A stretch of DNA of 64,000 nucleotides from an uncultured Desulfobacterales bacterium (GTDB lineage Bacteria > Desulfobacterota > Desulfobacteria > Desulfobacterales > SpSt-501). Position 1 is the first letter of the stretch; each line of letters starts with the position of its first letter. Under the pieces are notes generated by a model. That model searched no databases. It was not told where the DNA came from and saw only the letters and a list, made by a program, of their open reading frames with translations. Positions 1 to 64,000 of this stretch are shown here, piece after piece. The stretch lies in the NCBI GenBank assembly GCA_938048455.1, contig CALIUY010000003.1:27206-91205 (forward strand). Direction: 5' to 3'. The translations under genes and the position numbers were made by a program.

Positions 1-2
1 TC

Positions 3-1567
3 GACCGCCGACGCCGGGCGCGCGATCAGGACGCGGCGCTTTCGGCCTACTTCCGCGCCGCTCCCCCCGAGGATGCCGCCTGGGCCGCCAGCCTGCTCAT
101 CGGGCGAAAACCCCGGCAGGCCGTCCCGACCGCCCGCCTGCGGCGCTTCGCCGCAACGGCGGCGAACATTCCGGATTGGCTGTTCGCAGCGTGCTACGAA
201 CAGGTGGGGGATCTCGCCGAGACGATCACCTTGCTGCTCCCCGAGGGCGGCGGTCTCGAGGAGATCCCTCTCCACGTCTGGCTCGAGCAGCGGCTCCCCG
301 CGCTGCACGGCCTGGAGGAGGAACGACAACGCCGCATCGTTCTCGAAACCTGGCACGGTCTCGACCGCACGGCGCGCCTGGTGTGGAACAAGCTCGTGAC
401 CGGCGGCTTCCGCGTGGGAGTCTCCCGCCGCAAGGTGATCCGCTCCCTCTCGCGGCTCTCGGGCGTAGACGAGGGGGTGATCGACCGCCGCCTCCTGGGC
501 GCTTGGAGCCCTTCGGCCGAGGCCTGGCGGGCGCTTTTGCAGCCGGCCGACGCCGCCTCCGATGCCGGGCGCCCCTACCCTTTCTGCTTGGCGCACCCCC
601 TGGACCTGCCTTTGGGGGCGCTGGGCGAACCGGAAAAATGGCTGATCGAGTGGAAGTGGGACGGCGTCCGCGCCCAGATCGTCCGCCGCGGCGGGGAAGC
701 CCTGCTCTGGTCGCGCGGCAAGGAGGGGATATCCGCGGCGTTCCCGGAAATCCGGGCCGCGGCGGAGCTTCTCCCCGCGGACTGCGTGCTCGACGGCGAG
801 ATCCTCGCCTGGGACGGGGATCGCCCGCTCGATTTCGGGCTCCTGCAGCGCCGTCTCGGCCGGCGGGATCCCGGCAAGCGCTTGCTTTCGCGGATCCCGG
901 TCGTCTGGATGGGCTACGACCTGCTCGAGGAAGAGGGATGCGACCGCCGGTCGCTTCCGCTCGCCGCCCGCCGCGAGGCGCTCGCGAGGCGGCTCGCGGC
1001 GGCGGCCGATCCGCGGCTGCGGCTTTCCCCCGCGCTGCGCGTCACGGGCTGGGAGGAGGTCGCCCGGCGACGCCACGAGGCCCGCGGCCGCGGAGCCGAG
1101 GGGCTGATGCTCAAGCGCCGCGATTCCCCTTACGCCGTGGGCAGGCCCCGGGGAATCTGGTATAAATGGAAGGCGGAACCCTACCGGGTCGACGCCGTGC
1201 TCACCTACGCCCGGCGGGGTCACGGCCTGCGCGCCGGGCTGTATACGGATTACACCTTTTCGGTGTGGGATGCAGACCGTCTCGTCCCCTTCGCCCGAGC
1301 CTACTCCGGGCTGGACGCCGCCGAGATCCGCGCGGTGGACCGCTTCATCCGCGCCAACGCCCGCGAGCGCTTCGGCCCGGTGCGGGCGGTGAAACCGGAG
1401 CTCGTCTTCGAGATCGTCTTCGAAGACATCCGCCGCTCGGAGCGCCACAAGTCCGGGGTCGCGGTCCGCTTTCCGCGCATCGCGCGCCTGCGACGCGACA
1501 AGCCGGCCGAGGAGGCCGACACGGTGGAGACGCTCCGGGCTTTGATCGCCCAGAAAGAAACGACGCC

Positions 1568-1571
<4 letters not shown>
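3..1571 (+). CDS. ATP-dependent DNA ligase, 5' end cut by window edge
   Basis: Frame stays open from base 3 upstream of listed ORF 204..1571. KxDG adenylation motif in EWKWDGVRAQ; later GLMLKRRDSPY and IWYKWK motifs. Stop overlaps the next start (ATGA). Confidence 0.85.
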
Positions 1572-2949
<1,378 letters not shown>

Positions 2950-2950
<1 letters not shown>

Positions 2951-3885
2951 TGCCGCCCACGGCCTTTCCCTCCGGGACCAAGCCCCCGGGCGAGAGCGGC
3001 GGCGACCGGCTCGTGCGTTTCCTGCTCGCCGGCGGAAGCGTCCGCGGCGCCGTGGTGGACGGCTCGCGGCTGGTCGCGGACATGCGACGCCGGCACGAGC
3101 TCGGGGTCCTCGAAACCGTCGTCTTGGGCCGCGCCTTCCTCGGGCTGGCCCTGCTGTCTTCCGGTCTGAAGGGGGAGGATCGCTTGGCGTTGCAGATCCG
3201 CTGCACCGGCCCGATCCGGGGGTTGAGCGTCGAGGCGAACGCCTCCGGGGAAATCCGCGGCTTTCTCGAGCAGGTCCCGATCCCCGTCGAAGGTCCCCTC
3301 GAGGACCTGGACCTCCGCCGTTTCTTCGGCGCGGGGCTGCTCTCCGTCACCCGCGTGATCGAAGGGGCCCGGCGGCCGTTCACCGGAAGGGTCGAGCTGG
3401 CCTACGGCAACCTGGCCCTGGATCTCGCCCACTACTGTCTGGTCTCCGAACAGATCCCCACGGCCTTCAACCTGAGTCTTCCCCTGGACCGCGACGGGAC
3501 GGTACCGGGGGCGGGGGGACTCATGCTGCAGGCGATGCCCGAGGCGATAGACCGCCTGCTCGCCGACCTGGAGCGGATCGTCGCCGACTTTCCGTCCTTG
3601 GGGGAACGCTTCGCCCGCGGCGAGCCCCCCGAGGCGATCGTCGCGAGCGCCTTCGCGCCCTGGGAACCCGTTGTTCTCGACTCCCGCACCGTCGCCTTCC
3701 GCTGCCCCTGCCACCGCGCGCGCATCGAGTCCCTGTTGCACCTGCTTCCGATCTCGGAACTCAAGGAGATGCGGGACCACGGCCCGTTTCCGATCGAGAT
3801 CCGCTGTCGCAACTGCAACGCGCGCTACCCCTTCGGCCGCGAGGAGATCGCCCGCATCTACGGCAGCCGCTATCCCGACAATTGA
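2950..3885 (+). CDS. hslO: Hsp33 family redox-regulated chaperone
   Basis: ATG 2950 overlaps the asnS stop (TGATG). C-terminal zinc-switch cysteines FRCPCH ... IRCRNCN are typical of Hsp33. Confidence 0.85.
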
Positions 3886-3913
3886 AGGCCCGGAAGGAAG
3901 GGGCGGCGGGGGA

Positions 3914-4561
3914 TCAGCCGGAAGGTTTGGCGGAGGATTTCTGCTTCAGCCCCTGCACCATGCGGTCGACCGTCATCCCGCCCGGCACCGCGGCGAGGGG
4001 ATTGATCGCGAGCAACTCTTCCCAGGCGCGGATCGCCCCGGCCTCATCCTTCAGGTCGTGCAGGAGGACGATCCCCTTGTTCAACCGCGAGATTTCGTGG
4101 CGCGGGTCGATCGTCATGGCCCGCTCGAAGCAGCGCACCGCCTCTTCCGGGTTCCCCTCCCTGCGGTACATGACCCCCATGTCGGTCCAGACGTCGGCGT
4201 TGTCCGGATCGAGCGCCAGCGCCCGGCGGTAGGCTTCGATCGCCTTGCGGGGCTGGTCGGTGTCGAAGTAGAGGTTGCCGAGTTCGACCCAGGCCGAAAG
4301 GCCGGCAGGGTTGCTCGCGGTCTGCGCTTCGAGCTCGCGGATGCGCTCGGCCATGGCCGGAGCGGAAGGAACCGCGGCGGTCGGAGTCCCGGATCCGTTT
4401 TCGCTCTCCGAGCGCCAGACCCCGAAAAGGACACCGCCGAAGAAGCCCACGGCAAGGGCAACCAGGGTAACGAGAAAAAGCGTTTCCTGACGCACGAATT
4501 TGCCTTCCTCCGGCGATCCGCCGCGGGTTTCCGGGGGCGGGGGGATGTTCTTCCGGGCCAT
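3914..4561 (-). CDS. membrane-anchored TPR repeat protein
   Basis: ATG 4561 within listed ORF 3914..5533. One TM helix (LFLVTLVALAVGFFGGVLFGV), then TPR-like repeats (AIEAYRRALALDPDNADVW, AVRCFERAMTIDPRH). Confidence 0.7.
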   Translation of the reverse strand: MARKNIPPPPETRGGSPEEGKFVRQETLFLVTLVALAVGFFGGVLFGVWRSESENGSGTPTAAVPSAPAMAERIRELEAQTASNPAGLSAWVELGNLYFDTDQPRKAIEAYRRALALDPDNADVWTDMGVMYRREGNPEEAVRCFERAMTIDPRHEISRLNKGIVLLHDLKDEAGAIRAWEELLAINPLAAVPGGMTVDRMVQGLKQKSSAKPSG

Positions 4562-4581
4562 GCATCCTCCTTCGGGGCGGC

Positions 4582-5457
4582 TCAACGCCGCACGGTGCGG
4601 GTTTCGATCCCCTGCGCCGCCAATTCCCGCCGCTGCTTTTCGGCCGAGGCCGCATCGGCGAAGGCGCCCACCACAAGCCGCAACGGCCTTCCCGGGTCCT
4701 CGAGGAGGTAAGCATCCCATCCCCGAGCCGCGATCCGCTCGCGCAAGAGGGCGGCTTCCTGCGGGTCGGAGAACTCGCCCGCGAGATTCCCGAAAGGCGT
4801 TTTCACGGGAACCGCCTCGCCGATCCCCAGCTCGCGGCGCGCCGCCAGCGCCTCGGGGAGGCTGCGGTAGGCTCCGAGAAGAAGCCGCCACCACGTGCCC
4901 TTCTCGCCCAGCTCGGCCTGGACCAGGTAGGGGTTCAAGCCCCGTTGCCGCCAGGAGCGCTGCGCGGCGAGCGCGTTTTCCCGCCGGCGCAGGCTTTCGA
5001 CCAGCAGCGAAAAGGGCCGCGGCTCGGGCGGCGCCGCGACGACAGGCGGGGCGGACTCCGGCGGCGGGGGGCCGGCCGAAGGGATCTCCCGCGTCGCGGC
5101 AGCCGCGGAAGCGGCGGAGTCCTGGACGACCGACGGGGGCGGTGGGGGCGGGGCGGCCGCTTCCTCCGGCAGTTTCCCTGCAGCGTCGGGGGTCTCCGAA
5201 GGCGCCGCCGCCGGGGCCTCGGGCAGACGGCCGCGGACCATCGGCTCCCGGGCATCCGCGGCGGCGGGGCTCGATGCGGGAAGGGGAGGAAGCGGCTTGG
5301 TCACGACCGTCCGGCCGCTGCCGACGGGGGATCCGGCGGAAGCGGGCCGTGGACCCCCTCCGTCGAGGAAGAGGCCGACGGCTCCGCTCCCGATCAGGGC
5401 GCCCACGATCAGGGGCCCGGCGAAGCGCAAGGCAAGGGGAAGGCGAACAGCGTTCAT
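4582..5457 (-). CDS. SPOR domain-containing protein (two SPOR-like repeats, Pro/Ala-rich linker)
   Basis: N-terminal TM segment and a proline-rich spacer. C-terminal repeats FSLLVESLRRRENALA..WWRLLLGAY and LRLVVGAFADAASAEKQRREL resemble peptidoglycan-binding SPOR domains. Confidence 0.65.
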   Translation of the reverse strand: MNAVRLPLALRFAGPLIVGALIGSGAVGLFLDGGGPRPASAGSPVGSGRTVVTKPLPPLPASSPAAADAREPMVRGRLPEAPAAAPSETPDAAGKLPEEAAAPPPPPPSVVQDSAASAAAATREIPSAGPPPPESAPPVVAAPPEPRPFSLLVESLRRRENALAAQRSWRQRGLNPYLVQAELGEKGTWWRLLLGAYRSLPEALAARRELGIGEAVPVKTPFGNLAGEFSDPQEAALLRERIAARGWDAYLLEDPGRPLRLVVGAFADAASAEKQRRELAAQGIETRTVRR

Positions 5458-5628
5458 GGCGGGTTCTCTCCGCGTCGGGGGGCGGCGGCCTCCCCGGAGG
5501 TCCGGGGGGCGACCCGGTGGACGGTCCTCTCATAGCCGATCGACCGCGAAAGGTAAAGCGGGCCCGCGGCGCAACCGCCGCAAAAGCCTGTCTTTGACGC
5601 GGCGGATGTGATAGTTATGTTCTTCGCC

Positions 5629-7716
5629 ATGAGGAAAATCCTCGTCCTTCTTTGTTCCGCCCTGGGGATCGCCGGGGCCGCGGCGCCGGAGGTCGCGCTT
5701 TCGGCCGCCCGGCCGATGGAGGTCGAGCATCGCCTGGAGCTCGAGCTCCATCCGGCACAGCATCTTCTGGTCGGCCGCGATGAGCTGCGCGTCACCGGCG
5801 ACGGGCGCGCCCAGCTCGTCTTCTCGCTCTCCGAGCGGGCCCGGGATCTGGCCGTGGAAGTCAACGGTCGGCCGCGAAGCTTCACGTTCCGCGCCTCCTC
5901 CTTGGAAGTCCCGCTCACCCCCGAGGAGCGCGACGCCGCCATCGACGTCCGCATCGTTTATCAGGCCGTCTTCGACGACCCCGCGCCGCTCGGCCCCTTT
6001 CCCGCCGACAATCCGGGATTCGGGGTCTCGGCCCTGATCACGGAAGAGGGCGCGTTTCTGCTCCCCGGCGCGGGATGGTACCCGGATCTGATCAACGCCC
6101 GGGACCGCTTTCCCCGCATCCGCATCCAGGCGCCGCGGGGGATGCTGGCCGTAACCTCGGGACGCCCGCTCGGCCACGAAGCAGAGGGGGAAAGGAGCGT
6201 TTCCCGCTGGCAGGCCGAAGGGGTGCCGCGCGGTCTCGCCCTCGCGGCGGGCCGGTGGCGGCTGCGCACGAAGGCCGTCGGCGAAGTCTCGGCCGCCGTC
6301 TATTTCACGGAGGCGAACCTCGACCTCGCACCGGCCTACCTCGAAGCCGTCGAGAGTTTCCTGCGGCTTTACGCGGAGCTCTTCGGGCCCTACCCCTTTG
6401 CGCAGTTCGCCGTCGTGGAGAATTTTTTCCCCACGGGATACGGTTTCCCCTCTTTCACCCTGCTCGGGGGGTCCATTCTCCGCCTGCCTTTCATCCGCGA
6501 GCGAAGCCTCGCCCACGAGATCGCCCACTGTTGGTGGGGAAACGGCGTGCTCGTCGATCCCGAGCAGGGAAACTGGTCCGAAGGGCTCACGACCTACGTC
6601 GCCGACTACCTGCTCGCCGCCCGCCGCTCCGAGGAGGAGGCGCGCGAGGCGCGCCTGCAGAGCCTGCGCAACTTCGCCACCCTCGTCCCCCGGGAAAAGG
6701 ATTTCCCGCTGGCGCGCTTCACCCATCGCCACGACCCCGTATCCCGTGCGGTCGGCTACGACAAGGCGATGATGGTCTTTCACATGCTCCACCGGCAGCT
6801 CGGCGAGGAGGTCTTCTGGGGGGCGCTGCGCGACCTCTTCGCCGCCCGCCGTTTCCAGCCGACCGGCTGGGATCACATCCGGGAAGCCTTTGAAAGGCGG
6901 GCCGGGGTCGGGCTCGCCGGGTTCTTCGATCCCTGGGTGGGACGGCGGGGGGCCCCGGAGATCGAGCTCCAAGGGGTCGAGCGCACCCCGACGGCGGGGG
7001 AGGGCTGGAAGGTTTCCGGCCGTCTGGTGCAGTCGGGCGTTCCCTTTCCCGTGGATCTCGAGCTTGTCCTGTACACCGCGTCCGGCGCGAGCACGCACCG
7101 CGTCGCGCTTCGCGGCCGGGAAACGGAATTCGCCTTCGACGCGTCCGGAGAGCCTCTCGAACTGCGGCTCGATCCGGAATATCACGCGCTGCGGCGGCTG
7201 TCTCCCGAAGAAATCCCCTCCACGGTCAACAGCCTGCGGGGAAGCCCGGCGGCGACGCTTTTCTGCGGGCCGCCGGAATCCCAAGACCTCGCCCGCACGC
7301 TGGCCGAAGCGCTCGGACTGCGCGACGGGCGTTTCCTTCCCCTCCCCCCCGCCGACCCGGCCGCCTGGCGGGATTGGAACGTCATCTTTTTGGGGATCCC
7401 CGCCGACGGGCGGTGGCTCGCCCGCATCCCGGAAGGGGGCGAATTCTCCGCACAGGCGCCTTTCGCCGCCGGCCCGGGGGAACTCCTCTTTCTGGTCTCC
7501 GCCCACCCGGCGGCGGAGGATCGCGTGGTCGCCTTCTTTTCCGACCCCGCCTCGCCCTGGGCCTATCGGGCGGCCGCGCTTCTGCCCCACTACGGGCGCT
7601 ACAGCCGTCTCGTCTTCCAGGAAGGACGGGTCCGCGAGCGGCGGACCTGGGAGACGGCCAATGCCAAAGGAACCCACCGATGGACCCCTTCGGCCGGCGG
7701 ACGCTCCGCCTCCTGA
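5629..7716 (+). CDS. M1 family zinc metallopeptidase (aminopeptidase N-like), secreted
   Basis: HEXXH-18-E gluzincin signature (HEIAHCWWGN ... WSEGLTTY). Signal peptide MRKILVLLCSALGIAGAAA. ATG 5629 preferred over GTG 5608. Confidence 0.8.
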   Translation: MRKILVLLCSALGIAGAAAPEVALSAARPMEVEHRLELELHPAQHLLVGRDELRVTGDGRAQLVFSLSERARDLAVEVNGRPRSFTFRASSLEVPLTPEERDAAIDVRIVYQAVFDDPAPLGPFPADNPGFGVSALITEEGAFLLPGAGWYPDLINARDRFPRIRIQAPRGMLAVTSGRPLGHEAEGERSVSRWQAEGVPRGLALAAGRWRLRTKAVGEVSAAVYFTEANLDLAPAYLEAVESFLRLYAELFGPYPFAQFAVVENFFPTGYGFPSFTLLGGSILRLPFIRERSLAHEIAHCWWGNGVLVDPEQGNWSEGLTTYVADYLLAARRSEEEAREARLQSLRNFATLVPREKDFPLARFTHRHDPVSRAVGYDKAMMVFHMLHRQLGEEVFWGALRDLFAARRFQPTGWDHIREAFERRAGVGLAGFFDPWVGRRGAPEIELQGVERTPTAGEGWKVSGRLVQSGVPFPVDLELVLYTASGASTHRVALRGRETEFAFDASGEPLELRLDPEYHALRRLSPEEIPSTVNSLRGSPAATLFCGPPESQDLARTLAEALGLRDGRFLPLPPADPAAWRDWNVIFLGIPADGRWLARIPEGGEFSAQAPFAAGPGELLFLVSAHPAAEDRVVAFFSDPASPWAYRAAALLPHYGRYSRLVFQEGRVRERRTWETANAKGTHRWTPSAGGRSAS

Positions 7717-8534
7717 TCGCGACGGTTCTGCTCGGCGGGGCGCCGCTTTTCGCGGCGGAAGGGCCTGCCGCGTACGATGTGCGCCACGGCAGCCGGATCG
7801 GCCTCGGCGAGCTGGCCGACCGGTTGCGGGACACGCCGATCGTTCTCGTGGGCGAGCTTCACGGCCGGCCGCCGATCCAGCGCGGCCAGCTCCACGTGCT
7901 TCAGGCCCTGCACGCTTCGGGCAAACCTCTGGCGGTCGGGCTGGAGATGTTCCGCCGCGACCGCCAGGAGGCGCTCGACCGCTGGGTCGCGGGCGATCTT
8001 CCGGAGCGCGAATTTCAGGCGGTTTTCCGGGACAACTGGGGCGATTCCTGGTCCGCCTATCGCCCGATCTTCCTCTGGGCGCGCGAGCGCCGCGTGCCGC
8101 TCGTCGGCCTGAACGTTCCGCGCGAGATCACCCGCAAGGTGGCTCAGTCCGGCTTTGCTTCGCTGAGCGAACAGGAGCGCGGCCTTCTTGAGGGGGTCAC
8201 CTGCGAACTCGATCCCGCCTACCTCGATTACGTGCGCCGCGCCCACGGGGCGCACGGACACGGCGGCGGAGATTTTCTCTTCTTCTGCGAGGCGCAGATG
8301 GTCTGGGATGCGGCGATGGCCGTCCATGCGCTCGCCCATCTCGAGGCCCATCCGGAGCGATCGATGGTCATCCTGACGGGAATCGCCCACGCCCGCAAAG
8401 GGGCGGTCCCGCGGCAAATCGCCGCAAGAAGCCGGATGGCGACGGCGGTGATCCTCCCCGCCGTCCCGGGGCACCTCGATCCCGCGACCGTGCAGCCCGA
8501 AGACGGCGATTTTTTGCTTCTGGATCTGAAATGA
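7680..8534 (+). CDS. ChaN/Tiki-superfamily (DUF399) haem-binding-type protein, secreted
   Basis: ATG 7680 inside listed ORF 7374..8534. Signal peptide present. GExH motif (VLVGELHGRP) and ILTGIAHARKG are typical of the ChaN family. Confidence 0.65.
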   Translation: MDPFGRRTLRLLIATVLLGGAPLFAAEGPAAYDVRHGSRIGLGELADRLRDTPIVLVGELHGRPPIQRGQLHVLQALHASGKPLAVGLEMFRRDRQEALDRWVAGDLPEREFQAVFRDNWGDSWSAYRPIFLWARERRVPLVGLNVPREITRKVAQSGFASLSEQERGLLEGVTCELDPAYLDYVRRAHGAHGHGGGDFLFFCEAQMVWDAAMAVHALAHLEAHPERSMVILTGIAHARKGAVPRQIAARSRMATAVILPAVPGHLDPATVQPEDGDFLLLDLK

Positions 8535-9085
8535 GGTATTGCAGCGCCTGCGGCCATCCCGTACAGCTCGCCGTTCCCGCGGGCGACGACCGCCCGCGGC
8601 ACACCTGCCCTGCCTGCGGCGCCGTCCACTACCAGAACCCCCGGGTCGTGGTGGGAGCGATCGTCGAGCGGGAAAACCGCATCCTGCTCTGCCGGCGCGC
8701 GATCGAGCCGCGGCTCGGCTGGTGGACGCTCCCTGCGGGGTATCTCGAAAGCGGGGAAACCCTCGCCGCCGGGGCGGTGCGGGAAACCTGGGAGGAGGCG
8801 GGAGCCCGGATCGGGGAGCTCACCCCCTATCTCATGTTCAACATCGCCCACATCGGGCAAATTTACCTCCTCTTCCGCGCCCGCCTGCTCGAGGAGGGTT
8901 TCCGCCCGGGACGGGAGAGCCTGGAGGTGCGCCTGGTCCCGGAGGAGGAGATCCCCTGGGAGCGCATCGCCTTTCCGGTGATCGGCGAAACCTTGAAAAC
9001 CTATTTCCGCGACCGCCGCCGAGGAAGCTTTCCTTTCGCCATCGGCGACATCCTGCCGGCGGCGCATCCGGACGGGATCCGTTGA
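8531..9085 (+). CDS. NUDIX hydrolase with N-terminal zinc ribbon
   Basis: CSACG..CPACG zinc ribbon. Nudix box GWWTLPAGYLESGETLAAGAVRETWEEAG. ATGA overlap with the upstream stop. Confidence 0.85.
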   Translation: MRYCSACGHPVQLAVPAGDDRPRHTCPACGAVHYQNPRVVVGAIVERENRILLCRRAIEPRLGWWTLPAGYLESGETLAAGAVRETWEEAGARIGELTPYLMFNIAHIGQIYLLFRARLLEEGFRPGRESLEVRLVPEEEIPWERIAFPVIGETLKTYFRDRRRGSFPFAIGDILPAAHPDGIR

Positions 9086-9807
9086 TGGGCATCCGGAGTC
9101 ATGCGGCGTGGCTTCTCCGTCCCGGCCGTCTGCCGGCGCTGTGGCTTCTTCTGGCGTTGGGGGTCGCCTGCGGCGACGGCCGGGAACCCTCCGCTCCGAC
9201 CCCGGCCGTTGAGGGCGAAGGCATCTCCTTCTTCGGCATCGGCCGCGACTCGCGTTACAGCGAGGCGACGCGGCGGGAACTCGCGCGGCTCCTCGGCCGC
9301 GAAGCGATCGAGCGCCGGAGCCTGCTCGACCTGGAGATCCACTCCCGGGGCTTTCTGCGCGATCACCTGCCGGAAATCGACCGCCTCCAGCGGCGCCTGA
9401 ACGACCCCCCCGGCGAGCGCGTCGACCACGAGGTGACGCGTCTGATGTTCCGTTACGCGCGGCAGGCCGGGGCGCCTTTCGATCTCGTCGACCTGATCTT
9501 CGACGGCCCCACCGGCAAACCGCTTCTCTTCCGCATGCGCTTCCGGCGCGACGAAGCCGGCACCGTGGCGTCGCTCCGGGAACGCTACGGCGAGCCGGAA
9601 GTCGTGCCGTGGAAGAACGAGCCCGGGGAATCCTGGCTGTGGCGGCGCGGGGAGGATCTGCTGGTGCTTTCCTTCGTCCCGGATCAATTCGGACAGTCGG
9701 TCCACCGGGTCGACATCTATTTCGTCGCCAACCTCGAAGCGACCGCCGCCCGGCGTGAGCAGGCGCGGCGGGGGGGACGGGCGCCGAGCCCGCCGTCCCC
9801 GTTCTGA
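9085..9807 (+). CDS. hypothetical lipoprotein
   Basis: ATG 9085 overlaps the NUDIX stop. Lipobox-like LLLALGVAC. Coding-like composition; no recognisable domain. Confidence 0.55.
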   Translation: MGIRSHAAWLLRPGRLPALWLLLALGVACGDGREPSAPTPAVEGEGISFFGIGRDSRYSEATRRELARLLGREAIERRSLLDLEIHSRGFLRDHLPEIDRLQRRLNDPPGERVDHEVTRLMFRYARQAGAPFDLVDLIFDGPTGKPLLFRMRFRRDEAGTVASLRERYGEPEVVPWKNEPGESWLWRRGEDLLVLSFVPDQFGQSVHRVDIYFVANLEATAARREQARRGGRAPSPPSPF

Positions 9808-9827
9808 ACCCCGGGAGAGTCCGTCGC

Positions 9828-10667
9828 ATGACCGCCGTCCCCCCCCCCTCCGGACAGCGCTCCAGCGGAATTCTTTCCCGTCTGCGGGAGATCCTGCTTT
9901 TCCTGCTGGACCATCTCGCCTTCTGGCGGCGCTATTCGGCGCGCCGCTTGGCGAAAATCCTCGCCGCCCACGAGCTCTGGTACGGTTCGCGCCAGAAACA
10001 GGGACGCCGCGCGACCTTGAGCGGCGCCCATCTCCAGGGCGCCAATCTCGAGGAGGCCGATTTGCGACGCGCCGATCTCAGCCGGGCCCGCCTGCGCCAA
10101 GCCCGCCTCAACCTCGCCGACCTGCGCGAGGCCGACCTCTCGGGAGCCGCCCTGCAGCGCGCCGAGCTGCGCGACGCCGACCTGCGCGAGGCCAACTTGA
10201 GCGAGGCCGACCTGACCGAGGCCGACCTCACGCGCGCCAACCTGATCATGGCCAATCTGAGCCGCGCCACCCTCGTCCACGCGACGGCACGCGACGCCAA
10301 CCTCTTCCGGACCTATCTCAAAGGCGCCGATCTGACCGGCGCCGACCTGCGCGGCGCGGACCTGCGCGAGGCCAACCTGAGCCAGGCGGAGCTGAGCCAC
10401 GCCGACCTGAGCCATGCGAATTTCATCATGGCCAACCTCAGCCACGCCCGACTGCAAACCGCGGACCTGAAACACACCCATCTCTTCCGCGCCTACCTGC
10501 GCGGCGCGGACCTGCGGCGCGCCGACCTGCGCGGCGCCGATCTCGCCGGCGCGAACCTGCGCGCGGCGAATTTGAAAGACGCGCTGCTTTCGCCGGAGCA
10601 GCTGCAATCCGCCGTTCAGGACGAGCACACGATACTTCCCGACGGAAGAAGCCCCTCCGGGGGCTGA
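9828..10667 (+). CDS. pentapeptide repeat protein
   Basis: Long run of A(D/N)LxX pentads (ANLEEADLRRADLSRARLRQARLNLADLREADL...) across most of the protein. Confidence 0.9.
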   Translation: MTAVPPPSGQRSSGILSRLREILLFLLDHLAFWRRYSARRLAKILAAHELWYGSRQKQGRRATLSGAHLQGANLEEADLRRADLSRARLRQARLNLADLREADLSGAALQRAELRDADLREANLSEADLTEADLTRANLIMANLSRATLVHATARDANLFRTYLKGADLTGADLRGADLREANLSQAELSHADLSHANFIMANLSHARLQTADLKHTHLFRAYLRGADLRRADLRGADLAGANLRAANLKDALLSPEQLQSAVQDEHTILPDGRSPSGG

Positions 10668-10742
10668 CGGCCGCCGGGCCCCGGATCCCGCGCCGGACGC
10701 GGGTCCTTTCTCGACTCCTTCGAGACCTGGAAAGGATCGACC

Positions 10743-11453
10743 ATGAACCCTCCGCTTCGCATCGTCGCCTCGATCGTCGCCGCCGTCGCCCTCAGCGCCT
10801 GCGCGGGCGAGAGCCCCGCCCCTCCCTCCTCGGATCTCACTCGTTTCGAGCGGAAGATCAGCTACATCTTCGGCCGGGAAATCGGCCAGGGGCTGCGCGA
10901 TTCCCCGGTGGAGGTGGACCTGGATGCCTTTCTGCTGGGCCTGCGCGACGCGATGGCCCAGAACGCCTCGCGCCTCGCCGCCGAGGAGGAGCAGCAGGTG
11001 CGGATCGCCTTCGCGGCGAAAATGCAGGAAGAACAGGCCCGGCGCACCATCGCGCTCGCCGAGAAGAACGCCCGCGAGGAAGCGGCCTTCCTCGAACAAA
11101 ACCGTTCCGCGCCCGGAGTCGTCACCACGGCCAGCGGCCTGCAGATCCAGGTGCTGCGCGAAGGAAGCGGCTCCGCCCCCCAGGCGACCGATCGGGTGCG
11201 GGTCCACTACCGCGGAAGCCTCCTCGACGGCACCGAGTTCGACAGCTCCTACGCCCGCGAGGAACCGGCGGTCTTCGAGCTCGCCGGCGTCATCCCCGGC
11301 TGGGCGGAAGGGCTGCAGCGGATGAAGCCCGGGGGCAAGTACCGGCTGTGGATCCCCTCGAAGCTCGCCTACGGCGCCGAGGGGGCCGGGCGGGCGATCG
11401 GCCCCAACGCACTGCTCGTCTTCGAAGTCGAACCGATCGAGATCCTGAAATAG
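10743..11453 (+). CDS. FKBP-type peptidyl-prolyl isomerase (FkpA/Mip-like lipoprotein)
   Basis: Lipoprotein signal (VALSAC). N-terminal helical dimerisation region. FKBP core VHYRGSLLDGTEFDSSY ... VIPGWAEGLQRMKPGGKYRLWIPSKLAYG. Confidence 0.85.
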   Translation: MNPPLRIVASIVAAVALSACAGESPAPPSSDLTRFERKISYIFGREIGQGLRDSPVEVDLDAFLLGLRDAMAQNASRLAAEEEQQVRIAFAAKMQEEQARRTIALAEKNAREEAAFLEQNRSAPGVVTTASGLQIQVLREGSGSAPQATDRVRVHYRGSLLDGTEFDSSYAREEPAVFELAGVIPGWAEGLQRMKPGGKYRLWIPSKLAYGAEGAGRAIGPNALLVFEVEPIEILK

Positions 11454-11552
11454 CCGCGCCGCCAGGCGCGGCGCTTGCCAAAGCCGCCAAAGACGTCTAC
11501 TTTTTTTGGCTTCGGATGCCGGCAAGCGGATAGACGACCGAAAGGAGGTCCC

Positions 11553-11975
11553 ATGAAGGAGAAACGCAATCCGCACCTGAAGGTTCAGGAACTCTGCGAC
11601 TGCTACGCCACGACCGACCCCCTGCGCGAGATGTCGGCGATCGACCGCGAAGCGGACCGTGAGGAGGCCGCTCTCAAGTGGCTGGCGCTCGCCGCCCTGC
11701 ACGGAGTGAACCAGAACGCGGAGTCGATCACCCTGCGCCGGGACCGGGACGGCTCGTTCCGGGTCTTCGCCAAGTACCGCGTGACCGAGCTGCCCGCCCC
11801 GGGCCGCGAGGTGGGGGAGAAGATTCTCGCCGCCGTGCGCGAGATCACGCACCTCGAGGGGAAAAAGGGCAAGACGCCCCTGGCTCTGGGGATCCGCAAC
11901 GACAGCCTTGAACTCAAGATCAAGATCGACTCCGAGGGCGACGCCGCCAAGGTGAAGATCCGGTTCCCCGGTTGA
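11553..11975 (+). CDS. hypothetical protein
   Basis: ATG 11553 preceded by AAAGGAGG (11541-11548). 140 aa with coding-like composition; no motif recognised. Confidence 0.5.
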   Translation: MKEKRNPHLKVQELCDCYATTDPLREMSAIDREADREEAALKWLALAALHGVNQNAESITLRRDRDGSFRVFAKYRVTELPAPGREVGEKILAAVREITHLEGKKGKTPLALGIRNDSLELKIKIDSEGDAAKVKIRFPG

Positions 11976-12046
11976 AACCCGGCCGGAGTCCCGCGCCTTC
12001 CCCGGGGCTCCGGCGCTTCCTTCCCCGTTGACGAACGGAATCTTCC

Positions 12047-13718
<1,672 letters not shown>

Positions 13719-13729
<11 letters not shown>

Positions 13730-14504
13730 GCAACCCCAGGCCCCAGGGCATGGCCGAGGCGATCTCGCCGAGCGTCCAGGGCGGGGACTGCGGGGTGACC
13801 AGCCCCGGCCAGGGCCAGCCGACGGGAGGCGGCAGGCGGAAGCGCAGGGGTTCGCCGCGCGTGGGATGGAGCAGCTCGAGCTCCTGGGCGAAAAGGGCGA
13901 TCGCCCCGGGCGGGGGGGAAGGCCGCGCCCCGTAGCGCACATCCCCCACCACGGGGCATCCCAGGCGCGACAGCTGCAGGCGGATCTGGTGCTTGCGTCC
14001 CGTCTCGAGGGCGACGGCGACCAGGCTGCGGCCGCCGCGCGAGGCGATCAGACGATAGGAAAGCCGGGCTTCCCGCGAGGGACGCGTGGCCGCTTCGAGG
14101 GCGCGGCCGGCGGAAGGAAGCCGATCGAGGAGCCGGCCGGCATCGCGCGGCGGGCGGCCCTCGACGACGGCGAGATAGGCCTTTTTCAGACTGCGGTTGC
14201 GGATCTGCTCGCTCACCCGCGCCGCCGCCTTGGAGGTGCGCGCGAAGATCATCACCCCGGCCACGGGCCGGTCCAGGCGGTGGACGAGGCCGAGAAAGGC
14301 GCGGCCCGGCTTGCCGAAGCGCTCCCGCACCCAGCCCTTGGCGAGATCGAGCAGGCTGGTCTCCCCGCCGCCGTCCCCCTGCGAGAGCAGACCCGCCGGC
14401 TTGTAGAGCGCGAGCAAGTGGTTGTCGAGGTGCAGGACGGGCCAGCGGGGGTGATAGAACGAATCCATGAAGAAGCCCTGCGGTTCGGAATCCCTTTCGT
14501 CCAT
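13719..14504 (-). CDS. RluA family pseudouridine synthase
   Basis: Catalytic motif [14 protein letters not shown], plus [13 protein letters not shown]. Start uncertain among 14504, 14468 and 14570; 14504 has a G-rich SD-like tract upstream. Confidence 0.75.
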
Positions 14505-14541
14505 CCGTCCCCCCCGCAGCCGGGACCCCGGCCGCGGCGAG

Positions 14542-15948
14542 ATGGGAGAGATCCTGCGCGGCTGCGGCATCCGGTTGCCCGAGCCCGCACTCGATCTGCT
14601 CTGGGCCTACCACAGCCTGATCCGGGAACACAACCCCGAACTGAACCTGACCCGGGTGCGCAATTTCCGGCGCATGGTCCTGCTGCTCTACGCCGACGCT
14701 CTGCTGCCGGCGGATCTGCTCGAGTTGCCCTCGCCCCTGCTCGACCTGGGGACCGGGGCGGGCATGCCGGGGATTCCGCTCAAGATCTACCGGCCGCGGC
14801 TCGAGGTCCTTTTGGCCGAATCCCGCGCCCGGCGCGTCGCCTTCCTCGAGACGGCGATCGCCCGCCTCGGGCTGGAAGGGATCCGCGTCGTTCCCGGCCG
14901 CCTGACCGCGGCCTTCGAAACCCCGGTCCAGGGCGTGATCACCCGCGCCGTCGAGCCGATCGTCGATACGCTCGCGCGGATCGCGGGCTGTCTGGCGCAA
15001 GGGGGGCTGGCGATTTTCATGAAAGGGCCGCACGGCGAAGCCGAGATCGACGCCGCACGCCGGCGGTTCGCGGAGCAATACGCGCCGGTCGAGGACCGTG
15101 CCTACACGATCCCCGGGACTTCCCACGCGCGCCGGCTCATCGTCTTCCGCCGGCTCGACGCGCCCTTTCCGGAACGCCGGGCGCGGGCGCTCGGCCGCAA
15201 CCCGGCCCCTGCGCTCACCAGCCCGCAAAACCCGGGGTTCAAGGAGTTGAAAAAACTGCTCGCCTCCCGCGGCATCCGCAAGAGCGGGCGCGCGCTGGTC
15301 GCCGGGGAGAAGCCGGTGCGCGAGATCCTCGCCCGGCATCCGCGCCTGTGCCGCGCCTGGGTCGGGACCCCCGAGATGTGGCCGCCGGAGAACGCCGTCG
15401 GACTCGAGTGGATCCGCCTCGCCCCCCCGCTGTTCGCCGAGCTCGACCGCTTCGGAACCCGTCGGGGGCTGCTGTTGATCGACGTGCCGCCGATCGCGCC
15501 CTGGACTCCCCCGGAGGGCTTCCCGCGGGGGGCGAGCGTTTTGGTTCCCTTTCAGGACCCCGAGAACGTGGGGGCCGCGGTGCGCTCGGCCGCGGCCTGG
15601 GGAGCCAACCAGATCATTTTCTTGCAGGAAAGCGCGCACCCGTTTCACCCCAAGGCCCTGCGCGCCTCGGCCGGTACGGTGCTCGAAATTCCGCTCCGCT
15701 CCGGCCCCGCTCTCGCCGCCCTCCCGGCCGAGCTGCCGCTCGTTGTGCTCTCGGCCGAGGGGGAGGACCTCGAGGCGGTCGCTTTCCCCGAGGCCTTCGG
15801 CCTGCTCGCCGGAATGGAAGGCCCGGGGCTGCCCGGCGCACTTCGCCGGCGCGCGGTCCGCATTCCCATCCGGCCCGGCGTCGAGTCGCTGAACGCCGCC
15901 GCCGCGCTGGCGGTCGCCCTCTACGAGTGGCGCCGCCGGAAAGGCTGA
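14542..15948 (+). CDS. fused RNA methyltransferase: RsmG (GidB)-like N-domain + SpoU/TrmH-like C-domain
   Basis: N-domain: NLTRVRN..LLDLGTGAGMPGIPLKI..RARRVAFLE (RsmG SAM fold). C-domain: ENVGAAVRSAAAWG, LLAGMEGPGLP, IPIRPGVESLNAAAALAVALYE (SPOUT knot). Start at ATG 14542 preferred over 14467. Confidence 0.75.
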   Translation: MGEILRGCGIRLPEPALDLLWAYHSLIREHNPELNLTRVRNFRRMVLLLYADALLPADLLELPSPLLDLGTGAGMPGIPLKIYRPRLEVLLAESRARRVAFLETAIARLGLEGIRVVPGRLTAAFETPVQGVITRAVEPIVDTLARIAGCLAQGGLAIFMKGPHGEAEIDAARRRFAEQYAPVEDRAYTIPGTSHARRLIVFRRLDAPFPERRARALGRNPAPALTSPQNPGFKELKKLLASRGIRKSGRALVAGEKPVREILARHPRLCRAWVGTPEMWPPENAVGLEWIRLAPPLFAELDRFGTRRGLLLIDVPPIAPWTPPEGFPRGASVLVPFQDPENVGAAVRSAAAWGANQIIFLQESAHPFHPKALRASAGTVLEIPLRSGPALAALPAELPLVVLSAEGEDLEAVAFPEAFGLLAGMEGPGLPGALRRRAVRIPIRPGVESLNAAAALAVALYEWRRRKG

Positions 15949-15953
15949 CCGCC

Positions 15954-16859
15954 GTGGAAAGCCGACTTCCCGCGAGCGACGCCGGCCCGGCCGCCCCCGG
16001 CGGCGTCTACCTCTGCCGGATCGGCGAAGGAGTCTCCTGCGGCGCCTGCTGCGGGCTCTACAACCGCCGGGGGATTTCGCGGCCGCGGCTGCAGGAGATT
16101 CTTTCGCGGCGGACGGAGCGCTTCCGCGCCGTCCCGCGGACGGCCGAGGCAATCGATGCTTACGCCCGCGAGGAGGAACGTCGGGAGCTCGGACCGCCTC
16201 GCTGGGCCGAGGTCTACCGCTGCCCTTTTCTCGGCTTCACCGGGGCAAACGCCGCCACCCCGGGCTGCCTCCTCCACCCCCGCTCGGAGGGCAACGCGGG
16301 GGTCGACTACCGCGGGCTGTCCTTCTACGGGGGGCTTGCCTGCCGCGATTACTTCTGTCCCGCCCACCGCACCCTGAAAGCCCCCTGGAAGCGCATCCTG
16401 CGCGCCGCGGCCGCCGACTGGTACGGCTACGGCATTCTCGTCACCGAACACCGCCTGCTCGGAAACTTTTTCGGGATCGTGGAAGCCCGTCTCGGGCGCA
16501 TCCTCGAGGAGAGGGACGAAGCGGCCGCTCTGCCGGCTTTCCGCGAGTTCGCCGCGCTGGCGATCGCCTGGCCCTGGCGCGATCCGCAGCAGGCCGATCC
16601 GGGCCGCGATCCGTTCGACGACGGATCGCCCCGCCGGCCTCCCACCGCCGTCGCTTTTCCCGGCTCCCGTCCTTCGCCTCTTTTGCCTCTGCTCGGCGAA
16701 CTGCGCTCGCGATTTCGGACGGCCGCGGAGCTTCAGGAAGCCGAAAGACGGCTCGAAGCGGTATTGTTACGCTTCAACGGGAGGGCAGACGGCTCAGGCG
16801 GCCGGGGGGCTTTCGCCCCCTCGACGGCGGTTGCTCCGGGCGGGCCCATCGTGCTATAA
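15954..16859 (+). CDS. cysteine-cluster protein (YkgJ/UPF0153-like motif)
   Basis: Only the last ~301 codons of listed ORF 13866..16859 look real, starting at GTG 15954. Motifs: [31 protein letters not shown]. Confidence 0.45.
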
Positions 16860-16908
16860 GCGCCCCGCAACCCCCCAAACCGTCGTCGGAACCTCAGAGG
16901 AGGATCGA

Positions 16909-17019
16909 ATGGGAAAAGGCGACCGCCGCACGCGACGCGGCAAGATCTGGCGTGGGACGAACGGCAACGCCCGTCCCAAGAAGAAGACAAAAGCTCGGAA
17001 AGAACCCGCGGCGGCCTGA
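16909..17019 (+). CDS. 30S ribosomal protein bTHX
   Basis: 36-aa product [26 protein letters not shown]... closely matches my recollection of the Thermus Thx peptide ([19 protein letters not shown]...). AGAGGAGGA sits 5-13 nt upstream of ATG 16909. Confidence 0.8.
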
Positions 17020-17092
17020 AGACCGCCGCATCCCCGGGCGGGAACTCCGCTTTCCGCCGAGCGCCGGCCTTCTCGACCGCCGGGTCGGAACC

Positions 17093-17722
17093 ATGAACGG
17101 CAAACCCGCGAATCCCCGCTCCGCCGACTGGGACATCGACAGCCAGTTCCTCGACCGCTGGTCCCCGCGGGCCTTCGCCGCAGAGCCGCTCAGCGAGCGC
17201 GAAATCCACACCCTCTTCGAAGCCGCGCGCTGGGCCCCCTCCTGCTACAACGAGCAACCTTGGGTCTTCGTCTACGCGGCGGACGAGGAGGACCGCAAGC
17301 GGCTGTGCGCGTGCCTCGTGCCCAAAAACCAGACCTGGGCCTGCCGCGCGCCGCTGCTGCTGTTCATTTTGAGCCGCCGGCGTTTCCGCGCGGACGGCCG
17401 TGAAAACCGCCATGCCGCCTTCGACGCCGGGGCGGCCTGGATGGCGCTGGCCCTCCAAGCGCGTCGGCTCGGCCTCTACGCCCACGCCATGGCGGGATTC
17501 CGGCTGGAGGAAGCCTGCCGCGTGCTCGGGGTCACGCCCGAGGACTGGCATGTGCTCGCCGCCGTCGCCGTGGGACGAAGAGGCGCGCCCGCGCATCTGC
17601 CCGAGGATCTGCGGGCGATCGAGTCGCCGAACACGCGCAAGCCGCACGACGAGGTCGCCTTTTCGCTGGCGCGCTGGGCGGCGGAAACCGGCCGCGGGGC
17701 GCCTGCCGCGGACGGCGCTTAA
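17093..17722 (+). CDS. nitroreductase family protein
   Basis: ATG 17093 within listed ORF 16952..17722. RWSPRAF, EAARWAPSCYNEQPW and FDAGAAWMALALQA are typical of the FMN nitroreductase fold. Confidence 0.7.
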   Translation: MNGKPANPRSADWDIDSQFLDRWSPRAFAAEPLSEREIHTLFEAARWAPSCYNEQPWVFVYAADEEDRKRLCACLVPKNQTWACRAPLLLFILSRRRFRADGRENRHAAFDAGAAWMALALQARRLGLYAHAMAGFRLEEACRVLGVTPEDWHVLAAVAVGRRGAPAHLPEDLRAIESPNTRKPHDEVAFSLARWAAETGRGAPAADGA

Positions 17723-17759
17723 CCCTCCCGGTGCGGGATCCTGATCGTTCGATCCGCAG

Positions 17760-18530
17760 ATGGCTTCCGCCTTTCCGCCGCTCGTCGACACCCACGCCCA
17801 TCTCGCCGCCGCCGCATTCGATCCCGATCGCGCGGCGGTGCTCGCCCGCGCGGCCGCGGCCGGAGTCGTCGCGGTGATCGCCGTCGGGGAAACGCTCGCC
17901 GAAGCCGAAAAAACCCTCGACCTCGCCCGCGCCTTCCCTCCGGTGCGCCCCGCCGCAGGCCTCGATCCCACGCAGCTCGACTTCGATCAGGCCGAAGCGC
18001 TGCTCCGCTTCATCCGCAGGCACCGCGAGGCCCTTCACGCCGTGGGCGAGGTGGGGCTCGATCACTGGAAGGTCCAGGACGACACCGGCCGCGGCCGGCA
18101 AAAGGAGATTTTCACGGCTTTCATCCGGCTGGCGATCGAGCTCGATCTTCCGCTGAACGTGCACTCGCGCGCGGCGGGGAGGGAGGCGATCGCCTGCCTG
18201 CTCGCCTGCGGCGCCCGCCGCGTGCAGCTGCACGCCTTCGACGGCCGGCCGCAGAGCGCGCTGGCCGCGCTCGAGGCGGGCTACTTCTTTTCGATCCCGC
18301 CCTCGGCCGCCCGTTCTCCGCAGAAACAGAAGCTGCTCCGCCGCCTGCCGCTCGATTGCTTGCTCGTGGAAACCGACAGCCCGGTTCTCGGGCCGGAGCC
18401 GGGGCGGAGAAACGAACCGGCCAATCTCCGCTTTGCGCTTGCGGCCGTCGCGCAGGCGAAGGGGCTCTCCGAGGAAGAAACCGCGCTCGCGATCGCCGCC
18501 AACACCGCCCGTCTTTATGGGCCGCTCTGA
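17760..18530 (+). CDS. TatD family metal-dependent hydrolase
   Basis: LVDTHAHL N-terminal motif; GEVGLDH; NVHSR; LVETDSP. Confidence 0.85.
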   Translation: MASAFPPLVDTHAHLAAAAFDPDRAAVLARAAAAGVVAVIAVGETLAEAEKTLDLARAFPPVRPAAGLDPTQLDFDQAEALLRFIRRHREALHAVGEVGLDHWKVQDDTGRGRQKEIFTAFIRLAIELDLPLNVHSRAAGREAIACLLACGARRVQLHAFDGRPQSALAALEAGYFFSIPPSAARSPQKQKLLRRLPLDCLLVETDSPVLGPEPGRRNEPANLRFALAAVAQAKGLSEEETALAIAANTARLYGPL

Positions 18531-19029
18531 GAACCTGTACTCCCGGCTTCCGGCGCAGCCGGGGATCTATGGCCTGCTCCTCTACTGCCTTGGGCCAACG
18601 GAGATCGAGGTCGGGGCCCTCGGCCGGAGGGGCTTTCCCGCCGGCGGGCACGTCTATGTCGGCAGCGCCTGGGGCCCCGGGGGCCTGCGCGGCCGCCTGG
18701 GGCGCCATCTCGCGTCCCCAGGACCGCTTCGCTGGCACATCGATTCCCTGCGTCGGACCGCCGCCCTCCGCGAAATCTGGTGCCTGCCCGGGGCCGAAGC
18801 CTCGAACGAGCATCGCTGGGCGGCTCTCCTCGCCCAGGTTCCGGGGGCATCCGTACCCGTCCCTCGCTTCGGGGCCAGCGACGGCCGCTGCCGCGCGCAT
18901 CTGCTGGCTTTCGCCAAAAAACCCTCTCCCCGGCGCTTTACCGCCGCGCTCGGGCGGGGGGCAGCCGGCGGGGTCCGGCTGCGGGTCTTTCGAGTGCGCC
19001 CGGGCGAAGACCTCGCCAAGCGGTCGTGA
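18517..19029 (+). CDS. DUF123/GIY-YIG-superfamily (Uri-like) protein
   Basis: ATG 18517 overlaps the tatD 3' end by 14 nt. GIYGLLLY...YVGSAWGPGGLRGRLGRH..WHID pattern resembles the DUF123 GIY-YIG-like family. Confidence 0.55.
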   Translation: MGRSENLYSRLPAQPGIYGLLLYCLGPTEIEVGALGRRGFPAGGHVYVGSAWGPGGLRGRLGRHLASPGPLRWHIDSLRRTAALREIWCLPGAEASNEHRWAALLAQVPGASVPVPRFGASDGRCRAHLLAFAKKPSPRRFTAALGRGAAGGVRLRVFRVRPGEDLAKRS

Positions 19030-19076
19030 ATGGGTTATAGTCCGCCCAAACGGCGATAAGGAGGATCCGAGGGGCC

Positions 19077-19364
19077 ATGATCGCCTACTTCGTGCACGAC
19101 GAAAAAAAGGGCTGCGACACCATCTACATCCCCGATATCGGCTGCTTCGTCCCGGTCGATGCGGCGGCCATGGAGCGTTTCATCGCCGTCAAGCCCGATT
19201 TCGCGCACTGGACGGGAACGGCCTGCGCCGCGGTCGCCCCCGAGGAGTTCGGCACCGTGATCGCGACCCGCGAGGACCCCGGAGACGTCTGCGTCGTCAA
19301 GCCCGAGCTGTGGCGCGCGCGCATGTTCGCCAATCTGGGCGACTCCGCCTGCCGGAAACCGTGA
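19077..19364 (+). CDS. hypothetical small protein (95 aa)
   Basis: AAGGAGGA lies about 10 nt upstream. Tightly packed before the next gene (gap 5 nt). No recognised domain. Confidence 0.5.
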   Translation: MIAYFVHDEKKGCDTIYIPDIGCFVPVDAAAMERFIAVKPDFAHWTGTACAAVAPEEFGTVIATREDPGDVCVVKPELWRARMFANLGDSACRKP

Positions 19365-19369
19365 GCGCC

Positions 19370-20191
19370 ATGGCCGCATCCCCCTTGCGGGAATATCTCG
19401 ACTTCGCCGTGGAAACCGCCTGGGAGGCGGGACGTCTCACCCTGGGCTTTTTCCGCACGGCGATCGAAACCGAGACCAAGGCCGACGCCAGCCCGGTCAC
19501 GATCGCCGACCGCCGCGCCGAGGAGTGCATCCGGCGGCGGATCGAGGCGCGCTTTCCCGGCCACCGCATCGTGGGCGAGGAGTTCGGGGAGCGCCAGGCG
19601 CAAGCCGGCGCCCCCTGCTGGTGGGTCGACCCGATCGACGGGACGCGCTCCTTCGTCCGCGGGGTTCCCCTCTACGGCGTTCTTCTCGGCTTCGAGGTGG
19701 AAGGCCGCATCGTCGTGGGGGCGGCCTATTTTCCGGCGCTGGACGAGATGCTCTACGCGGCCGAGGGCGAAGGGTGCTATCTGAACGGCCGGCGCTGCCG
19801 GGTAAGCCCCGCCGCGAGCCTCGCTGCGGCCGCGGTCTGTTTCACGAACGCCGCCGCTTTTCCCGGCGCGGGACGCGACGAAGCCTTGCGGCGCATTCTC
19901 GCGCGCGCCGCCTACAGCGCCGGCGGGTCGGACGCCTACGGTCATGCCTTGGTCGCCAGCGGCCGCGCCGAGCTCATGCTCGATCCCGTGATGAAGCCCT
20001 ACGACTGCGGCCCGTTTCCGGTCCTGCTGCGCGAGGCGGGCGGCTTCTTCGGCGACTGGTCGGGGCACGAGACCATCTACGGCGGAGAGGCGCTCAGCAC
20101 CAGCCGGAAGCTTCTGCCCGAGGTTCTGGCCGTTCTTCGCGGCGAACCCGAAAAACGAAAGGAGAATGGGGATGACCGGCGCGTCGTTTGA
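19370..20191 (+). CDS. inositol monophosphatase family protein (IMPase/histidinol-phosphatase-like)
   Basis: ATG 19370 within listed ORF 18356..20191. Motifs SPVTIADRRAE, WWVDPIDGTRSF, GGSDAYG. Confidence 0.8.
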   Translation: MAASPLREYLDFAVETAWEAGRLTLGFFRTAIETETKADASPVTIADRRAEECIRRRIEARFPGHRIVGEEFGERQAQAGAPCWWVDPIDGTRSFVRGVPLYGVLLGFEVEGRIVVGAAYFPALDEMLYAAEGEGCYLNGRRCRVSPAASLAAAAVCFTNAAAFPGAGRDEALRRILARAAYSAGGSDAYGHALVASGRAELMLDPVMKPYDCGPFPVLLREAGGFFGDWSGHETIYGGEALSTSRKLLPEVLAVLRGEPEKRKENGDDRRVV

Positions 20192-20594
20192 TCCGTCGCA
20201 AAAGGCGCTCTCGCTGCTCGCGGAGTTCAAGAAATTCGCTTTCAAGGGCAACGTGATCGATCTCGCCGTGGGCGTGATCATCGGCGCGGCCTTCGGCAAG
20301 ATCATCGACTCCCTCGTCAAGCACCTCCTGATGCCGCTCATCAGCCTGCTCGCCCCGGGGGAAAAGGGCTACCTCGGCTGGAAGGCGGTGGTGAACGGCG
20401 TGGAGATTCCTTACGGGTTGTTCCTCGGCGAGGTGCTGAATTTTCTGATCGTGGCGCTCGCCCTGTTTCTCTTCATCGTGAAGTTCCTGGGCTGGCTGAT
20501 GAAGTCGAAACAGGAGGAAAAGAAGCTTCCCCCGCCGCTGACCAAGGACCAGGAGCTGTTGATCGAGATCCGGGATCTCTTGAAAAAAGCCTGA
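20172..20594 (+). CDS. mscL: large-conductance mechanosensitive channel
   Basis: FKKFAFKGNVIDLAVGVIIGAAFGKIIDSLV is the conserved MscL TM1 region. ATG 20172 has better RBS spacing (AAAGGAGA) than ATG 20166. Confidence 0.9.
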   Translation: MTGASFDPSQKALSLLAEFKKFAFKGNVIDLAVGVIIGAAFGKIIDSLVKHLLMPLISLLAPGEKGYLGWKAVVNGVEIPYGLFLGEVLNFLIVALALFLFIVKFLGWLMKSKQEEKKLPPPLTKDQELLIEIRDLLKKA

Positions 20595-20675
20595 AGCCAC
20601 GCGCCCGGAGGGCCGGCGCCGCGGCAAGCTCCGTTCCCCCGCCCTCCTTTGCGCCGCCGGCCGTTTCCGTCGGAG

Positions 20676-21905
20676 ATGACGACTCCGGTCTGGATTTTCA
20701 TCGCCGCCTACCTCGGCATCGCTCTGGGCCATGTCCCCGGGTTGACCCTCGACCGCACGGGGATTGCGCTTCTGGGGGCGATGGCCATGATTCTGGCCGG
20801 CGCGATCTCGCTGCCCGAAGCCGCAGCCGCGGTCGATGTCCCCACGCTCGTCCTGCTTTACGCCCTGATGATCGTCTCCGCCCAGCTCCGCCTGGGCGGC
20901 TTTTACACGCAGACGGCGCTCGCCGTCTCCTCCTTGCTCGTCCATCCGCGATTTTTTCTCTTCGCCTCCATGCTGACCGCCGCCGTGCTCTCGGCCGTCC
21001 TGGCCAACGACATCGTCTGTCTCGCCTTCACGCCGGTGTTGACGATGGCGCTTCTTTCGGCCCGGCGCAATCCGGTTCCCTATCTGCTGGGGCTGGCGTT
21101 GGCGAGCAACATCGGCTCGGCGGCGACCCTGATCGGCAATCCCCAGAACATGCTGATCGGCCAGGTGGGGCGGCTGGCCTTCGACCGTTTTTTTCTCTGG
21201 TGCGCGCCGCCCGCGGCGGCCGCGCTGCTCGCCGCCTATCTGCTGCTCTGCCTGGCGTTCCGTGGCGAGTTTCACCGCCGGATCGAGGCCCCCGACGCCG
21301 CCCATCTCCTGGAGCGGCTGCCGCGCTTCGACCGCTGGCAGAGCCTGAAGGGTCTGGCGGTGGTCGTCGCCCTGCTCGCCTTCTTTTTCACCCCCGTGCC
21401 GCGCGAGGTGAGCGCCCTCGGGGCGGCGGGGATTCTGCTTTGCAGCCGCAAGATGAGCTCGCGCGCCGTGCTGCAGCTGGTCGACTGGCACCTGCTGACC
21501 CTCTTCGGCGCGCTCTTCATCCTCGTCCACGCCCTTGAGCTCACCGGGACTCCCGCGGCGATCCTGGCCGCCCTGCGGGGCGCGGGCTTGGACCTCCAGG
21601 AGCCCGATCTGCTGGCGGCGGTCACGGTCCTGTTGAGCAACCTGGTCAGCAACGTGCCCGCGGTGATGCTCCTGGTGCGTTTTCTCGATCCGGCCCAACC
21701 CGTGGCCTGGTATACCCTCGCCGTGGCCAGCACCTTCGCCGGAAACCTCATCCCCATCGGCAGCATCGCCAACCTGATCGTCATCGAGCAGGCCGCCGCG
21801 GCCGGGGTGACGATCTCCTTCCGCAGCTACGTGCGCGTGGGCGTACCGGTGACGCTCTTCTCGATGATCCTGCTGGCGATCTGGATCCGTCTGGGTCCCC
21901 TTTGA
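20676..21905 (+). CDS. anion/citrate-type permease (ArsB/NhaD-SLC13 superfamily)
   Basis: Polytopic membrane protein. Segments LASNIGSAATLIGNPQNMLI and FAGNLIPIGSIANLIV are typical of this permease superfamily. Start set at MTTPVW. Confidence 0.6.
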   Translation: MTTPVWIFIAAYLGIALGHVPGLTLDRTGIALLGAMAMILAGAISLPEAAAAVDVPTLVLLYALMIVSAQLRLGGFYTQTALAVSSLLVHPRFFLFASMLTAAVLSAVLANDIVCLAFTPVLTMALLSARRNPVPYLLGLALASNIGSAATLIGNPQNMLIGQVGRLAFDRFFLWCAPPAAAALLAAYLLLCLAFRGEFHRRIEAPDAAHLLERLPRFDRWQSLKGLAVVVALLAFFFTPVPREVSALGAAGILLCSRKMSSRAVLQLVDWHLLTLFGALFILVHALELTGTPAAILAALRGAGLDLQEPDLLAAVTVLLSNLVSNVPAVMLLVRFLDPAQPVAWYTLAVASTFAGNLIPIGSIANLIVIEQAAAAGVTISFRSYVRVGVPVTLFSMILLAIWIRLGPL

Positions 21906-21960
21906 AACCGCATCCGCATCGCCGCCGCGGCCGGGGGGCGCTTCCGTGTCCGTCCTTCGG

Positions 21961-21988
21961 TTGACAAGGATCCGCAGAGCGTTAGCTT
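21961..21988 (+). promoter_or_regulatory. possible sigma-70 promoter (TTGACA-16 nt-TAGCTT)
   Basis: Consensus -35 hexamer at 21961-21966 and a weak -10 at 21983-21988, about 55 nt upstream of ATG 22045. Confidence 0.3.
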
Positions 21989-22044
21989 CACCCCACGGGG
22001 CGCAAGTTCCAGCCCCCGACCCTGAATGCACGAAGGAGGCTCCC

Positions 22045-22335
22045 ATGGCCCATCACGATAAAGACCGACTGGCGTTTTTCTTTCCGCGGGCGCGGGTCCT
22101 GAGCGAAGCCGAGATCGCGGCCCTGCCCGAGGACAAGCGGCGTGCGGCCGCCCGCGGGGGTATCCCCGGGGTCTGGCTCGAGGTGCACTGCCCCGGAGGG
22201 GCCTGCGTGGGGGCGGACGGCAAGATCGCTCTCGAAGCCGCGGGGGTCGAACCGACCCAGGGCAAGGGCATCTGGCTGAACGTGTTCTGCCCGGAAGAAA
22301 GCTGCCTGTGGAAAAGCGGAACCGAGACCGTCTGA
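22045..22335 (+). CDS. hypothetical Cys-motif protein (96 aa)
   Basis: GAAGGAGG RBS before ATG 22045. Internal duplication: GVWLEVHCPGGAC / GIWLNVFCPEESC. Confidence 0.55.
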   Translation: MAHHDKDRLAFFFPRARVLSEAEIAALPEDKRRAAARGGIPGVWLEVHCPGGACVGADGKIALEAAGVEPTQGKGIWLNVFCPEESCLWKSGTETV

Positions 22336-22369
22336 ACGGCCGCGGTGTTTCGATCCGCCCTTTCCTTTC

Positions 22370-22393
22370 CCGTCCCGGCCGCGGCCGGGACGG
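22370..22393. terminator. GC-rich palindromic hairpin between convergent genes
   Basis: CCGTCCCGGCC-GC-GGCCGGGACGG perfect inverted repeat between the 22335 (+) and 22394 (-) gene ends. No strong U-tract on either side. Confidence 0.4.
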
Positions 22394-23797
22394 TCATTTG
22401 CGGTACTCCTCGGCGCGGATCCCGTAGCGCCGCAGGATCTGCTGCAGCGCCTGACGCTCCAGGCCGCAGCGGCGCCCCGCCTGGGTGACGTTCCCTTCGC
22501 TTTCGGCGAGCAGCCGACCGAGGAAACGGCGGTTGAACTGTTCGAGAACCGCCTGCTTGGCGCGTCGGTAGTCTTCGCCCGGCTCCGGCAGCACGGCGAG
22601 GCACTCCCCGCCGGAGACCCTCTCCCCCTGCTCCGCCCAGCCCACGTCGGCCGGTCCGATCTCCTCGGAGGCGGCGAAGGAGATGCCGCGCATGATCACG
22701 TTCTCGAGCTCGCGCACGTTGCCGCGCCACTCGTGGCGCAGGAACTGGCTCATCAGCGCCGGAGAGATCCGCTTGAGGGGCCGGTTGAGGAGCGCGCAGT
22801 GCTTTTCGAGCAGGTGGTTGGCGATCAGCGGGATGTCCTCGCGGTGCTCGCGCAGGCTGGGCTGGCGAATGGGCAGGACGTTCAGCCGGTAGAAGAAATC
22901 CTCGCGGAAGGAGCCCGCCGCGATCTTCGCCGGCAGATCCCGGTTCGTCGAGGCGACGATCCGGACATCGACCACGATCGAGCGCGTCTCCCCGAGAGGC
23001 TTGATCTCCTTTTCCTGGAGCACCCGCAGGAGTTTGGTCTGGATCGCGGGGCTGATGTCGCCGATCTCGTCGAGGAAGATCGTCCCCCCGTGCGCTTCCT
23101 GGAAGAGACCGGGGCGGTTCTCGGTGGCGTGGGTGAAAGCCCCCTTGCGGTAGCCGAAGAGCTCGCTTTCGAGGATGTTCTCGGGAACGGTGGGGCAGTT
23201 CACGGCGACAAAGGGGCCGCGGCGGCGCGGACTGAGGGCGTGCAGGGCGTGGGCGGTCAAATCCTTGCCGGTGCCGGATTCCCCGGTGATCAGCACCGTG
23301 AGGTCGGTCTGGGCGGCCATGCGGATCGTCTCGTAGAGGCGCTGCATGACCGCGCTTTTGCCGACGAGATCCTGGAAGGCGGAAAGCGGCGAACAGGCGA
23401 GCTGCAGCCGCCGGTTCTCCTGGATGAGGCTGCTGCGCTCGAGCGCCTTTTCCAGCCGCACCACCAGGGCCTCGTGCTCGAAGGGTTTGGTGATGAAATC
23501 GTAGGCGCCGCTGCGCATCGCGCGCACCGCGGTGTCGATCTCGCCGTAGGCGGTCATCATCACGACCGTCTGCTCGGGGGTTTCGCGCTTGATGATCTCG
23601 AGGAGTTCCAGCCCGTCCATGCCGGGCATCTTGATGTCGGCAAGCACGAGGTCGAAGCGCCCGGCGGACAGCCGGCGCAGGGCCTCTTCCCCGGAGGCGG
23701 CGGTCTCGACCCGGCAGTCGAGATCGGGCTCCAGGCTGCGCCGCAGCAGTTCGAGCAGGTCCTTTTCGTCGTCCACGATCAGAATCGCCCGTTTCAC
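22394..23797 (-). CDS. sigma-54-dependent response regulator (NtrC family)
   Basis: GTG 23797 overlaps the kinase stop (GTGA). Receiver domain ([13 protein letters not shown]). AAA+ domain ([29 protein letters not shown]). C-terminal Fis-type HTH. Confidence 0.9.
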
Positions 23798-25314
23798 GGT
23801 TCCTCCTCGGGCGAGGGGCCCTCGACCGGAAGCAGGACGGTGAACACCGCGCCTTCCCCGGGCCGGCTCTCCACGCGGATCTCCCCCCCGTGTCGGCGCA
23901 CGATGCCGTAGCTCACCGAGAGGCCGAGCCCCGTTCCTTCGCCGGTCGGCTTGGTCGTGAAGAAGGGATCGAAGATGAACGGGAGATCCTTCTCCTCGAT
24001 CCCGCAGCCGTCGTCGGCCACGGCGACGGCGAGTCTTCCTTCCGCCTCGTGCCAGCGCGTGGTGACCCGGATCGTTCCCTCGCCGCCCACGGCGTGACGC
24101 GCGTTCATGAGCAGGTTGAGGAGCACCTGGCGGATCTTCTTGTCGTCCACCCGCACCTCGGGGATGCGGCGGTCGAAATCCACCTCCAGCCGGACCCGCT
24201 CGTCGCCCGCGTTCTGACCGAAGAAATGGAGCACCTCCTCGATCGTGCGGTGGATGTCCACCTTTTCCTGTTTCGGCTCGGAGCGCCGGGCGAACTTGAG
24301 CAGGTCCTCGACGATCGACTTGCAGTGGCGCACGTGCTTTTCGATCGTCTTGAGGTCGCGAAAGCGGTCCGAGCCGGGGGGCTCGCCGCGGAGCAGGAGC
24401 TGGGTGTAGCCCAAAATGACCCCCAGGGGGTTGTTGATCTCGTGGGCGATCCCCGCGGAGAGCTGCCCGATCGAGGCCAGCCGGTCGGCCTGGGCCATCT
24501 GCTCCTGGAGCCGGCGGCGCTCCTCGATGTCCCGGGCGATCAGATGGACGGCGGCCCCTGCGTGGGCCTCCTCGCGGTCCCGCACGGCGCTGATCAGCGC
24601 CGGAAACGTCGTGCCGTCGGGGCGTTTGAGCTCGAGCTCCAGGTTCTGGACGAACCCGCGGCTGTCGATCGCCGCGGCGATTTCCCGCCAGGCGTCGGGC
24701 CGGGCGAGAAACCGCATCAGGGGTCGGCCTCGCAGGCGGATCGCGGCGTCTTCGCCTCCGCCCAGCAGTTTCGCCCCGGCGGGGTTGATCTCCCGGATCG
24801 CTCCGGCGGCGTCGAGGACGGCGATCGGGTCGCGCGCGACCTCGAAGATGCGGCGGTACTGCCGCTCGGAATAGGCGAGCGCCCGCGCCCGCTCTTCGGC
24901 GAGGCGCTCGAGATCGCGGTTCACCGCGAGCAGCTCGCCGTGGGCCCGGCGGAGCGCCCGGCGGTCGCGGGCGATCCGTTCCGCCGTCTTCCAGACGCGC
25001 TCGAAAAAGAGCGTGACCGCGGCAAGGGCGATGAACATGAAGGTGTTGACCGCCCCGCTGTAAGGCCGCAGGGCCTCCCACAGATCGCCGCGGTCGGCCA
25101 AAAGCAGCATCTGCCGCGCGATGTGCCCCACCGAGCGCGAAAGGGAAAAGCCGGCCAGCCCCACGCAGACCCAGAAGAGGTAGATCCACAGGAGGCTTTC
25201 GGGATCCGAGCGCCGGAGCTTTACGGCCGTCGCCAGGCTGAGAAAGGAGAGCACGATCATGGCGAGCGCGCCGCCCACGTCCACGGCGAACAGCGGCCAG
25301 AAGGGCACGGTCAC
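23794..25314 (-). CDS. PAS sensor histidine kinase with membrane-embedded N-terminus
   Basis: GTG 25314 overlaps the upstream stop (GTGA). About 4-5 TM helices without a sizeable periplasmic loop. PAS region. H-box SAGIAHEINNPL. N/G boxes LLNLLMNARHA, DDGCGI, GTGLGLS. Confidence 0.85.
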   Translation of the reverse strand: MTVPFWPLFAVDVGGALAMIVLSFLSLATAVKLRRSDPESLLWIYLFWVCVGLAGFSLSRSVGHIARQMLLLADRGDLWEALRPYSGAVNTFMFIALAAVTLFFERVWKTAERIARDRRALRRAHGELLAVNRDLERLAEERARALAYSERQYRRIFEVARDPIAVLDAAGAIREINPAGAKLLGGGEDAAIRLRGRPLMRFLARPDAWREIAAAIDSRGFVQNLELELKRPDGTTFPALISAVRDREEAHAGAAVHLIARDIEERRRLQEQMAQADRLASIGQLSAGIAHEINNPLGVILGYTQLLLRGEPPGSDRFRDLKTIEKHVRHCKSIVEDLLKFARRSEPKQEKVDIHRTIEEVLHFFGQNAGDERVRLEVDFDRRIPEVRVDDKKIRQVLLNLLMNARHAVGGEGTIRVTTRWHEAEGRLAVAVADDGCGIEEKDLPFIFDPFFTTKPTGEGTGLGLSVSYGIVRRHGGEIRVESRPGEGAVFTVLLPVEGPSPEEEP

Positions 25315-25808
25315 GGGGCGGTCTCCTCCGGCGAAGCATCCGCCGCTCGGCGGCGGAGCGCCCGCAGCCCGGCGTAGAGAAAGGCCATCGCCGGAACGCA
25401 AAGCAGGTGATCGAGCTTGGCGAGGTAGTAGAGGGGGGCGAGGATCTCCCCCCAAAGACCGGCCTCGATCCGCAGCCAGCCCGGGCCGATGCGGGAGGTC
25501 TGCACGATGCCCCAGTGCTCATCGAGCAGGTGGGCGAAAAAGGCGTCCGCGTTCCACAGGGCGAAGAAGAAGGCGGCGAGCTGGATCCGACGCCAGCCCG
25601 CCTCCCGGATCAGCCCCCGCTGCCGCAGGCGCAGGATGAGCAGCCCCATGGCGGCGAGGAAGAAGAGGTGCGCCCCCTGGTGGATGACGACACCCTCGGG
25701 GGCCCCGTGCTCCTGCACCGCACCGGCCGGCTCGGGCCAAAGGAAGAGCATCCCGCACAGGGCGGCGATCGCAAGGGCGATGCTCCGGGGTCTCAAGCAA
25801 GGAGGCAT
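25311..25808 (-). CDS. small polytopic membrane protein (165 aa), His-rich
   Basis: ATG 25808 within listed ORF 25311..26474. About 4 hydrophobic helices with conserved-looking His (HQGAHLFF, FFAHLLDEHW). Translationally coupled to the kinase. Confidence 0.55.
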   Translation of the reverse strand: MPPCLRPRSIALAIAALCGMLFLWPEPAGAVQEHGAPEGVVIHQGAHLFFLAAMGLLILRLRQRGLIREAGWRRIQLAAFFFALWNADAFFAHLLDEHWGIVQTSRIGPGWLRIEAGLWGEILAPLYYLAKLDHLLCVPAMAFLYAGLRALRRRAADASPEETAP

Positions 25809-25861
25809 ACGCCGGTGGCTCTCCGCAGAGGTCCCCGACCGATCCCCGGGGAGGGACCGGC

Positions 25862-26383
25862 TTACGCCGCGGCGATGCCGTCGCGGGCCCGCAGGCGCGC
25901 GATCAGGCGGGGGACAAGCCTGCGCAGCCGCCCGACGAGCAGCCGCGCGAGCAGATAGGCGACGAGAAACGCGACCCCATAGTTCATCCCTTCGGGTTTG
26001 CCGGGCAGGGGCACACCTTCGGGTGCGAAACGGGCCTGCAGCCAGTCGAGGGCGAAAAAACAGGGCCAGAGCGCGGCGGCCGAGAGGCCGAACTGGTTGA
26101 AGAACACATGCCCGAAAGCGCTGTTCGCCTGGCGGTTCAGGGCCCGGTAGCTTGCGGCGTCGCCGCGGCGCTCCGCCTCCTGCGAAAGCTGCTGGTATTT
26201 TTTCAGTTCCGCCTGGAGACGGGAAAGGTGATCGCGGTTGACCCGGGCGACGAGGCGCAGGGTGATCTCGCCGATCAGCACGACGAGCAAGGAGAGAAGA
26301 AAGGTGCCGATCGCCGCGTTCGCCGGCTCGGAGGCCGTCAGGCCGAAGAGCGGGGCGATCCAAGGGTCGAACGGGTGCGTCAT
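25862..26383 (-). CDS. membrane protein (173 aa), hypothetical
   Basis: AAGGAAAG SD-like tract upstream of ATG 26383. Hydrophobic N-terminal and C-terminal helices flank a charged coiled segment. Confidence 0.5.
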   Translation of the reverse strand: MTHPFDPWIAPLFGLTASEPANAAIGTFLLSLLVVLIGEITLRLVARVNRDHLSRLQAELKKYQQLSQEAERRGDAASYRALNRQANSAFGHVFFNQFGLSAAALWPCFFALDWLQARFAPEGVPLPGKPEGMNYGVAFLVAYLLARLLVGRLRRLVPRLIARLRARDGIAAA

Positions 26384-26477
26384 GGTCGCCGCTTTCCTTA
26401 CGCGTTCGGCGGGGAAGCCGCCCGGACCGGATCTCCGGTCCGGGCGGGTTGACGGGTGAGCTTCCGCCGCGCAACGG

Positions 26478-27713
26478 TCACATCGGCACCCAGGCCCGGC
26501 CGAAGAAGCCCTTGCTCAGATAGCCGACGCCCACGTAGAGGGCGAGGACGATGAAGATGAGCTTCAACCACTTGTCGGGGATGTATTTCGCGGTCCGCGG
26601 ACCGATCATCGAGCCGATGAAAATCCCGATCAGCTGGATGCCGACCAAGGTCCAGTCCATCCCCGCGCCGGCCACCTTGATGTAGGTCGTGATGCCCGTG
26701 ATCATGCTGAGCAACACGGCCAAGGCCGAGGTGCCGGCGACGACGAACATGGGCAACCCCACGATGCTCGTGAGATAGGGGACGTAAAGAAAACCGCCGC
26801 CGACCCCGATGAAGGCCGAAATCGCGGCGATGACCACCCCGCCGAAGAAAGCCGCGACCGGGTTGAAGGTGAAGTCGGTTCCGAAGAAGGTCATGGTGGA
26901 CTTGGTGAGTCCGAAGGATTTCAGGCTGACGCCCGCGGCGGCGATGTCCTTTTTTTCGCGTACGGTTTTCTCGAAGGCCTGCGCCGCGGCCTTGGCCGCC
27001 TTCTTGCTTTCCTGGCCCTTCGGGGTGAGCTCGTAGATCAGGACGAAGCCCACGACCAGCACGAACACCCCGAACCAACCCTGATACTGGCTGAAGCTCA
27101 CGCGGCCGCCGCTGATCGAAGCCGAGAGATAGGCGCCGACGATCGAGCCGATGCCGAGGGCGAGTCCGAGCGGCCAGGACATGCGGCGGGATTTGAAATA
27201 GTTGATGACGCTCAAGATGGCCGAAAGACCGACCAGGAACTGGTTCGAGGTGCGGATGCTGTCGGTCAGCGTCTTGTTGAGGCCCGGGGCGGTCTCGCGG
27301 AAGGTGCGCACCCAGTCGCCCAGCCCGTAGACGGTCATGTGCCCCACGCCGGCCATGATCCCGCCGAAAGCGCCGACGGTCGAAAAGATCCATCCCACCC
27401 AGGTGGCCCACAGAAGCGCGAGAATCCAGCTCACCTGCGGGGCCCCGGGCACGCCGAATACGCCGCGCGGCGCCGTGGGGTCGATCTGGCCCTTGCCCTT
27501 GCCCTCCGGCGCCTTGGCGATCTCCTGGCCGAGCTTGGCGGGAAGCCCGAGGTCGCTGCCCACAGCCTTGGGCTTAGGCTTGGGCGCCTCGGTCGCCGGC
27601 TGGCCTTGAGCGGCGGGCTGCTGGGCCCAGAGCGTCCCCGCCCCGAAGACGAAGACGGCTGCAGCCAGCACGAGGACGGCGACTGCTTTCGGGAAAAATC
27701 CTTTCCTGTTCAT
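26478..27713 (-). CDS. TSUP (TauE/SafE, DUF81) family anion permease with N-terminal secreted extension
   Basis: AAAGGAGGAAG RBS before ATG 27713. Signal peptide plus about 90 aa of extension. Two TSUP half-repeats with Gly-rich motifs (GAFGGIMAGVG; FIGVGGGFLYVPYL). Confidence 0.7.
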   Translation of the reverse strand: MNRKGFFPKAVAVLVLAAAVFVFGAGTLWAQQPAAQGQPATEAPKPKPKAVGSDLGLPAKLGQEIAKAPEGKGKGQIDPTAPRGVFGVPGAPQVSWILALLWATWVGWIFSTVGAFGGIMAGVGHMTVYGLGDWVRTFRETAPGLNKTLTDSIRTSNQFLVGLSAILSVINYFKSRRMSWPLGLALGIGSIVGAYLSASISGGRVSFSQYQGWFGVFVLVVGFVLIYELTPKGQESKKAAKAAAQAFEKTVREKKDIAAAGVSLKSFGLTKSTMTFFGTDFTFNPVAAFFGGVVIAAISAFIGVGGGFLYVPYLTSIVGLPMFVVAGTSALAVLLSMITGITTYIKVAGAGMDWTLVGIQLIGIFIGSMIGPRTAKYIPDKWLKLIFIVLALYVGVGYLSKGFFGRAWVPM

Positions 27714-27784
27714 CCTTCCTCCTTTCGCGATGCACCGGCCGGTGGGCCGGCGGATTGAGATGGCGGCAAACCTTCGCTCCGCTA

Positions 27785-27800
27785 AGCAAGCCTCATGCCA
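27785..27800 (-). promoter_or_regulatory. sigma-54 promoter (-24/-12) for the TSUP-kinase-regulator operon
   Basis: Minus strand reads TGGCATGAGGCTTGCT, i.e. GG-N10-GC spacing against consensus TGGCAC-N5-TTGCW. About 70-85 nt upstream of ATG 27713. Confidence 0.7.
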
Positions 27801-27917
27801 CCAGAATCAACCCGCACACCCGGAGCCGGTCCTCCGGCGGGAAGGATCGCCGGCGGGAAGATAAAATCGCCGTGGATAGAGAAAACCTGCCGAAATCAAA
27901 TAACATCATCGTCCTTG

Positions 27918-27935
27918 TGCCGCTCGACGACGGCA
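27918..27935. promoter_or_regulatory. inverted repeat TGCCG-N8-CGGCA (candidate activator site)
   Basis: Lies about 120-135 bp upstream of the minus-strand -24 element, within the divergent intergenic region. Confidence 0.25.
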
Positions 27936-28009
27936 GATGGAGCCTCGGCGGGTAAGGACGCCGGATAGGCCAGACCGGGGACGACCGGCGGATCTATGAG
28001 CAACGAATC

Positions 28010-28025
28010 GCATAAAATATTATGC
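28010..28025. promoter_or_regulatory. perfect AT-rich palindrome GCATAA-AATA-TTATGC (candidate enhancer/operator)
   Basis: 6-4-6 inverted repeat inside the only strongly AT-rich tract of this region. About 150-165 bp upstream of the plus-strand -24 element. Confidence 0.35.
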
Positions 28026-28173
28026 GCCGCAATATTAATTTTGCTCTCACTTCCCATGGTCGACGCCCGAGGGGAAAATGAAAGCCAAACAACTCAGTGT
28101 TCAACCATTCTGAAAAATTGACTTTATTTTTCGTCCGGAGTCCCCGCGCGGACCGTGGCCGTTCAGGGACTTG

Positions 28174-28189
28174 TGGTATGTTTATTGCT
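28174..28189 (+). promoter_or_regulatory. sigma-54 promoter (-24/-12) for the molybdoenzyme operon
   Basis: TGGTATGTTTATTGCT has GG-N10-GC spacing and a TTGCT -12 element. About 165-nt leader to ATG 28366. Confidence 0.7.
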
Positions 28190-28365
28190 TGATTTACTGC
28201 TTAGAAGCTCCCGCTGCCGGAAGGTCGAAGCTTTCTGCAGCCGGCGGCAGGGAATCTTGCGCGCCTGAGGAATGAGGATTCGCGTGCGCTCCCCGCGCCG
28301 CGAACGGCGGGGACGGCGCGCGTTTCGCCTTTTGAACAAACCGAACAGGGGGAGGTTTGCGGCCG

Positions 28366-30450
28366 ATGGAAAAAACCGTTTACAGCCTGTGCTTCATGTG
28401 CTCGGTGCGCTGTCCGATCCAGGTCACGGTCAAGGACGGGCAGGTGACCTTCATCCAGGGCAACCCCAAAGTCCCCGGAATCGAGGGCAGCCTCTGCCCG
28501 CGGGGTGCGGCGGGCATCGCGCTCCTCTACGACGCCCAGCGGCTGCAGTCGCCGATGATCCGCAGCGGCGAGCGCGGCTCGGGTTCCTGGCGCAAGGCGA
28601 GCTGGGAGGAGGCCCTCGACTACATCGCCGAAAAGATGAAGGCGATCGTGAAGAAACACGGCGGCCACAGCGTCGCCCTGATCGAGCGCGCCAACCTCGC
28701 CAGCCACGTGAGCAAGGCTTTTCTCAAGGCGATCGCCTCCCCCAACTATTTCTCCCACGACGCCCTCTGCAAAGGATCGGTCAACACCGCCTGCCGCTCG
28801 CTTTTCGGCTACACCGACGCCCAGATCGGGATCGACTACAAGAACACGCGCCACATCGTGCTCTACGGCCGCAACCTCTTCGAGGCCATCGCCGTGAAAG
28901 AGGTGAACCAGATGATCGAGGCCCTCGGAGCCGGGGCCAAGATGACCTGCATCGACCCGCGCGTCTCCATCACCGCCACCAAGGCCCAGCGGTACTGGAT
29001 GATCCGGCCGGGGACCGACCTCGCCCTGAACTACGCCCTGATCCACGTGATCCTGAAAGAGCGCCTCTACGACGCGGCCTATGTCGAGCGCTGGGTCCTG
29101 GGGCTGAACGAGCTGCAGGATTTCGTCCAGCCCTACACGCCGGAGTGGGCGGAGAAGGAAACCGGGATCCCCGCCGCGGAGATCGTCACGCTCGCCCGCG
29201 AGGTGAGCCGGGAAAAGCCCGCGGTGATCTTCCACTACGGCTACCGCGGGGCGCACCATGCGCACGAGATCTATCTGCGTCGCTCGATCCTGATCCTGAA
29301 CGTCCTCATGGGCAGCGTCGAGGCCAAGGGCGGGCTCTTCTTCAAGAAGGGGCCGGGCGAGGTGGGCCGCAAGCCGGCGCGCAAGCTGACCGACCAGAAA
29401 TTCCCGACGATCCAGGTGCCGCGCGCCGACAAGGTCGGGACCCCGGATTTTCCGCTCCCCGACCCGGAACACGGGGTTCCCCAGACGCTGCCGCAGGCGA
29501 TCCTGACCGAGGACCCCTACCCCTTGAAGGCCCTCTTCGCCTACCGCATGGATCCCCTCATGTCCATGCCGGACACGAACCTCACGAAAAAGGCCCTCCA
29601 GAAGCTCGACCTCGTCGTCTGCTGCGACATCAACTGGAGCGACATCGCCTGGTGGTCGGACGTCGTGCTGCCGGAGTCGGTCTTCCTCGAGCGGACCGAC
29701 TGCGTGCAACAGGCGAACGGCCAGAAGCCCCAGCTTTTCCTGCGCCGTCAGGCCGTCCCCCCCCGCTACGACACGCGCGACTGGGCGGTGATCGTAAAAC
29801 AGCTCGCCGAGCGCTTGGGCCTCGGCGACTTTTTCCCCTATCAGAACAGCGAGGAGCTCGTCCGCTGGCAGCTCGAGGGAACCGGCTTCCGCCTCGAGGA
29901 TTTCGACCCGACGGGCTTCGTCGCCTATACCGACAAGCAGATCCTCTGGGACCGGCTGGGGGGCCTCAAGCTCAAGACCCCCTCGCAGAAGATCGAACTC
30001 AAGTCCTCGCTCCTCGAGAACGCGGGCTTCGCCTCCTTTCCGCCCTACGAACCGGTGGCGGCCTACGAGGGAAACCGCTTCCGACTGATCACCGGACGGG
30101 CGGCGCTGCACACCCACGTCTCGACCCAGAACAACCCCTATCTGCACGAGCTTTTGCCCGAAAACGAGCTCTGGATCAACGCCCGGCGCGCCGCGGCCCT
30201 GGGGGTGAAGGACGGAGCGCTGGTCACGGTTTCCTCCAAGGTCGGCGCGGGGCAGATCCGCGCCCGGGTGACCGAGCACATCCATCCCGACGCCGTCTTT
30301 CTGCTGCACGGGTTCGGCCACGAGGCGGCCTTCGCCGCGCGCGCCTGCGGCCGCGGGGTCTCGGATGCGCTGCTCGAGGAAAACATCACCGACCGCGTCG
30401 GCGGGAGTCCCGCCCTGCACGACACGACCGTGACCGTCCAGCCGGTTTGA
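28366..30450 (+). CDS. molybdopterin (Mo/W-bisPGD) oxidoreductase catalytic subunit, no signal peptide
   Basis: GGGGGAGG RBS 10 nt before ATG 28366. N-terminal [4Fe-4S] motif CFMCSVRC...C starts at residue 9, leaving no room for a Tat leader. MopB-type length. Candidate Cys ligand in SHDALCKGS. Confidence 0.85.
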   Translation: MEKTVYSLCFMCSVRCPIQVTVKDGQVTFIQGNPKVPGIEGSLCPRGAAGIALLYDAQRLQSPMIRSGERGSGSWRKASWEEALDYIAEKMKAIVKKHGGHSVALIERANLASHVSKAFLKAIASPNYFSHDALCKGSVNTACRSLFGYTDAQIGIDYKNTRHIVLYGRNLFEAIAVKEVNQMIEALGAGAKMTCIDPRVSITATKAQRYWMIRPGTDLALNYALIHVILKERLYDAAYVERWVLGLNELQDFVQPYTPEWAEKETGIPAAEIVTLAREVSREKPAVIFHYGYRGAHHAHEIYLRRSILILNVLMGSVEAKGGLFFKKGPGEVGRKPARKLTDQKFPTIQVPRADKVGTPDFPLPDPEHGVPQTLPQAILTEDPYPLKALFAYRMDPLMSMPDTNLTKKALQKLDLVVCCDINWSDIAWWSDVVLPESVFLERTDCVQQANGQKPQLFLRRQAVPPRYDTRDWAVIVKQLAERLGLGDFFPYQNSEELVRWQLEGTGFRLEDFDPTGFVAYTDKQILWDRLGGLKLKTPSQKIELKSSLLENAGFASFPPYEPVAAYEGNRFRLITGRAALHTHVSTQNNPYLHELLPENELWINARRAAALGVKDGALVTVSSKVGAGQIRARVTEHIHPDAVFLLHGFGHEAAFAARACGRGVSDALLEENITDRVGGSPALHDTTVTVQPV

Positions 30451-30477
30451 GCCGAACGCCAAGGAGGGAAACCGCCC

Positions 30478-30993
30478 ATGAGCCAATATTATCTCTTTCA
30501 GGACACCAAGAACTGCATCGGCTGCCATTCCTGCGAAATCGTCTGCAAGAGCCACAAGGGCCTGCCGATCGGGCCCAAGCCCTGCCAGGTGATCCATGTC
30601 GCCCCGCGCCTGGTGAACGGTCAGCCGCGCGCCTCTTATGTCTTCATGCCCTGCTTTCACTGCCAGAACCCCTGGTGCGTCGCCGCCTGCCCGACCGGCG
30701 CGATGCGCAAGCGGCCCCGGGACGGCATCGTCTACGTCGAGGCCGAGCTTTGCGTGGGCTGCAAGACCTGCATCACCGCCTGCCCCTGGGGCGCCCCGCA
30801 ATGGAATCCGGAAACCGGCAAGGCGGTCAAGTGCGACTACTGCAAGGACCGGCTCGATGCGGGGCTCAAACCCGCCTGCGTGACCGTGTGCACCACGCAC
30901 TGCCTGCACTTCGGCCGCGTGGAGGAGATGACCCGCATCCGCCGCGAGCGCCACGCGCGCACCATCGCGAGCCTGGAGAACCAGATCGGATGA
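30478..30993 (+). CDS. 4Fe-4S ferredoxin-type subunit (PsrB/DmsB/NrfC-like), cytoplasmic
   Basis: Cys groups CIGCHSCEIVC, CFHCQNPWCVAACP, CVGCKTCITACP, CDYC...C. No signal peptide. AAGGAGGGA RBS. Confidence 0.85.
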   Translation: MSQYYLFQDTKNCIGCHSCEIVCKSHKGLPIGPKPCQVIHVAPRLVNGQPRASYVFMPCFHCQNPWCVAACPTGAMRKRPRDGIVYVEAELCVGCKTCITACPWGAPQWNPETGKAVKCDYCKDRLDAGLKPACVTVCTTHCLHFGRVEEMTRIRRERHARTIASLENQIG

Positions 30994-31024
30994 GCCCTCG
31001 CGGCCGTCCGCCGGAGCCGAGCCG

Positions 31025-33184
31025 ATGAGCGCCAACGACCCCTGCCCGGTCGACGAGACCATCCGGCGCGTGCGCCAGGAGATCGATTCCGGAAAGCTCG
31101 CGCATCCCCGCAGCCGCCGGATCGCCGAGGAGATCCTCGATCTGCTGAACGACGTCGCCTGGGGCCGCGCCGGGGGGGACCACCTGGGGGCGATCGCCTC
31201 GCTCGCCGACGAGTTGGCCTCCGACCTCGAGCACCCGGCCGCCGACGCGCTCGCCCGCCTGCTGCTCGACGTCCTGAGCCGGAGGCGCGAGGTCTTCCAG
31301 AGCCACATCGACACCCACAACTGCGCCGGCGGCGACTGCGTGCGTCTCGTCCCCGCTCCCTGCCAGATGGCCTGCCCCGCGGGGATCGATGTCCCGACCT
31401 ACGTGAACCTGATCGCCCAGGGACAGGACGACGAGGCGATCGAGGTCATCCGTCGCGACAACCCCTTCCCCTGGGTCTGCGGCCTGGTCTGCACCCGGCC
31501 CTGCGAATTCATGTGCGTGCGCGGCCGGATCGACAAACCGATCGCGATCAAGCATCTCAAGGCCTTCGCCGCCGAGCGCGCCCTCTCCGAGCGCCGCTAC
31601 CGCAATCCGCCGCGCGAAGCCGACAAGGGGCGGCGGATCGCGGTGATCGGGGCGGGCCCCGGCGGTCTGACCGCGGCCTACTACCTCGCCCTCAAGGGCT
31701 ACGGCGTCACGGTCTTCGAAGACCTGCCGATGGCGGGCGGCATGATGATGCTCGGCATCCCCCGCTACCGCCTGCCGCGCGAGGTGATCGACCGTGAGGT
31801 CGCCATGCTCGAGGACCTCGGCGTCCGCTTCCGCTTCCAGACGCGTTACGGTCGCGATGTCGATTGGGCGACGCTCAAGTCCCGCGGCTACGACGCGGTC
31901 TTTCTCGCCGTCGGCGCCCACGCCTCCTTCCAGCTGAACATCCCCGGCGAGCGCGATTTCCCGCAGGTGATCGAGGCGGTCGCGCTGTTGCGCCGCGTGG
32001 CGCTCGGCGATCACCGCGCCCCGGGAAAACGCGTGGTGGTCGTGGGCGGAGGAAACGTCGCCATCGACGCCGCGCGCACCTTGCTGCGACTGGGCTGCGA
32101 GGAGGTGACGATCGCCTACCGCCGCAGCCGGGCGGACATGCCGGCCGACGTGGAGGAGGTGGAACAGGCCGAAGAGGAGGGCGTCCGTTTCCGCTTTCTC
32201 ACCATCCCCACGGCCGTGCACGGGGCGGCGGGCGCGGTGCGGGGGCTTGCCTGCGTGCGGGCGAAGATGGTGAAGAAAGACGACGGGCCGCGGCTCTTTC
32301 CCGTGCCCGTCGAGGGCAGCGATTTCACGATCGCCGCCGACACGATCGTCTCGGCCATCGGCCAGCGCATCGATTTCGATTGCCTGCGCGACCTCCAGGG
32401 CCTTGCTTGGAGCCGCCGGCAGACGATCCAGGCGAGCGCCGTGACCCAGGAGACCTCGCTTCCCGGCGTCTTCGCCGGCGGGGACGCGGTGACCGGGCCG
32501 GCGACCGTGGTCGAGGCCATCGGGGCGGGCAAGCGCGCGGCCGAGGCGATCGACCGCTGGCTCTCGGGCATCCCGCAGCCGACGATGCCGCCGGTCCCGG
32601 TGCGCCGCCGGCGCCTGGCCTGGATCGAGGTGCCGGCCAGCACCAAAATGACCCTCAAGCGGCCGGAGATGCCTTTGCTCAACCTCGAGCGTCGCCGGAC
32701 CACCTTCCAGCAGGTCGAGCTCGGCTATTCCGAGAACGCCGTGCGCGAAGAGGCCCGGCGCTGTTTGCGCTGTGATGTCTGCCTGCGCTGCGGCACCTGC
32801 GTCACGGTCTGCCGCGACCGCATGGGAATCGACGCCCTGCAGTTCGGCTTTCTCTCGTTCGACCGCCCCGGGCCGACCGATCTCCGGGTCACGGCGGAGC
32901 GCTGCATCCTCTGCGGCGCCTGCGCGGCCAACTGCCCGAACGACGCCATCCGCCTCGTTGACCGCGCCGGCGAGCGCCTGTTATCCTGGTGCGGCACCGT
33001 CCTGAACCGCGAACGGCTCGAGGTTTGCGAGGGCTGCGGGGCGGTGCTCGGCCCGCGACGCTACCTCGAATACCTGCAGAAGCGCACCGCCCCGGTCGGC
33101 CCGCTGCTGACCGGCAGGCTTCTGTGCCAGGCGTGCGCGCGGCGCGAAACCGCGCGCGTGCACTCGGAGATCCACCCGGCGTAG
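31025..33184 (+). CDS. GltD/NfnB-like FAD- and NAD(P)H-binding iron-sulfur flavoprotein with C-terminal 2x[4Fe-4S] domain
   Basis: GltD-type Cys region (PCQMACPAGIDVP...CGLVCTRPCEFMC). Dinucleotide folds VIGAGPGGLTAAYYL and VVVGGGNVAIDAART. GGDAVTGPATVVEAIGAGKRAA. C-terminal CLRCDVCLRCGTC / CILCGACAANCP. Confidence 0.8.
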   Translation: MSANDPCPVDETIRRVRQEIDSGKLAHPRSRRIAEEILDLLNDVAWGRAGGDHLGAIASLADELASDLEHPAADALARLLLDVLSRRREVFQSHIDTHNCAGGDCVRLVPAPCQMACPAGIDVPTYVNLIAQGQDDEAIEVIRRDNPFPWVCGLVCTRPCEFMCVRGRIDKPIAIKHLKAFAAERALSERRYRNPPREADKGRRIAVIGAGPGGLTAAYYLALKGYGVTVFEDLPMAGGMMMLGIPRYRLPREVIDREVAMLEDLGVRFRFQTRYGRDVDWATLKSRGYDAVFLAVGAHASFQLNIPGERDFPQVIEAVALLRRVALGDHRAPGKRVVVVGGGNVAIDAARTLLRLGCEEVTIAYRRSRADMPADVEEVEQAEEEGVRFRFLTIPTAVHGAAGAVRGLACVRAKMVKKDDGPRLFPVPVEGSDFTIAADTIVSAIGQRIDFDCLRDLQGLAWSRRQTIQASAVTQETSLPGVFAGGDAVTGPATVVEAIGAGKRAAEAIDRWLSGIPQPTMPPVPVRRRRLAWIEVPASTKMTLKRPEMPLLNLERRRTTFQQVELGYSENAVREEARRCLRCDVCLRCGTCVTVCRDRMGIDALQFGFLSFDRPGPTDLRVTAERCILCGACAANCPNDAIRLVDRAGERLLSWCGTVLNRERLEVCEGCGAVLGPRRYLEYLQKRTAPVGPLLTGRLLCQACARRETARVHSEIHPA

Positions 33185-33223
33185 CGGCGAACGGCGGCAC
33201 GAACGGAAACGAGGAGGCCCGCC

Positions 33224-33436
33224 ATGGCGTTTCACAAGGGGCAGAAAGTCGAAATCTACCGGCGCTCGAAGGACGAGAGCTGGGGGCCGCACATGGAGGA
33301 GTACATCGGCCGGCACGGCGTCATCACCGACCCGGACACGACGAAGAACGATCCCGACGCCCTGATCGAGGTGTCGATCGAGGGCAAAGGGACCCACCGC
33401 TTCCCCCAAGACTGCCTGCGGTTGCTCGAAGGATGA
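33224..33436 (+). CDS. small conserved-looking protein (70 aa), hypothetical
   Basis: GAGGAGG RBS 7 nt upstream of ATG 33224. Stop overlaps the next start (ATGA), which argues for real translation. Confidence 0.55.
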   Translation: MAFHKGQKVEIYRRSKDESWGPHMEEYIGRHGVITDPDTTKNDPDALIEVSIEGKGTHRFPQDCLRLLEG

Positions 33437-34209
33437 ACGACGAACCCCGCATTCCCGTCCGCGTGAACGACCGCGTCCTCGAGCTGCCCGCGGGGCGATC
33501 CCTGCTCACGGCCCTGCTCGAGGCGGGCGTGCGCATCCCCCATGTCTGCCATCACCCCGCCCTGCACCAGGCGGCGGGGGTGTGCCGCCTGTGCACCGTG
33601 GAGGTGAGCGCCGCGGGCCAGCCCCCGCAGACGAAGCGGTCTTGCCTGTTGAAGGTGACCCCGGCGCTGGAGGTCCGCACCGAGAGCGCCGCCGTCCAGG
33701 CCGCGCGCGAGAAGGCGATGCGGGCGCTTTTGCGCCAGGCGCCGCAGGCCGAGCGGCTGATCCGCCTCGCCGCGGAGTTCGGCATCCGCATCGACCCCGC
33801 CCCCGACGGCTGCATCCGCTGCCTGCTCTGCGAACGCATCTGCCGCGAGGTGGTGGGGGCGGCCGCCCTGCGGCTGGGAAAGCGGGAAGGCCTCCGGCTC
33901 ATCGAGCCGGTCGAGGGCCGCTGCATCGGCTGCGGCACCTGCGCCAATGTCTGCCCGACGCAGGTGATCCACGTGCACGACGAGGAGGCCGTGCGCGTCA
34001 TCTCGATCCGCGGCGAGACGATCGGCCGCCACCCCCTCGCCGTCTGCGAGGGCTGCGGTCGGCGCTTCGCCACCCCGAAGTTCCTGGAGGCGGCCCACGT
34101 CCGCGCGGTCGACCATCACCCCGACGTGAAGGAACACCACCGCTTCTGCCCCGAGTGCGCCAAGCGCCACTCGGGCCGCGTCTCCGCCCTCACCACCCGC
34201 CGCTATTGA
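33433..34209 (+). CDS. [2Fe-2S] (NuoG N-terminal-like) plus 2x[4Fe-4S] ferredoxin protein
   Basis: ATG 33433 within listed ORF 32989..34209. IPHVCHHP...GVCRLCTVEV is a 2Fe-2S-type motif. Then CIRCLLCERIC and CIGCGTCANVCP. Confidence 0.75.
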   Translation: MNDEPRIPVRVNDRVLELPAGRSLLTALLEAGVRIPHVCHHPALHQAAGVCRLCTVEVSAAGQPPQTKRSCLLKVTPALEVRTESAAVQAAREKAMRALLRQAPQAERLIRLAAEFGIRIDPAPDGCIRCLLCERICREVVGAAALRLGKREGLRLIEPVEGRCIGCGTCANVCPTQVIHVHDEEAVRVISIRGETIGRHPLAVCEGCGRRFATPKFLEAAHVRAVDHHPDVKEHHRFCPECAKRHSGRVSALTTRRY

Positions 34210-35786
34210 CCGCCCGCGGCGCCCTTGACCTCGATCCCCTCCGGGGTGACGAGCACATCGAGCCCCGTCCGCCGCCAGGTCGCGCGCGCCTGCTCGATTG
34301 TGTCCACGAGGGGTTCCTGGCAGTTGAAGGAGGTGTTGAGCAGCAGCGCGCAGCCCGTTTTCTCCCGCCACAGCCGCAGCAGCGCGAGCAGAAACGGGTC
34401 GTCGCCCTCCTCGAGGATCTGGGGCCGGGTGGTGCCGTCCACGTGGGTCACGGCCGGGACGCCGTGCGCGGCGACGGGGACGATGTAGGACATGTACTTT
34501 CCGGGAACCCCCCAGTCGCCGCCGAGGACCATGGGCGCGTAGGGGCGGTACCACTCGCGTTGCTTCACCTCGCGGTTGAGCCGCTCCTTGCCGTCGACGA
34601 TCCGCGGGTCGAGCAGGATGCTGCGGTGGCCGAGCGCGCGCGGGCCGGACTCGGCGCGGCCGTAGCAGAGGCCGACGCTTTTGCCCTCGAGGAGATGGCG
34701 CACGATCTCTCCGGCCCACGCTCCCCGGATCCCCCCGACGTCGGTGCCGAGGTAGGGGGAAAGCGGCCGGGGGGTGCGGGGACGGCCGAGCACATGGTGC
34801 CAGACGAAGAGCGCCTGACCCAGGCTCAGGCCCCCGTCGTGGGGCTGGGCGGGAACCCAGGTGGAGGCGAAGAGGCCGCTTCGGTGCACGGCGGTGTTGG
34901 CGATGCAGTTCATCGCGCAGCCGCCGGTGAGGACCACGTGCTCGACCGGCCGGCGCTTCTTCAGGCGCCGGGCGGCCTCCAGAAAGAGATCGGTCGTGAG
35001 CCGCTGGAGCGAAGCGCAGACGTCCTGGGCGAAGGGGTCCGCGGGATCGAGGGCGAGCTCGTCGCCGCGGCCGAAGCGGAACGTCTGGAAGGGCGCGTAG
35101 GGGTAGTAGAGCATCTGCTCGCGCAGGACCTCCACGATCTCCTCCCGCGGCGTGCCGTAGCTCGCCAGGCCCATGAGTTTGCCGGCGCCCTCGAGCCGCT
35201 TCATTCCGAAGTTGTACTCCCCGAGCGAGGCCCAGACGGCCCCGATGTTGAGCTGCATCCTCTTTTTCTCGTAGCCCCAGCCGTACTCGATCTCGTGGAT
35301 GCGGTTTCCCGCGCCCCAGGCCATGGCGCAGGCGCGCAGATCGCCGCTGCCGTCGGCCGAGAGAATGCCCGCCTCCTCGAAGGGCGAGGTGAAAAGCGCG
35401 CCCGCGGCGTGGGCGAGGTGATGGTCCACGGCGAGGGCCTCGTAGCGGCGGCCGAAGAGCCGGATGCGGTGGCGGCTCATGCGCCCCTCGGGCGGCCCGC
35501 ACCAGCCGTCCTCCTTGTAGTCGGGCCGCTCGTCGTAGCGTTCGCCCTCGATCTCGAGCGCCAAGACCGCGCCGTCCTTGGCCGGCCGCAGATAGGGGTT
35601 GAAGACCACCAGATCGATCGACGCCGGCGTCCAGCCGTAGCGCTCCAGGATCGCGGCGAGGTCCATCGGGCCGGCGTCGTGCTTGCGGCGCGTGAGGCGC
35701 TCTTTTTCGAGAACGCAGACCACCTCCCCCTCCTCCAGGAGGGTCAAGTTGGCGTCGTGCCCGAAATAGAAGGAAAGGATGCGCAT
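34203..35786 (-). CDS. carbamoyltransferase (NodU/CmcH family)
   Basis: ATG 35786 within listed ORF 34203..35912. MRILSFYFGHDANL, DHHLAHAAGALFTSPF, LTGGCAMNC, LLNTSFN motifs. Confidence 0.8.
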   Translation of the reverse strand: MRILSFYFGHDANLTLLEEGEVVCVLEKERLTRRKHDAGPMDLAAILERYGWTPASIDLVVFNPYLRPAKDGAVLALEIEGERYDERPDYKEDGWCGPPEGRMSRHRIRLFGRRYEALAVDHHLAHAAGALFTSPFEEAGILSADGSGDLRACAMAWGAGNRIHEIEYGWGYEKKRMQLNIGAVWASLGEYNFGMKRLEGAGKLMGLASYGTPREEIVEVLREQMLYYPYAPFQTFRFGRGDELALDPADPFAQDVCASLQRLTTDLFLEAARRLKKRRPVEHVVLTGGCAMNCIANTAVHRSGLFASTWVPAQPHDGGLSLGQALFVWHHVLGRPRTPRPLSPYLGTDVGGIRGAWAGEIVRHLLEGKSVGLCYGRAESGPRALGHRSILLDPRIVDGKERLNREVKQREWYRPYAPMVLGGDWGVPGKYMSYIVPVAAHGVPAVTHVDGTTRPQILEEGDDPFLLALLRLWREKTGCALLLNTSFNCQEPLVDTIEQARATWRRTGLDVLVTPEGIEVKGAAGGQ

Positions 35787-35980
35787 GCGGCGGGTTCCTC
35801 CCGGCGGGAAATGACGGCCGCCGATCGTAGGGCCCGGGCCGGGAGCTGTCAAGCCGCCGGCCCGGGGTTTGAGCGCTCGGCCCGGATGTGATACCCCTCT
35901 ACCGGAAAGCAAAAAAGCGGGGCCGGGCCGTCGCCCGCCTCCGCTCCTTCATCACCCCGCAAAGCGAAAGGAGAGTTCTC

Positions 35981-36526
35981 ATGGCGCAGAAATCCCGCGA
36001 GGAACGAAAGCAGAAGGTGATCGAGGTTCTCAACCAGGCGCGCGCGATGGAGCTGCACGCCATCCACCAGTACATGAACCAGCACTACAACCTGGACGAC
36101 AAGGACTACGGCGAGCTTGCGGGCAAGATCAAGCTGATCGCCATCGACGAGATGCGCCACGCCGAGATGTTCGCCGAGCGCATCAAGGAGCTGGGCGGGG
36201 AGCCGGTGACCGAGCACGGCCACAAGGTGCAGAAGGGCCAGAAGATCGAGCAGCTCTTCGCTTTCGACGCCCGGCTCGAGGACAACACCATCGATGTCTA
36301 CAACGGCTTCGCCGGAATCTGCCGCGAAAACGGCGACAGCCTCACGATGAAGCTCTTCGAGACGATCATCGCCGAGGAACAGATCCACTACAACTACTTC
36401 GACAACGTCGACGAGCACATCCAGACGCTCGGCGACACCTTCCTCGCCAAGATCGCCGGCACGCCCTCCTCCACGGGGCTCACCCCGAAGGGGTTCGCCG
36501 TGGGCACGGGAGGCGAAGCGGCCTGA
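35981..36526 (+). CDS. bfr: bacterioferritin-family ferritin-like protein
   Basis: ATG 35981 preceded by AAAGGAGAG. Di-iron and haem-Met region ELHAIHQY ... IAIDEMRHAEMFAERI ... IIAEEQIHYNY. Confidence 0.75.
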   Translation: MAQKSREERKQKVIEVLNQARAMELHAIHQYMNQHYNLDDKDYGELAGKIKLIAIDEMRHAEMFAERIKELGGEPVTEHGHKVQKGQKIEQLFAFDARLEDNTIDVYNGFAGICRENGDSLTMKLFETIIAEEQIHYNYFDNVDEHIQTLGDTFLAKIAGTPSSTGLTPKGFAVGTGGEAA

Positions 36527-36534
36527 GCCGCGCT

Positions 36535-37818
36535 TCAGTCACGGCGCCGGGGGGCCCGCTCCAGGGCCTCCCGGTGCAGCCGCGCCAGCGCCCCGACGAG
36601 CCGGCGGTTGTCGAACTCCGCGCGCACCCGCTCGCGCGCCGCGGGAAGAATCCGCCGCCGCAGCTCCCCGTCGGACAGCAGCCGGCGCATGGCCGCGGCG
36701 AGCGCGGCCGCATCCTGCGGGGAGACGAGCAGCCCCGTTTTCCCCTCCTCCACGAGCTCGGGGATCGCCGAGACGCGGGTCGCCGCCACGGGAACCCCCA
36801 TGCCCATCGCCTCGAGGAGCACGTTGGGGATCCCGTCGCGGTCGCCGTCGGGGGCGACCTCGCTCGCCAGGACGAAGAGGTCGGCGCGGCGGTATTCCTC
36901 GCGCACGGCCTCGTGGGCGAGCGTTCCGGCCAGCCGGCAGTCCCCCTCGAGGCCCAGCCCGCGCAAGAGCCGCTGCAGGTTCTCCCGCTCGGGCCCCTCG
37001 CCGACCAGCGTGTAGACGAACGAAACCCCCTCGCCCTTCAGCCGGGCGAGCGCCTTGAGGATCGTGGGGATCCCTTTCTTGGCGATCAGCCGCGCCACGG
37101 TAAGGATGCGGTAGGGCGGACGGACCGTGAAGCGCAGCTCCGGGCCGGAGTCGAAAAAGCGCGTGTCGATCCCGTGGTAAAAGCGGTGGATGGGGGTGGG
37201 AAGCCCGGCGGCGATGCGCCCGAGGTGGCGCGCGTTGTAGTCCGTGCAGGTGACGACGAAGCGGGCGCGGGCGATCTTCTCGCGCAGTTGCGCGGGATCC
37301 GTGGTGTAGATGTCTTTGGCGTGCGCCGTGAAGCTGAAGGGCAGAGCGGCGAGCGCGGCCGCGTAAAGCGCGACCGAGGCCGGCGAATGGGCGAAATGGG
37401 CGTGCAGGTGGACGATCCCGCTTCCGGGAAGAAGCCGCTCGACCAGCCAGCCCGCCTGGAGAAAGTGCCTCAGGCTCGCCGGGTTTCCGCTGCGCCGGAG
37501 CCGTTTCAGGGCCAGCCCCAGACCCGCCGCGTAACGCCGCGGGCGACGCAGGCCGAGAATCAGGTTGCGGAAAAGCAGCCGCGGGGCGTGGGGAAGAAAG
37601 GTCTCCGGCAGGTAATCCACCCGCGCGCGGATCGCCCGGACCACCGGATGCGCGATCGCCTCGCGGCCCGGGCGCATGGAGAGGATGCGGATCGCGAGCC
37701 CCGCCTCCTCGAGCAGGCGGATCTCGTGGGCGATGAAGGTTTCCGAAATCCGGGGGTAGCCCTTGAGGATCATCCCCAGAACCGGCGGGCCGGAGGAGAG
37801 AGCGGAGATGGCGGGCAT
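36535..37818 (-). CDS. glycosyltransferase family 4 (WcaL-like)
   Basis: N-terminus ILKGYPRISETFIAHEI. C-terminal GT1 fold with GIPNVLLEAMGMGVPVAATRVSAIPELVEEGKTGLLV (E-x7-E region). Confidence 0.8.
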   Translation of the reverse strand: MPAISALSSGPPVLGMILKGYPRISETFIAHEIRLLEEAGLAIRILSMRPGREAIAHPVVRAIRARVDYLPETFLPHAPRLLFRNLILGLRRPRRYAAGLGLALKRLRRSGNPASLRHFLQAGWLVERLLPGSGIVHLHAHFAHSPASVALYAAALAALPFSFTAHAKDIYTTDPAQLREKIARARFVVTCTDYNARHLGRIAAGLPTPIHRFYHGIDTRFFDSGPELRFTVRPPYRILTVARLIAKKGIPTILKALARLKGEGVSFVYTLVGEGPERENLQRLLRGLGLEGDCRLAGTLAHEAVREEYRRADLFVLASEVAPDGDRDGIPNVLLEAMGMGVPVAATRVSAIPELVEEGKTGLLVSPQDAAALAAAMRRLLSDGELRRRILPAARERVRAEFDNRRLVGALARLHREALERAPRRRD

Positions 37819-37819
37819 G

Positions 37820-39019
37820 TCAGTCCGCGAGCCCCCGGAACTCCCGCAGGCGCTCCCTCATGACTTCGATTCCGGTCAAGGGGAAGCGGGCGATCGCCTC
37901 GCGGAAGGGCGCGGGGTCCTCGAGGATTTTGTCGATCCGCTCCCGCAGGCGCTCGGGGGAGAGATCCTCCCAGGCGAGAAGCTCGATCAAGCCGCGCGCC
38001 CGGAAGGCCTCAGCCCGCAGCGCCTGCTCGCGGCGCGGGGTCTCCCGCGGAACGACCAGGGCGGGCGTCCCTACGCTCAAGAGCTCGCAGAGGGTGTTGT
38101 AGCCTCCCATGCAGACGACGAGATCGGCGGCGGCGAAGAGCGTCTCCATGCGCCGGAAGAAGTGGTACATGCGCGCGCCCACCTTCCGCGCGCGACGGGC
38201 GATCCCCTTGCGCTCGGCGCGGGGCATGAAGGGGCCGGTGATCAGAATGCTGCGGAAGGGGGCCGCCCCGGCTTGCGCCTCGAGCAGGGAGAGAAAGGCG
38301 TCCATCACCGGAAAGCCGTCCCCCCCCCCGCCCGTGGTCACGACCACCAGGCGCTCCTCTTCCCCGATCCCATGCTCGCGCCGCAGCCCCTGCACGGCCT
38401 CGGCCGAGGGGACCTTCCGCGGGATGTAGCCCGTGAAGCGGAAGCGGGCGGCGAGGCTCTCGGGGATGGCGTACTCGCGGATGGGATCGTACAGGTTTTG
38501 TTCGCCGTAGACCCAGATCTCGCTGTAGAGCTCCTCGAGCGCCGCGTAGGCCCCCTTTTCGCGCCACTCGCGCCGGGTGGTGGCGGCGTCGTCCATGATA
38601 TCGCGCAGGCCGAGCACCGTGCGCGTCCCCGGCCGCGAGCGCTTGAGCCACTGCAGGGCGGAGAGCACCTCGCGCTTGAGCCCCAGAGGCTCCTTGTCCA
38701 CGATGAACAGCTGGGGCTGGAAGCTCTTCACCGTGGCGGTGATGATGCTCTTGCGGATGTCGAGGGCGTGGCGCGGGGTGATCTTGATCGAAAGCGGAAG
38801 GTACTCCTCGTTGGTGCGCTTGATCATGCCGGGGATGCGCACGAAATCGATCTGCTCGGGGAAGCTGAAGCGGCCGGCGATGGGCGAGCCGGTCAGGATG
38901 AGGATGTTCAGCCGCGGGGCGAGCAGGTGTACGGCGATCGCCAGGCTGCGGCGGATGTGGCCCAGCCCATAGGTGTCGTGCGAGTACATGAGAATGTTGT
39001 AAGTCGCGTTGCGGGCCAT
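37820..39019 (-). CDS. GT-B glycosyltransferase (MurG/GT28-like, COG4671-type)
   Basis: ILMYSHDTYGLGHIRR N-terminus; C-terminal VCMGGYNTLCELLSVGTPALVVP. One-nt gap to the downstream GT4 gene. Confidence 0.7.
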   Translation of the reverse strand: MARNATYNILMYSHDTYGLGHIRRSLAIAVHLLAPRLNILILTGSPIAGRFSFPEQIDFVRIPGMIKRTNEEYLPLSIKITPRHALDIRKSIITATVKSFQPQLFIVDKEPLGLKREVLSALQWLKRSRPGTRTVLGLRDIMDDAATTRREWREKGAYAALEELYSEIWVYGEQNLYDPIREYAIPESLAARFRFTGYIPRKVPSAEAVQGLRREHGIGEEERLVVVTTGGGGDGFPVMDAFLSLLEAQAGAAPFRSILITGPFMPRAERKGIARRARKVGARMYHFFRRMETLFAAADLVVCMGGYNTLCELLSVGTPALVVPRETPRREQALRAEAFRARGLIELLAWEDLSPERLRERIDKILEDPAPFREAIARFPLTGIEVMRERLREFRGLAD

Positions 39020-39196
39020 GGGCGGCTCTCCGCTCGAAAAGGCGCCGAAAATGGGATTTTATAGTGAAATTCGAGGGATCTTGTCAATTCGCGCTCTTCC
39101 CCTGAGACTCTTCGTTATGCTATAGTCGGCCTCTCCGCAGGCCTTCCGGGTAGGCCTTCGGGGGAAGAGAGTTTCCATCATCCAATCAGAGGATTC

Positions 39197-40192
39197 ATGG
39201 CCCGCTCCGAGGTTCATCCCGTACACCGCTTCGAGCCCTGGCAGGTCTGGCCCGGCTCCTACGACAATCCGGCCGCCGACGGCGACTTCCCCCGGCCCCC
39301 GGATCTGGGCTTCACGATCACGCGCCGCACCCGGATCGCCTCCATGGGAAGCTGCTTTGCGCGCGAGATCAAGCGCCGGCTGCTGCAGCGCGGCTTCGCC
39401 TACATCCAGGAGGAGGCCCACCACCCCGCCGCAGCGCACGCGAGCGCGGCCTGGGAGCGGGTCTACAACACCTTTTGCATGCGCCAGATCGTGGAGTACA
39501 GCTTCGGCGACTGGAACCCCGCCCTTCGCTGGTGGCGGACTCCGGTCTCGGCTCGCATCCAGGACCCCTTTCGCCGCGCCGTGCTCTACGAGACGCTTGA
39601 GGAGGCCGAGGCCGACTTCGCGCGCCACCGCGGGCACTCGCGCCGCGCGCTCGCGCAAGCCGAACTGCTGATCCTCACCCTGGGGCTGACCGAGATCTGG
39701 CGCGACCGCGAGGACGGCTCCGTGATCAGTCTTCCCGGCGGGCCCTACGTGAACGAGGGCGGAGAGCTTTCGCGCTACGAATTCACGGTGAGCCGGGTGG
39801 CGGAAAACCTGGAAAACCTCGAGCGCATCCACGCCCTTCTTTCCGCCCACAACCCGGGCTGCCGCATCCTCGTCACCGTCTCGCCGGTCCACCTCTGGGC
39901 GACCTTCCGCCGCGACGCCGATGTGCTGAGCGCCAGCTGCAACTCGAAGAGCACGCTTCGGGCCGCGGCCGACGAGTTCGTCGGCCGCCACGACAACGTC
40001 TTCTACTTTCCGGCCTTCGAGATGGCGACCCTCTACCGGCCGATCGTGGGCAAGAGCTGGTTTGCCGAAGGCCGCGAGAACTTCCACGTCGACAAGGCGA
40101 CGGTCAAGTTCATCATGAACCATTTCTTCCGCTGGTACGCCCCCGCGGAGCCCTGCGCGCCCTTCGCCGTCGAGGACGAGGGGCTCTCTTGA
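39197..40192 (+). CDS. GSCFA domain-containing protein
   Basis: Eponymous motif in [12 protein letters not shown]; [11 protein letters not shown]; VTVSPVH. Confidence 0.7.
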
Positions 40193-40256
40193 CTCGGGTT
40201 GCGCTCTCCGCGACAATGACCCGCCGGCTCCGAGCCCCGGCCGGGAGGAAGAAACC

Positions 40257-41687
40257 ATGGAATTCGAGCCCGTGATCGGGCTGGAAGTTCACGCCCAGCT
40301 CAAGACGCGGACCAAGATCTTCTGCTCCTGCGCGACCGCCTTCGGCGCCCCGCCGAACACCCAGGTCTGCCCGGTGTGCCTGGGACTGCCCGGGGTGCTG
40401 CCGGTGCTGAACCGGAAGGTCGTGGACTTCGCCCTGCGCCTGGCGCTCGCCGTCTCCTGCGAAATCGCCCGCGAGAGCCGCTTCGCGCGCAAGAACTACT
40501 TCTACCCCGATCTTCCCAAGGGCTACCAGATCTCGCAGTACGAGCTGCCGATCGCCGAGCACGGCCGGCTGGAAATCGAAACCGAGGCCGGCACCCGCAC
40601 CGTGCGCATCCGCAGAATCCACCTGGAGGAGGATGCGGGAAAACTCGTGCACGACGCCCATCCGGGAAAGAGCCGGGTCGATTTCAACCGCGCCGGCGTC
40701 CCCCTGGTCGAGATCGTGAGCGAGCCCGACCTCGACTCGCCGGCCGCGGCCGGGGCCTGCCTGCGGGCGCTGCGGGCGCTGGTCCGCTGGCTCGGGATCT
40801 CCGACGGAAACCTCGAGGAGGGAAGCTTCCGTTGCGACGCGAACGTCTCCCTCAAGCCCCAAGGCAGCCCCGTCCTCGGCACCCGCACCGAGCTCAAGAA
40901 CCTGAACTCGTTTCGCTTCGTCGAGCGCGCGATCGAGCGCGAAATCGAGCGCCAGCGGGAGGTTCTAACCGAGGGGGGGGCGGTCGTCCAGGAGACCCGG
41001 CTTTACGACCCCGAGCGCGACCGCACGGTCTCCATGCGCGGCAAAGAAGAGGCGCACGACTACCGCTACTTCCCCGAGCCGGATCTGCCGCCGCTTCGGA
41101 TCGAGGAAGCCTGGATCGAGGCCGTGCGCCGCGATCTGCCCGAGCTTCCCGAGGCCCGGCGGCGGCGCTTCGCGGCGAGCTTGGGCCTTTCCCCCTACGA
41201 CGCGGGGGTGCTCACCTCCGATCGGGCGCTGGCCGATTACTTCGAGGCGGCTCTTTCCCGCTTCCCGCAGCCCAAAACGGTCGCCAACTGGGTGATGGGG
41301 CCGCTTCTCGCCCTGCTGAACGAGCGCGGCCTCGAGGCCGACGCCGCCCCGGTCGCCCCGGAGGCGCTCGCCGGGCTGCTCGCGCTCGTCGCGCAAGAAA
41401 CGATCAGCGCGAAGAGCGCGAAAGAAGTCTTCGCCGAGATGGCCGAAAGCGGCGCCGCCCCGGAGGCGGTCGTCGCCGCCCGGGGCCTCTCCCAGATCAG
41501 CGCCGAGGCCGACCTCGAGGCCATCGCCCGGGGGGTTCTCGCCCGGTGTCCCGCGGAGGTCGAAGCTTACCGGGCCGGCAAGAAGAAGCTCATGGGCTTT
41601 TTCGTGGGCGAGCTGATGAAGGAAACCCGCGGCCGGGCGAACCCCAAAACCGCAAACGAGCTCCTCGCCAGGCTTCTGAAATCCTAA
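40257..41687 (+). CDS. gatB: Asp-tRNA(Asn)/Glu-tRNA(Gln) amidotransferase subunit B
   Basis: [51 protein letters not shown]-terminal YqeY-like tail. Confidence 0.92.
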
Positions 41688-41744
41688 AACCTCCCGCGGC
41701 GCCGGGGCTTGCCCCGCGCCGGGGCCTTTAAGGAGTTTGCGTTC

Positions 41745-43385
41745 ATGAGCAAAAACCGTCTCGCATTCGCCGCGGCCCTGTTTTGCGCCCTCTTTCCGGC
41801 CGCTCTTTTCGCCAAGACGCTCGCCATCGTTCCTTTCAAGGTTCACGCCGACCGGGACGTGCGTTTCATGGCGGAGGGCATTTACGACATGCTGAGCACG
41901 CGCTTGCACCGCCCGGGCGAGCTCGAGGTGAAGCCGCGGGCGGCGGTCGAGCGGGGGCTCGCCGCTCTTCCCGGCGGCTTTTCCGAGGCGCGCGCCGCCG
42001 AGGCCGCCCGCGCCCTGGGGGCGGATGTTCTCGTTTTCGGAAGCCTCACCGTCCTCGGCGAGGGGGTGAGCCTCGATGTGCAGGCGATCGACGCCGCAGG
42101 CGCCCGGCCGCCGCTTTCCTTCTCCGAGCAGAGCCCCGATCCCGGGGGGATCATCGCCCGGGTCAACCGTCTGGCGGGCGAAATGCAAGCAAGTCTTCTG
42201 GGCCGGCCGGCCGCAGCCCCGGCCGCCGCTTCCCCGCAAGCCGCGGCTTCGCCGCCCTCGGCCCCGCCCGCCGCCGACGGCCAGGCCCACCCCGAAAAGC
42301 TCTTCCGCCGCCAGGGGGGGCTTGCCCCCGAGGACCGGCCCTCGCCTTTCGTCTCCGAGGATGGAGGCGGGGGGATCGAGCTTTCGCCCAAGTTCTGGCG
42401 AAGCGCCTCCTTCAAGCAGCTCTTCAACGCGCTCGCCCTGGGCGATGTGGACGGGGACGGAAAGACCGAGACCGTGATCGCCACCCAGGAAGGGCTGATC
42501 GTCCAGCGCATGGAGCAGGGGCGCTTCCATCAGGTCTACGATCTGCGCAAGGAAAATCGGGGCATCCCCGTCGCCGTCGACGTGGCCGACGTGAACGGCA
42601 ACGGCCGCCCCGAGATCTTCGTCACCGCGCTTACCCCCACCCGCCGCGCGCTCGCCTCCTACGTCCTCGAGCACGACGGCAAAGGCTTCCGCCGCCTCGC
42701 CGAGGGGCTGCCCTTCTATTTCCGCGTGTGCCGGACGCCCGAGCGCGGCGCGATCCTCCTCGGCCAGGAGCACCGGCCGGGAAGCCCGCACTCGACCCGC
42801 ATCCACGAGATGATCTGGAAAAACGGCCGCTACGAAGCGGAAGCGCGGGTTTCCGTGCCGATCGCGCTGAACGTCCTCGGCCTGACCTTCGCCCGGCTGG
42901 GCGAGGGCCCCAAGGAGTCGACCGTCGCCTTCGACCGCGAGGACTTCATCCGCGTCTTCGAGCCGGGGGGGGCCGAGGAGTGGAAAAGCGCCGAGAAGTA
43001 CGGCGGCAGCACCCTCTATTTCGCCGCCGAGCGCGCCGACCAGGGGGACATCGAAAACCCGATCTATCTTCCCATGCGGCTTCTGCCCTGGGAGGAGGAG
43101 GGCAAGGGCCGCCTGCTCGTGGTGCGCAACCACGACTGGGCGGGCCGGCGCCTGGAGCGCATGCGCTTCCTGCGCGAAAGCCAGATCTTCTCTTTCTCTT
43201 GGGACGGGCTGGGGCTCGCCCCGCAGTGGCGGACGAGAAAGATCACCGGCGCGATCCGCGACTTCGCCGTGGGCGACTTCGGAAACGAGGGCCGCCGCAC
43301 GTTGGTCGCCGCGGTCGTCCTCGAGGAAGGCCACGTCATCGGCACCGAGCCCAAGAGTGTGGTGATCGCCCTCGATTTCAAATAG
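41745..43385 (+). CDS. secreted FG-GAP/VCBS repeat protein
   Basis: ATG 41745 with AAGGAG RBS. Signal peptide. Repeats GDVDGDGKTETVI, VADVNGNGRPEIFV, VGDFGNEGRRTLV. Confidence 0.65.
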   Translation: MSKNRLAFAAALFCALFPAALFAKTLAIVPFKVHADRDVRFMAEGIYDMLSTRLHRPGELEVKPRAAVERGLAALPGGFSEARAAEAARALGADVLVFGSLTVLGEGVSLDVQAIDAAGARPPLSFSEQSPDPGGIIARVNRLAGEMQASLLGRPAAAPAAASPQAAASPPSAPPAADGQAHPEKLFRRQGGLAPEDRPSPFVSEDGGGGIELSPKFWRSASFKQLFNALALGDVDGDGKTETVIATQEGLIVQRMEQGRFHQVYDLRKENRGIPVAVDVADVNGNGRPEIFVTALTPTRRALASYVLEHDGKGFRRLAEGLPFYFRVCRTPERGAILLGQEHRPGSPHSTRIHEMIWKNGRYEAEARVSVPIALNVLGLTFARLGEGPKESTVAFDREDFIRVFEPGGAEEWKSAEKYGGSTLYFAAERADQGDIENPIYLPMRLLPWEEEGKGRLLVVRNHDWAGRRLERMRFLRESQIFSFSWDGLGLAPQWRTRKITGAIRDFAVGDFGNEGRRTLVAAVVLEEGHVIGTEPKSVVIALDFK

Positions 43386-43552
43386 AGGGCGCAAAGCAGG
43401 CGGCTTCAAGGCGCCCGCCCGCCCCTTGCCGCAACCGGCCGTCGTCTCGCTCCCGGCAGGGCAAGGCTTTCCCGCGCCCCCGGAAATCTCATCCAAGGAA
43501 GGAAAACGGGTCTTGTTCCCGGCCGCGGGATGCTTCCGCTTCTTGGGAAATG

Positions 43553-43582
43553 AAAAACCCGGGGCCGAAGCCCCGGGTTTTT
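43553..43582. terminator. bidirectional rho-independent terminator
   Basis: AAAAA-CCCGGGGC-CGAA-GCCCCGGG-TTTTT: 8-bp GC stem flanked by an A-run and a T-run, between convergent genes ending at 43385 (+) and 43620 (-). Confidence 0.85.
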
Positions 43583-43619
43583 GCGTGCAGGAGAATCGGG
43601 GGGAGAAGAAGCGGCGCGA

Positions 43620-44759
43620 TCAGAAATCGATCTGCCACTTCGCGCCGGCATACCAGCGGTAGCCGACATCGGCATCCGTGGCGGGGTCGTCGCCGAAGTC
43701 GATGTAGCCGATTTCGGGGATGAGGGAGACGCCCTTGGCGAGCGTGATCACGGCCTGGAGGTAGGTTTCCCAGGCCACCGCGTCGTCCACGCCCTTGCGG
43801 TCCGCATCGTCGTTGCGGTAGCCGAAGCCCGCCTCGAACTTGAGGGTATCGCTGAACTTGAGGCCCGCGACCAGCATCGCCGACCAGCTCTGGGCGTCGT
43901 TGGTGTCGTCGTTGGTTTTCTTGATGGTCGCGCGGGCGTAAGTGTCGCCCGAGCGGCCGGCGGCCCAGCCGGCGTTTGACCAGTTCTGGCCGTAGGCGAG
44001 CTGCGGGGCGAGGTAGAAGGCGCCGATGTTGATCATGCTGTCGATGCCGATGACGTAGGACCAGATGTCCAGATCATCGGTGAGCTTGCTCGTAGCCTCG
44101 TTGCCCTTGTCGACCTTGAAGTACTGGACACCGCCGAAGGGGCGCAGATCGAAGGTCCCGAACTTCATGAGGTAGGAGGCCTCGAGCTTGGGCAGGTTCC
44201 AGTCGACATCGCTGCCCGCCGGGGCGATGTCATAAGAAACTTTATCATCCTTTGATCCTTTAGTGTAAAGAGCGTTCGTGAGCAGGGCGATGTCGAAGGC
44301 GCCGAGGGTCAAGCCGAGCATCGCCGGCCGTTTGCCGTAGAAGTTGCCGTTTCCGAAAAGCGAGTTGTCGGTGTCGAACACCTGGCCGGAGAGGGAGCGG
44401 GTGACCGGGCTGTAGTCCTTTCCGACCTTCAGGGTGGCGTTGTCGGAGAACTTCCAGAAGCCGACGGCGCGCCGGGTGTTGACGGTGTCATCGCCGCCGT
44501 TTCCGCCGCCGGGGGCGCGCAGGGCGAGCTCGATCAGGCCGCTCACCTTGTCGGCCTTCACGCGCGCGCCGAGCCGCGAGTTGCCCTGGAAATCCCAGCG
44601 CAGGCCCCAGTCGGAGTCGTCGCCCGCTACCAAGCGATCCCCGAAATCGTCGTGGATGTAGAAGGTCGCCATGCGCTGGCTGCCAAAGAAGGACCAGTCG
44701 GCGGCCATGGCCGGCGCGGCAAACAACAACGCCGCAAAAACCGCAAGCAGTTTCTTCAT
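43620..44759 (-). CDS. outer-membrane beta-barrel porin
   Basis: Signal peptide MKKLLAVFAALLFAAPAMA. Alternating amphipathic strands. C-terminal WQIDF. ATG 44759 preferred over 44768 on RBS spacing (AAGGAGGA). Confidence 0.65.
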   Translation of the reverse strand: MKKLLAVFAALLFAAPAMAADWSFFGSQRMATFYIHDDFGDRLVAGDDSDWGLRWDFQGNSRLGARVKADKVSGLIELALRAPGGGNGGDDTVNTRRAVGFWKFSDNATLKVGKDYSPVTRSLSGQVFDTDNSLFGNGNFYGKRPAMLGLTLGAFDIALLTNALYTKGSKDDKVSYDIAPAGSDVDWNLPKLEASYLMKFGTFDLRPFGGVQYFKVDKGNEATSKLTDDLDIWSYVIGIDSMINIGAFYLAPQLAYGQNWSNAGWAAGRSGDTYARATIKKTNDDTNDAQSWSAMLVAGLKFSDTLKFEAGFGYRNDDADRKGVDDAVAWETYLQAVITLAKGVSLIPEIGYIDFGDDPATDADVGYRWYAGAKWQIDF

Positions 44760-44914
44760 CGTTTCCATCCTCCTTGAACAAGCTGTGGGAAAACCGTTTC
44801 CGAAAAACCCGATCCTTCCTGCACCTCCTTTTCCCCGGAGCGGGCGGCCCTGGGCCTCGATCCGGGGGCAAGCCTGAAGAACCCCCGGAGCCCTGGGACC
44901 GAAAATCGGGGCCG

Positions 44915-44943
44915 ATCTTATTCCGAGAGCCCCCCCCTGTCAA
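44915..44943 (-). promoter_or_regulatory. sigma-70-type promoter for the porin gene (TTGACA-17 nt-TAAGAT)
   Basis: Read on the minus strand. Implies a 5' UTR of about 150 nt. Confidence 0.45.
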
Positions 44944-44976
44944 GGGCTTTCTCTTTTTTCGATCAAAACCGAAAAT

Positions 44977-46746
44977 TTAGCCTCGCTTGAAGGCCCGCGC
45001 GATCGTCTCCTTGCCCCAGGCGAGGAAGGTCGGCCGGCCGTGCGGGCAGGTCCCGGGGTTGCCGCAGGAGTCGAGCGCGAAAAGAAGCGCCTGCATCTCG
45101 GAAAGGGAAAGCACCTGCCCGGCGCGCACGGCGCCGTGGCAGGCGGCAAGGCGCCGCAGGCGCTCTTGGGGCTCGAAGGCCGCCACCCCCCCCCCGGCCG
45201 CGCCGAGGGCGGCGGCGAACTCGGCGAGGAGGGGGGCGGCGGCGCCGGCCGCCAGCACGGCGGGAATCGCGGTCACCTTGAGCGTCGCCTCGCCGAAGGG
45301 CTCGACCTCGAAGCCCGCCTGACGGAGCACCTCAAGGTGCGGCAAAAGCGCCGCCGTCGCCCGGGCGCCGAGCTCGACCGTCTCCGGGAGCAGAAGCGCC
45401 TGCCTTTCCCCTTGCGGGGCGGCGAGTTTTTCGTAGAGGATGCGCTCGTGGGCCGCGTGCTGGTCGATCAAAACCAGCCCCTCGGAAGCCTCGCCGACGA
45501 TGTAGGCGGCATCGAGCTGCCCGAGCAGGCGCAGCCGGGAAAAAAAGCCTTTTCTTTCGAGGACCTCGATCGCGGGGACGACCGGCATGGCCGCCTCTTC
45601 CCGAGGCGGCCCAAAACCGTAGCCCGCGGGGGGCTCTTCCGGGAAGAGGATCGGAAGCGGCCGCCGCGCCGGGACGGCGGCGAAGAAAGAAGGCCGCTCG
45701 CGGACCTCGACCGCCGAAGCGGCAATGGCCGCCCTTTCCCCCCAGGCCGAAAGCCCCGCCTCGTAGAGGGCCTGGGCCGTCGCCCGGCGGACGAGCTCGT
45801 GGACCACTCCCGGCCGGGCGAAGCGCACCTCGCTTTTCGCCGGGTGCACGTTCACGTCCACCGCCCCCTCGGGGGCCTCCAGAAAAAGGACGGCGACCGG
45901 GTACTCGCCCCGGACCAGTCTTTCGGCGTAGCCCTGCAGCAGGGCGTGCTGCAGCATGCGGTCGCGCACCGCGCGGCGGCCGACGAAAAAGAAGATCCCC
46001 TCCGGCGAGCGCCGCTCGCAACCGGGGCGGCAGATCCAGCCCGAGAGGGTGTAGCCCTCGGCTGCGGCTTGGACGGAAAGCAGATCCGCCGGCCGCTCGA
46101 GCCCGGTCACGGCAAGCGCCCGCTCCCGCGGGTCGGCGGCCGCCGGAAAGCGCCTGAGGCTTTTCCCGTTGTGCGAAAGCTCGAAGTGCACTTCGGGGTG
46201 GCCGAGGGCGAGCGCGGCGATGGCCTCGCAGGCGCGCGCCGCCTCGGCGGCGGGGGATTTCAGGAACTTCCTCCGCGCCGGGGTGTTGTAGAAGAGATCG
46301 CGCACCTCGACCAGCGTCCCGGCGGGCGCCCCGGCCGCGGCGACGCCGATCCGTTTTCCGCCCTCGAGGCGGATCTCGGTTCCCTCCGCGGCGCCCGGCT
46401 CGCAGGTGACGATCCGCAGGCGGGAGACGGCGGCGATGCTGGGCAGCGCCTCGCCGCGGAAGCCTAAGGTGCGCAGGCGGAAGAGATCCTCGGCGGCCGC
46501 GATCTTGCTCGTCGCGTGCCGCTCGAGGGCGAGCAGCGCATCCTCGCCTCCCATGCCGCAGCCGTCGTCGGCGACGCGGATGAGGGCAAGCCCCCCCCCT
46601 TCGATCTCGACCGCCACCCTCTTCGCCTGCGCATCGAGGGCGTTTTCCACGAGTTCCTTCACCGCCGCGGCCGGCCGCTCGATCGCCTCGCCGGCCGCGA
46701 TGCGCGAGGCGACCTCGGGGGGAAGGACGCGGACGCGGGGCGGCAT
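44977..46746 (-). CDS. mutL: DNA mismatch repair protein MutL
   Basis: ATG 46746 within listed ORF 44977..46884. IAAGEAIERPAAAVKELVENALDA, DDGCGM, LGFRGEALPSIA. C-terminal dimerisation domain with CPHGRP. Confidence 0.92.
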   Translation of the reverse strand: MPPRVRVLPPEVASRIAAGEAIERPAAAVKELVENALDAQAKRVAVEIEGGGLALIRVADDGCGMGGEDALLALERHATSKIAAAEDLFRLRTLGFRGEALPSIAAVSRLRIVTCEPGAAEGTEIRLEGGKRIGVAAAGAPAGTLVEVRDLFYNTPARRKFLKSPAAEAARACEAIAALALGHPEVHFELSHNGKSLRRFPAAADPRERALAVTGLERPADLLSVQAAAEGYTLSGWICRPGCERRSPEGIFFFVGRRAVRDRMLQHALLQGYAERLVRGEYPVAVLFLEAPEGAVDVNVHPAKSEVRFARPGVVHELVRRATAQALYEAGLSAWGERAAIAASAVEVRERPSFFAAVPARRPLPILFPEEPPAGYGFGPPREEAAMPVVPAIEVLERKGFFSRLRLLGQLDAAYIVGEASEGLVLIDQHAAHERILYEKLAAPQGERQALLLPETVELGARATAALLPHLEVLRQAGFEVEPFGEATLKVTAIPAVLAAGAAAPLLAEFAAALGAAGGGVAAFEPQERLRRLAACHGAVRAGQVLSLSEMQALLFALDSCGNPGTCPHGRPTFLAWGKETIARAFKRG

Positions 46747-46748
46747 CT

Positions 46749-46931
46749 TCAGGCTTTCTGTTCCTTGAAGAATTTGTGCAGAAACTCGCCGTCGGCGGGC
46801 GAGAGGTTGAAGCGCACGCTCGCCTCGTCGATCAGCCTGGCGATCGGCCGGGCGGGGTCGCTTTGCCGCTCCTCGGAAATCCATTTGACCGCGCGGCGGA
46901 TGTTTTCGCCCTGGGGAAGGATGGGGGCCAT
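46749..46931 (-). CDS. small hypothetical protein (60 aa)
   Basis: Fills the gatA-mutL gap exactly; its stop is 2 nt before the mutL start. Non-repetitive, charged sequence. Confidence 0.45.
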   Translation of the reverse strand: MAPILPQGENIRRAVKWISEERQSDPARPIARLIDEASVRFNLSPADGEFLHKFFKEQKA

Positions 46932-46983
46932 GGTGCGTCTCCTTTCTCGGCGTGGTTTCGGGGGCAGGGGCGGCGCCGCATCT

Positions 46984-48441
46984 TCAGCCGGGGCGGCGTC
47001 GGAAAAGCCCTCTTTCCTCCTCGAGCGCCGCCGCCAGCCTCAGGATCGTCTCCTCGTCGAAGGCTTTTCCCATGAGCTGAAGCCCGATCGGAAGCCCCGC
47101 GGAGGAGAAGGCGCAAGGCACCGAGACCGCCGGGATCCCGGCCAGGTTCGCCGGGATGGTGAAGATGTCGGCGAGGTAAAGGGTCAGCGGGTCGGCGGTC
47201 TTTTCCCCGAGGCGGAAGGCCGGGGTGGGCGCGGTCGGGCAGGCGATGGCGTCGCATCGCCGGAAGGCCTCGGCGAAATCGCGTACGATGAGCGAGCGCA
47301 CCTGGGAGGCCTTGCCGTAGTAGGCGTCGTAGTAACCGGCCGAGAGGCAGTAGGTGCCGATCACGATGCGCCGCCGGACCTCGGGGCCGAAGTGGCGGCC
47401 GCGCGTTTTGCGGTACATGGAGAGCAGCTCCGCCTCGTCCTGCGCGCGGCGGCCGTATTTCACCCCGTCGTAGCGCGCGAGATTCGAGCTCGCCTCGGCC
47501 GGGGCGATGACATAATAGACCGCAACCGCGTAGCGCATGTGCGGCAACGAGATCTCGACCGGCTGCGCGCCCCGGCGCGCGAGGTCGGAAACCGCCTCCT
47601 CGACCGCGCGCCCCACCTCGGGGTCGAGTCCCTCGGCCGCCCGGTACTCGGCGGGGATCCCGATCTTGAGCCCTTGGATCCCTTTTTCCAGGCCGGCCGC
47701 GAAGGCGGGGACGGGCTCGCGGGCCGAGGTGGAATCGGCCGGGTCGTGCCCGGCGATCGCCTCGAGGAGGAGCGCGGCGTCTTCGACCCTCCGGCCGAAG
47801 GGCCCCACCTGGTCGAGCGAGGAGGCGAAGGCGACGAGCCCGTAGCGCGAAACCCGGCCGTAGGTCGGCTTGAGCCCCACCACCCCGCAGTGCGAGGCGG
47901 GCTGGCGGATCGAGCCGCCGGTGTCCGAGCCGAGGGCCCCCAGGCAGAGGCGCGCGGCGACCGCCGCGGCCGAGCCCCCGCTCGAGCCGCCCGGCGTACG
48001 GTCCGGGTCCCAGGGGTTGCGCGTCACCCGGAAGGCCGAGTTCTCGGTCGAGGACCCCATGGCGAACTCGTCCATGTTGAGCTTCCCCAAAAGGACCGCC
48101 CCCGCCTGCCGAAGCCTCGCGACCGCGGTGGCATCGTAGGGGGGGACGAAGTTTTCGAGGATGCGCGAGCCGCAGCTCGTGCGCACGCCGCGCGTGCACA
48201 GGACATCCTTCACGGCGAGCGGAATCCCCTCGAGGGGCCCGGCCCGGCCTGCGGCGAGCCTCTGGTCGGATGCGTCCGCGGCGGCGAGCGCCTCCTCGGC
48301 GGTCACGGTGAGAAAGGCGCCGATGCCGGGGTCGAGGGCCTCGATCCGCGACAGATGGGCCGCGGTCAGCTCGCGGGCCGAGATCTCCCGCTTCGCGAGC
48401 AGCCGGCGCGCCTCGGCGATCGTCAGTTCGTGCAGTTCCAA
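46984..48441 (-). CDS. gatA: Asp-tRNA(Asn)/Glu-tRNA(Gln) amidotransferase subunit A
   Basis: Amidase signature [13 protein letters not shown] with [12 protein letters not shown]; N-terminus [15 protein letters not shown]. Confidence 0.92.
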
Positions 48442-48476
48442 GGCCCCTTTCCTTTCCCGAGCCGGAGCGCGTTCGT

Positions 48477-48761
48477 TCAGATCACCCGCGGCACAAGGAA
48501 GCTCTCGCCGTCGGCCTCGGGGGCGTTGGCGAGCGCTTCCTGCCGCGGCAGGTGGGAGCGCTCCTCGTCCTCGCGGAAGGCGTTTTGGAGGAACCCCGCG
48601 TAGGCCGTCCCGGCCACCCCGGAGGTGTCGACCTCGCGCAGCCGGTCGATGTAGGAGAGGATCTCGCCGATCTGCCCGGCGAAGGCGTCGATTTCCTGCT
48701 CCCCGATCTCCAGGCGCGCCAGCGCGACGACGTGAAGGATTTCCTCTTTCGAGACGCCCAT
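48477..48761 (-). CDS. gatC: Asp-tRNA(Asn)/Glu-tRNA(Gln) amidotransferase subunit C
   Basis: 94 aa: [35 protein letters not shown]. Located directly upstream of gatA. Confidence 0.88.
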
Positions 48762-48794
48762 GGGTTGCTCCTTAACGTTCGGCCCGGCGCGGTC

Positions 48795-49445
48795 TTATTT
48801 CGCGACCGCCTCGGCGGAAAACCCCTCCCGCCGCAGCCGCTCGACGAGGCCGCGGGCGAAGTCCCGCGTGGGGTACTCGCCCATGCGCACGCGGAAGATC
48901 TTCTCGCCCCCGGCCGAGGACACGGGCTCGACGTAGGCGGCGTAGCCGCGCTGCCGGAGCCTCGCCGCAAGGCTCCGGGCCTCCTCCTCCGAGCGCAGGG
49001 CCGCCACTTGGACGGTGAAGGTGCGCCCGGCGGTCGCCTCCGCCGGAGGCGGCGGCTTTCGTTCCGCCTCGGCCGGCCGGGGAGCCTCCCTCGGCCGGGG
49101 TTCGGGCTCGCGGGGTTTTTCGGGCGGCGCGGCCCGGGGAAGCGCCACCTTCTCCTCCGGCCCGCGGGTCAGCTGGTCGTAAAAGCCGAGCTCGGCCTTG
49201 CTCTTCATCTCCGGGCGGGCGGCGGGAACCGCTTTTTCCGCGGAGCCCCCCCGCGCGGCCGCCTCGAGAGCGCGCTGCAGACGCGTGACGTCGAACTCGA
49301 TCGGCGCCGTGCCGCGGCCGACCATCACCCCCAGAACGAACATCCCGGCCGAGACCAGAAACAGCCCCGCCGCCCAGCCGCAGAAGGCCGCCCGGCTCAA
49401 GCTGAGAAAGGGCTTTTTTTCGCCTTCTCCGGGGGATCGCGCCAT
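48795..49445 (-). CDS. SPOR domain-containing membrane protein
   Basis: ATG 49445 has AAGGAG 7 nt upstream and is preferred over 49481. TM helix, Pro/Glu-rich linker, C-terminal SPOR (FTVQVAALRSEEEARSLAARLR..FRVRMGEY). Confidence 0.7.
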   Translation of the reverse strand: MARSPGEGEKKPFLSLSRAAFCGWAAGLFLVSAGMFVLGVMVGRGTAPIEFDVTRLQRALEAAARGGSAEKAVPAARPEMKSKAELGFYDQLTRGPEEKVALPRAAPPEKPREPEPRPREAPRPAEAERKPPPPAEATAGRTFTVQVAALRSEEEARSLAARLRQRGYAAYVEPVSSAGGEKIFRVRMGEYPTRDFARGLVERLRREGFSAEAVAK

Positions 49446-49498
49446 TTCGGACTCCTTAGAGAGTTTCCCGAACCAAGTCAAGCAGCCGCTCTCCGCCC

Positions 49499-49527
49499 TT
49501 GACAGGCCGCAACCCCGGCAGTAAAGA
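49499..49527 (+). promoter_or_regulatory. possible sigma-70 promoter (TTGACA-17 nt-TAAAGA) of the nickel operon
   Basis: Consensus -35 with a weak -10. Would give a leader of about 140 nt before ATG 49677. Confidence 0.4.
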
Positions 49528-49594
49528 GTCGAGGCAAACTGCGGGCCGAAGCCCGCGAAGGCAAAAACCCTTCATTCTTTTCCGGCCGTGACGA

Positions 49595-49647
49595 GGCCGT
49601 GCGAACGGGGCGCCCGAAGGCGCCCGGAACGCACGGCCTTTTTTTTT
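49595..49647 (+). terminator. intrinsic terminator inside the 5' leader (attenuator/riboswitch expression platform candidate)
   Basis: GGCCGTGCG...(GGGCGCC-CGAA-GGCGCCC)...CGCACGGCC followed by 9 T, 30 nt before the start codon. No upstream plus-strand gene for it to terminate. The alternative hairpin 49583-49599 shares 5 nt with the terminator's 5' arm. Confidence 0.65.
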
Positions 49648-49676
49648 CGGCACAACCGACGAGGAGGAGGCCGTTC

Positions 49677-50447
49677 ATGAAAAAACGCATCTTGTCTCTG
49701 GGTTGCGGGATCTTGCTCTGCGTCGCGCCGGCGTGGGCCCATTTCGGGATGCTCATCCCGGCAAAGCCTTCGATCTCGAAGGCCGACCCCAAGACGATCG
49801 AGCTTGTGCTCTCCTTCTCCCATCCGATGGAGGGGGTGGGCATGGACATGGCCAAACCGAAGGCCTTCGGCGTGCTCGCCGGCACGGCGCAGGAGGATTT
49901 GATCTCCGGCCTCAAAGCCGCCCAGGTCATGGGCAAGGCGGCCTGGAGCGCCTCCTACACCTTCAAACGCCCCGGGGTCTACATCTTCCATTTCACTCCC
50001 GAGCCTTACTGGGAGGCGGCCGAGGATTCCTTCATCGCCCATTACCCCAAGGTCGTCGTCCCCGCCTTCGGCGAGGAGGAAGGCTGGGACCGCGAAGTGG
50101 GCCACCCGATCGAGATCGTCCCCCTCACGCGGCCCTTCGGCCTCTATGCCGGAAACGTCTTTCAGGGAATCGTGAAACAGAACGGCAAGCCGGCCCCCTT
50201 CGCCGAGGTCGAAATCGAGTTCTACAACCGGGAGGGCAAGGCCGTGCCGCCGACCGAGTACCAGGTCACCCAGGTCGTCAAGGCCGACAGAAACGGCGTC
50301 TTCACCTACGCCGTGCCGCGTCCGGGCTGGTGGGGCTTCGCCGCCCTCGCGCCGGCCGAGTTCAAGCTCAAAAAAGACGGCAAGGACAAGGCGGTCGAAA
50401 TCGGCGGCGTGATCTGGGTCTACTTTCACGCCTGGCAGGAAAAATGA
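49677..50447 (+). CDS. nikK: DUF4198 periplasmic protein (NikK-like component of Ni/Co ECF uptake systems)
   Basis: GAGGAGGAGG RBS. Signal peptide ending AWAHFGMLIP. Position at the head of the nikMLQO genes. Confidence 0.6.
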   Translation: MKKRILSLGCGILLCVAPAWAHFGMLIPAKPSISKADPKTIELVLSFSHPMEGVGMDMAKPKAFGVLAGTAQEDLISGLKAAQVMGKAAWSASYTFKRPGVYIFHFTPEPYWEAAEDSFIAHYPKVVVPAFGEEEGWDREVGHPIEIVPLTRPFGLYAGNVFQGIVKQNGKPAPFAEVEIEFYNREGKAVPPTEYQVTQVVKADRNGVFTYAVPRPGWWGFAALAPAEFKLKKDGKDKAVEIGGVIWVYFHAWQEK

Positions 50448-50507
50448 GCTCCGTGTCGCCGGGTTTTTCTTCCCCGGCGGCGGCGCTGAGGCATCCGGAG
50501 GTGGAAA

Positions 50508-51860
50508 ATGAAACGTTGGTTGGGATTGGGGCTTGCGGTTTGCCTGATCGGCATCCTTTCGGGCAGCGGGGCGCTCGCCGATACGGCGACGGTATTGAAG
50601 GAGATCCAGGCGCTCAAAGAGCGGATCGCCGAGCTCGAGCAGAAGCTCGAGGAACAGGAGCAACTGGCCAAACGCCGGGAGCTCAAGGCCGGAAAGGAAC
50701 TCGAGGACAAAATCGGGGAGGCGCTCGAAGAGCGCTTCGGGACGCTCTCTCTCCACGGCGGTGCGCTGCTCTACTATCAAGACGCACGCGCCGACGAGCT
50801 CGAAGGGCTCCGGGCCGGCAGCCCGAGCGGGGCGGGATTCGCGGCGGATCTCGAGCTTTCCTGGACCCCCGCGGTGCCGGTCCTGGAGGAAGGAGAGTTT
50901 TATGTGCGCATCCATGCCGGAGCGGGAAGCGGGGCGGACCGGCGCGGCGGCGGCCGGATCCAACCGGCCGATGTCCTGCTTGCGAATCTGAACACGATCG
51001 CCGACGACAACACCGAGGGCGAAGACGAGACCGCACTCCGGCTGCTCGAGGTGCACTACACGCACCACGTTTTCGACGAGAAGCTCGGCATCACCGTCGG
51101 CAAAGGCGAGCCGCTCGGATTCCTGGACGACAACGCTTTCGCGAACGACGAGGCCAAGCAGTTCATCGGCAAGCCCTTCGTGAACAACTCGGTCCTCGAC
51201 GGCGAAAACGAATACACCCCGCTTCTCGGGGTGAAGGCTCAGCCCTTCGAGTTTCTCTCGCTTTCCCTGGTGGGGGCCTCGAGCTCGCGGCCGCAGGTGG
51301 AGGGAACTCCGCTCGAGGACACGGCGAAGAGCAAGTACGACAACGTCTTCAGCACGCCCTTCTTCGGCGCCCAAATCGCCTTTTCGCCTTCGTGGAACGG
51401 GCGGGAGGGAAACTACCGTTTCTACGGTTGGCGGGCGGGCTACGACCACGCCAAGCTCGACGCCGATCGCGGCTTCCTCGCCGACCGGAAGGCCAAAGGC
51501 TGGGGAGTGGGGATCTCGGCCGACCAGCGGCTGACGGAGACGATCGGCCTCTTCGGCCGTCTGGGCCGCAACAACGAGGATGTCTACGTGGTGAAGTGGG
51601 AGGCCTCCGGGGGGGTGAACCGGAAAGGGTTGCTTCCCCGGCGGGCCGAGGACGAAATCGGCTTGGGCCTGGCGGCGCTCTTTCCCGACGGCCGCTACCG
51701 CAAGGACGATCCCGAGGTGCACCTGGAGGTCTACTACCGGATCGCGGTGAGCGAACATCTCGCTTTCACGCCCGACTTCCAGTATATCTGGAACCCCGGC
51801 GGCGACTCCGACAACGACCCCGTCTTCGCCACGACCGTCCGCGCCGAGTTCGGGTTCTGA
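50508..51860 (+). CDS. outer-membrane porin (OprB/carbohydrate-porin-like) with N-terminal coiled coil
   Basis: Signal peptide, heptad-like LKEIQALKERIAELEQKLEEQEQ, beta-strand-rich body, C-terminal AEFGF. Confidence 0.55.
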   Translation: MKRWLGLGLAVCLIGILSGSGALADTATVLKEIQALKERIAELEQKLEEQEQLAKRRELKAGKELEDKIGEALEERFGTLSLHGGALLYYQDARADELEGLRAGSPSGAGFAADLELSWTPAVPVLEEGEFYVRIHAGAGSGADRRGGGRIQPADVLLANLNTIADDNTEGEDETALRLLEVHYTHHVFDEKLGITVGKGEPLGFLDDNAFANDEAKQFIGKPFVNNSVLDGENEYTPLLGVKAQPFEFLSLSLVGASSSRPQVEGTPLEDTAKSKYDNVFSTPFFGAQIAFSPSWNGREGNYRFYGWRAGYDHAKLDADRGFLADRKAKGWGVGISADQRLTETIGLFGRLGRNNEDVYVVKWEASGGVNRKGLLPRRAEDEIGLGLAALFPDGRYRKDDPEVHLEVYYRIAVSEHLAFTPDFQYIWNPGGDSDNDPVFATTVRAEFGF

Positions 51861-51903
51861 GAAGGCTTTTCGGGGGTTCGCCCCCGGGGAAGGTCGAGAA
51901 GCC

Positions 51904-52521
51904 ATGCACATCTCCGAAGGGGTGCTCTCCGGGCCGGTCCTGCTCGCCGGCGCCGCTCTCGCCGCGGCGGGTACGGGAGTCGGCTTGAAAAAACTCGCCC
52001 CCGATCAGATCGCCCGCACGGCGATGCTCGCCGGGGCTTTCTTCGTCGCCTCCCTCGTTCACGTGCCCCTGGGGCCGACGAGCGTCCATCTGCTCTTGAA
52101 CGGCTTGGTCGGGCTGCTGCTCGGCTGGCCGGCCTTTCCCGCGATCCTCGTGGGGCTGATCTTGCAGGCGGTTTTCTTTCAGTTCGGCGGGCTGACCGCC
52201 CTCGGGGTGAACACGCTGATCATGGCCCTGCCGGCGGTGATCGGCTACGGTCTTTTTTCCCGTTTCCTCAAAGGGCCGAGGGCGGGGGCGCTCGCCGCCG
52301 CCTTCGGCTGCGGCTTTCTTGCCGTGCTGCTCGGCGGGGTCGTGGCGGGGCTTGCGCTCACCTTCAGCGGGGAGCATTTTTTGAACGTCGCCCTCGCCCT
52401 GATCCTCGCCCACCTGCCGGTGATGATCCTCGAAGGGGGGATGACGGCCCTGTGCGTGGGTTTTCTGCGCCGGGTCCAGCCCGGTCTGCTCCCCGGCCGG
52501 CCGTCCGTGGAGGTTCGATGA
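51904..52521 (+). CDS. nikM: ECF transporter substrate-capture component CbiM/NikM
   Basis: Invariant N-terminus MHISEGVL. About 6 TM helices. Stop overlaps the next start (ATGA). Confidence 0.85.
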   Translation: MHISEGVLSGPVLLAGAALAAAGTGVGLKKLAPDQIARTAMLAGAFFVASLVHVPLGPTSVHLLLNGLVGLLLGWPAFPAILVGLILQAVFFQFGGLTALGVNTLIMALPAVIGYGLFSRFLKGPRAGALAAAFGCGFLAVLLGGVVAGLALTFSGEHFLNVALALILAHLPVMILEGGMTALCVGFLRRVQPGLLPGRPSVEVR

Positions 52522-53099
52522 ACGCCGCATCCTGGATTCTTTCCCTCAGTCTCCTTCTCCTTTCCAGTCTCGGGCCCCGAGAGGCGCTCGCCCACCGGGT
52601 GAACCTCTTTGCCTGGGTCGAGGGGGACACCGTTCACACCGCGTCCAAGTACCCCGACGGAACCCGCGTCAAAGAAGGCCTGATCCGGGTGCTCGACGGC
52701 GCGGGCCGCGAGCTGCTGCAGGGCAAGACGAACGAGCGGGGCGAATTTTCGTTTCCGATCCCCCGCCGGGAAGATCTCACCATTGTGCTCGAGGCGGGCA
52801 TGGGCCACCGCGCGGATTGGACGCTTCCGCGGGAGGAGCTGGGGGGGGAGCCGGCCTCCGCCCCGGACCCTCCACCCGGATTCCGCCTCGCGGAGGCCGC
52901 CTCCGCTTCCGCCGCCGCCGTTCCGGCCGCGGCCCTCGAGCAAGCGCTCGAAAAAGCCCTGGACAGAAAGCTCGCCCCCGTGGTGAAAATGCTCTCCGAG
53001 CTCCACGAGCCGCGCGTCCGGCTGACCGACATCGTCGGGGGGCTGGGTTGGATCCTGGGGCTCGCCGGTCTTGCGGCCTGGCTCAAAAACCGACGCTGA
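52518..53099 (+). CDS. nikL: NikL-like accessory protein (N-terminal signal/anchor, beta-sandwich-like domain, C-terminal TM)
   Basis: ATG 52518 within listed ORF 52452..53099. HRVNLFAWVEGDTV...ERGEFSF. C-terminal helix IVGGLGWILGLAGLAAWL. Assignment is by position and architecture. Confidence 0.5.
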   Translation: MNAASWILSLSLLLLSSLGPREALAHRVNLFAWVEGDTVHTASKYPDGTRVKEGLIRVLDGAGRELLQGKTNERGEFSFPIPRREDLTIVLEAGMGHRADWTLPREELGGEPASAPDPPPGFRLAEAASASAAAVPAAALEQALEKALDRKLAPVVKMLSELHEPRVRLTDIVGGLGWILGLAGLAAWLKNRR

Positions 53100-53117
53100 G
53101 GGAGGGAGAGGGCGTTC

Positions 53118-53540
53118 TTGAAACGCATCTGCGTCATCGACGGCCAGGGGGGAGGGATCGGCGCGGCCATTTTGCGGGCGCTCAAGGAAGCCTACGGGGA
53201 GACGGTCGAGCTGATCGCGCTCGGCACCAACGCCATCGCCGCGGCCCAGATGCTCAAGGCCGGGGCGAACCGCGCCGCAAGCGGCGAAAACGCGATCGTC
53301 CAGACCGCCCCTCGGGTGGATGTGATCGTGGGTGCCATCTCGATCGGCTGGGCGCACGCCATGCTGGGGGAGGTCACCCCGAGAATGGCGGAGGCGGTCA
53401 TGGCGAGCCCCGCGCCCAAGCTCTTTCTTCCCCTGACCCAGGAAGCGGTCAGCCTGGTGGGGCTCTCCGCCGAGCCGCTGCCGCACTTGGTCCAGAGCCT
53501 CGTGCAGCGGAAACTGAAGGAGGTGTTGCCCGATGTGTGA
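53118..53540 (+). CDS. DUF3842 family protein
   Basis: TTG start after GGAGGGAGAGG. ICVIDGQGGGIG...LIALGTNAIAAAQMLKAGANRAASGENAI...MLGEVTPRMAEA matches my recollection of the DUF3842 pattern. Confidence 0.55.
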   Translation: MKRICVIDGQGGGIGAAILRALKEAYGETVELIALGTNAIAAAQMLKAGANRAASGENAIVQTAPRVDVIVGAISIGWAHAMLGEVTPRMAEAVMASPAPKLFLPLTQEAVSLVGLSAEPLPHLVQSLVQRKLKEVLPDV

Positions 53541-53721
53541 AGCGCACGCCTACATGGAACGGGACGGCCGGGAGGAGCTTCTCCTCGAGTCGGTCGACCG
53601 GGTCGAACCGCAAGCGGACGGAAGCTTTCTTTTGGTCAACATCTTCGGCCAGCAGAAAACCGTGAGGGCGCCCCTCAAGCGGATGCATCTGGTCGAGCAC
53701 CGCATCGTCTTCGGCTCCTGA
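53533..53721 (+). CDS. cooT: CooT family nickel-binding protein
   Basis: 62 aa beginning MCEAHAY (Cys2 nickel ligand). ...LVNIFGQQKTV...HRIVF matches the CooT pattern as I recall it from Carboxydothermus and Rhodospirillum. Overlaps the upstream stop by 8 nt. Confidence 0.75.
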   Translation: MCEAHAYMERDGREELLLESVDRVEPQADGSFLLVNIFGQQKTVRAPLKRMHLVEHRIVFGS

Positions 53722-53740
53722 AGCGCAAAGACCGCCCGCC

Positions 53741-54496
53741 TTGCTCCCCGAACCCGCCGTGGCCGCCGGGAAGGCGACCCGAGGATGGATCGACCCGCGG
53801 GTGCGCCTGGCCGCCGCCCTGGTCTACAGCGGTGCGACCGCCGTTTGGCAAAAGCCGGAGAGCATCGCCGCCGCCCTGGGCTTCGCCCTGGGCCTCGCGG
53901 TGTTCTTCCGCCTGGCGCCGGGGCCGGTGCTGCGCCGCCTCTTCGCCGTCAACGGCTTGCTCGCGCTCCTGTGGTTGATCCTCCCCTTCAGCCTGCCGGG
54001 GGAGACGCTGCTCCAGCTCGGGCCGCTGGCGGCGAGCCGCGAGGGGCTGCTTTTGGCGCTGCGCATCACGCTCAAATCGAACGCCCTGCTGCTCGCGCTG
54101 CTGGCGCTCGTCGCCCCCCTTCCCTTTCCGAGCGCCGGACACGCGCTCCACCGCCTGGGGGTCCCGGGAAAATTCGTGCAGCTTCTTTTGCTCACCTGGC
54201 GCTACCTCGCGCTCCTGGAGCAGGAATTCGGCAGGCTGCGGCGGGCCGCCGCGCTGCGGGGTTTTCGACCGCGGACCGATCTGCACACCTATCGCACCTT
54301 CGCCTGGCTGCTCGGCATGCTTCTCGTTCGCGCCGTGGACCGCGCCGAGCGCGTGCGCCGGGCGATGCTCTGCCGCGGCTTTCAAGGCGTCTTCTTCAGC
54401 CTGCAGGAGTTCCGTCTGAACGGCCGCTCGCTCGGCTTCGCCGCGGCGGTCGCGGCGGCGGTCGCGGCTTGCGCCGTTTTGGAATTCGGGGGTTGA
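53741..54496 (+). CDS. nikQ: ECF transporter transmembrane T component CbiQ/NikQ
   Basis: IDPRVRL N-terminus; ALRGF..R signature region RLRRAAALRGFRPRT. Start uncertain (TTG 53741 or GTG 53759). Confidence 0.8.
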   Translation: MLPEPAVAAGKATRGWIDPRVRLAAALVYSGATAVWQKPESIAAALGFALGLAVFFRLAPGPVLRRLFAVNGLLALLWLILPFSLPGETLLQLGPLAASREGLLLALRITLKSNALLLALLALVAPLPFPSAGHALHRLGVPGKFVQLLLLTWRYLALLEQEFGRLRRAAALRGFRPRTDLHTYRTFAWLLGMLLVRAVDRAERVRRAMLCRGFQGVFFSLQEFRLNGRSLGFAAAVAAAVAACAVLEFGG

Positions 54497-54514
54497 GGAA
54501 AGAAGGATCCGGAA

Positions 54515-55252
54515 ATGGCCGCGCAAGAACCGATCGTCGCCCTGCGGGGCATCCGCTTCGGCTACCCGGGGGCGGAGCCGATTCTCGCAGGGCTCGACTT
54601 CGCGCTCGGGCCCGCCGAGCGCGTCGGGATTCTCGCCCCGAACGGCAGCGGCAAAACGACCCTTTTCCTGTTGATCATGGGGCTGCTGCGGCCCCAGGGA
54701 GGCGAAATCCTCGTCTTCGGAAAACCCCGTCGCGTGGAGGCCGACTTTCTCGAGGTCCGCCGCCGGATCGGGCTGGTCTTCCAAGACCCCGAGGACCAGC
54801 TCTTCTGCCCCACGGTGATCGAGGACGTGGCCTTCGGTCCTCTCAACCTCGGCCGATCGCGAAAGGAGGCCGTGGCCGCGGCGCGGCGCGCGCTCGCCGC
54901 GCTGGGACTGGAGGCCTTCGAGGACCGGATCGGCTTCCAGCTCTCCGGCGGCGAAAAGCGGCTGGTCTCGCTCGCCGCCGTGCTCGCCATGGAGCCCGAG
55001 GCGCTGCTGCTCGACGAGCCGGAAAACGGCCTGGATTCCCGCACGCGCCTGCGGCTGGTCGAGGTCCTGGAGGGGCTGGCGATCCCCCAGGCGATCATCT
55101 CGCACGACATCGATCTGCTGACGGCGCTTTGCGATCGGCTGCTCACCCTCGAGGCGGGGCGCATCCGCGAGGTGGACGGGGAGGCCCTTCACCGGCACGT
55201 CCACGCCCACCGCCTGGGGGACCGACCCCACCGGCACAGCCCTACCGGTTGA
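54515..55252 (+). CDS. nikO: ECF transporter ATPase CbiO/NikO
   Basis: Walker A APNGSGKTT, signature LSGGEKRL, Walker B LLLDEP. Confidence 0.88.
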   Translation: MAAQEPIVALRGIRFGYPGAEPILAGLDFALGPAERVGILAPNGSGKTTLFLLIMGLLRPQGGEILVFGKPRRVEADFLEVRRRIGLVFQDPEDQLFCPTVIEDVAFGPLNLGRSRKEAVAAARRALAALGLEAFEDRIGFQLSGGEKRLVSLAAVLAMEPEALLLDEPENGLDSRTRLRLVEVLEGLAIPQAIISHDIDLLTALCDRLLTLEAGRIREVDGEALHRHVHAHRLGDRPHRHSPTG

Positions 55253-55296
55253 ACGGCGGGGTTGCAATCCCGGTGCGGCGCGGATAGAAAACCTCC

Positions 55297-56064
55297 ATGC
55301 TGCTCGCCGTCAACGTGAACAACACGAACACCTCCTTCGGCGTACACGGCGAGGGGTCGGGCTGGCTCGCCCACTGGCGGGTCGCCACGGATCGCGCGCG
55401 GCTGGCCGACGAGCACGCCATGCTGCTGCGCAGCTTCTTCGAATTCCGCGGCCTTTCCTGGTCGCAGCTCTCCGCGGTCGCCCTCGCCAGCGTCGTGCCC
55501 CCGGTCACGCCGGTCTTCGTCGAGCTCAGCCGCCGCTACCTCGGCCACGAGCCCCTCGTCGTCTCCCACCGCCTGCGCACCGGGGTCGAGATCCGGATCG
55601 ACTACCCCGCGGAGCTCGGCGCCGACCGCATCCTGAACGCCGTGGCCGCCAAGCGTCTCTACGGCTGCCCCTGCATCGTGGTGGACTTCGGCACGGCGAC
55701 CACCTTCGACGCCCTTTCCCGCGAGGGCGAATACGTGGGCGGCGCGATCGCTCCGGGGCTCGGAATCGCCGCCGAAGCCCTTTTTTCCCGCACGGCCAAG
55801 CTGCCGCGCATCGAGCTGACGGCCCCGCCGGCCGCGATCGGCCGCAACACCGTACACGCCATGCAATCGGGTCTGGTGCTCGGCTATGTCGGCCTGATCG
55901 ACGGGCTGGTGGCGCGCCTGCGCGCCGAGCTCGGAGGCGCAGCCCGCGTCGTCGCCACCGGCGGCATGGCCGCCCTGCTCGCCGAGCACGCCCCCGTGAT
56001 CGAGAAGGTGGACCCGATGCTCACCCTCGAGGGACTGCGGATGGTCTACGAGATGAACCGCTGA
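55297..56064 (+). CDS. coaX: type III pantothenate kinase
   Basis: MLLAVNVNNTNTSFG, DFGTATTFD, VVATGGMA. Confidence 0.88.
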   Translation: MLLAVNVNNTNTSFGVHGEGSGWLAHWRVATDRARLADEHAMLLRSFFEFRGLSWSQLSAVALASVVPPVTPVFVELSRRYLGHEPLVVSHRLRTGVEIRIDYPAELGADRILNAVAAKRLYGCPCIVVDFGTATTFDALSREGEYVGGAIAPGLGIAAEALFSRTAKLPRIELTAPPAAIGRNTVHAMQSGLVLGYVGLIDGLVARLRAELGGAARVVATGGMAALLAEHAPVIEKVDPMLTLEGLRMVYEMNR

Positions 56065-56089
56065 GCCCGATCCGTCCGGAAGGAGCCCC

Positions 56090-57319
56090 ATGGACACGAG
56101 AATCCCGGTGCTGGAGAAACGCTGCCTCGTCCTCGGGGTAAGCGGGGGGATCGCCGCCTACAAGGCGGCCGATCTGGCAAGCCGCCTTGTCCGGGCCGGA
56201 GCCGCCTTGGAAGTGGTCATGACCCCGGCGGCATCCGAGTTCGTGCGGCCGCTCACCTTCCAGGCCCTCACCCACCGGCCGGTGGCGACCGAAATGTTCT
56301 CGCTCCTCCAGGACCGCGAGATCGGCCATGTCGCCCTCGGGCAACGCGCGGCGCTCATGATCGTCGCCCCGGCGACGGCGAACACGCTCGCCCGGCTCGC
56401 CAACGGGTTGGCCGACAACCTGCTCGTCACCACGGCGCTCGCCTGCCGCGGCCCGCTCCTTCTGGCCCCGGCCATGGAGTCCGGCATGTGGCACCACCCG
56501 GCGACGCGCGCCAACCTCGAGACCCTCGTCGGCCGCGGCGCCTTCGTCGTGGGTCCGGAAACGGGTCGGCTCGCCTCGGGCGGCGTCGGCGAAGGCCGCA
56601 TGGCCGAGCCCGGAACCATCCTGGAGGCGGCCTGCTGGGTGCTCGGCCGCGGCGGGCCGCTCGCCGGCAAGCGGGTGGTGGTAACCGCGGGGGGGACCCG
56701 CGAGCCGATCGACCCCGTGCGTTTCATCGGCAACCGCAGCAGCGGCCGGATGGGCTTCGCGCTCGCCCGCGCGGCGCGCGACCGCGGGGCCGCGGTGACC
56801 TTGATCCACGGTCCGGTCGCCCTGGAAGCCCCTTACGGGGTGGATACCGTGGCCGTCGCCTCCGCGGCGCAGATGAAGGAAGCGGTGCTCGAGGTGAGCG
56901 ACCGCGCCGATGTCCTGCTCATGGCCGCGGCGGTCGCCGACTACCGGCCGCGGGTCGCGGCGGAGCAGAAAATCAAGAAGGAAGCCGAAGCGGCGCGCCT
57001 CGAACTCGTGCGCACCGAGGACATCCTCGCGCTGGTGGCCGAGCGCCGCCGCGGCGGGGCGGGACCGGCCGTCGTCGTGGGCTTCGCCGCCGAGACCGAA
57101 GAGCTCCTGCGCCATGCGCGCGAAAAACTCGAGAAAAAGGGGCTCGATTTGATCGTCGCCAACGACGTCTCCGCCCCGGAAAGCGGCTTCGAGACGGAGA
57201 CGAACCGCGTGGCCATCCTCGATCCCCGCGGCGGGGTGGAAACGCTGCCGCTGCTCGCCAAGCGCGAGGTCGCCGAAGCCGTCCTCGACCGCCTCTTGCC
57301 GCTGCTCGCCCCCCGCTGA
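56090..57319 (+). CDS. coaBC: bifunctional phosphopantothenoylcysteine decarboxylase/phosphopantothenate--cysteine ligase
   Basis: Flavoprotein N-domain (GVSGGIAAYKAADLASRL, PAMESGMW). CoaB domain (VTAGGTREPIDPVRFIGNRSSGRMG, AAAVADYRP). Confidence 0.9.
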   Translation: MDTRIPVLEKRCLVLGVSGGIAAYKAADLASRLVRAGAALEVVMTPAASEFVRPLTFQALTHRPVATEMFSLLQDREIGHVALGQRAALMIVAPATANTLARLANGLADNLLVTTALACRGPLLLAPAMESGMWHHPATRANLETLVGRGAFVVGPETGRLASGGVGEGRMAEPGTILEAACWVLGRGGPLAGKRVVVTAGGTREPIDPVRFIGNRSSGRMGFALARAARDRGAAVTLIHGPVALEAPYGVDTVAVASAAQMKEAVLEVSDRADVLLMAAAVADYRPRVAAEQKIKKEAEAARLELVRTEDILALVAERRRGGAGPAVVVGFAAETEELLRHAREKLEKKGLDLIVANDVSAPESGFETETNRVAILDPRGGVETLPLLAKREVAEAVLDRLLPLLAPR

Positions 57320-57458
57320 GGAACGCCCGCGCCGTGGCCCCCCCGGGGGACGTCTCGGGCCGTGTCGTTGCGTTCCCCTCGCGCAACGGCACCGGCGCAG
57401 GTCGCGGGGGATTGACGAGCGGGGCAAGTCGTGTTATTCATGATGTAAACAAGCGATC

Positions 57459-57471
57459 ACATAAAATATGT
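57459..57471. promoter_or_regulatory. perfect AT-rich palindrome ACATA-AAA-TATGT
   Basis: 23 nt upstream of ATG 57494 and downstream of a TTGACG/TATTCA promoter-like pair (57411-57439). Shares the core CATAAAATAT with the palindrome at 28010. Confidence 0.3.
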
Positions 57472-57493
57472 CCGCAAAGGAACTGGAGTGCCG

Positions 57494-58369
57494 ATGAAAC
57501 GCAACCCAAATCTTCTCCCGCTGGTTGTCGCCGTCTTTTCCGTCTCCTTCTTTTTCCTTCTGGAACAGACGGCCGAAGCCGCCCGGCTGGGCGGCGGCAA
57601 ATCCTTCGGCAGCCGCCCGAGCTATCAGCGAAGCGCCCCCTTGCCCTCGCCTTCGCCCTCCCCGACCGCCCCGAAGCCTGCCACCGCGCCGCCTGCGGTC
57701 TCCCCGCGGCCCGCCTTCGGCGGCTTCGGCGGCATGCTCGGGGGAATGCTCATGGGCGGGCTGATCGGCTCGCTGCTCTTCGGGGGCGGGCACGCCTGGG
57801 GCGGCCCGGGGCTGCTCGACCTCCTCGTCTTCGGAGGCGGGATCTTTCTGCTCCTGCGCCTGCTGCGGGCCCGGCGCCCCGCGCCCGCGGGGGTCGGTCT
57901 GACCGCCCCCCCGGCCTTCAGCCGCGGGGAACCGGACCCCTGGGGCATCGGGGGAGGCGCCGCCGCCGGGGCGCCGCAGACGACACCCGCCTACCCCGAA
58001 GGGTTCGACCCCGAGGAATTTCTGCAAGGCGCGCGCCTGATTTACAACCGCCTGCAGGCTTCGTGGGATCGACGCGATCTCGAGGATATCCGCTCCTTCA
58101 CCACCCCCGAGGTCTTTGCGGAAATCCAACGCCAGGCGCAAGAAGACCCGCGTCCGGGGAAAACCGACATCCTGCTCGTCCACCCCGAGATCCAGGAAGT
58201 GCGCGAGATCGAAGGCAAGATCGTGGTCTCGGTGCTCTACGATGCGATGCTGCGCGAGGAGACCTCCGCGGCCGCCCGGCCGGTGCGCGAGCTGTGGCAC
58301 TTCAGCCGCGACGCGAAAGGCGGGGACACCTTCTGGAAGCTCGAGGGGATTCAGCAGGCGGGCGAATGA
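57494..58369 (+). CDS. Tim44-like domain-containing membrane protein
   Basis: Signal/TM segment, Pro-rich and Gly-rich segments with a TM helix. C-terminal domain (FLQGARLIYNRLQASWDRRDLEDIRSFTTPEVF...WKLEGIQQ) is typical of bacterial Tim44-like proteins. Confidence 0.65.
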   Translation: MKRNPNLLPLVVAVFSVSFFFLLEQTAEAARLGGGKSFGSRPSYQRSAPLPSPSPSPTAPKPATAPPAVSPRPAFGGFGGMLGGMLMGGLIGSLLFGGGHAWGGPGLLDLLVFGGGIFLLLRLLRARRPAPAGVGLTAPPAFSRGEPDPWGIGGGAAAGAPQTTPAYPEGFDPEEFLQGARLIYNRLQASWDRRDLEDIRSFTTPEVFAEIQRQAQEDPRPGKTDILLVHPEIQEVREIEGKIVVSVLYDAMLREETSAAARPVRELWHFSRDAKGGDTFWKLEGIQQAGE

Positions 58370-58370
58370 C

Positions 58371-58790
58371 CTACGCCGCCGAAAGGGTCCGAATCCCCCG
58401 GCTTCGCAGCACTTCTTCGGCCCGAAGATTGTCGGAAAAACGGAAAACCATCACGGCCGTTCCGGGCCGGGGGCTGACCGCGGTGTAGGTGTAGGCGAGG
58501 GCGATGGATTCGCCCGTGAGCGCCTCCAGAATGCGCCCCAGAGCGCCGGGACGGTCCTCGGCTTCGATCACCACGACGTCGTTCAAGACCGCGGTGAGTT
58601 TCCCCGCGGCGAGCGCCGCCACCGCCCGCTCCGGCTCGGAGACGATCAGCCGCAGTTTGGCGTGGATTTCGCCGTTGTCGACGAGACAATGGGCGCGCAC
58701 GTCGATTCCGGCCTCGCCCAAAAGCGAAAAAACCCGCCCGACATCCCGGGCGCTGTTTCCCGTGAGCACCGTGAGCTGCTGTCCGTACAT
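58371..58790 (-). CDS. ACT domain-containing protein (tandem ACT)
   Basis: Two beta-alpha-beta-beta-alpha-beta-like units (LTVLTGNSARDVGRVFSLLGEAGIDV; VVIEAEDRPGALGRILEAL). 139 aa. Confidence 0.6.
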   Translation of the reverse strand: MYGQQLTVLTGNSARDVGRVFSLLGEAGIDVRAHCLVDNGEIHAKLRLIVSEPERAVAALAAGKLTAVLNDVVVIEAEDRPGALGRILEALTGESIALAYTYTAVSPRPGTAVMVFRFSDNLRAEEVLRSRGIRTLSAA

Positions 58791-58933
58791 GGCTCGAGTC
58801 CTCCCGCGTCCCCCGGTTCATCCCCCTAACAAAGCCCGCCGGCGGATGCAAGCCGGAGGCGGAACTCGTTTGTAACCTTTTTCCGACCGACGGCTCCTCA
58901 GGACAGGTTCACGCGCTTTCTTCTGGAGGAGCC

Positions 58934-59896
58934 ATGGCGGTTTCCCGTCGCGTCTTTCTCAAAGGGACCCTGACCGCCGCCGCGGCGCTCGCCGCCGCCG
59001 CGGCTCCCGAAGCCTCCGCCGCAGGCGAGGCTTCTCTCGCCACGCTGATCGACATCCGCAAGTGCGTCGGCTGCGGAGCCTGTGTCGAGGCCTGCCGCGA
59101 GGCGAACGCCGCGAAGTTCCCCGAGCCGCAAAAACCTTTTCCCAAGATGTTCCCCTCGCGGGTCAAGGTCTCGGACTGGTCGGAGCGGCGCGAGGTGGAC
59201 GACCGCCTCACCCCCTACAACTGGCTCTTCATCCAGCATGCCCGGGTCGTGATCGACGGTCGCGAAAGGGAGCTTACGCTGCCGCGGCGCTGCATGCATT
59301 GCGTCAACCCGCCCTGCGTCAAGCTCTGCCCCTGGGGTGCGGCGAAGCAGTCGCCGAACGGCATCTCGCGCATCGACCCCGAGATCTGCCTCGGGGGCTC
59401 GAAGTGCAAGAGCGTCTGCCCTTGGGATATCCCGCAGCGGCAGACGGGGGTGGGGCTGTACCTGAAGCTCGCGCCCTCCTTTGCCGGCAACGGGGTGATG
59501 TACAAGTGCGACCGTTGCGGGGAGCGGGTGGCGGCGGGCCAGCTTCCCGCCTGCATCGAAGCCTGTCCCGAGGGGGTGCAGACGATCGGCCCCCGGGAGG
59601 AGATCATCGCCCGGGCCCATGCGATCGCCCGAGAGATCGGGGGCTGCCTCTACGGCGAGACGGAAAACGGCGGAACGAACACGATCTACGTCTCCCCCGT
59701 CCCCTTCGAGGAGCTGAACCGCGGAATCGAAACGGGCGACGGCCGTCCGCACCTCGAGTCCGTCCCCGACGCCATGGATGAGGCGAACCGCCTCGCTTCC
59801 GCTCTGCTCATCGCCCCCTTCGCGGGAATGGCGGGAGCTTTTCTGCGTCTGGCCTCGCGGGGGCAAGAAAGGAGGGAGAAAACCCATGGCGACTGA
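58934..59896 (+). CDS. Tat-exported 4Fe-4S ferredoxin-type protein (HybA/NrfC/DsrO-like) with C-terminal anchor
   Basis: Twin-arginine leader SRRVFLKGTLTAAAALAAAAA. Cys groups CVGCGACVEAC, CMHCVNPPCVKLCP, CLGGSKCKSVCP, CDRC...CIEACP. Hydrophobic C-terminus. Confidence 0.8.
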   Translation: MAVSRRVFLKGTLTAAAALAAAAAPEASAAGEASLATLIDIRKCVGCGACVEACREANAAKFPEPQKPFPKMFPSRVKVSDWSERREVDDRLTPYNWLFIQHARVVIDGRERELTLPRRCMHCVNPPCVKLCPWGAAKQSPNGISRIDPEICLGGSKCKSVCPWDIPQRQTGVGLYLKLAPSFAGNGVMYKCDRCGERVAAGQLPACIEACPEGVQTIGPREEIIARAHAIAREIGGCLYGETENGGTNTIYVSPVPFEELNRGIETGDGRPHLESVPDAMDEANRLASALLIAPFAGMAGAFLRLASRGQERREKTHGD

Positions 59897-60470
59897 CGCC
59901 CTGCGCCCTGCGATCCGGATAACGCCGCGAAGTCCCGCACGCTTTGTTTTTGGGGGTCTGGTCTTCGTCCTGGCCCTGACGGGTTTCGGGCAACTTCCGA
60001 TCTACAACCGCTACTACCTGAGCGACCTTCCCGGATTCGGCTGGCTCGCCGACTACTGGGCGACGCGCTTCGTCCACTACGCAGCCGCCGTCCTGTTCCT
60101 CGGGCTGCTCGCGCACCGAGCGGCGCTCTACCTCTTTTCACCTCGGCCGCGACGCCGCCTCTCCCGCTCGGGGTCCCTGCGGGCGGGGGTTCTCACCGTG
60201 CTCGTCCTCTCCGGCGGCCTGATCGTGCTCAAGAATTTCCCCGGGGTCTTCCTCTCCGATACGGCGGTGATCGCCGTCGACCTCGTGCACCTCGGGGCGG
60301 CGACGGCCTTCCTCCTCGCCCAGCTCGTCGCCCTGCTCCCCCTCGGCCTTGGACGACGGCCGTCGCCTCCGCCCTCCCCTCCGAGCGGTGCGTTCCTGCA
60401 GCCGGAAACGGTTCGTGATCCCGGTCTTCCGGGACGATCCCGAAGAAAACGAAAAGGGGCTGCGGTTTGA
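59886..60470 (+). CDS. small 4-TM membrane protein, possible b-type cytochrome partner
   Basis: ATG 59886 overlaps the upstream gene by 11 nt. About 4 helices with His in helices (FVHYAAA, LLAHRA, LVHLGAA). Function is inferred from context only. Confidence 0.45.
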   Translation: MATDALRPAIRITPRSPARFVFGGLVFVLALTGFGQLPIYNRYYLSDLPGFGWLADYWATRFVHYAAAVLFLGLLAHRAALYLFSPRPRRRLSRSGSLRAGVLTVLVLSGGLIVLKNFPGVFLSDTAVIAVDLVHLGAATAFLLAQLVALLPLGLGRRPSPPPSPPSGAFLQPETVRDPGLPGRSRRKRKGAAV

Positions 60471-60491
60471 TCCGCAACCCCTTGCCTTTCC

Positions 60492-60566
60492 TGGTAGGCA
60501 CGACGAGATTTGAACTCGTGACCCCTACCGTGTCAGGGTAGTGCTCTCCCCCTGAGCTACGTGCCT
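60492..60566 (-). tRNA. tRNA-Val (anticodon GAC), CCA encoded
   Basis: Minus strand folds as AGGCACG/CGTGCCT acceptor, GCTC/GAGC D-stem, CTACC-CTGACAC-GGTAG anticodon arm, ACGAG-TTCAAAT-CTCGT T-arm, then A-CCA. Confidence 0.9.
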
Positions 60567-60579
60567 GAAAACGGGAAAA

Positions 60580-60608
60580 TCTGTAACATTCGCCCCATCC
60601 GCTGTCAA
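60580..60608 (-). promoter_or_regulatory. possible promoter for tRNA-Val (TTGACA-17 nt-TACAGA)
   Basis: Read on the minus strand; the -10 ends about 13 nt before the tRNA 5' end. Confidence 0.35.
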
Positions 60609-60631
60609 GAAGACGGCGCCCGCCGCAGACT

Positions 60632-61216
60632 TCACCCCCGGGGGGGTTCGCCGGCCTTTTTCGCGGCGTTGGCAAACCCGCTCTGCAGCAGGTGCAGCCC
60701 GATCCAGGTGTAGTGCAGCCCGGAGAGGACCGTCAGGACGACCGCGATCCAACAGAGCGGCAGGACGGCCCGGCCGAGGCCGGAAACCTGCAGGGCGAGC
60801 AGGGCGGAGGCGACCAGGACCACCTGACAGACGGTCGTCCACTTGCTCAGGATCGATGGCCGGATCTCGAAGGCGATGTTCGCAAAAGCGAGCACGGCGA
60901 CGCCGATGACGATCAGGACGTCGCGGCTGATGACGACGACCGCCACCCAGGGCGGGATCCCGTGAAGGAGGGCAAGACAGATGAAGGCCGCGGTGAGCAG
61001 CAGCTTGTCGGCGATCGGGTCGAGCACCGCGCCGAGCGTACTGCGCTGATTGAGGAGCCGCGCGAGCAGACCGTCCAGGCCGTCGCTCACGCCGGCGGCG
61101 AGAAAGACGGCGAGCGCTCCGGGGATCTCCCCGCGAATGAGCAAAATGACGAAAAGCGGAGTGAGAAAGATCCTCAGGACCGTGATCAGGTTGGGCAAGC
61201 TGACGGTGCGTCGCAT
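60632..61216 (-). CDS. pgsA: CDP-alcohol phosphatidyltransferase (phosphatidylglycerophosphate synthase-like)
   Basis: ATG 61216 within listed ORF 60632..61336. Family motif DGLDGLLARLLNQRSTLGAVLDPIADK. Confidence 0.8.
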   Translation of the reverse strand: MRRTVSLPNLITVLRIFLTPLFVILLIRGEIPGALAVFLAAGVSDGLDGLLARLLNQRSTLGAVLDPIADKLLLTAAFICLALLHGIPPWVAVVVISRDVLIVIGVAVLAFANIAFEIRPSILSKWTTVCQVVLVASALLALQVSGLGRAVLPLCWIAVVLTVLSGLHYTWIGLHLLQSGFANAAKKAGEPPRG

Positions 61217-61265
61217 TTCTTCTTCGCGCCCCCCGCCGGGTCGGCCGCCTTCTTTCCCGGGTCGG

Positions 61266-61961
61266 TCAGCGGGGGGTGAGCACGGCCCGCAGCCCCCCGT
61301 CGGGCCTGCCGCTGACCGCGACGGAGAAGGCCTCAAAGGATTTCGCGGCCAGCCGGCGCGCGAGTTCCTCGGCTTCGCCGCGAAAGCTGACGACGAGCGC
61401 GGTCTCGGGGCCGCGGATCTCCTGCACCTGGATCGCTTCGACGCCGGGGAGCTCGAGCAGCGCCCGGCGGAAACGGACGACGTGGGCGAGCGCCGCTCCC
61501 CCCTCGACGCTCATCGGGATCTGCCGCAGGGCCGCGGCCGGGGAGTCTTCCGCGGGGCCGATCCCCGAGGCGAGCAGCCGTTCCCGCAGAAGCGGCTCGT
61601 TCACGGTGACCTGGAGCAGCACGCGGGTTTCGCGGCCGAAGGAGGTCTCGGACAGCAGACGGTAATCCTGAATCAGATCGCTGGGACGCGAAAGTACCTC
61701 TTCGTTCACCCGCCGGAAGTTCTCGGCGATGCGCTCCGGCGGGAGAAACTCGAGCGCCGCCGCGGCCACGGCGCGGAGGATCCCGTCGGCGATCGCCGCC
61801 TCGCGGGCGGCCGAAGGCGACGCCGAAAGCGGAGCGACCCCGACGGTCATGAGGCTTCGCCGCTCCTCGGCCTTCTGCGCCCGGCCCGGCGAAACGCAAA
61901 CCAGCCCGACCAGGACGAGCGCGAAAACCCTTCGCCCCCCCCGCCGCAGAAAAGACGACAT
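61266..61961 (-). CDS. hypothetical secreted protein
   Basis: ATG 61961 (MSSFLRRGGRRVFALVLVGLVCVSPGRA signal). No recognised domain. Sits between the polyprenyl synthase and pgsA. Confidence 0.5.
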   Translation of the reverse strand: MSSFLRRGGRRVFALVLVGLVCVSPGRAQKAEERRSLMTVGVAPLSASPSAAREAAIADGILRAVAAAALEFLPPERIAENFRRVNEEVLSRPSDLIQDYRLLSETSFGRETRVLLQVTVNEPLLRERLLASGIGPAEDSPAAALRQIPMSVEGGAALAHVVRFRRALLELPGVEAIQVQEIRGPETALVVSFRGEAEELARRLAAKSFEAFSVAVSGRPDGGLRAVLTPR

Positions 61962-61989
61962 CGGCGAGCCCCCTTTCGAATGGGTGCGC

Positions 61990-62970
61990 TTACAGCGTCC
62001 GCTCCAAAGCATAGTCGGCCAGGTCCTCGAGCGTTCGCCGCGCGGGCGAGTCGGGAAAGAGCGCCAGGTGTCTCTTGGCCGCCGCGATCCGCGTTTCGGC
62101 CGCCCGCCGGGCGTAGGCGAGCGCCCCGCTTTCCTCCAGCCGGCCGCGCAGCCAGGCGAAATCCGCTTCCGTAAAACCGGGCTCGCGGATCATGGCGATC
62201 ATCCGCGCGCGATCCTCACCTCCGGCCAGGGCGAGCCCCCGGATCAGGGGCAGCGTCATCTTGCCCTCGCGCAGGTCGCTGCCCACGTCCTTGCCGATGC
62301 GCGCCGAATCGGCCGTGTAGTCGAGAAGGTCGTCGGCGATCTGGAAGGCGTAACCCAGGCCGAGGCCGTAGGCGCACAGCGCCTCTTCGGCCGCCGCGGG
62401 GGCCTCGGCGAGCAGGGCGCTCACGCGGCAGGCCGTCTCGAAGAGAACGGCCGTCTTGCGGCGGATGACTTCGAAGTATTCCTCCTCGGTGAGTGCCGGG
62501 TCCCCCTTGCGCTGCAGCTGGTGGACCTCGCCCTGGGACATCTCCTCGGTCAGCCGCGCGAGCACGGCCACGATCTTCGGGTTTCCCGTGGCCGCGGTGA
62601 TCGAAAGCGCGCGGGCGAGCAGGAAATCGCCCACGAGCACGGCGATCGCGTTTCCCCAGATGCGGTGCGCGGCGGGCTTGCGGCGCCGTGTCGCCGCGCC
62701 GTCGACGAGGTCGTCGTGCAAGAGGGTCGCCGCGTGCAGGTATTCGAGCGCGCTCGAGAAGACGACGTCGTAGGTCCCGCGGTAGCCGCAAAGCCGCGCG
62801 GAAAGCACGAGCAACAGGGGCCGCATCCGCTTGCCGCCGTTGAAGAGGATGTAACCCGCCACCTCGCGCACGAGATCGAGATGGGGCGTCAGGTTGGCGA
62901 CCAGCGCGGCCTCGATCGCCTGCAGATCGGCCTCGACCGCCCGGAGGATCCGCGCCCTCAGGCCGCTCAC
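61990..62970 (-). CDS. polyprenyl diphosphate synthase (trans-IPPS, long-chain type)
   Basis: First and second Asp-rich motifs LLHDDLVD and QIADDLLD; GKRMRPLL. Confidence 0.88.
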   Translation of the reverse strand: MSGLRARILRAVEADLQAIEAALVANLTPHLDLVREVAGYILFNGGKRMRPLLLVLSARLCGYRGTYDVVFSSALEYLHAATLLHDDLVDGAATRRRKPAAHRIWGNAIAVLVGDFLLARALSITAATGNPKIVAVLARLTEEMSQGEVHQLQRKGDPALTEEEYFEVIRRKTAVLFETACRVSALLAEAPAAAEEALCAYGLGLGYAFQIADDLLDYTADSARIGKDVGSDLREGKMTLPLIRGLALAGGEDRARMIAMIREPGFTEADFAWLRGRLEESGALAYARRAAETRIAAAKRHLALFPDSPARRTLEDLADYALERTL

Positions 62971-64000
62971 GGCGCCTCCCCCAGCAGATCGTATTCCATC
63001 ACGTCGGTGATCCGCGCCGGAACGAAGGCCCCGAGCGGCAGCCGCCCCCCGGGGCGGGCCTGCACGTAGGTGACCCCGTCGACCTCCGGGGCCTGCAGCA
63101 TCGTGCGACCGGAGAACATGCGGTTTCCCAGATCCTCCTCGATCAGCACCGGCAGCACGCGGCCGATGTGGCGCTGGTTTTTTTCGGCGGCGATGTCCAT
63201 TTGCAGCGAAAGCAGCCGGTCGTAGCGCTCCTGCGCGACCTCCCGCGGCACGGGGTCCGGAAGCCGGTGGGAGGGCAGATCCTCGGCGTCAGAATAGACG
63301 AAGGCGCCCAGATGGTCAAAGCGGATTTCCTCGGCGAAGTCGAGGACCGTCTGAAAATCGCGCTCGGTTTCCCCCGGAAAACCGGTGATCACCGTGGTCC
63401 GCAGGCAGGCCTCGGGGACGATTTCGCGGATACGCCGGAAAAGGCGGCGCAGCCCCTCGCGGGTGTAACCTCGTCCCATGCGCCGGAGCACGGCGTCGCT
63501 GGCGTGCTGAATGGGCAGATCGAAGTAGGGGCAGAGCTGGGGCAGATCGGCCACGGCGCGGATGAACTCCTCGTCGATGCTCTCGGGGTGGCCGTAGAGC
63601 ACGCGGATCCAGGGTTCCTTCCGGCCGGGCGCCCCGCAAGCCCCGGCGAGATGATGCAGCAGCACGGCGAGCGGGACGGGCGGCCGGAGGTCCCGGCCGT
63701 AATGGGTGCTGTCCTGGGCGACGAGGTTCAACTCCTTCACGCCGCGCTCGACCAGGTCGCGCGCCTCGGCGAGGATGTCCTCGGGGGGTCGGCTTCGCTG
63801 GCGGCCGCGCAGGCGGGGGATGATGCAGAAGGTGCAGCGCCGCTCGCAGCCCTCGGCGATCTTGAGGTAGGCCGTATGCGGCGTCGTCAGCACCCGCTCG
63901 GCGTTGAAGGCGCCGACGGGGAGGCTGTCGGGATCGGGAAGGAGGGCCTTGCCCCGGCCGCGGCGGCCGGCCACGGCCTCCACGATGCGCTCGAGCGCCC
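62967..64000 (-). CDS. rimO: ribosomal protein S12 methylthiotransferase RimO, N-terminus beyond window
   Basis: Radical-SAM motif AYLKIAEGCERRCTFCIIP. C-terminal TRAM-like domain. Frame stays open to the window edge. Stop overlaps the downstream start. Confidence 0.8.
   Translation of the reverse strand, partial: ALERIVEAVAGRRGRGKALLPDPDSLPVGAFNAERVLTTPHTAYLKIAEGCERRCTFCIIPRLRGRQRSRPPEDILAEARDLVERGVKELNLVAQDSTHYGRDLRPPVPLAVLLHHLAGACGAPGRKEPWIRVLYGHPESIDEEFIRAVADLPQLCPYFDLPIQHASDAVLRRMGRGYTREGLRRLFRRIREIVPEACLRTTVITGFPGETERDFQTVLDFAEEIRFDHLGAFVYSDAEDLPSHRLPDPVPREVAQERYDRLLSLQMDIAAEKNQRHIGRVLPVLIEEDLGNRMFSGRTMLQAPEVDGVTYVQARPGGRLPLGAFVPARITDVMEYDLLGEAP

Follow-up and report, generated by a model that had tools for sequence, protein, structure and literature searches.

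Bidirectional sigma-54 control regions of the zraP/zraSR and orp1/orp2 type are well known, and the instance described here was previously unmapped. In E. coli zraP/zraSR, the NtrC-type regulator ZraR (formerly HydG) binds a single target between two divergent units, and zraSR is autoregulated (PMC8249747). In D. vulgaris, the divergent sigma-54 operons orp1 and orp2 are co-activated by OrpR (DVU2106) bound at the intervening palindromes, and each promoter is separated from the OrpR sites by functional sites for IHF (PMC3897727, PMC8359166). The type III secretion system of D. vulgaris pDV1 also consists of two divergent sigma-54 operons with a common upstream region and a predicted activator motif, the activator gene (DVUA0100) being located inside one of the operons (PMC4641369). 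As for the enzyme, thiosulfate disproportionation in Dissulfuribacter thermophilus is accompanied by a rise in a PhsAB-like complex of the cytoplasm, in a TauE/SafE protein, and in a co-occurring membrane protein; cytoplasmic PhsAB-like enzymes are implicated in this process by proteomics, with their substrate and physiological role unsettled, and the account does not appear to cover regulation (PMC13490349).

The window analyzed here is the whole stretch of 64,000 nucleotides (64 kb), part of a 3.38-Mb genome. Two divergent operons were considered, and the following genes were annotated.

22394..23797, minus strand: NtrC-type sigma-54 activator, 467 aa, with receiver, AAA+, and Fis-type HTH domains
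23794..25314, minus strand: PAS histidine kinase, AtoS/ZraS-like; start probably the GTG at 25314
25311..25808, minus strand: membrane protein, 165 aa; its stop overlaps a GTG start of the kinase
25862..26383, minus strand: membrane protein, 173 aa, without family assignment
26478..27713, minus strand: TauE/SafE (TSUP) membrane transporter, 411 aa (Pfam PF01925, E 3e-27); first gene of the minus operon
28366..30450, plus strand: Mo/W-bisPGD catalytic subunit, 694 aa; nearest family PhsA thiosulfate reductase, without Tat leader
30478..30993, plus strand: four-cluster ferredoxin subunit (PhsB/DmsB-like), 171 aa
31025..33184, plus strand: GltD-like FAD/NAD(P)H iron-sulfur oxidoreductase, 719 aa
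33400..34209, plus strand: [2Fe-2S] plus 2x[4Fe-4S] protein; start coordinate approximate

The catalytic subunit scored 620 bits against the PhsA model (cut-off 694), aligning from profile position 41. The kinase and the activator gave good scores with the ZraS and ZraR models; since these scores are below the equivalog cut-offs, the two proteins are not taken as ZraS/ZraR orthologues. The 165-aa membrane protein is found directly upstream of the kinase in many relatives. A second, paralogous copy of the system elsewhere in the genome was considered and rejected: neither tauE nor the gene for the 165-aa protein has a paralogue there, and the PhsA-like gene has none that exceeds 30% identity.

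As in zraP/zraSR, the units are divergent, the predicted activator site lies between them, and kinase and regulator genes share an operon. Unlike the periplasmic chaperone controlled there, the target here is a five-gene operon for a cytoplasmic molybdoenzyme, and the sensor operon includes two small membrane proteins and the TauE transporter as well. The locus also differs in its motif (GCAATA-N4-TATTGC), in phylum, and in having an activator with a GAFTHA loop. With orp1/orp2, the locus shares the phylum, the two divergent sigma-54 operons, and the palindromes between them. However, OrpR is a one-component redox sensor with its own sigma-70 promoter and negative feedback, whereas the activator here is a response regulator whose gene belongs to one of the two sigma-54 operons, an arrangement implying positive feedback, and a role of IHF is predicted only. 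The location of the activator gene is also that of the pDV1 system, in which DVUA0100 is, in contrast, a one-component protein with an unrelated regulon and motif. The enzyme resembles the cytoplasmic PhsAB-like complex of sulfur-disproportionating Desulfobacterota (Dissulfuribacter thermophilus, Desulfolithobacter dissulfuricans) in its PhsA-like subunit without Tat leader, its iron-sulfur subunit, and the lack of a membrane anchor; GltD-like and [2Fe-2S] electron-input subunits are additionally encoded in the operon here.

We considered that the intergenic gap of 652 bp, bounded by tauE on the minus strand and by the PhsA-like gene on the plus strand, probably functions as a bidirectional sigma-54 region, in which a single shared tandem enhancer co-induces the enzyme operon and the sensor/activator operon. 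From the sequence comparisons presented below, we assign this reading a probability of about 0.8.

Predicted sigma-54 promoters and the intergenic region

Two predicted promoters face away from each other in the gap.

27785..27800, minus strand: predicted sigma-54 promoter of the tauE-sensor-activator operon, TGGCATGAGGCTTGCT (GG at 27799-27798, GC at 27787-27786)
28174..28189, plus strand: predicted sigma-54 promoter of the PhsAB-like enzyme operon, TGGTATGTTTATTGCT (GG at 28175-28176, GC at 28187-28188)

Both had been proposed in the preliminary description of this DNA, and re-reading of the sequence confirmed their coordinates, strands, and exact GG-N10-GC spacing. Relative to TGGCAC-N5-TTGCW, the minus promoter is a full match with T at the variable sixth base, and the plus promoter shows one departure, TGGTA for TGGCA. 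Transcription is predicted to start at about 27774 on the minus side and at about 28200 on the plus side. The corresponding leaders would measure about 61 nt up to the tauE ATG (27713, preceded by AGGAGG) and about 166 nt up to the ATG of the PhsA-like gene (28366, preceded by GGGAGG). The 16-mers end 72 nt from the start codon of tauE and 177 nt from that of the PhsA-like gene; both are intergenic and co-oriented upstream of a gene with a ribosome-binding site. An identical 16-mer occurs at contig C12:228923-228938, in front of an unrelated small arginine-rich ORF.

Scoring of both sites against a genome background, which had been suggested along with the promoters, placed them above that background. 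An iterative refinement of the matrix without constraints converged on generic AT-rich sequence and was abandoned; in its place, only GG-N10-GC candidates were used for refinement, against an intergenic background. With a leave-out version trained on the genome without the two sites, the minus promoter scored 21.9 bits (rank 10 of 80,496 GG-N10-GC candidates) and the plus promoter 18.9 bits (rank 30), ranks that carry some circularity because the matrix derives from intergenic matches of the same genome; the leave-out run and the coding null mitigate this and do not substitute for an independent sigma-54 matrix. At 19 bits or above, 24 of 9,467 intergenic candidates and 4 of 70,148 coding candidates were retained by the leave-out matrix, and the coding-region false-positive rate predicts only about 0.5 of these intergenic matches. 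The T at the fourth base of the plus -24 element is retained in 15 of 16 loci despite the matrix penalty for T.

The stricter consensus TGGYAY-N5-TTGCW has 22 sites on both strands of the genome, two of them in the control region, against about five expected by a composition-based estimate. Most of these sites lie in intergenic DNA and share the orientation of genes: about 16 fall in non-coding DNA, which makes up only 13% of the genome by a crude ORF-based gene call. The genome contains one rpoN gene and about 30 activator genes (PF00158), of which one lies in the adjacent operon.

Fifteen related Desulfobacterota loci retain the back-to-back pair, with position and orientation preserved, at a distance of 352-455 bp and, in one locus, 599 bp. 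The minus promoter is retained in them as TGGCAY-N4-CTTGCT and the plus promoter as TGGTAY-N4-ATTGCT, in intergenic DNA of 29% to 61% GC that cannot otherwise be aligned. When all 16 loci including the window were aligned, only four conserved blocks were observed: one at each promoter, one at a tandem palindrome, and one in the segment from the tandem to the plus promoter. This comparative evidence indicates that both motifs are real sigma-54 promoters, as predicted. Together, the genome-wide motif statistics and the phylogenetic footprinting in the 15 loci uphold the earlier proposal of one control region for the sensor and enzyme operons, and a control region common to both implies autoregulation.

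The two promoters differ consistently from each other. The fourth base of the -24 element is T in 15/16 enzyme-side promoters and C in 16/16 sensor-side promoters, and the base before TTGC is A in 14/16 of the former and C in 15/16 of the latter. These conserved differences (TGGTA...ATTGCT and TGGCA...CTTGCT) suggest that the promoters may be tuned to different strengths. The sigma-54 contact loop of the activator reads GAFTHA instead of the canonical GAFTGA, and in all orthologous activators the second glycine is replaced (GAFT[H/N/S/D]A). That this activator family and its two promoters are co-adapted, as the variant loop and the promoter-specific bases could be read, appears rather unlikely. 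In that reading, one enhancer would serve two promoters differing in closed-complex stability or in sensitivity to the variant loop, a built-in hierarchy in which the enzyme operon and the sensor/transporter operon would each answer to its own level of the activator. The promoter-specific bases and the non-canonical loop also make the locus a natural test case for the tuning of sigma-54 promoter strength.

The AT-rich island noted earlier between the promoters is evident: 27969-28225 is the lowest-GC stretch of the whole window, with a minimum of 41% per 150 nt against 68.9% overall, and a single other stretch of the window falls below 48%. In a crude scan, which is weak proof for this phylum, neither sigma-70-like promoters nor terminators were found in the 652-bp gap, and no promoter-like sites in the interior of the minus operon. 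Structured RNA in the gap or leaders was rejected, as an Rfam search of 27000-29000 (E up to 1) returned nothing relevant and the 166-nt plus leader folds no better than shuffled sequences (z = -1.3). An ORF of 41 codons at 27996-28121 was also rejected: in L002, the relative with an enzyme 98% identical to that of the window, it lacks a start and has an early stop, and stops interrupt it in L003 and L004. The conservation across this segment is that of the DNA palindromes.

The predicted tandem enhancer and candidate bending sites

NtrC-family enhancers are typically GCA-N10-TGC dyads arranged in tandem 130-190 bp upstream of the -24 element. The gap contains the following candidate elements.

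28010..28025, no strand: predicted enhancer (UAS) site A, GCATAAAATATTATGC; weaker member of the palindrome pair
28029..28044, no strand: predicted enhancer (UAS) site B, GCAATATTAATTTTGC; the better conserved of the two
28099..28123, no strand: conserved block and candidate DNA-bending site, GTTCAACCATTCTGAAAAATTGACT, halfway from the predicted enhancer to the plus promoter
27894..27906, plus strand: tentative, weak IHF-like half-match, AATCAAATAACAT, with a perfect WATCAR and no 3' half

Sites A and B are 16-bp GCA-N10-TGC dyads with centers 19 bp apart, and the family consensus is GCAATA-N4-TATTGC; the arms of site A can be extended to 7 bp (CGCATAA/TTATGCG). Leonhartsberger et al. are said to have described the ZraR site, in 2001, as a pair of inverted repeats. 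With the enhancer matrix, site B was the best match in the 3.38-Mb genome and site A the fourth best, although site A had been excluded from the training. Outside the promoters, site B is also where the intergenic alignment is most strongly conserved, and site A aligns with a conserved block in 16 loci. Tandems at 19-20 bp spacing were found at 18 places in the related loci, including eight loci outside the training set, and are located upstream of sigma-54 promoters wherever such promoters were also detected. They co-occur with orthologues of the co-encoded NtrC-type activator and are absent from related loci in which the neighboring activator is only about 40% identical.

The preliminary description had placed an enhancer in the AT-rich island on the basis of two palindromes, GCATAA-N4-TTATGC (28010-28025) and TGCCG-N8-CGGCA (27918-27935). 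Both are present as described, but palindromes by themselves are within chance here: the window holds 166 with 5-bp arms and N8, 54 with 6-bp arms and N4, and 18 with 7-bp arms and N4. The significance of 28010-28025 (site A) lies in its conservation; the better conserved site B had been missed, and the predicted enhancer is the tandem. TGCCG-N8-CGGCA was discarded as an activator site or control element, being one of 166 alike, conserved in neither L002 nor L003, and without an enhancer-motif match. An enhancer had also been expected 120-165 bp from each -24 element. This distance applies to the plus side, about 148 bp from the tandem center at 28027, and not to the minus side, where it is about 228 bp. 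Once TGCCG-N8-CGGCA is discounted, no enhancer remains 120-135 bp from the minus promoter, which would instead be served by the same tandem at about 228 bp. Both tandem distances fall within the range of roughly 100-250 bp upstream of the -24 element in which NtrC-family dyads, usually at least two, are located. No helical phasing of the enhancer-promoter distances was obvious by eye.

In L022, where the operons are not divergent, separate tandems are found upstream of the enzyme gene and at the tauE promoter. L013 and L023 carry a tandem upstream of their own tauE promoter; in L056, that position is occupied by two sites with a distance of 89 bp. These arrangements support the use of one motif by both promoters in the window, whose gap contains no further enhancer-motif instance (next-best score 3.2 bits). 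The single cluster in the gap and the separate clusters in L022 lend indirect support to a common enhancer that would activate both promoters. A third, minus-side site about 150 bp from the minus promoter is present in five more distant relatives and absent in the window, so activation of the minus promoter could be weaker here or depend on something else.

An IHF-type bend had been suggested in the A/T tracts of the island. On the plus side, this gained moderate statistical support. The block at 28099-28123 includes AGTCAATTTTTCA (28123-28111, minus strand), an IHF-like sequence with two mismatches to WATCAR-N4-TTR, and a mid-segment match with at most two mismatches was found in 14/16 loci against 9.0 +/- 1.7 in shuffles; L002 and L003 have the identical site at the identical position. 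On the minus side the case was weak and not significant: IHF-like matches are not enriched statistically across the loci, and the half-match at 27894..27906 has three mismatches, lies about 101 bp from the minus -24 element, and is conserved only in L002 and L003. Seven more distant loci have better IHF-like matches 60-73 bp from their own minus -24. The genome encodes four HU/IHF-family proteins (PF00216), IHF alpha/beta and HU taken together. Direct repeats CCGGCGGGAAGGA at 27834-27862, 35-63 bp upstream of the minus -24 element, are retained in L002 and L003.

Alternative explanations

Both promoters could be real with the tandem serving only the plus promoter, the minus promoter being driven by another of the roughly 30 activators or through an unrecognized site in 27800-28000, such as the CCGGCGGGAAGGA repeats at 27834-27862. 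The asymmetry of the tandem (148 bp from one -24 element, 228 bp from the other) fits this explanation, as do the extra site of five relatives that the window lacks and the retention of the repeats in L002 and L003, close upstream of the minus promoter. However, the distance from the tandem to the minus promoter is itself conserved, at 221-250 bp, in most loci, and NtrC-class activators are known to act over such distances. The tauE-side promoters of non-divergent loci carry sites of the same motif, and the left half of the gap shows no other conservation beyond the closest relatives. We therefore regard a tandem dedicated to the plus promoter as unlikely.

It is improbable that the palindromes bind a different factor, such as a repressor or nucleoid protein, or belong to sigma-70 basal promoters. 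Nucleoid proteins are drawn to AT-rich DNA, and the Fis-type HTH of the activator is below the Pfam cut-off (19.7 vs 22 bits); yet the motif tracks the activator orthologues and disappears where the neighbor is a ~40% identical activator, its dyad form, tandem layout, and distance are of the NtrC-family enhancer type, and no sigma-70-like promoter was detected in the gap. Bare GG-N10-GC is so common (80,496 occurrences in the genome) that both promoter motifs might be non-functional chance matches in an AT-rich spacer, but leave-out ranks of 10 and 30, the excess of 24 intergenic matches at 19 bits or above over the roughly 0.5 predicted, and the fixed position and orientation of both sites in 15 diverged loci make this very unlikely indeed.

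Proposed switch and possible inducing signal

For the shared enhancer, the following sequence of events is proposed. The membrane PAS kinase, probably together with the two small membrane proteins, would phosphorylate the NtrC-type activator, whose dimers would bind both palindromes and assemble into an active AAA+ ring. By DNA looping, probably assisted on the plus side by the IHF-type bend at 28099-28123, the ring could contact the sigma-54 holoenzyme at either promoter, and ATP hydrolysis would drive promoter opening. One enhancer would in this way co-induce the PhsAB-like enzyme operon, with its NAD(P)H/ferredoxin-type electron modules, and the tauE-membrane protein-kinase-activator operon, induction of the latter resulting in positive autoregulation. 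If the activator is produced solely from a promoter that it must itself activate, some basal expression would be required, and the crude scan of the minus operon showed no internal promoter for it. The least certain step is the signal, for which a sulfur oxyanion such as thiosulfate or sulfite is a tentative suggestion, at somewhat less than even odds.

Because the architecture is a textbook one, the value of the locus is practical. The analysis defines the predicted promoters, the tandem enhancer motif, and, locally, the likely regulon of the two-component system predicted to control a cytoplasmic PhsAB-like molybdoenzyme, and a reporter of the control region combined with the cognate kinase and activator would offer a direct route to the sulfur compound that induces it. 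The PhsAB-like molybdoenzyme is widespread in Desulfobacterota and is also found in some Nitrospirota and Desulfofundulus genomes.

Predicted divergent promoters and the operons they face

The gap between the tauE and PhsA-like genes carries two sigma-54 motifs, TGGCATGAGGCTTGCT on the minus strand (27800-27785) and TGGTATGTTTATTGCT on the plus strand (28174-28189). On re-reading the window sequence, the letters and coordinates reported in the preliminary description were right, the GG-N10-GC spacing it claimed was present in both motifs, and its AT-rich island proved to be the GC minimum of the 64-kb window (27969-28225, falling to 41% versus 68.9% overall). No sigma-70-like promoter was detected in the gap between the two operons. 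The minus promoter faces five genes and the plus promoter four, with good ribosome-binding sites at the first gene of each operon.

Genes facing the two promoters
26478-27713, minus strand: TauE/SafE-family transporter
25862-26383, minus strand: 173-aa membrane protein
25311-25808, minus strand: 165-aa membrane protein
23794 to ~25314, minus strand: PAS histidine kinase
22394-23797, minus strand: NtrC-type activator
Plus operon: Mo/W-bisPGD subunit, 694 aa, nearest PhsA thiosulfate reductase (620 bits versus a 694-bit cut-off)
Plus operon: four-cluster ferredoxin subunit
Plus operon: GltD-like FAD/NAD(P)H subunit
Plus operon: [2Fe-2S]/[4Fe-4S] protein

The 694-aa subunit has no Tat leader, its alignment beginning at position 41 of the PhsA profile. 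GTGA start/stop overlaps join the genes for the 165-aa membrane protein, the kinase, and the activator. The kinase has no obvious periplasmic domain, and the 165-aa membrane protein, encoded directly 5' of the kinase in many related loci wherever the tauE or enzyme genes sit, may be its sensing partner.

The genome holding the window (a 3.38-Mb draft of 64 contigs, 66.6% GC) contains one rpoN gene and about 30 sigma-54 activator genes. The pattern TGGYAY-N5-TTGCW matched only 22 times genome-wide on both strands, against about 5 expected by chance from a composition-based estimate. All 22 sites end in TTGCT, and about 16 are intergenic and 5' of a co-oriented ORF, in a genome only 13% non-coding by a crude ORF-based call; genes were called with a crude codon-usage caller. 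A sigma-54 matrix was self-trained on the sites of this genome. Unconstrained refinement drifted towards AT-rich sequence and was discarded; refinement among GG-N10-GC candidates only converged on 33 sites. The matrix scoring proposed in the preliminary description was then carried out with the two window sites left out of the matrix, giving 21.9 bits (minus) and 18.9 bits (plus), ranks 10 and 30 among 80,496 candidates. Scores of at least 19 bits were reached by 24 of 9,467 intergenic candidates versus 4 of 70,148 coding candidates, a coding rate from which only about 0.5 intergenic matches would be expected by chance. The 16-mer TGGCATGAGGCTTGCT recurs identically on another contig of the genome (C12:228923-228938), 5' of an arginine-rich ORF of about 95 aa unrelated to the window system, and there probably acts as a sigma-54 promoter in its own right.

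The enzyme operon has a 166-nt leader, in which a GC-rich hairpin, CGCGTGCGCTCCCCGC / GCGGGGACGGCGCGCG with TTTCGCCTTTT after it (28281-28333), resembles a terminator or attenuator. The whole leader folded no better than its shuffles (z = -1.3), and the hairpin is not conserved, because the related locus L003 has only about 60 nt from promoter to start codon.

Conserved blocks and a tandem enhancer candidate

With the PhsA-like protein as query, genome contigs yielded 80 related loci (L numbers), mostly from Desulfobacterota and some from Nitrospirota or Desulfofundulus, the nearest being in a MAG labelled Desulfatibacillum (98% identity in the PhsA-like protein). The enzyme genes, tauE, and the small membrane protein-kinase-activator module travel together in many of them, in varying order. 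The same back-to-back promoter pair was found in 15, 352-455 bp apart in 14 and 599 bp apart in one. When these 15 intergenic regions were aligned with that of the window (GC range 29%-61%), only four blocks reached 75% column conservation: each of the two promoters, a central block reading GCA..A.A.......C...GCAATA....TATTGC, and, between this and the plus promoter, a short fourth block. The central block comprises, in the window, two palindromes with a centre-to-centre spacing of 19 bp.

Palindromes of the central block
28010-28025: site A, GCATAAAATATTATGC, first part of the block
28029-28044: site B, GCAATATTAATTTTGC, second part of the block

A matrix trained on site B of the related loci only, and then symmetrised, ranked site B first and the untrained site A fourth in the genome. 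Paired matches at 19-20 bp spacing occurred at 18 places in related loci; the tandem-bearing loci outside the training set were L011, L013, L018, L021, L022, L023, L025, and L081. The tandem lies upstream of sigma-54 promoters wherever both were detected in related loci, and it is absent from loci in which the adjacent activator shares only about 40% identity with that of the window. In L022, whose operons are not divergent, the region upstream of the enzyme genes and the tauE promoter have separate tandems; a tandem precedes the tauE promoter in L023 and L013, and in L056 two sites 89 bp apart occupy that position. No further instance of the motif was found in the window's gap (next-best score 3.2 bits). 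Taken from sequence, these observations are good, though indirect, evidence that both window promoters are served by a single tandem. Measured from the tandem centre, the plus -24 element is about 148 bp away and the minus -24 element about 228 bp; relatives preserve this asymmetry, with distances of 135-179 bp (plus) and mostly 221-250 bp (minus).

Both palindromes named as putative enhancers in the preliminary description exist. GCATAA-N4-TTATGC is site A and belongs to the conserved block; TGCCG-N8-CGGCA (27918-27935) was rejected as an activator site, being one of 166 palindromes of its kind in the window, a misfit to the enhancer motif, and unconserved even in L002, whose enzyme is 98% identical. 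A 41-codon ORF overlapping sites A and B (27996-28121) lacks a start and stops early in L002, is interrupted by stops in L003 and L004, and is most likely spurious.

In five more distant relatives (L008, L017, L045, L054, and L074), an additional, third palindrome of the enhancer type lies 84-90 bp from site B and about 142-170 bp from the minus -24 element, which would give each promoter a proximal site there. It was not found in the window or its closest relatives, which either lost it or never had it. The second-best genome match to the motif, GCAATTATCATATTGC at C12:290292-290331, has a weaker match 24 bp off and could be either a second activator target or a coincidence of AT-rich sequence.

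Candidate IHF sites and promoter-specific bases

The genome encodes four HU/IHF-family proteins. A conserved block at 28099-28123 includes AGTCAATTTTTCA on the minus strand, which has two mismatches to WATCAR-N4-TTR and lies 58 bp from the plus -24 element; L002 and L003 share the site and its position. On the plus side, a mid-segment match with at most two mismatches was present in 14 of the 16 loci versus 9.0 +/- 1.7 in shuffles. The minus-side counterpart in the window is limited to AATCAAATAACAT (27894-27906), a perfect WATCAR half with the remainder absent, and no enrichment over shuffles was seen on this side across the 16 loci; better matches occur in seven distant loci, at 60-73 bp from their minus -24 element. 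The IHF-type bend suggested previously is therefore plausible as an aid to the plus promoter; at the minus promoter it is unproven.

The fourth base of the -24 element is T in 15 of 16 enzyme-side promoters and C in all 16 sensor-side (tauE operon) promoters, and the base preceding TTGC is A in 14 and C in 15, respectively. Matrix-based site selection does not explain the enzyme-side T, because a T there lowers the matrix score. The sigma-54 contact loop of the activator (residues 219-224) reads GAFTHA, not GAFTGA; its orthologues in related loci have GAFTHA, GAFTNA, GAFTSA, or GAFTDA, and more distant neighbours have GAFTGA. Four other activators of the genome bear a non-glycine at this position (GAFTDA in two, GAYTDA in one, GAFTEA in one), and one more is changed elsewhere in the loop (GAFTGS). 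A link between the promoter-specific bases and the variant loop is speculation.

Proposed switch and comparable systems

We consider the region to be a bidirectional sigma-54 switch, with a probability of roughly 0.8. Beyond the existence and conservation of the sites, the steps draw on knowledge of this activator class. The kinase would phosphorylate the activator, whose dimers would fill sites A and B and assemble an AAA+ ring; looping would let it reach sigma-54 holoenzyme at either promoter, inducing both operons. Since the minus operon includes the kinase and activator genes, positive self-feedback would follow. This autoregulation looks ancestral, because in L074 the minus promoter stands immediately 5' of the small membrane protein, kinase, and activator genes. 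By analogy, a sulfur oxyanion is a tentative candidate for the signal. In Dissulfuribacter thermophilus, thiosulfate disproportionation is reported to raise the levels of a PhsAB-like complex located in the cytoplasm, of a TauE/SafE protein, and of a membrane protein that co-occurs with them (PMC13490349).

Similar arrangements have been described. In Escherichia coli, ZraR autoregulates via a single target in the spacer of the divergent zraP and zraSR units (PMC8249747), and in Desulfovibrio vulgaris the divergent orp1 and orp2 operons, with palindromes between them, are co-activated by OrpR, sigma-54, and IHF (PMC3897727). The window region resembles the former in its one predicted activator target between divergent units with predicted autoregulation, and the latter in its palindromes between divergent, predicted sigma-54 operons. 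The type III secretion operons of pDV1 have the same layout (PMC4641369), with the activator gene, as in the window, belonging to one of the two divergent operons. The matrix scan also located five further back-to-back pairs in the genome, 278-607 bp apart, and divergent pairs take in about one third of its strong sigma-54 promoters.

Back-to-back sigma-54 pairs outside the window
C5:7228/7724
C12:62480/63087
C16:25601/25879
C16:23084/23388
C51:8881/9211

With the design already known and comparable pairs in its own genome, the window region adds a new, well-supported predicted case of it. Judged by eye from translations, the five other pairs front a short-chain dehydrogenase and a CoA-transferase-like gene, an amidohydrolase-like gene, a universal-stress-like gene and a second TauE-like membrane protein, a radical-SAM-like gene, and PEP-CTERM-type secreted proteins.
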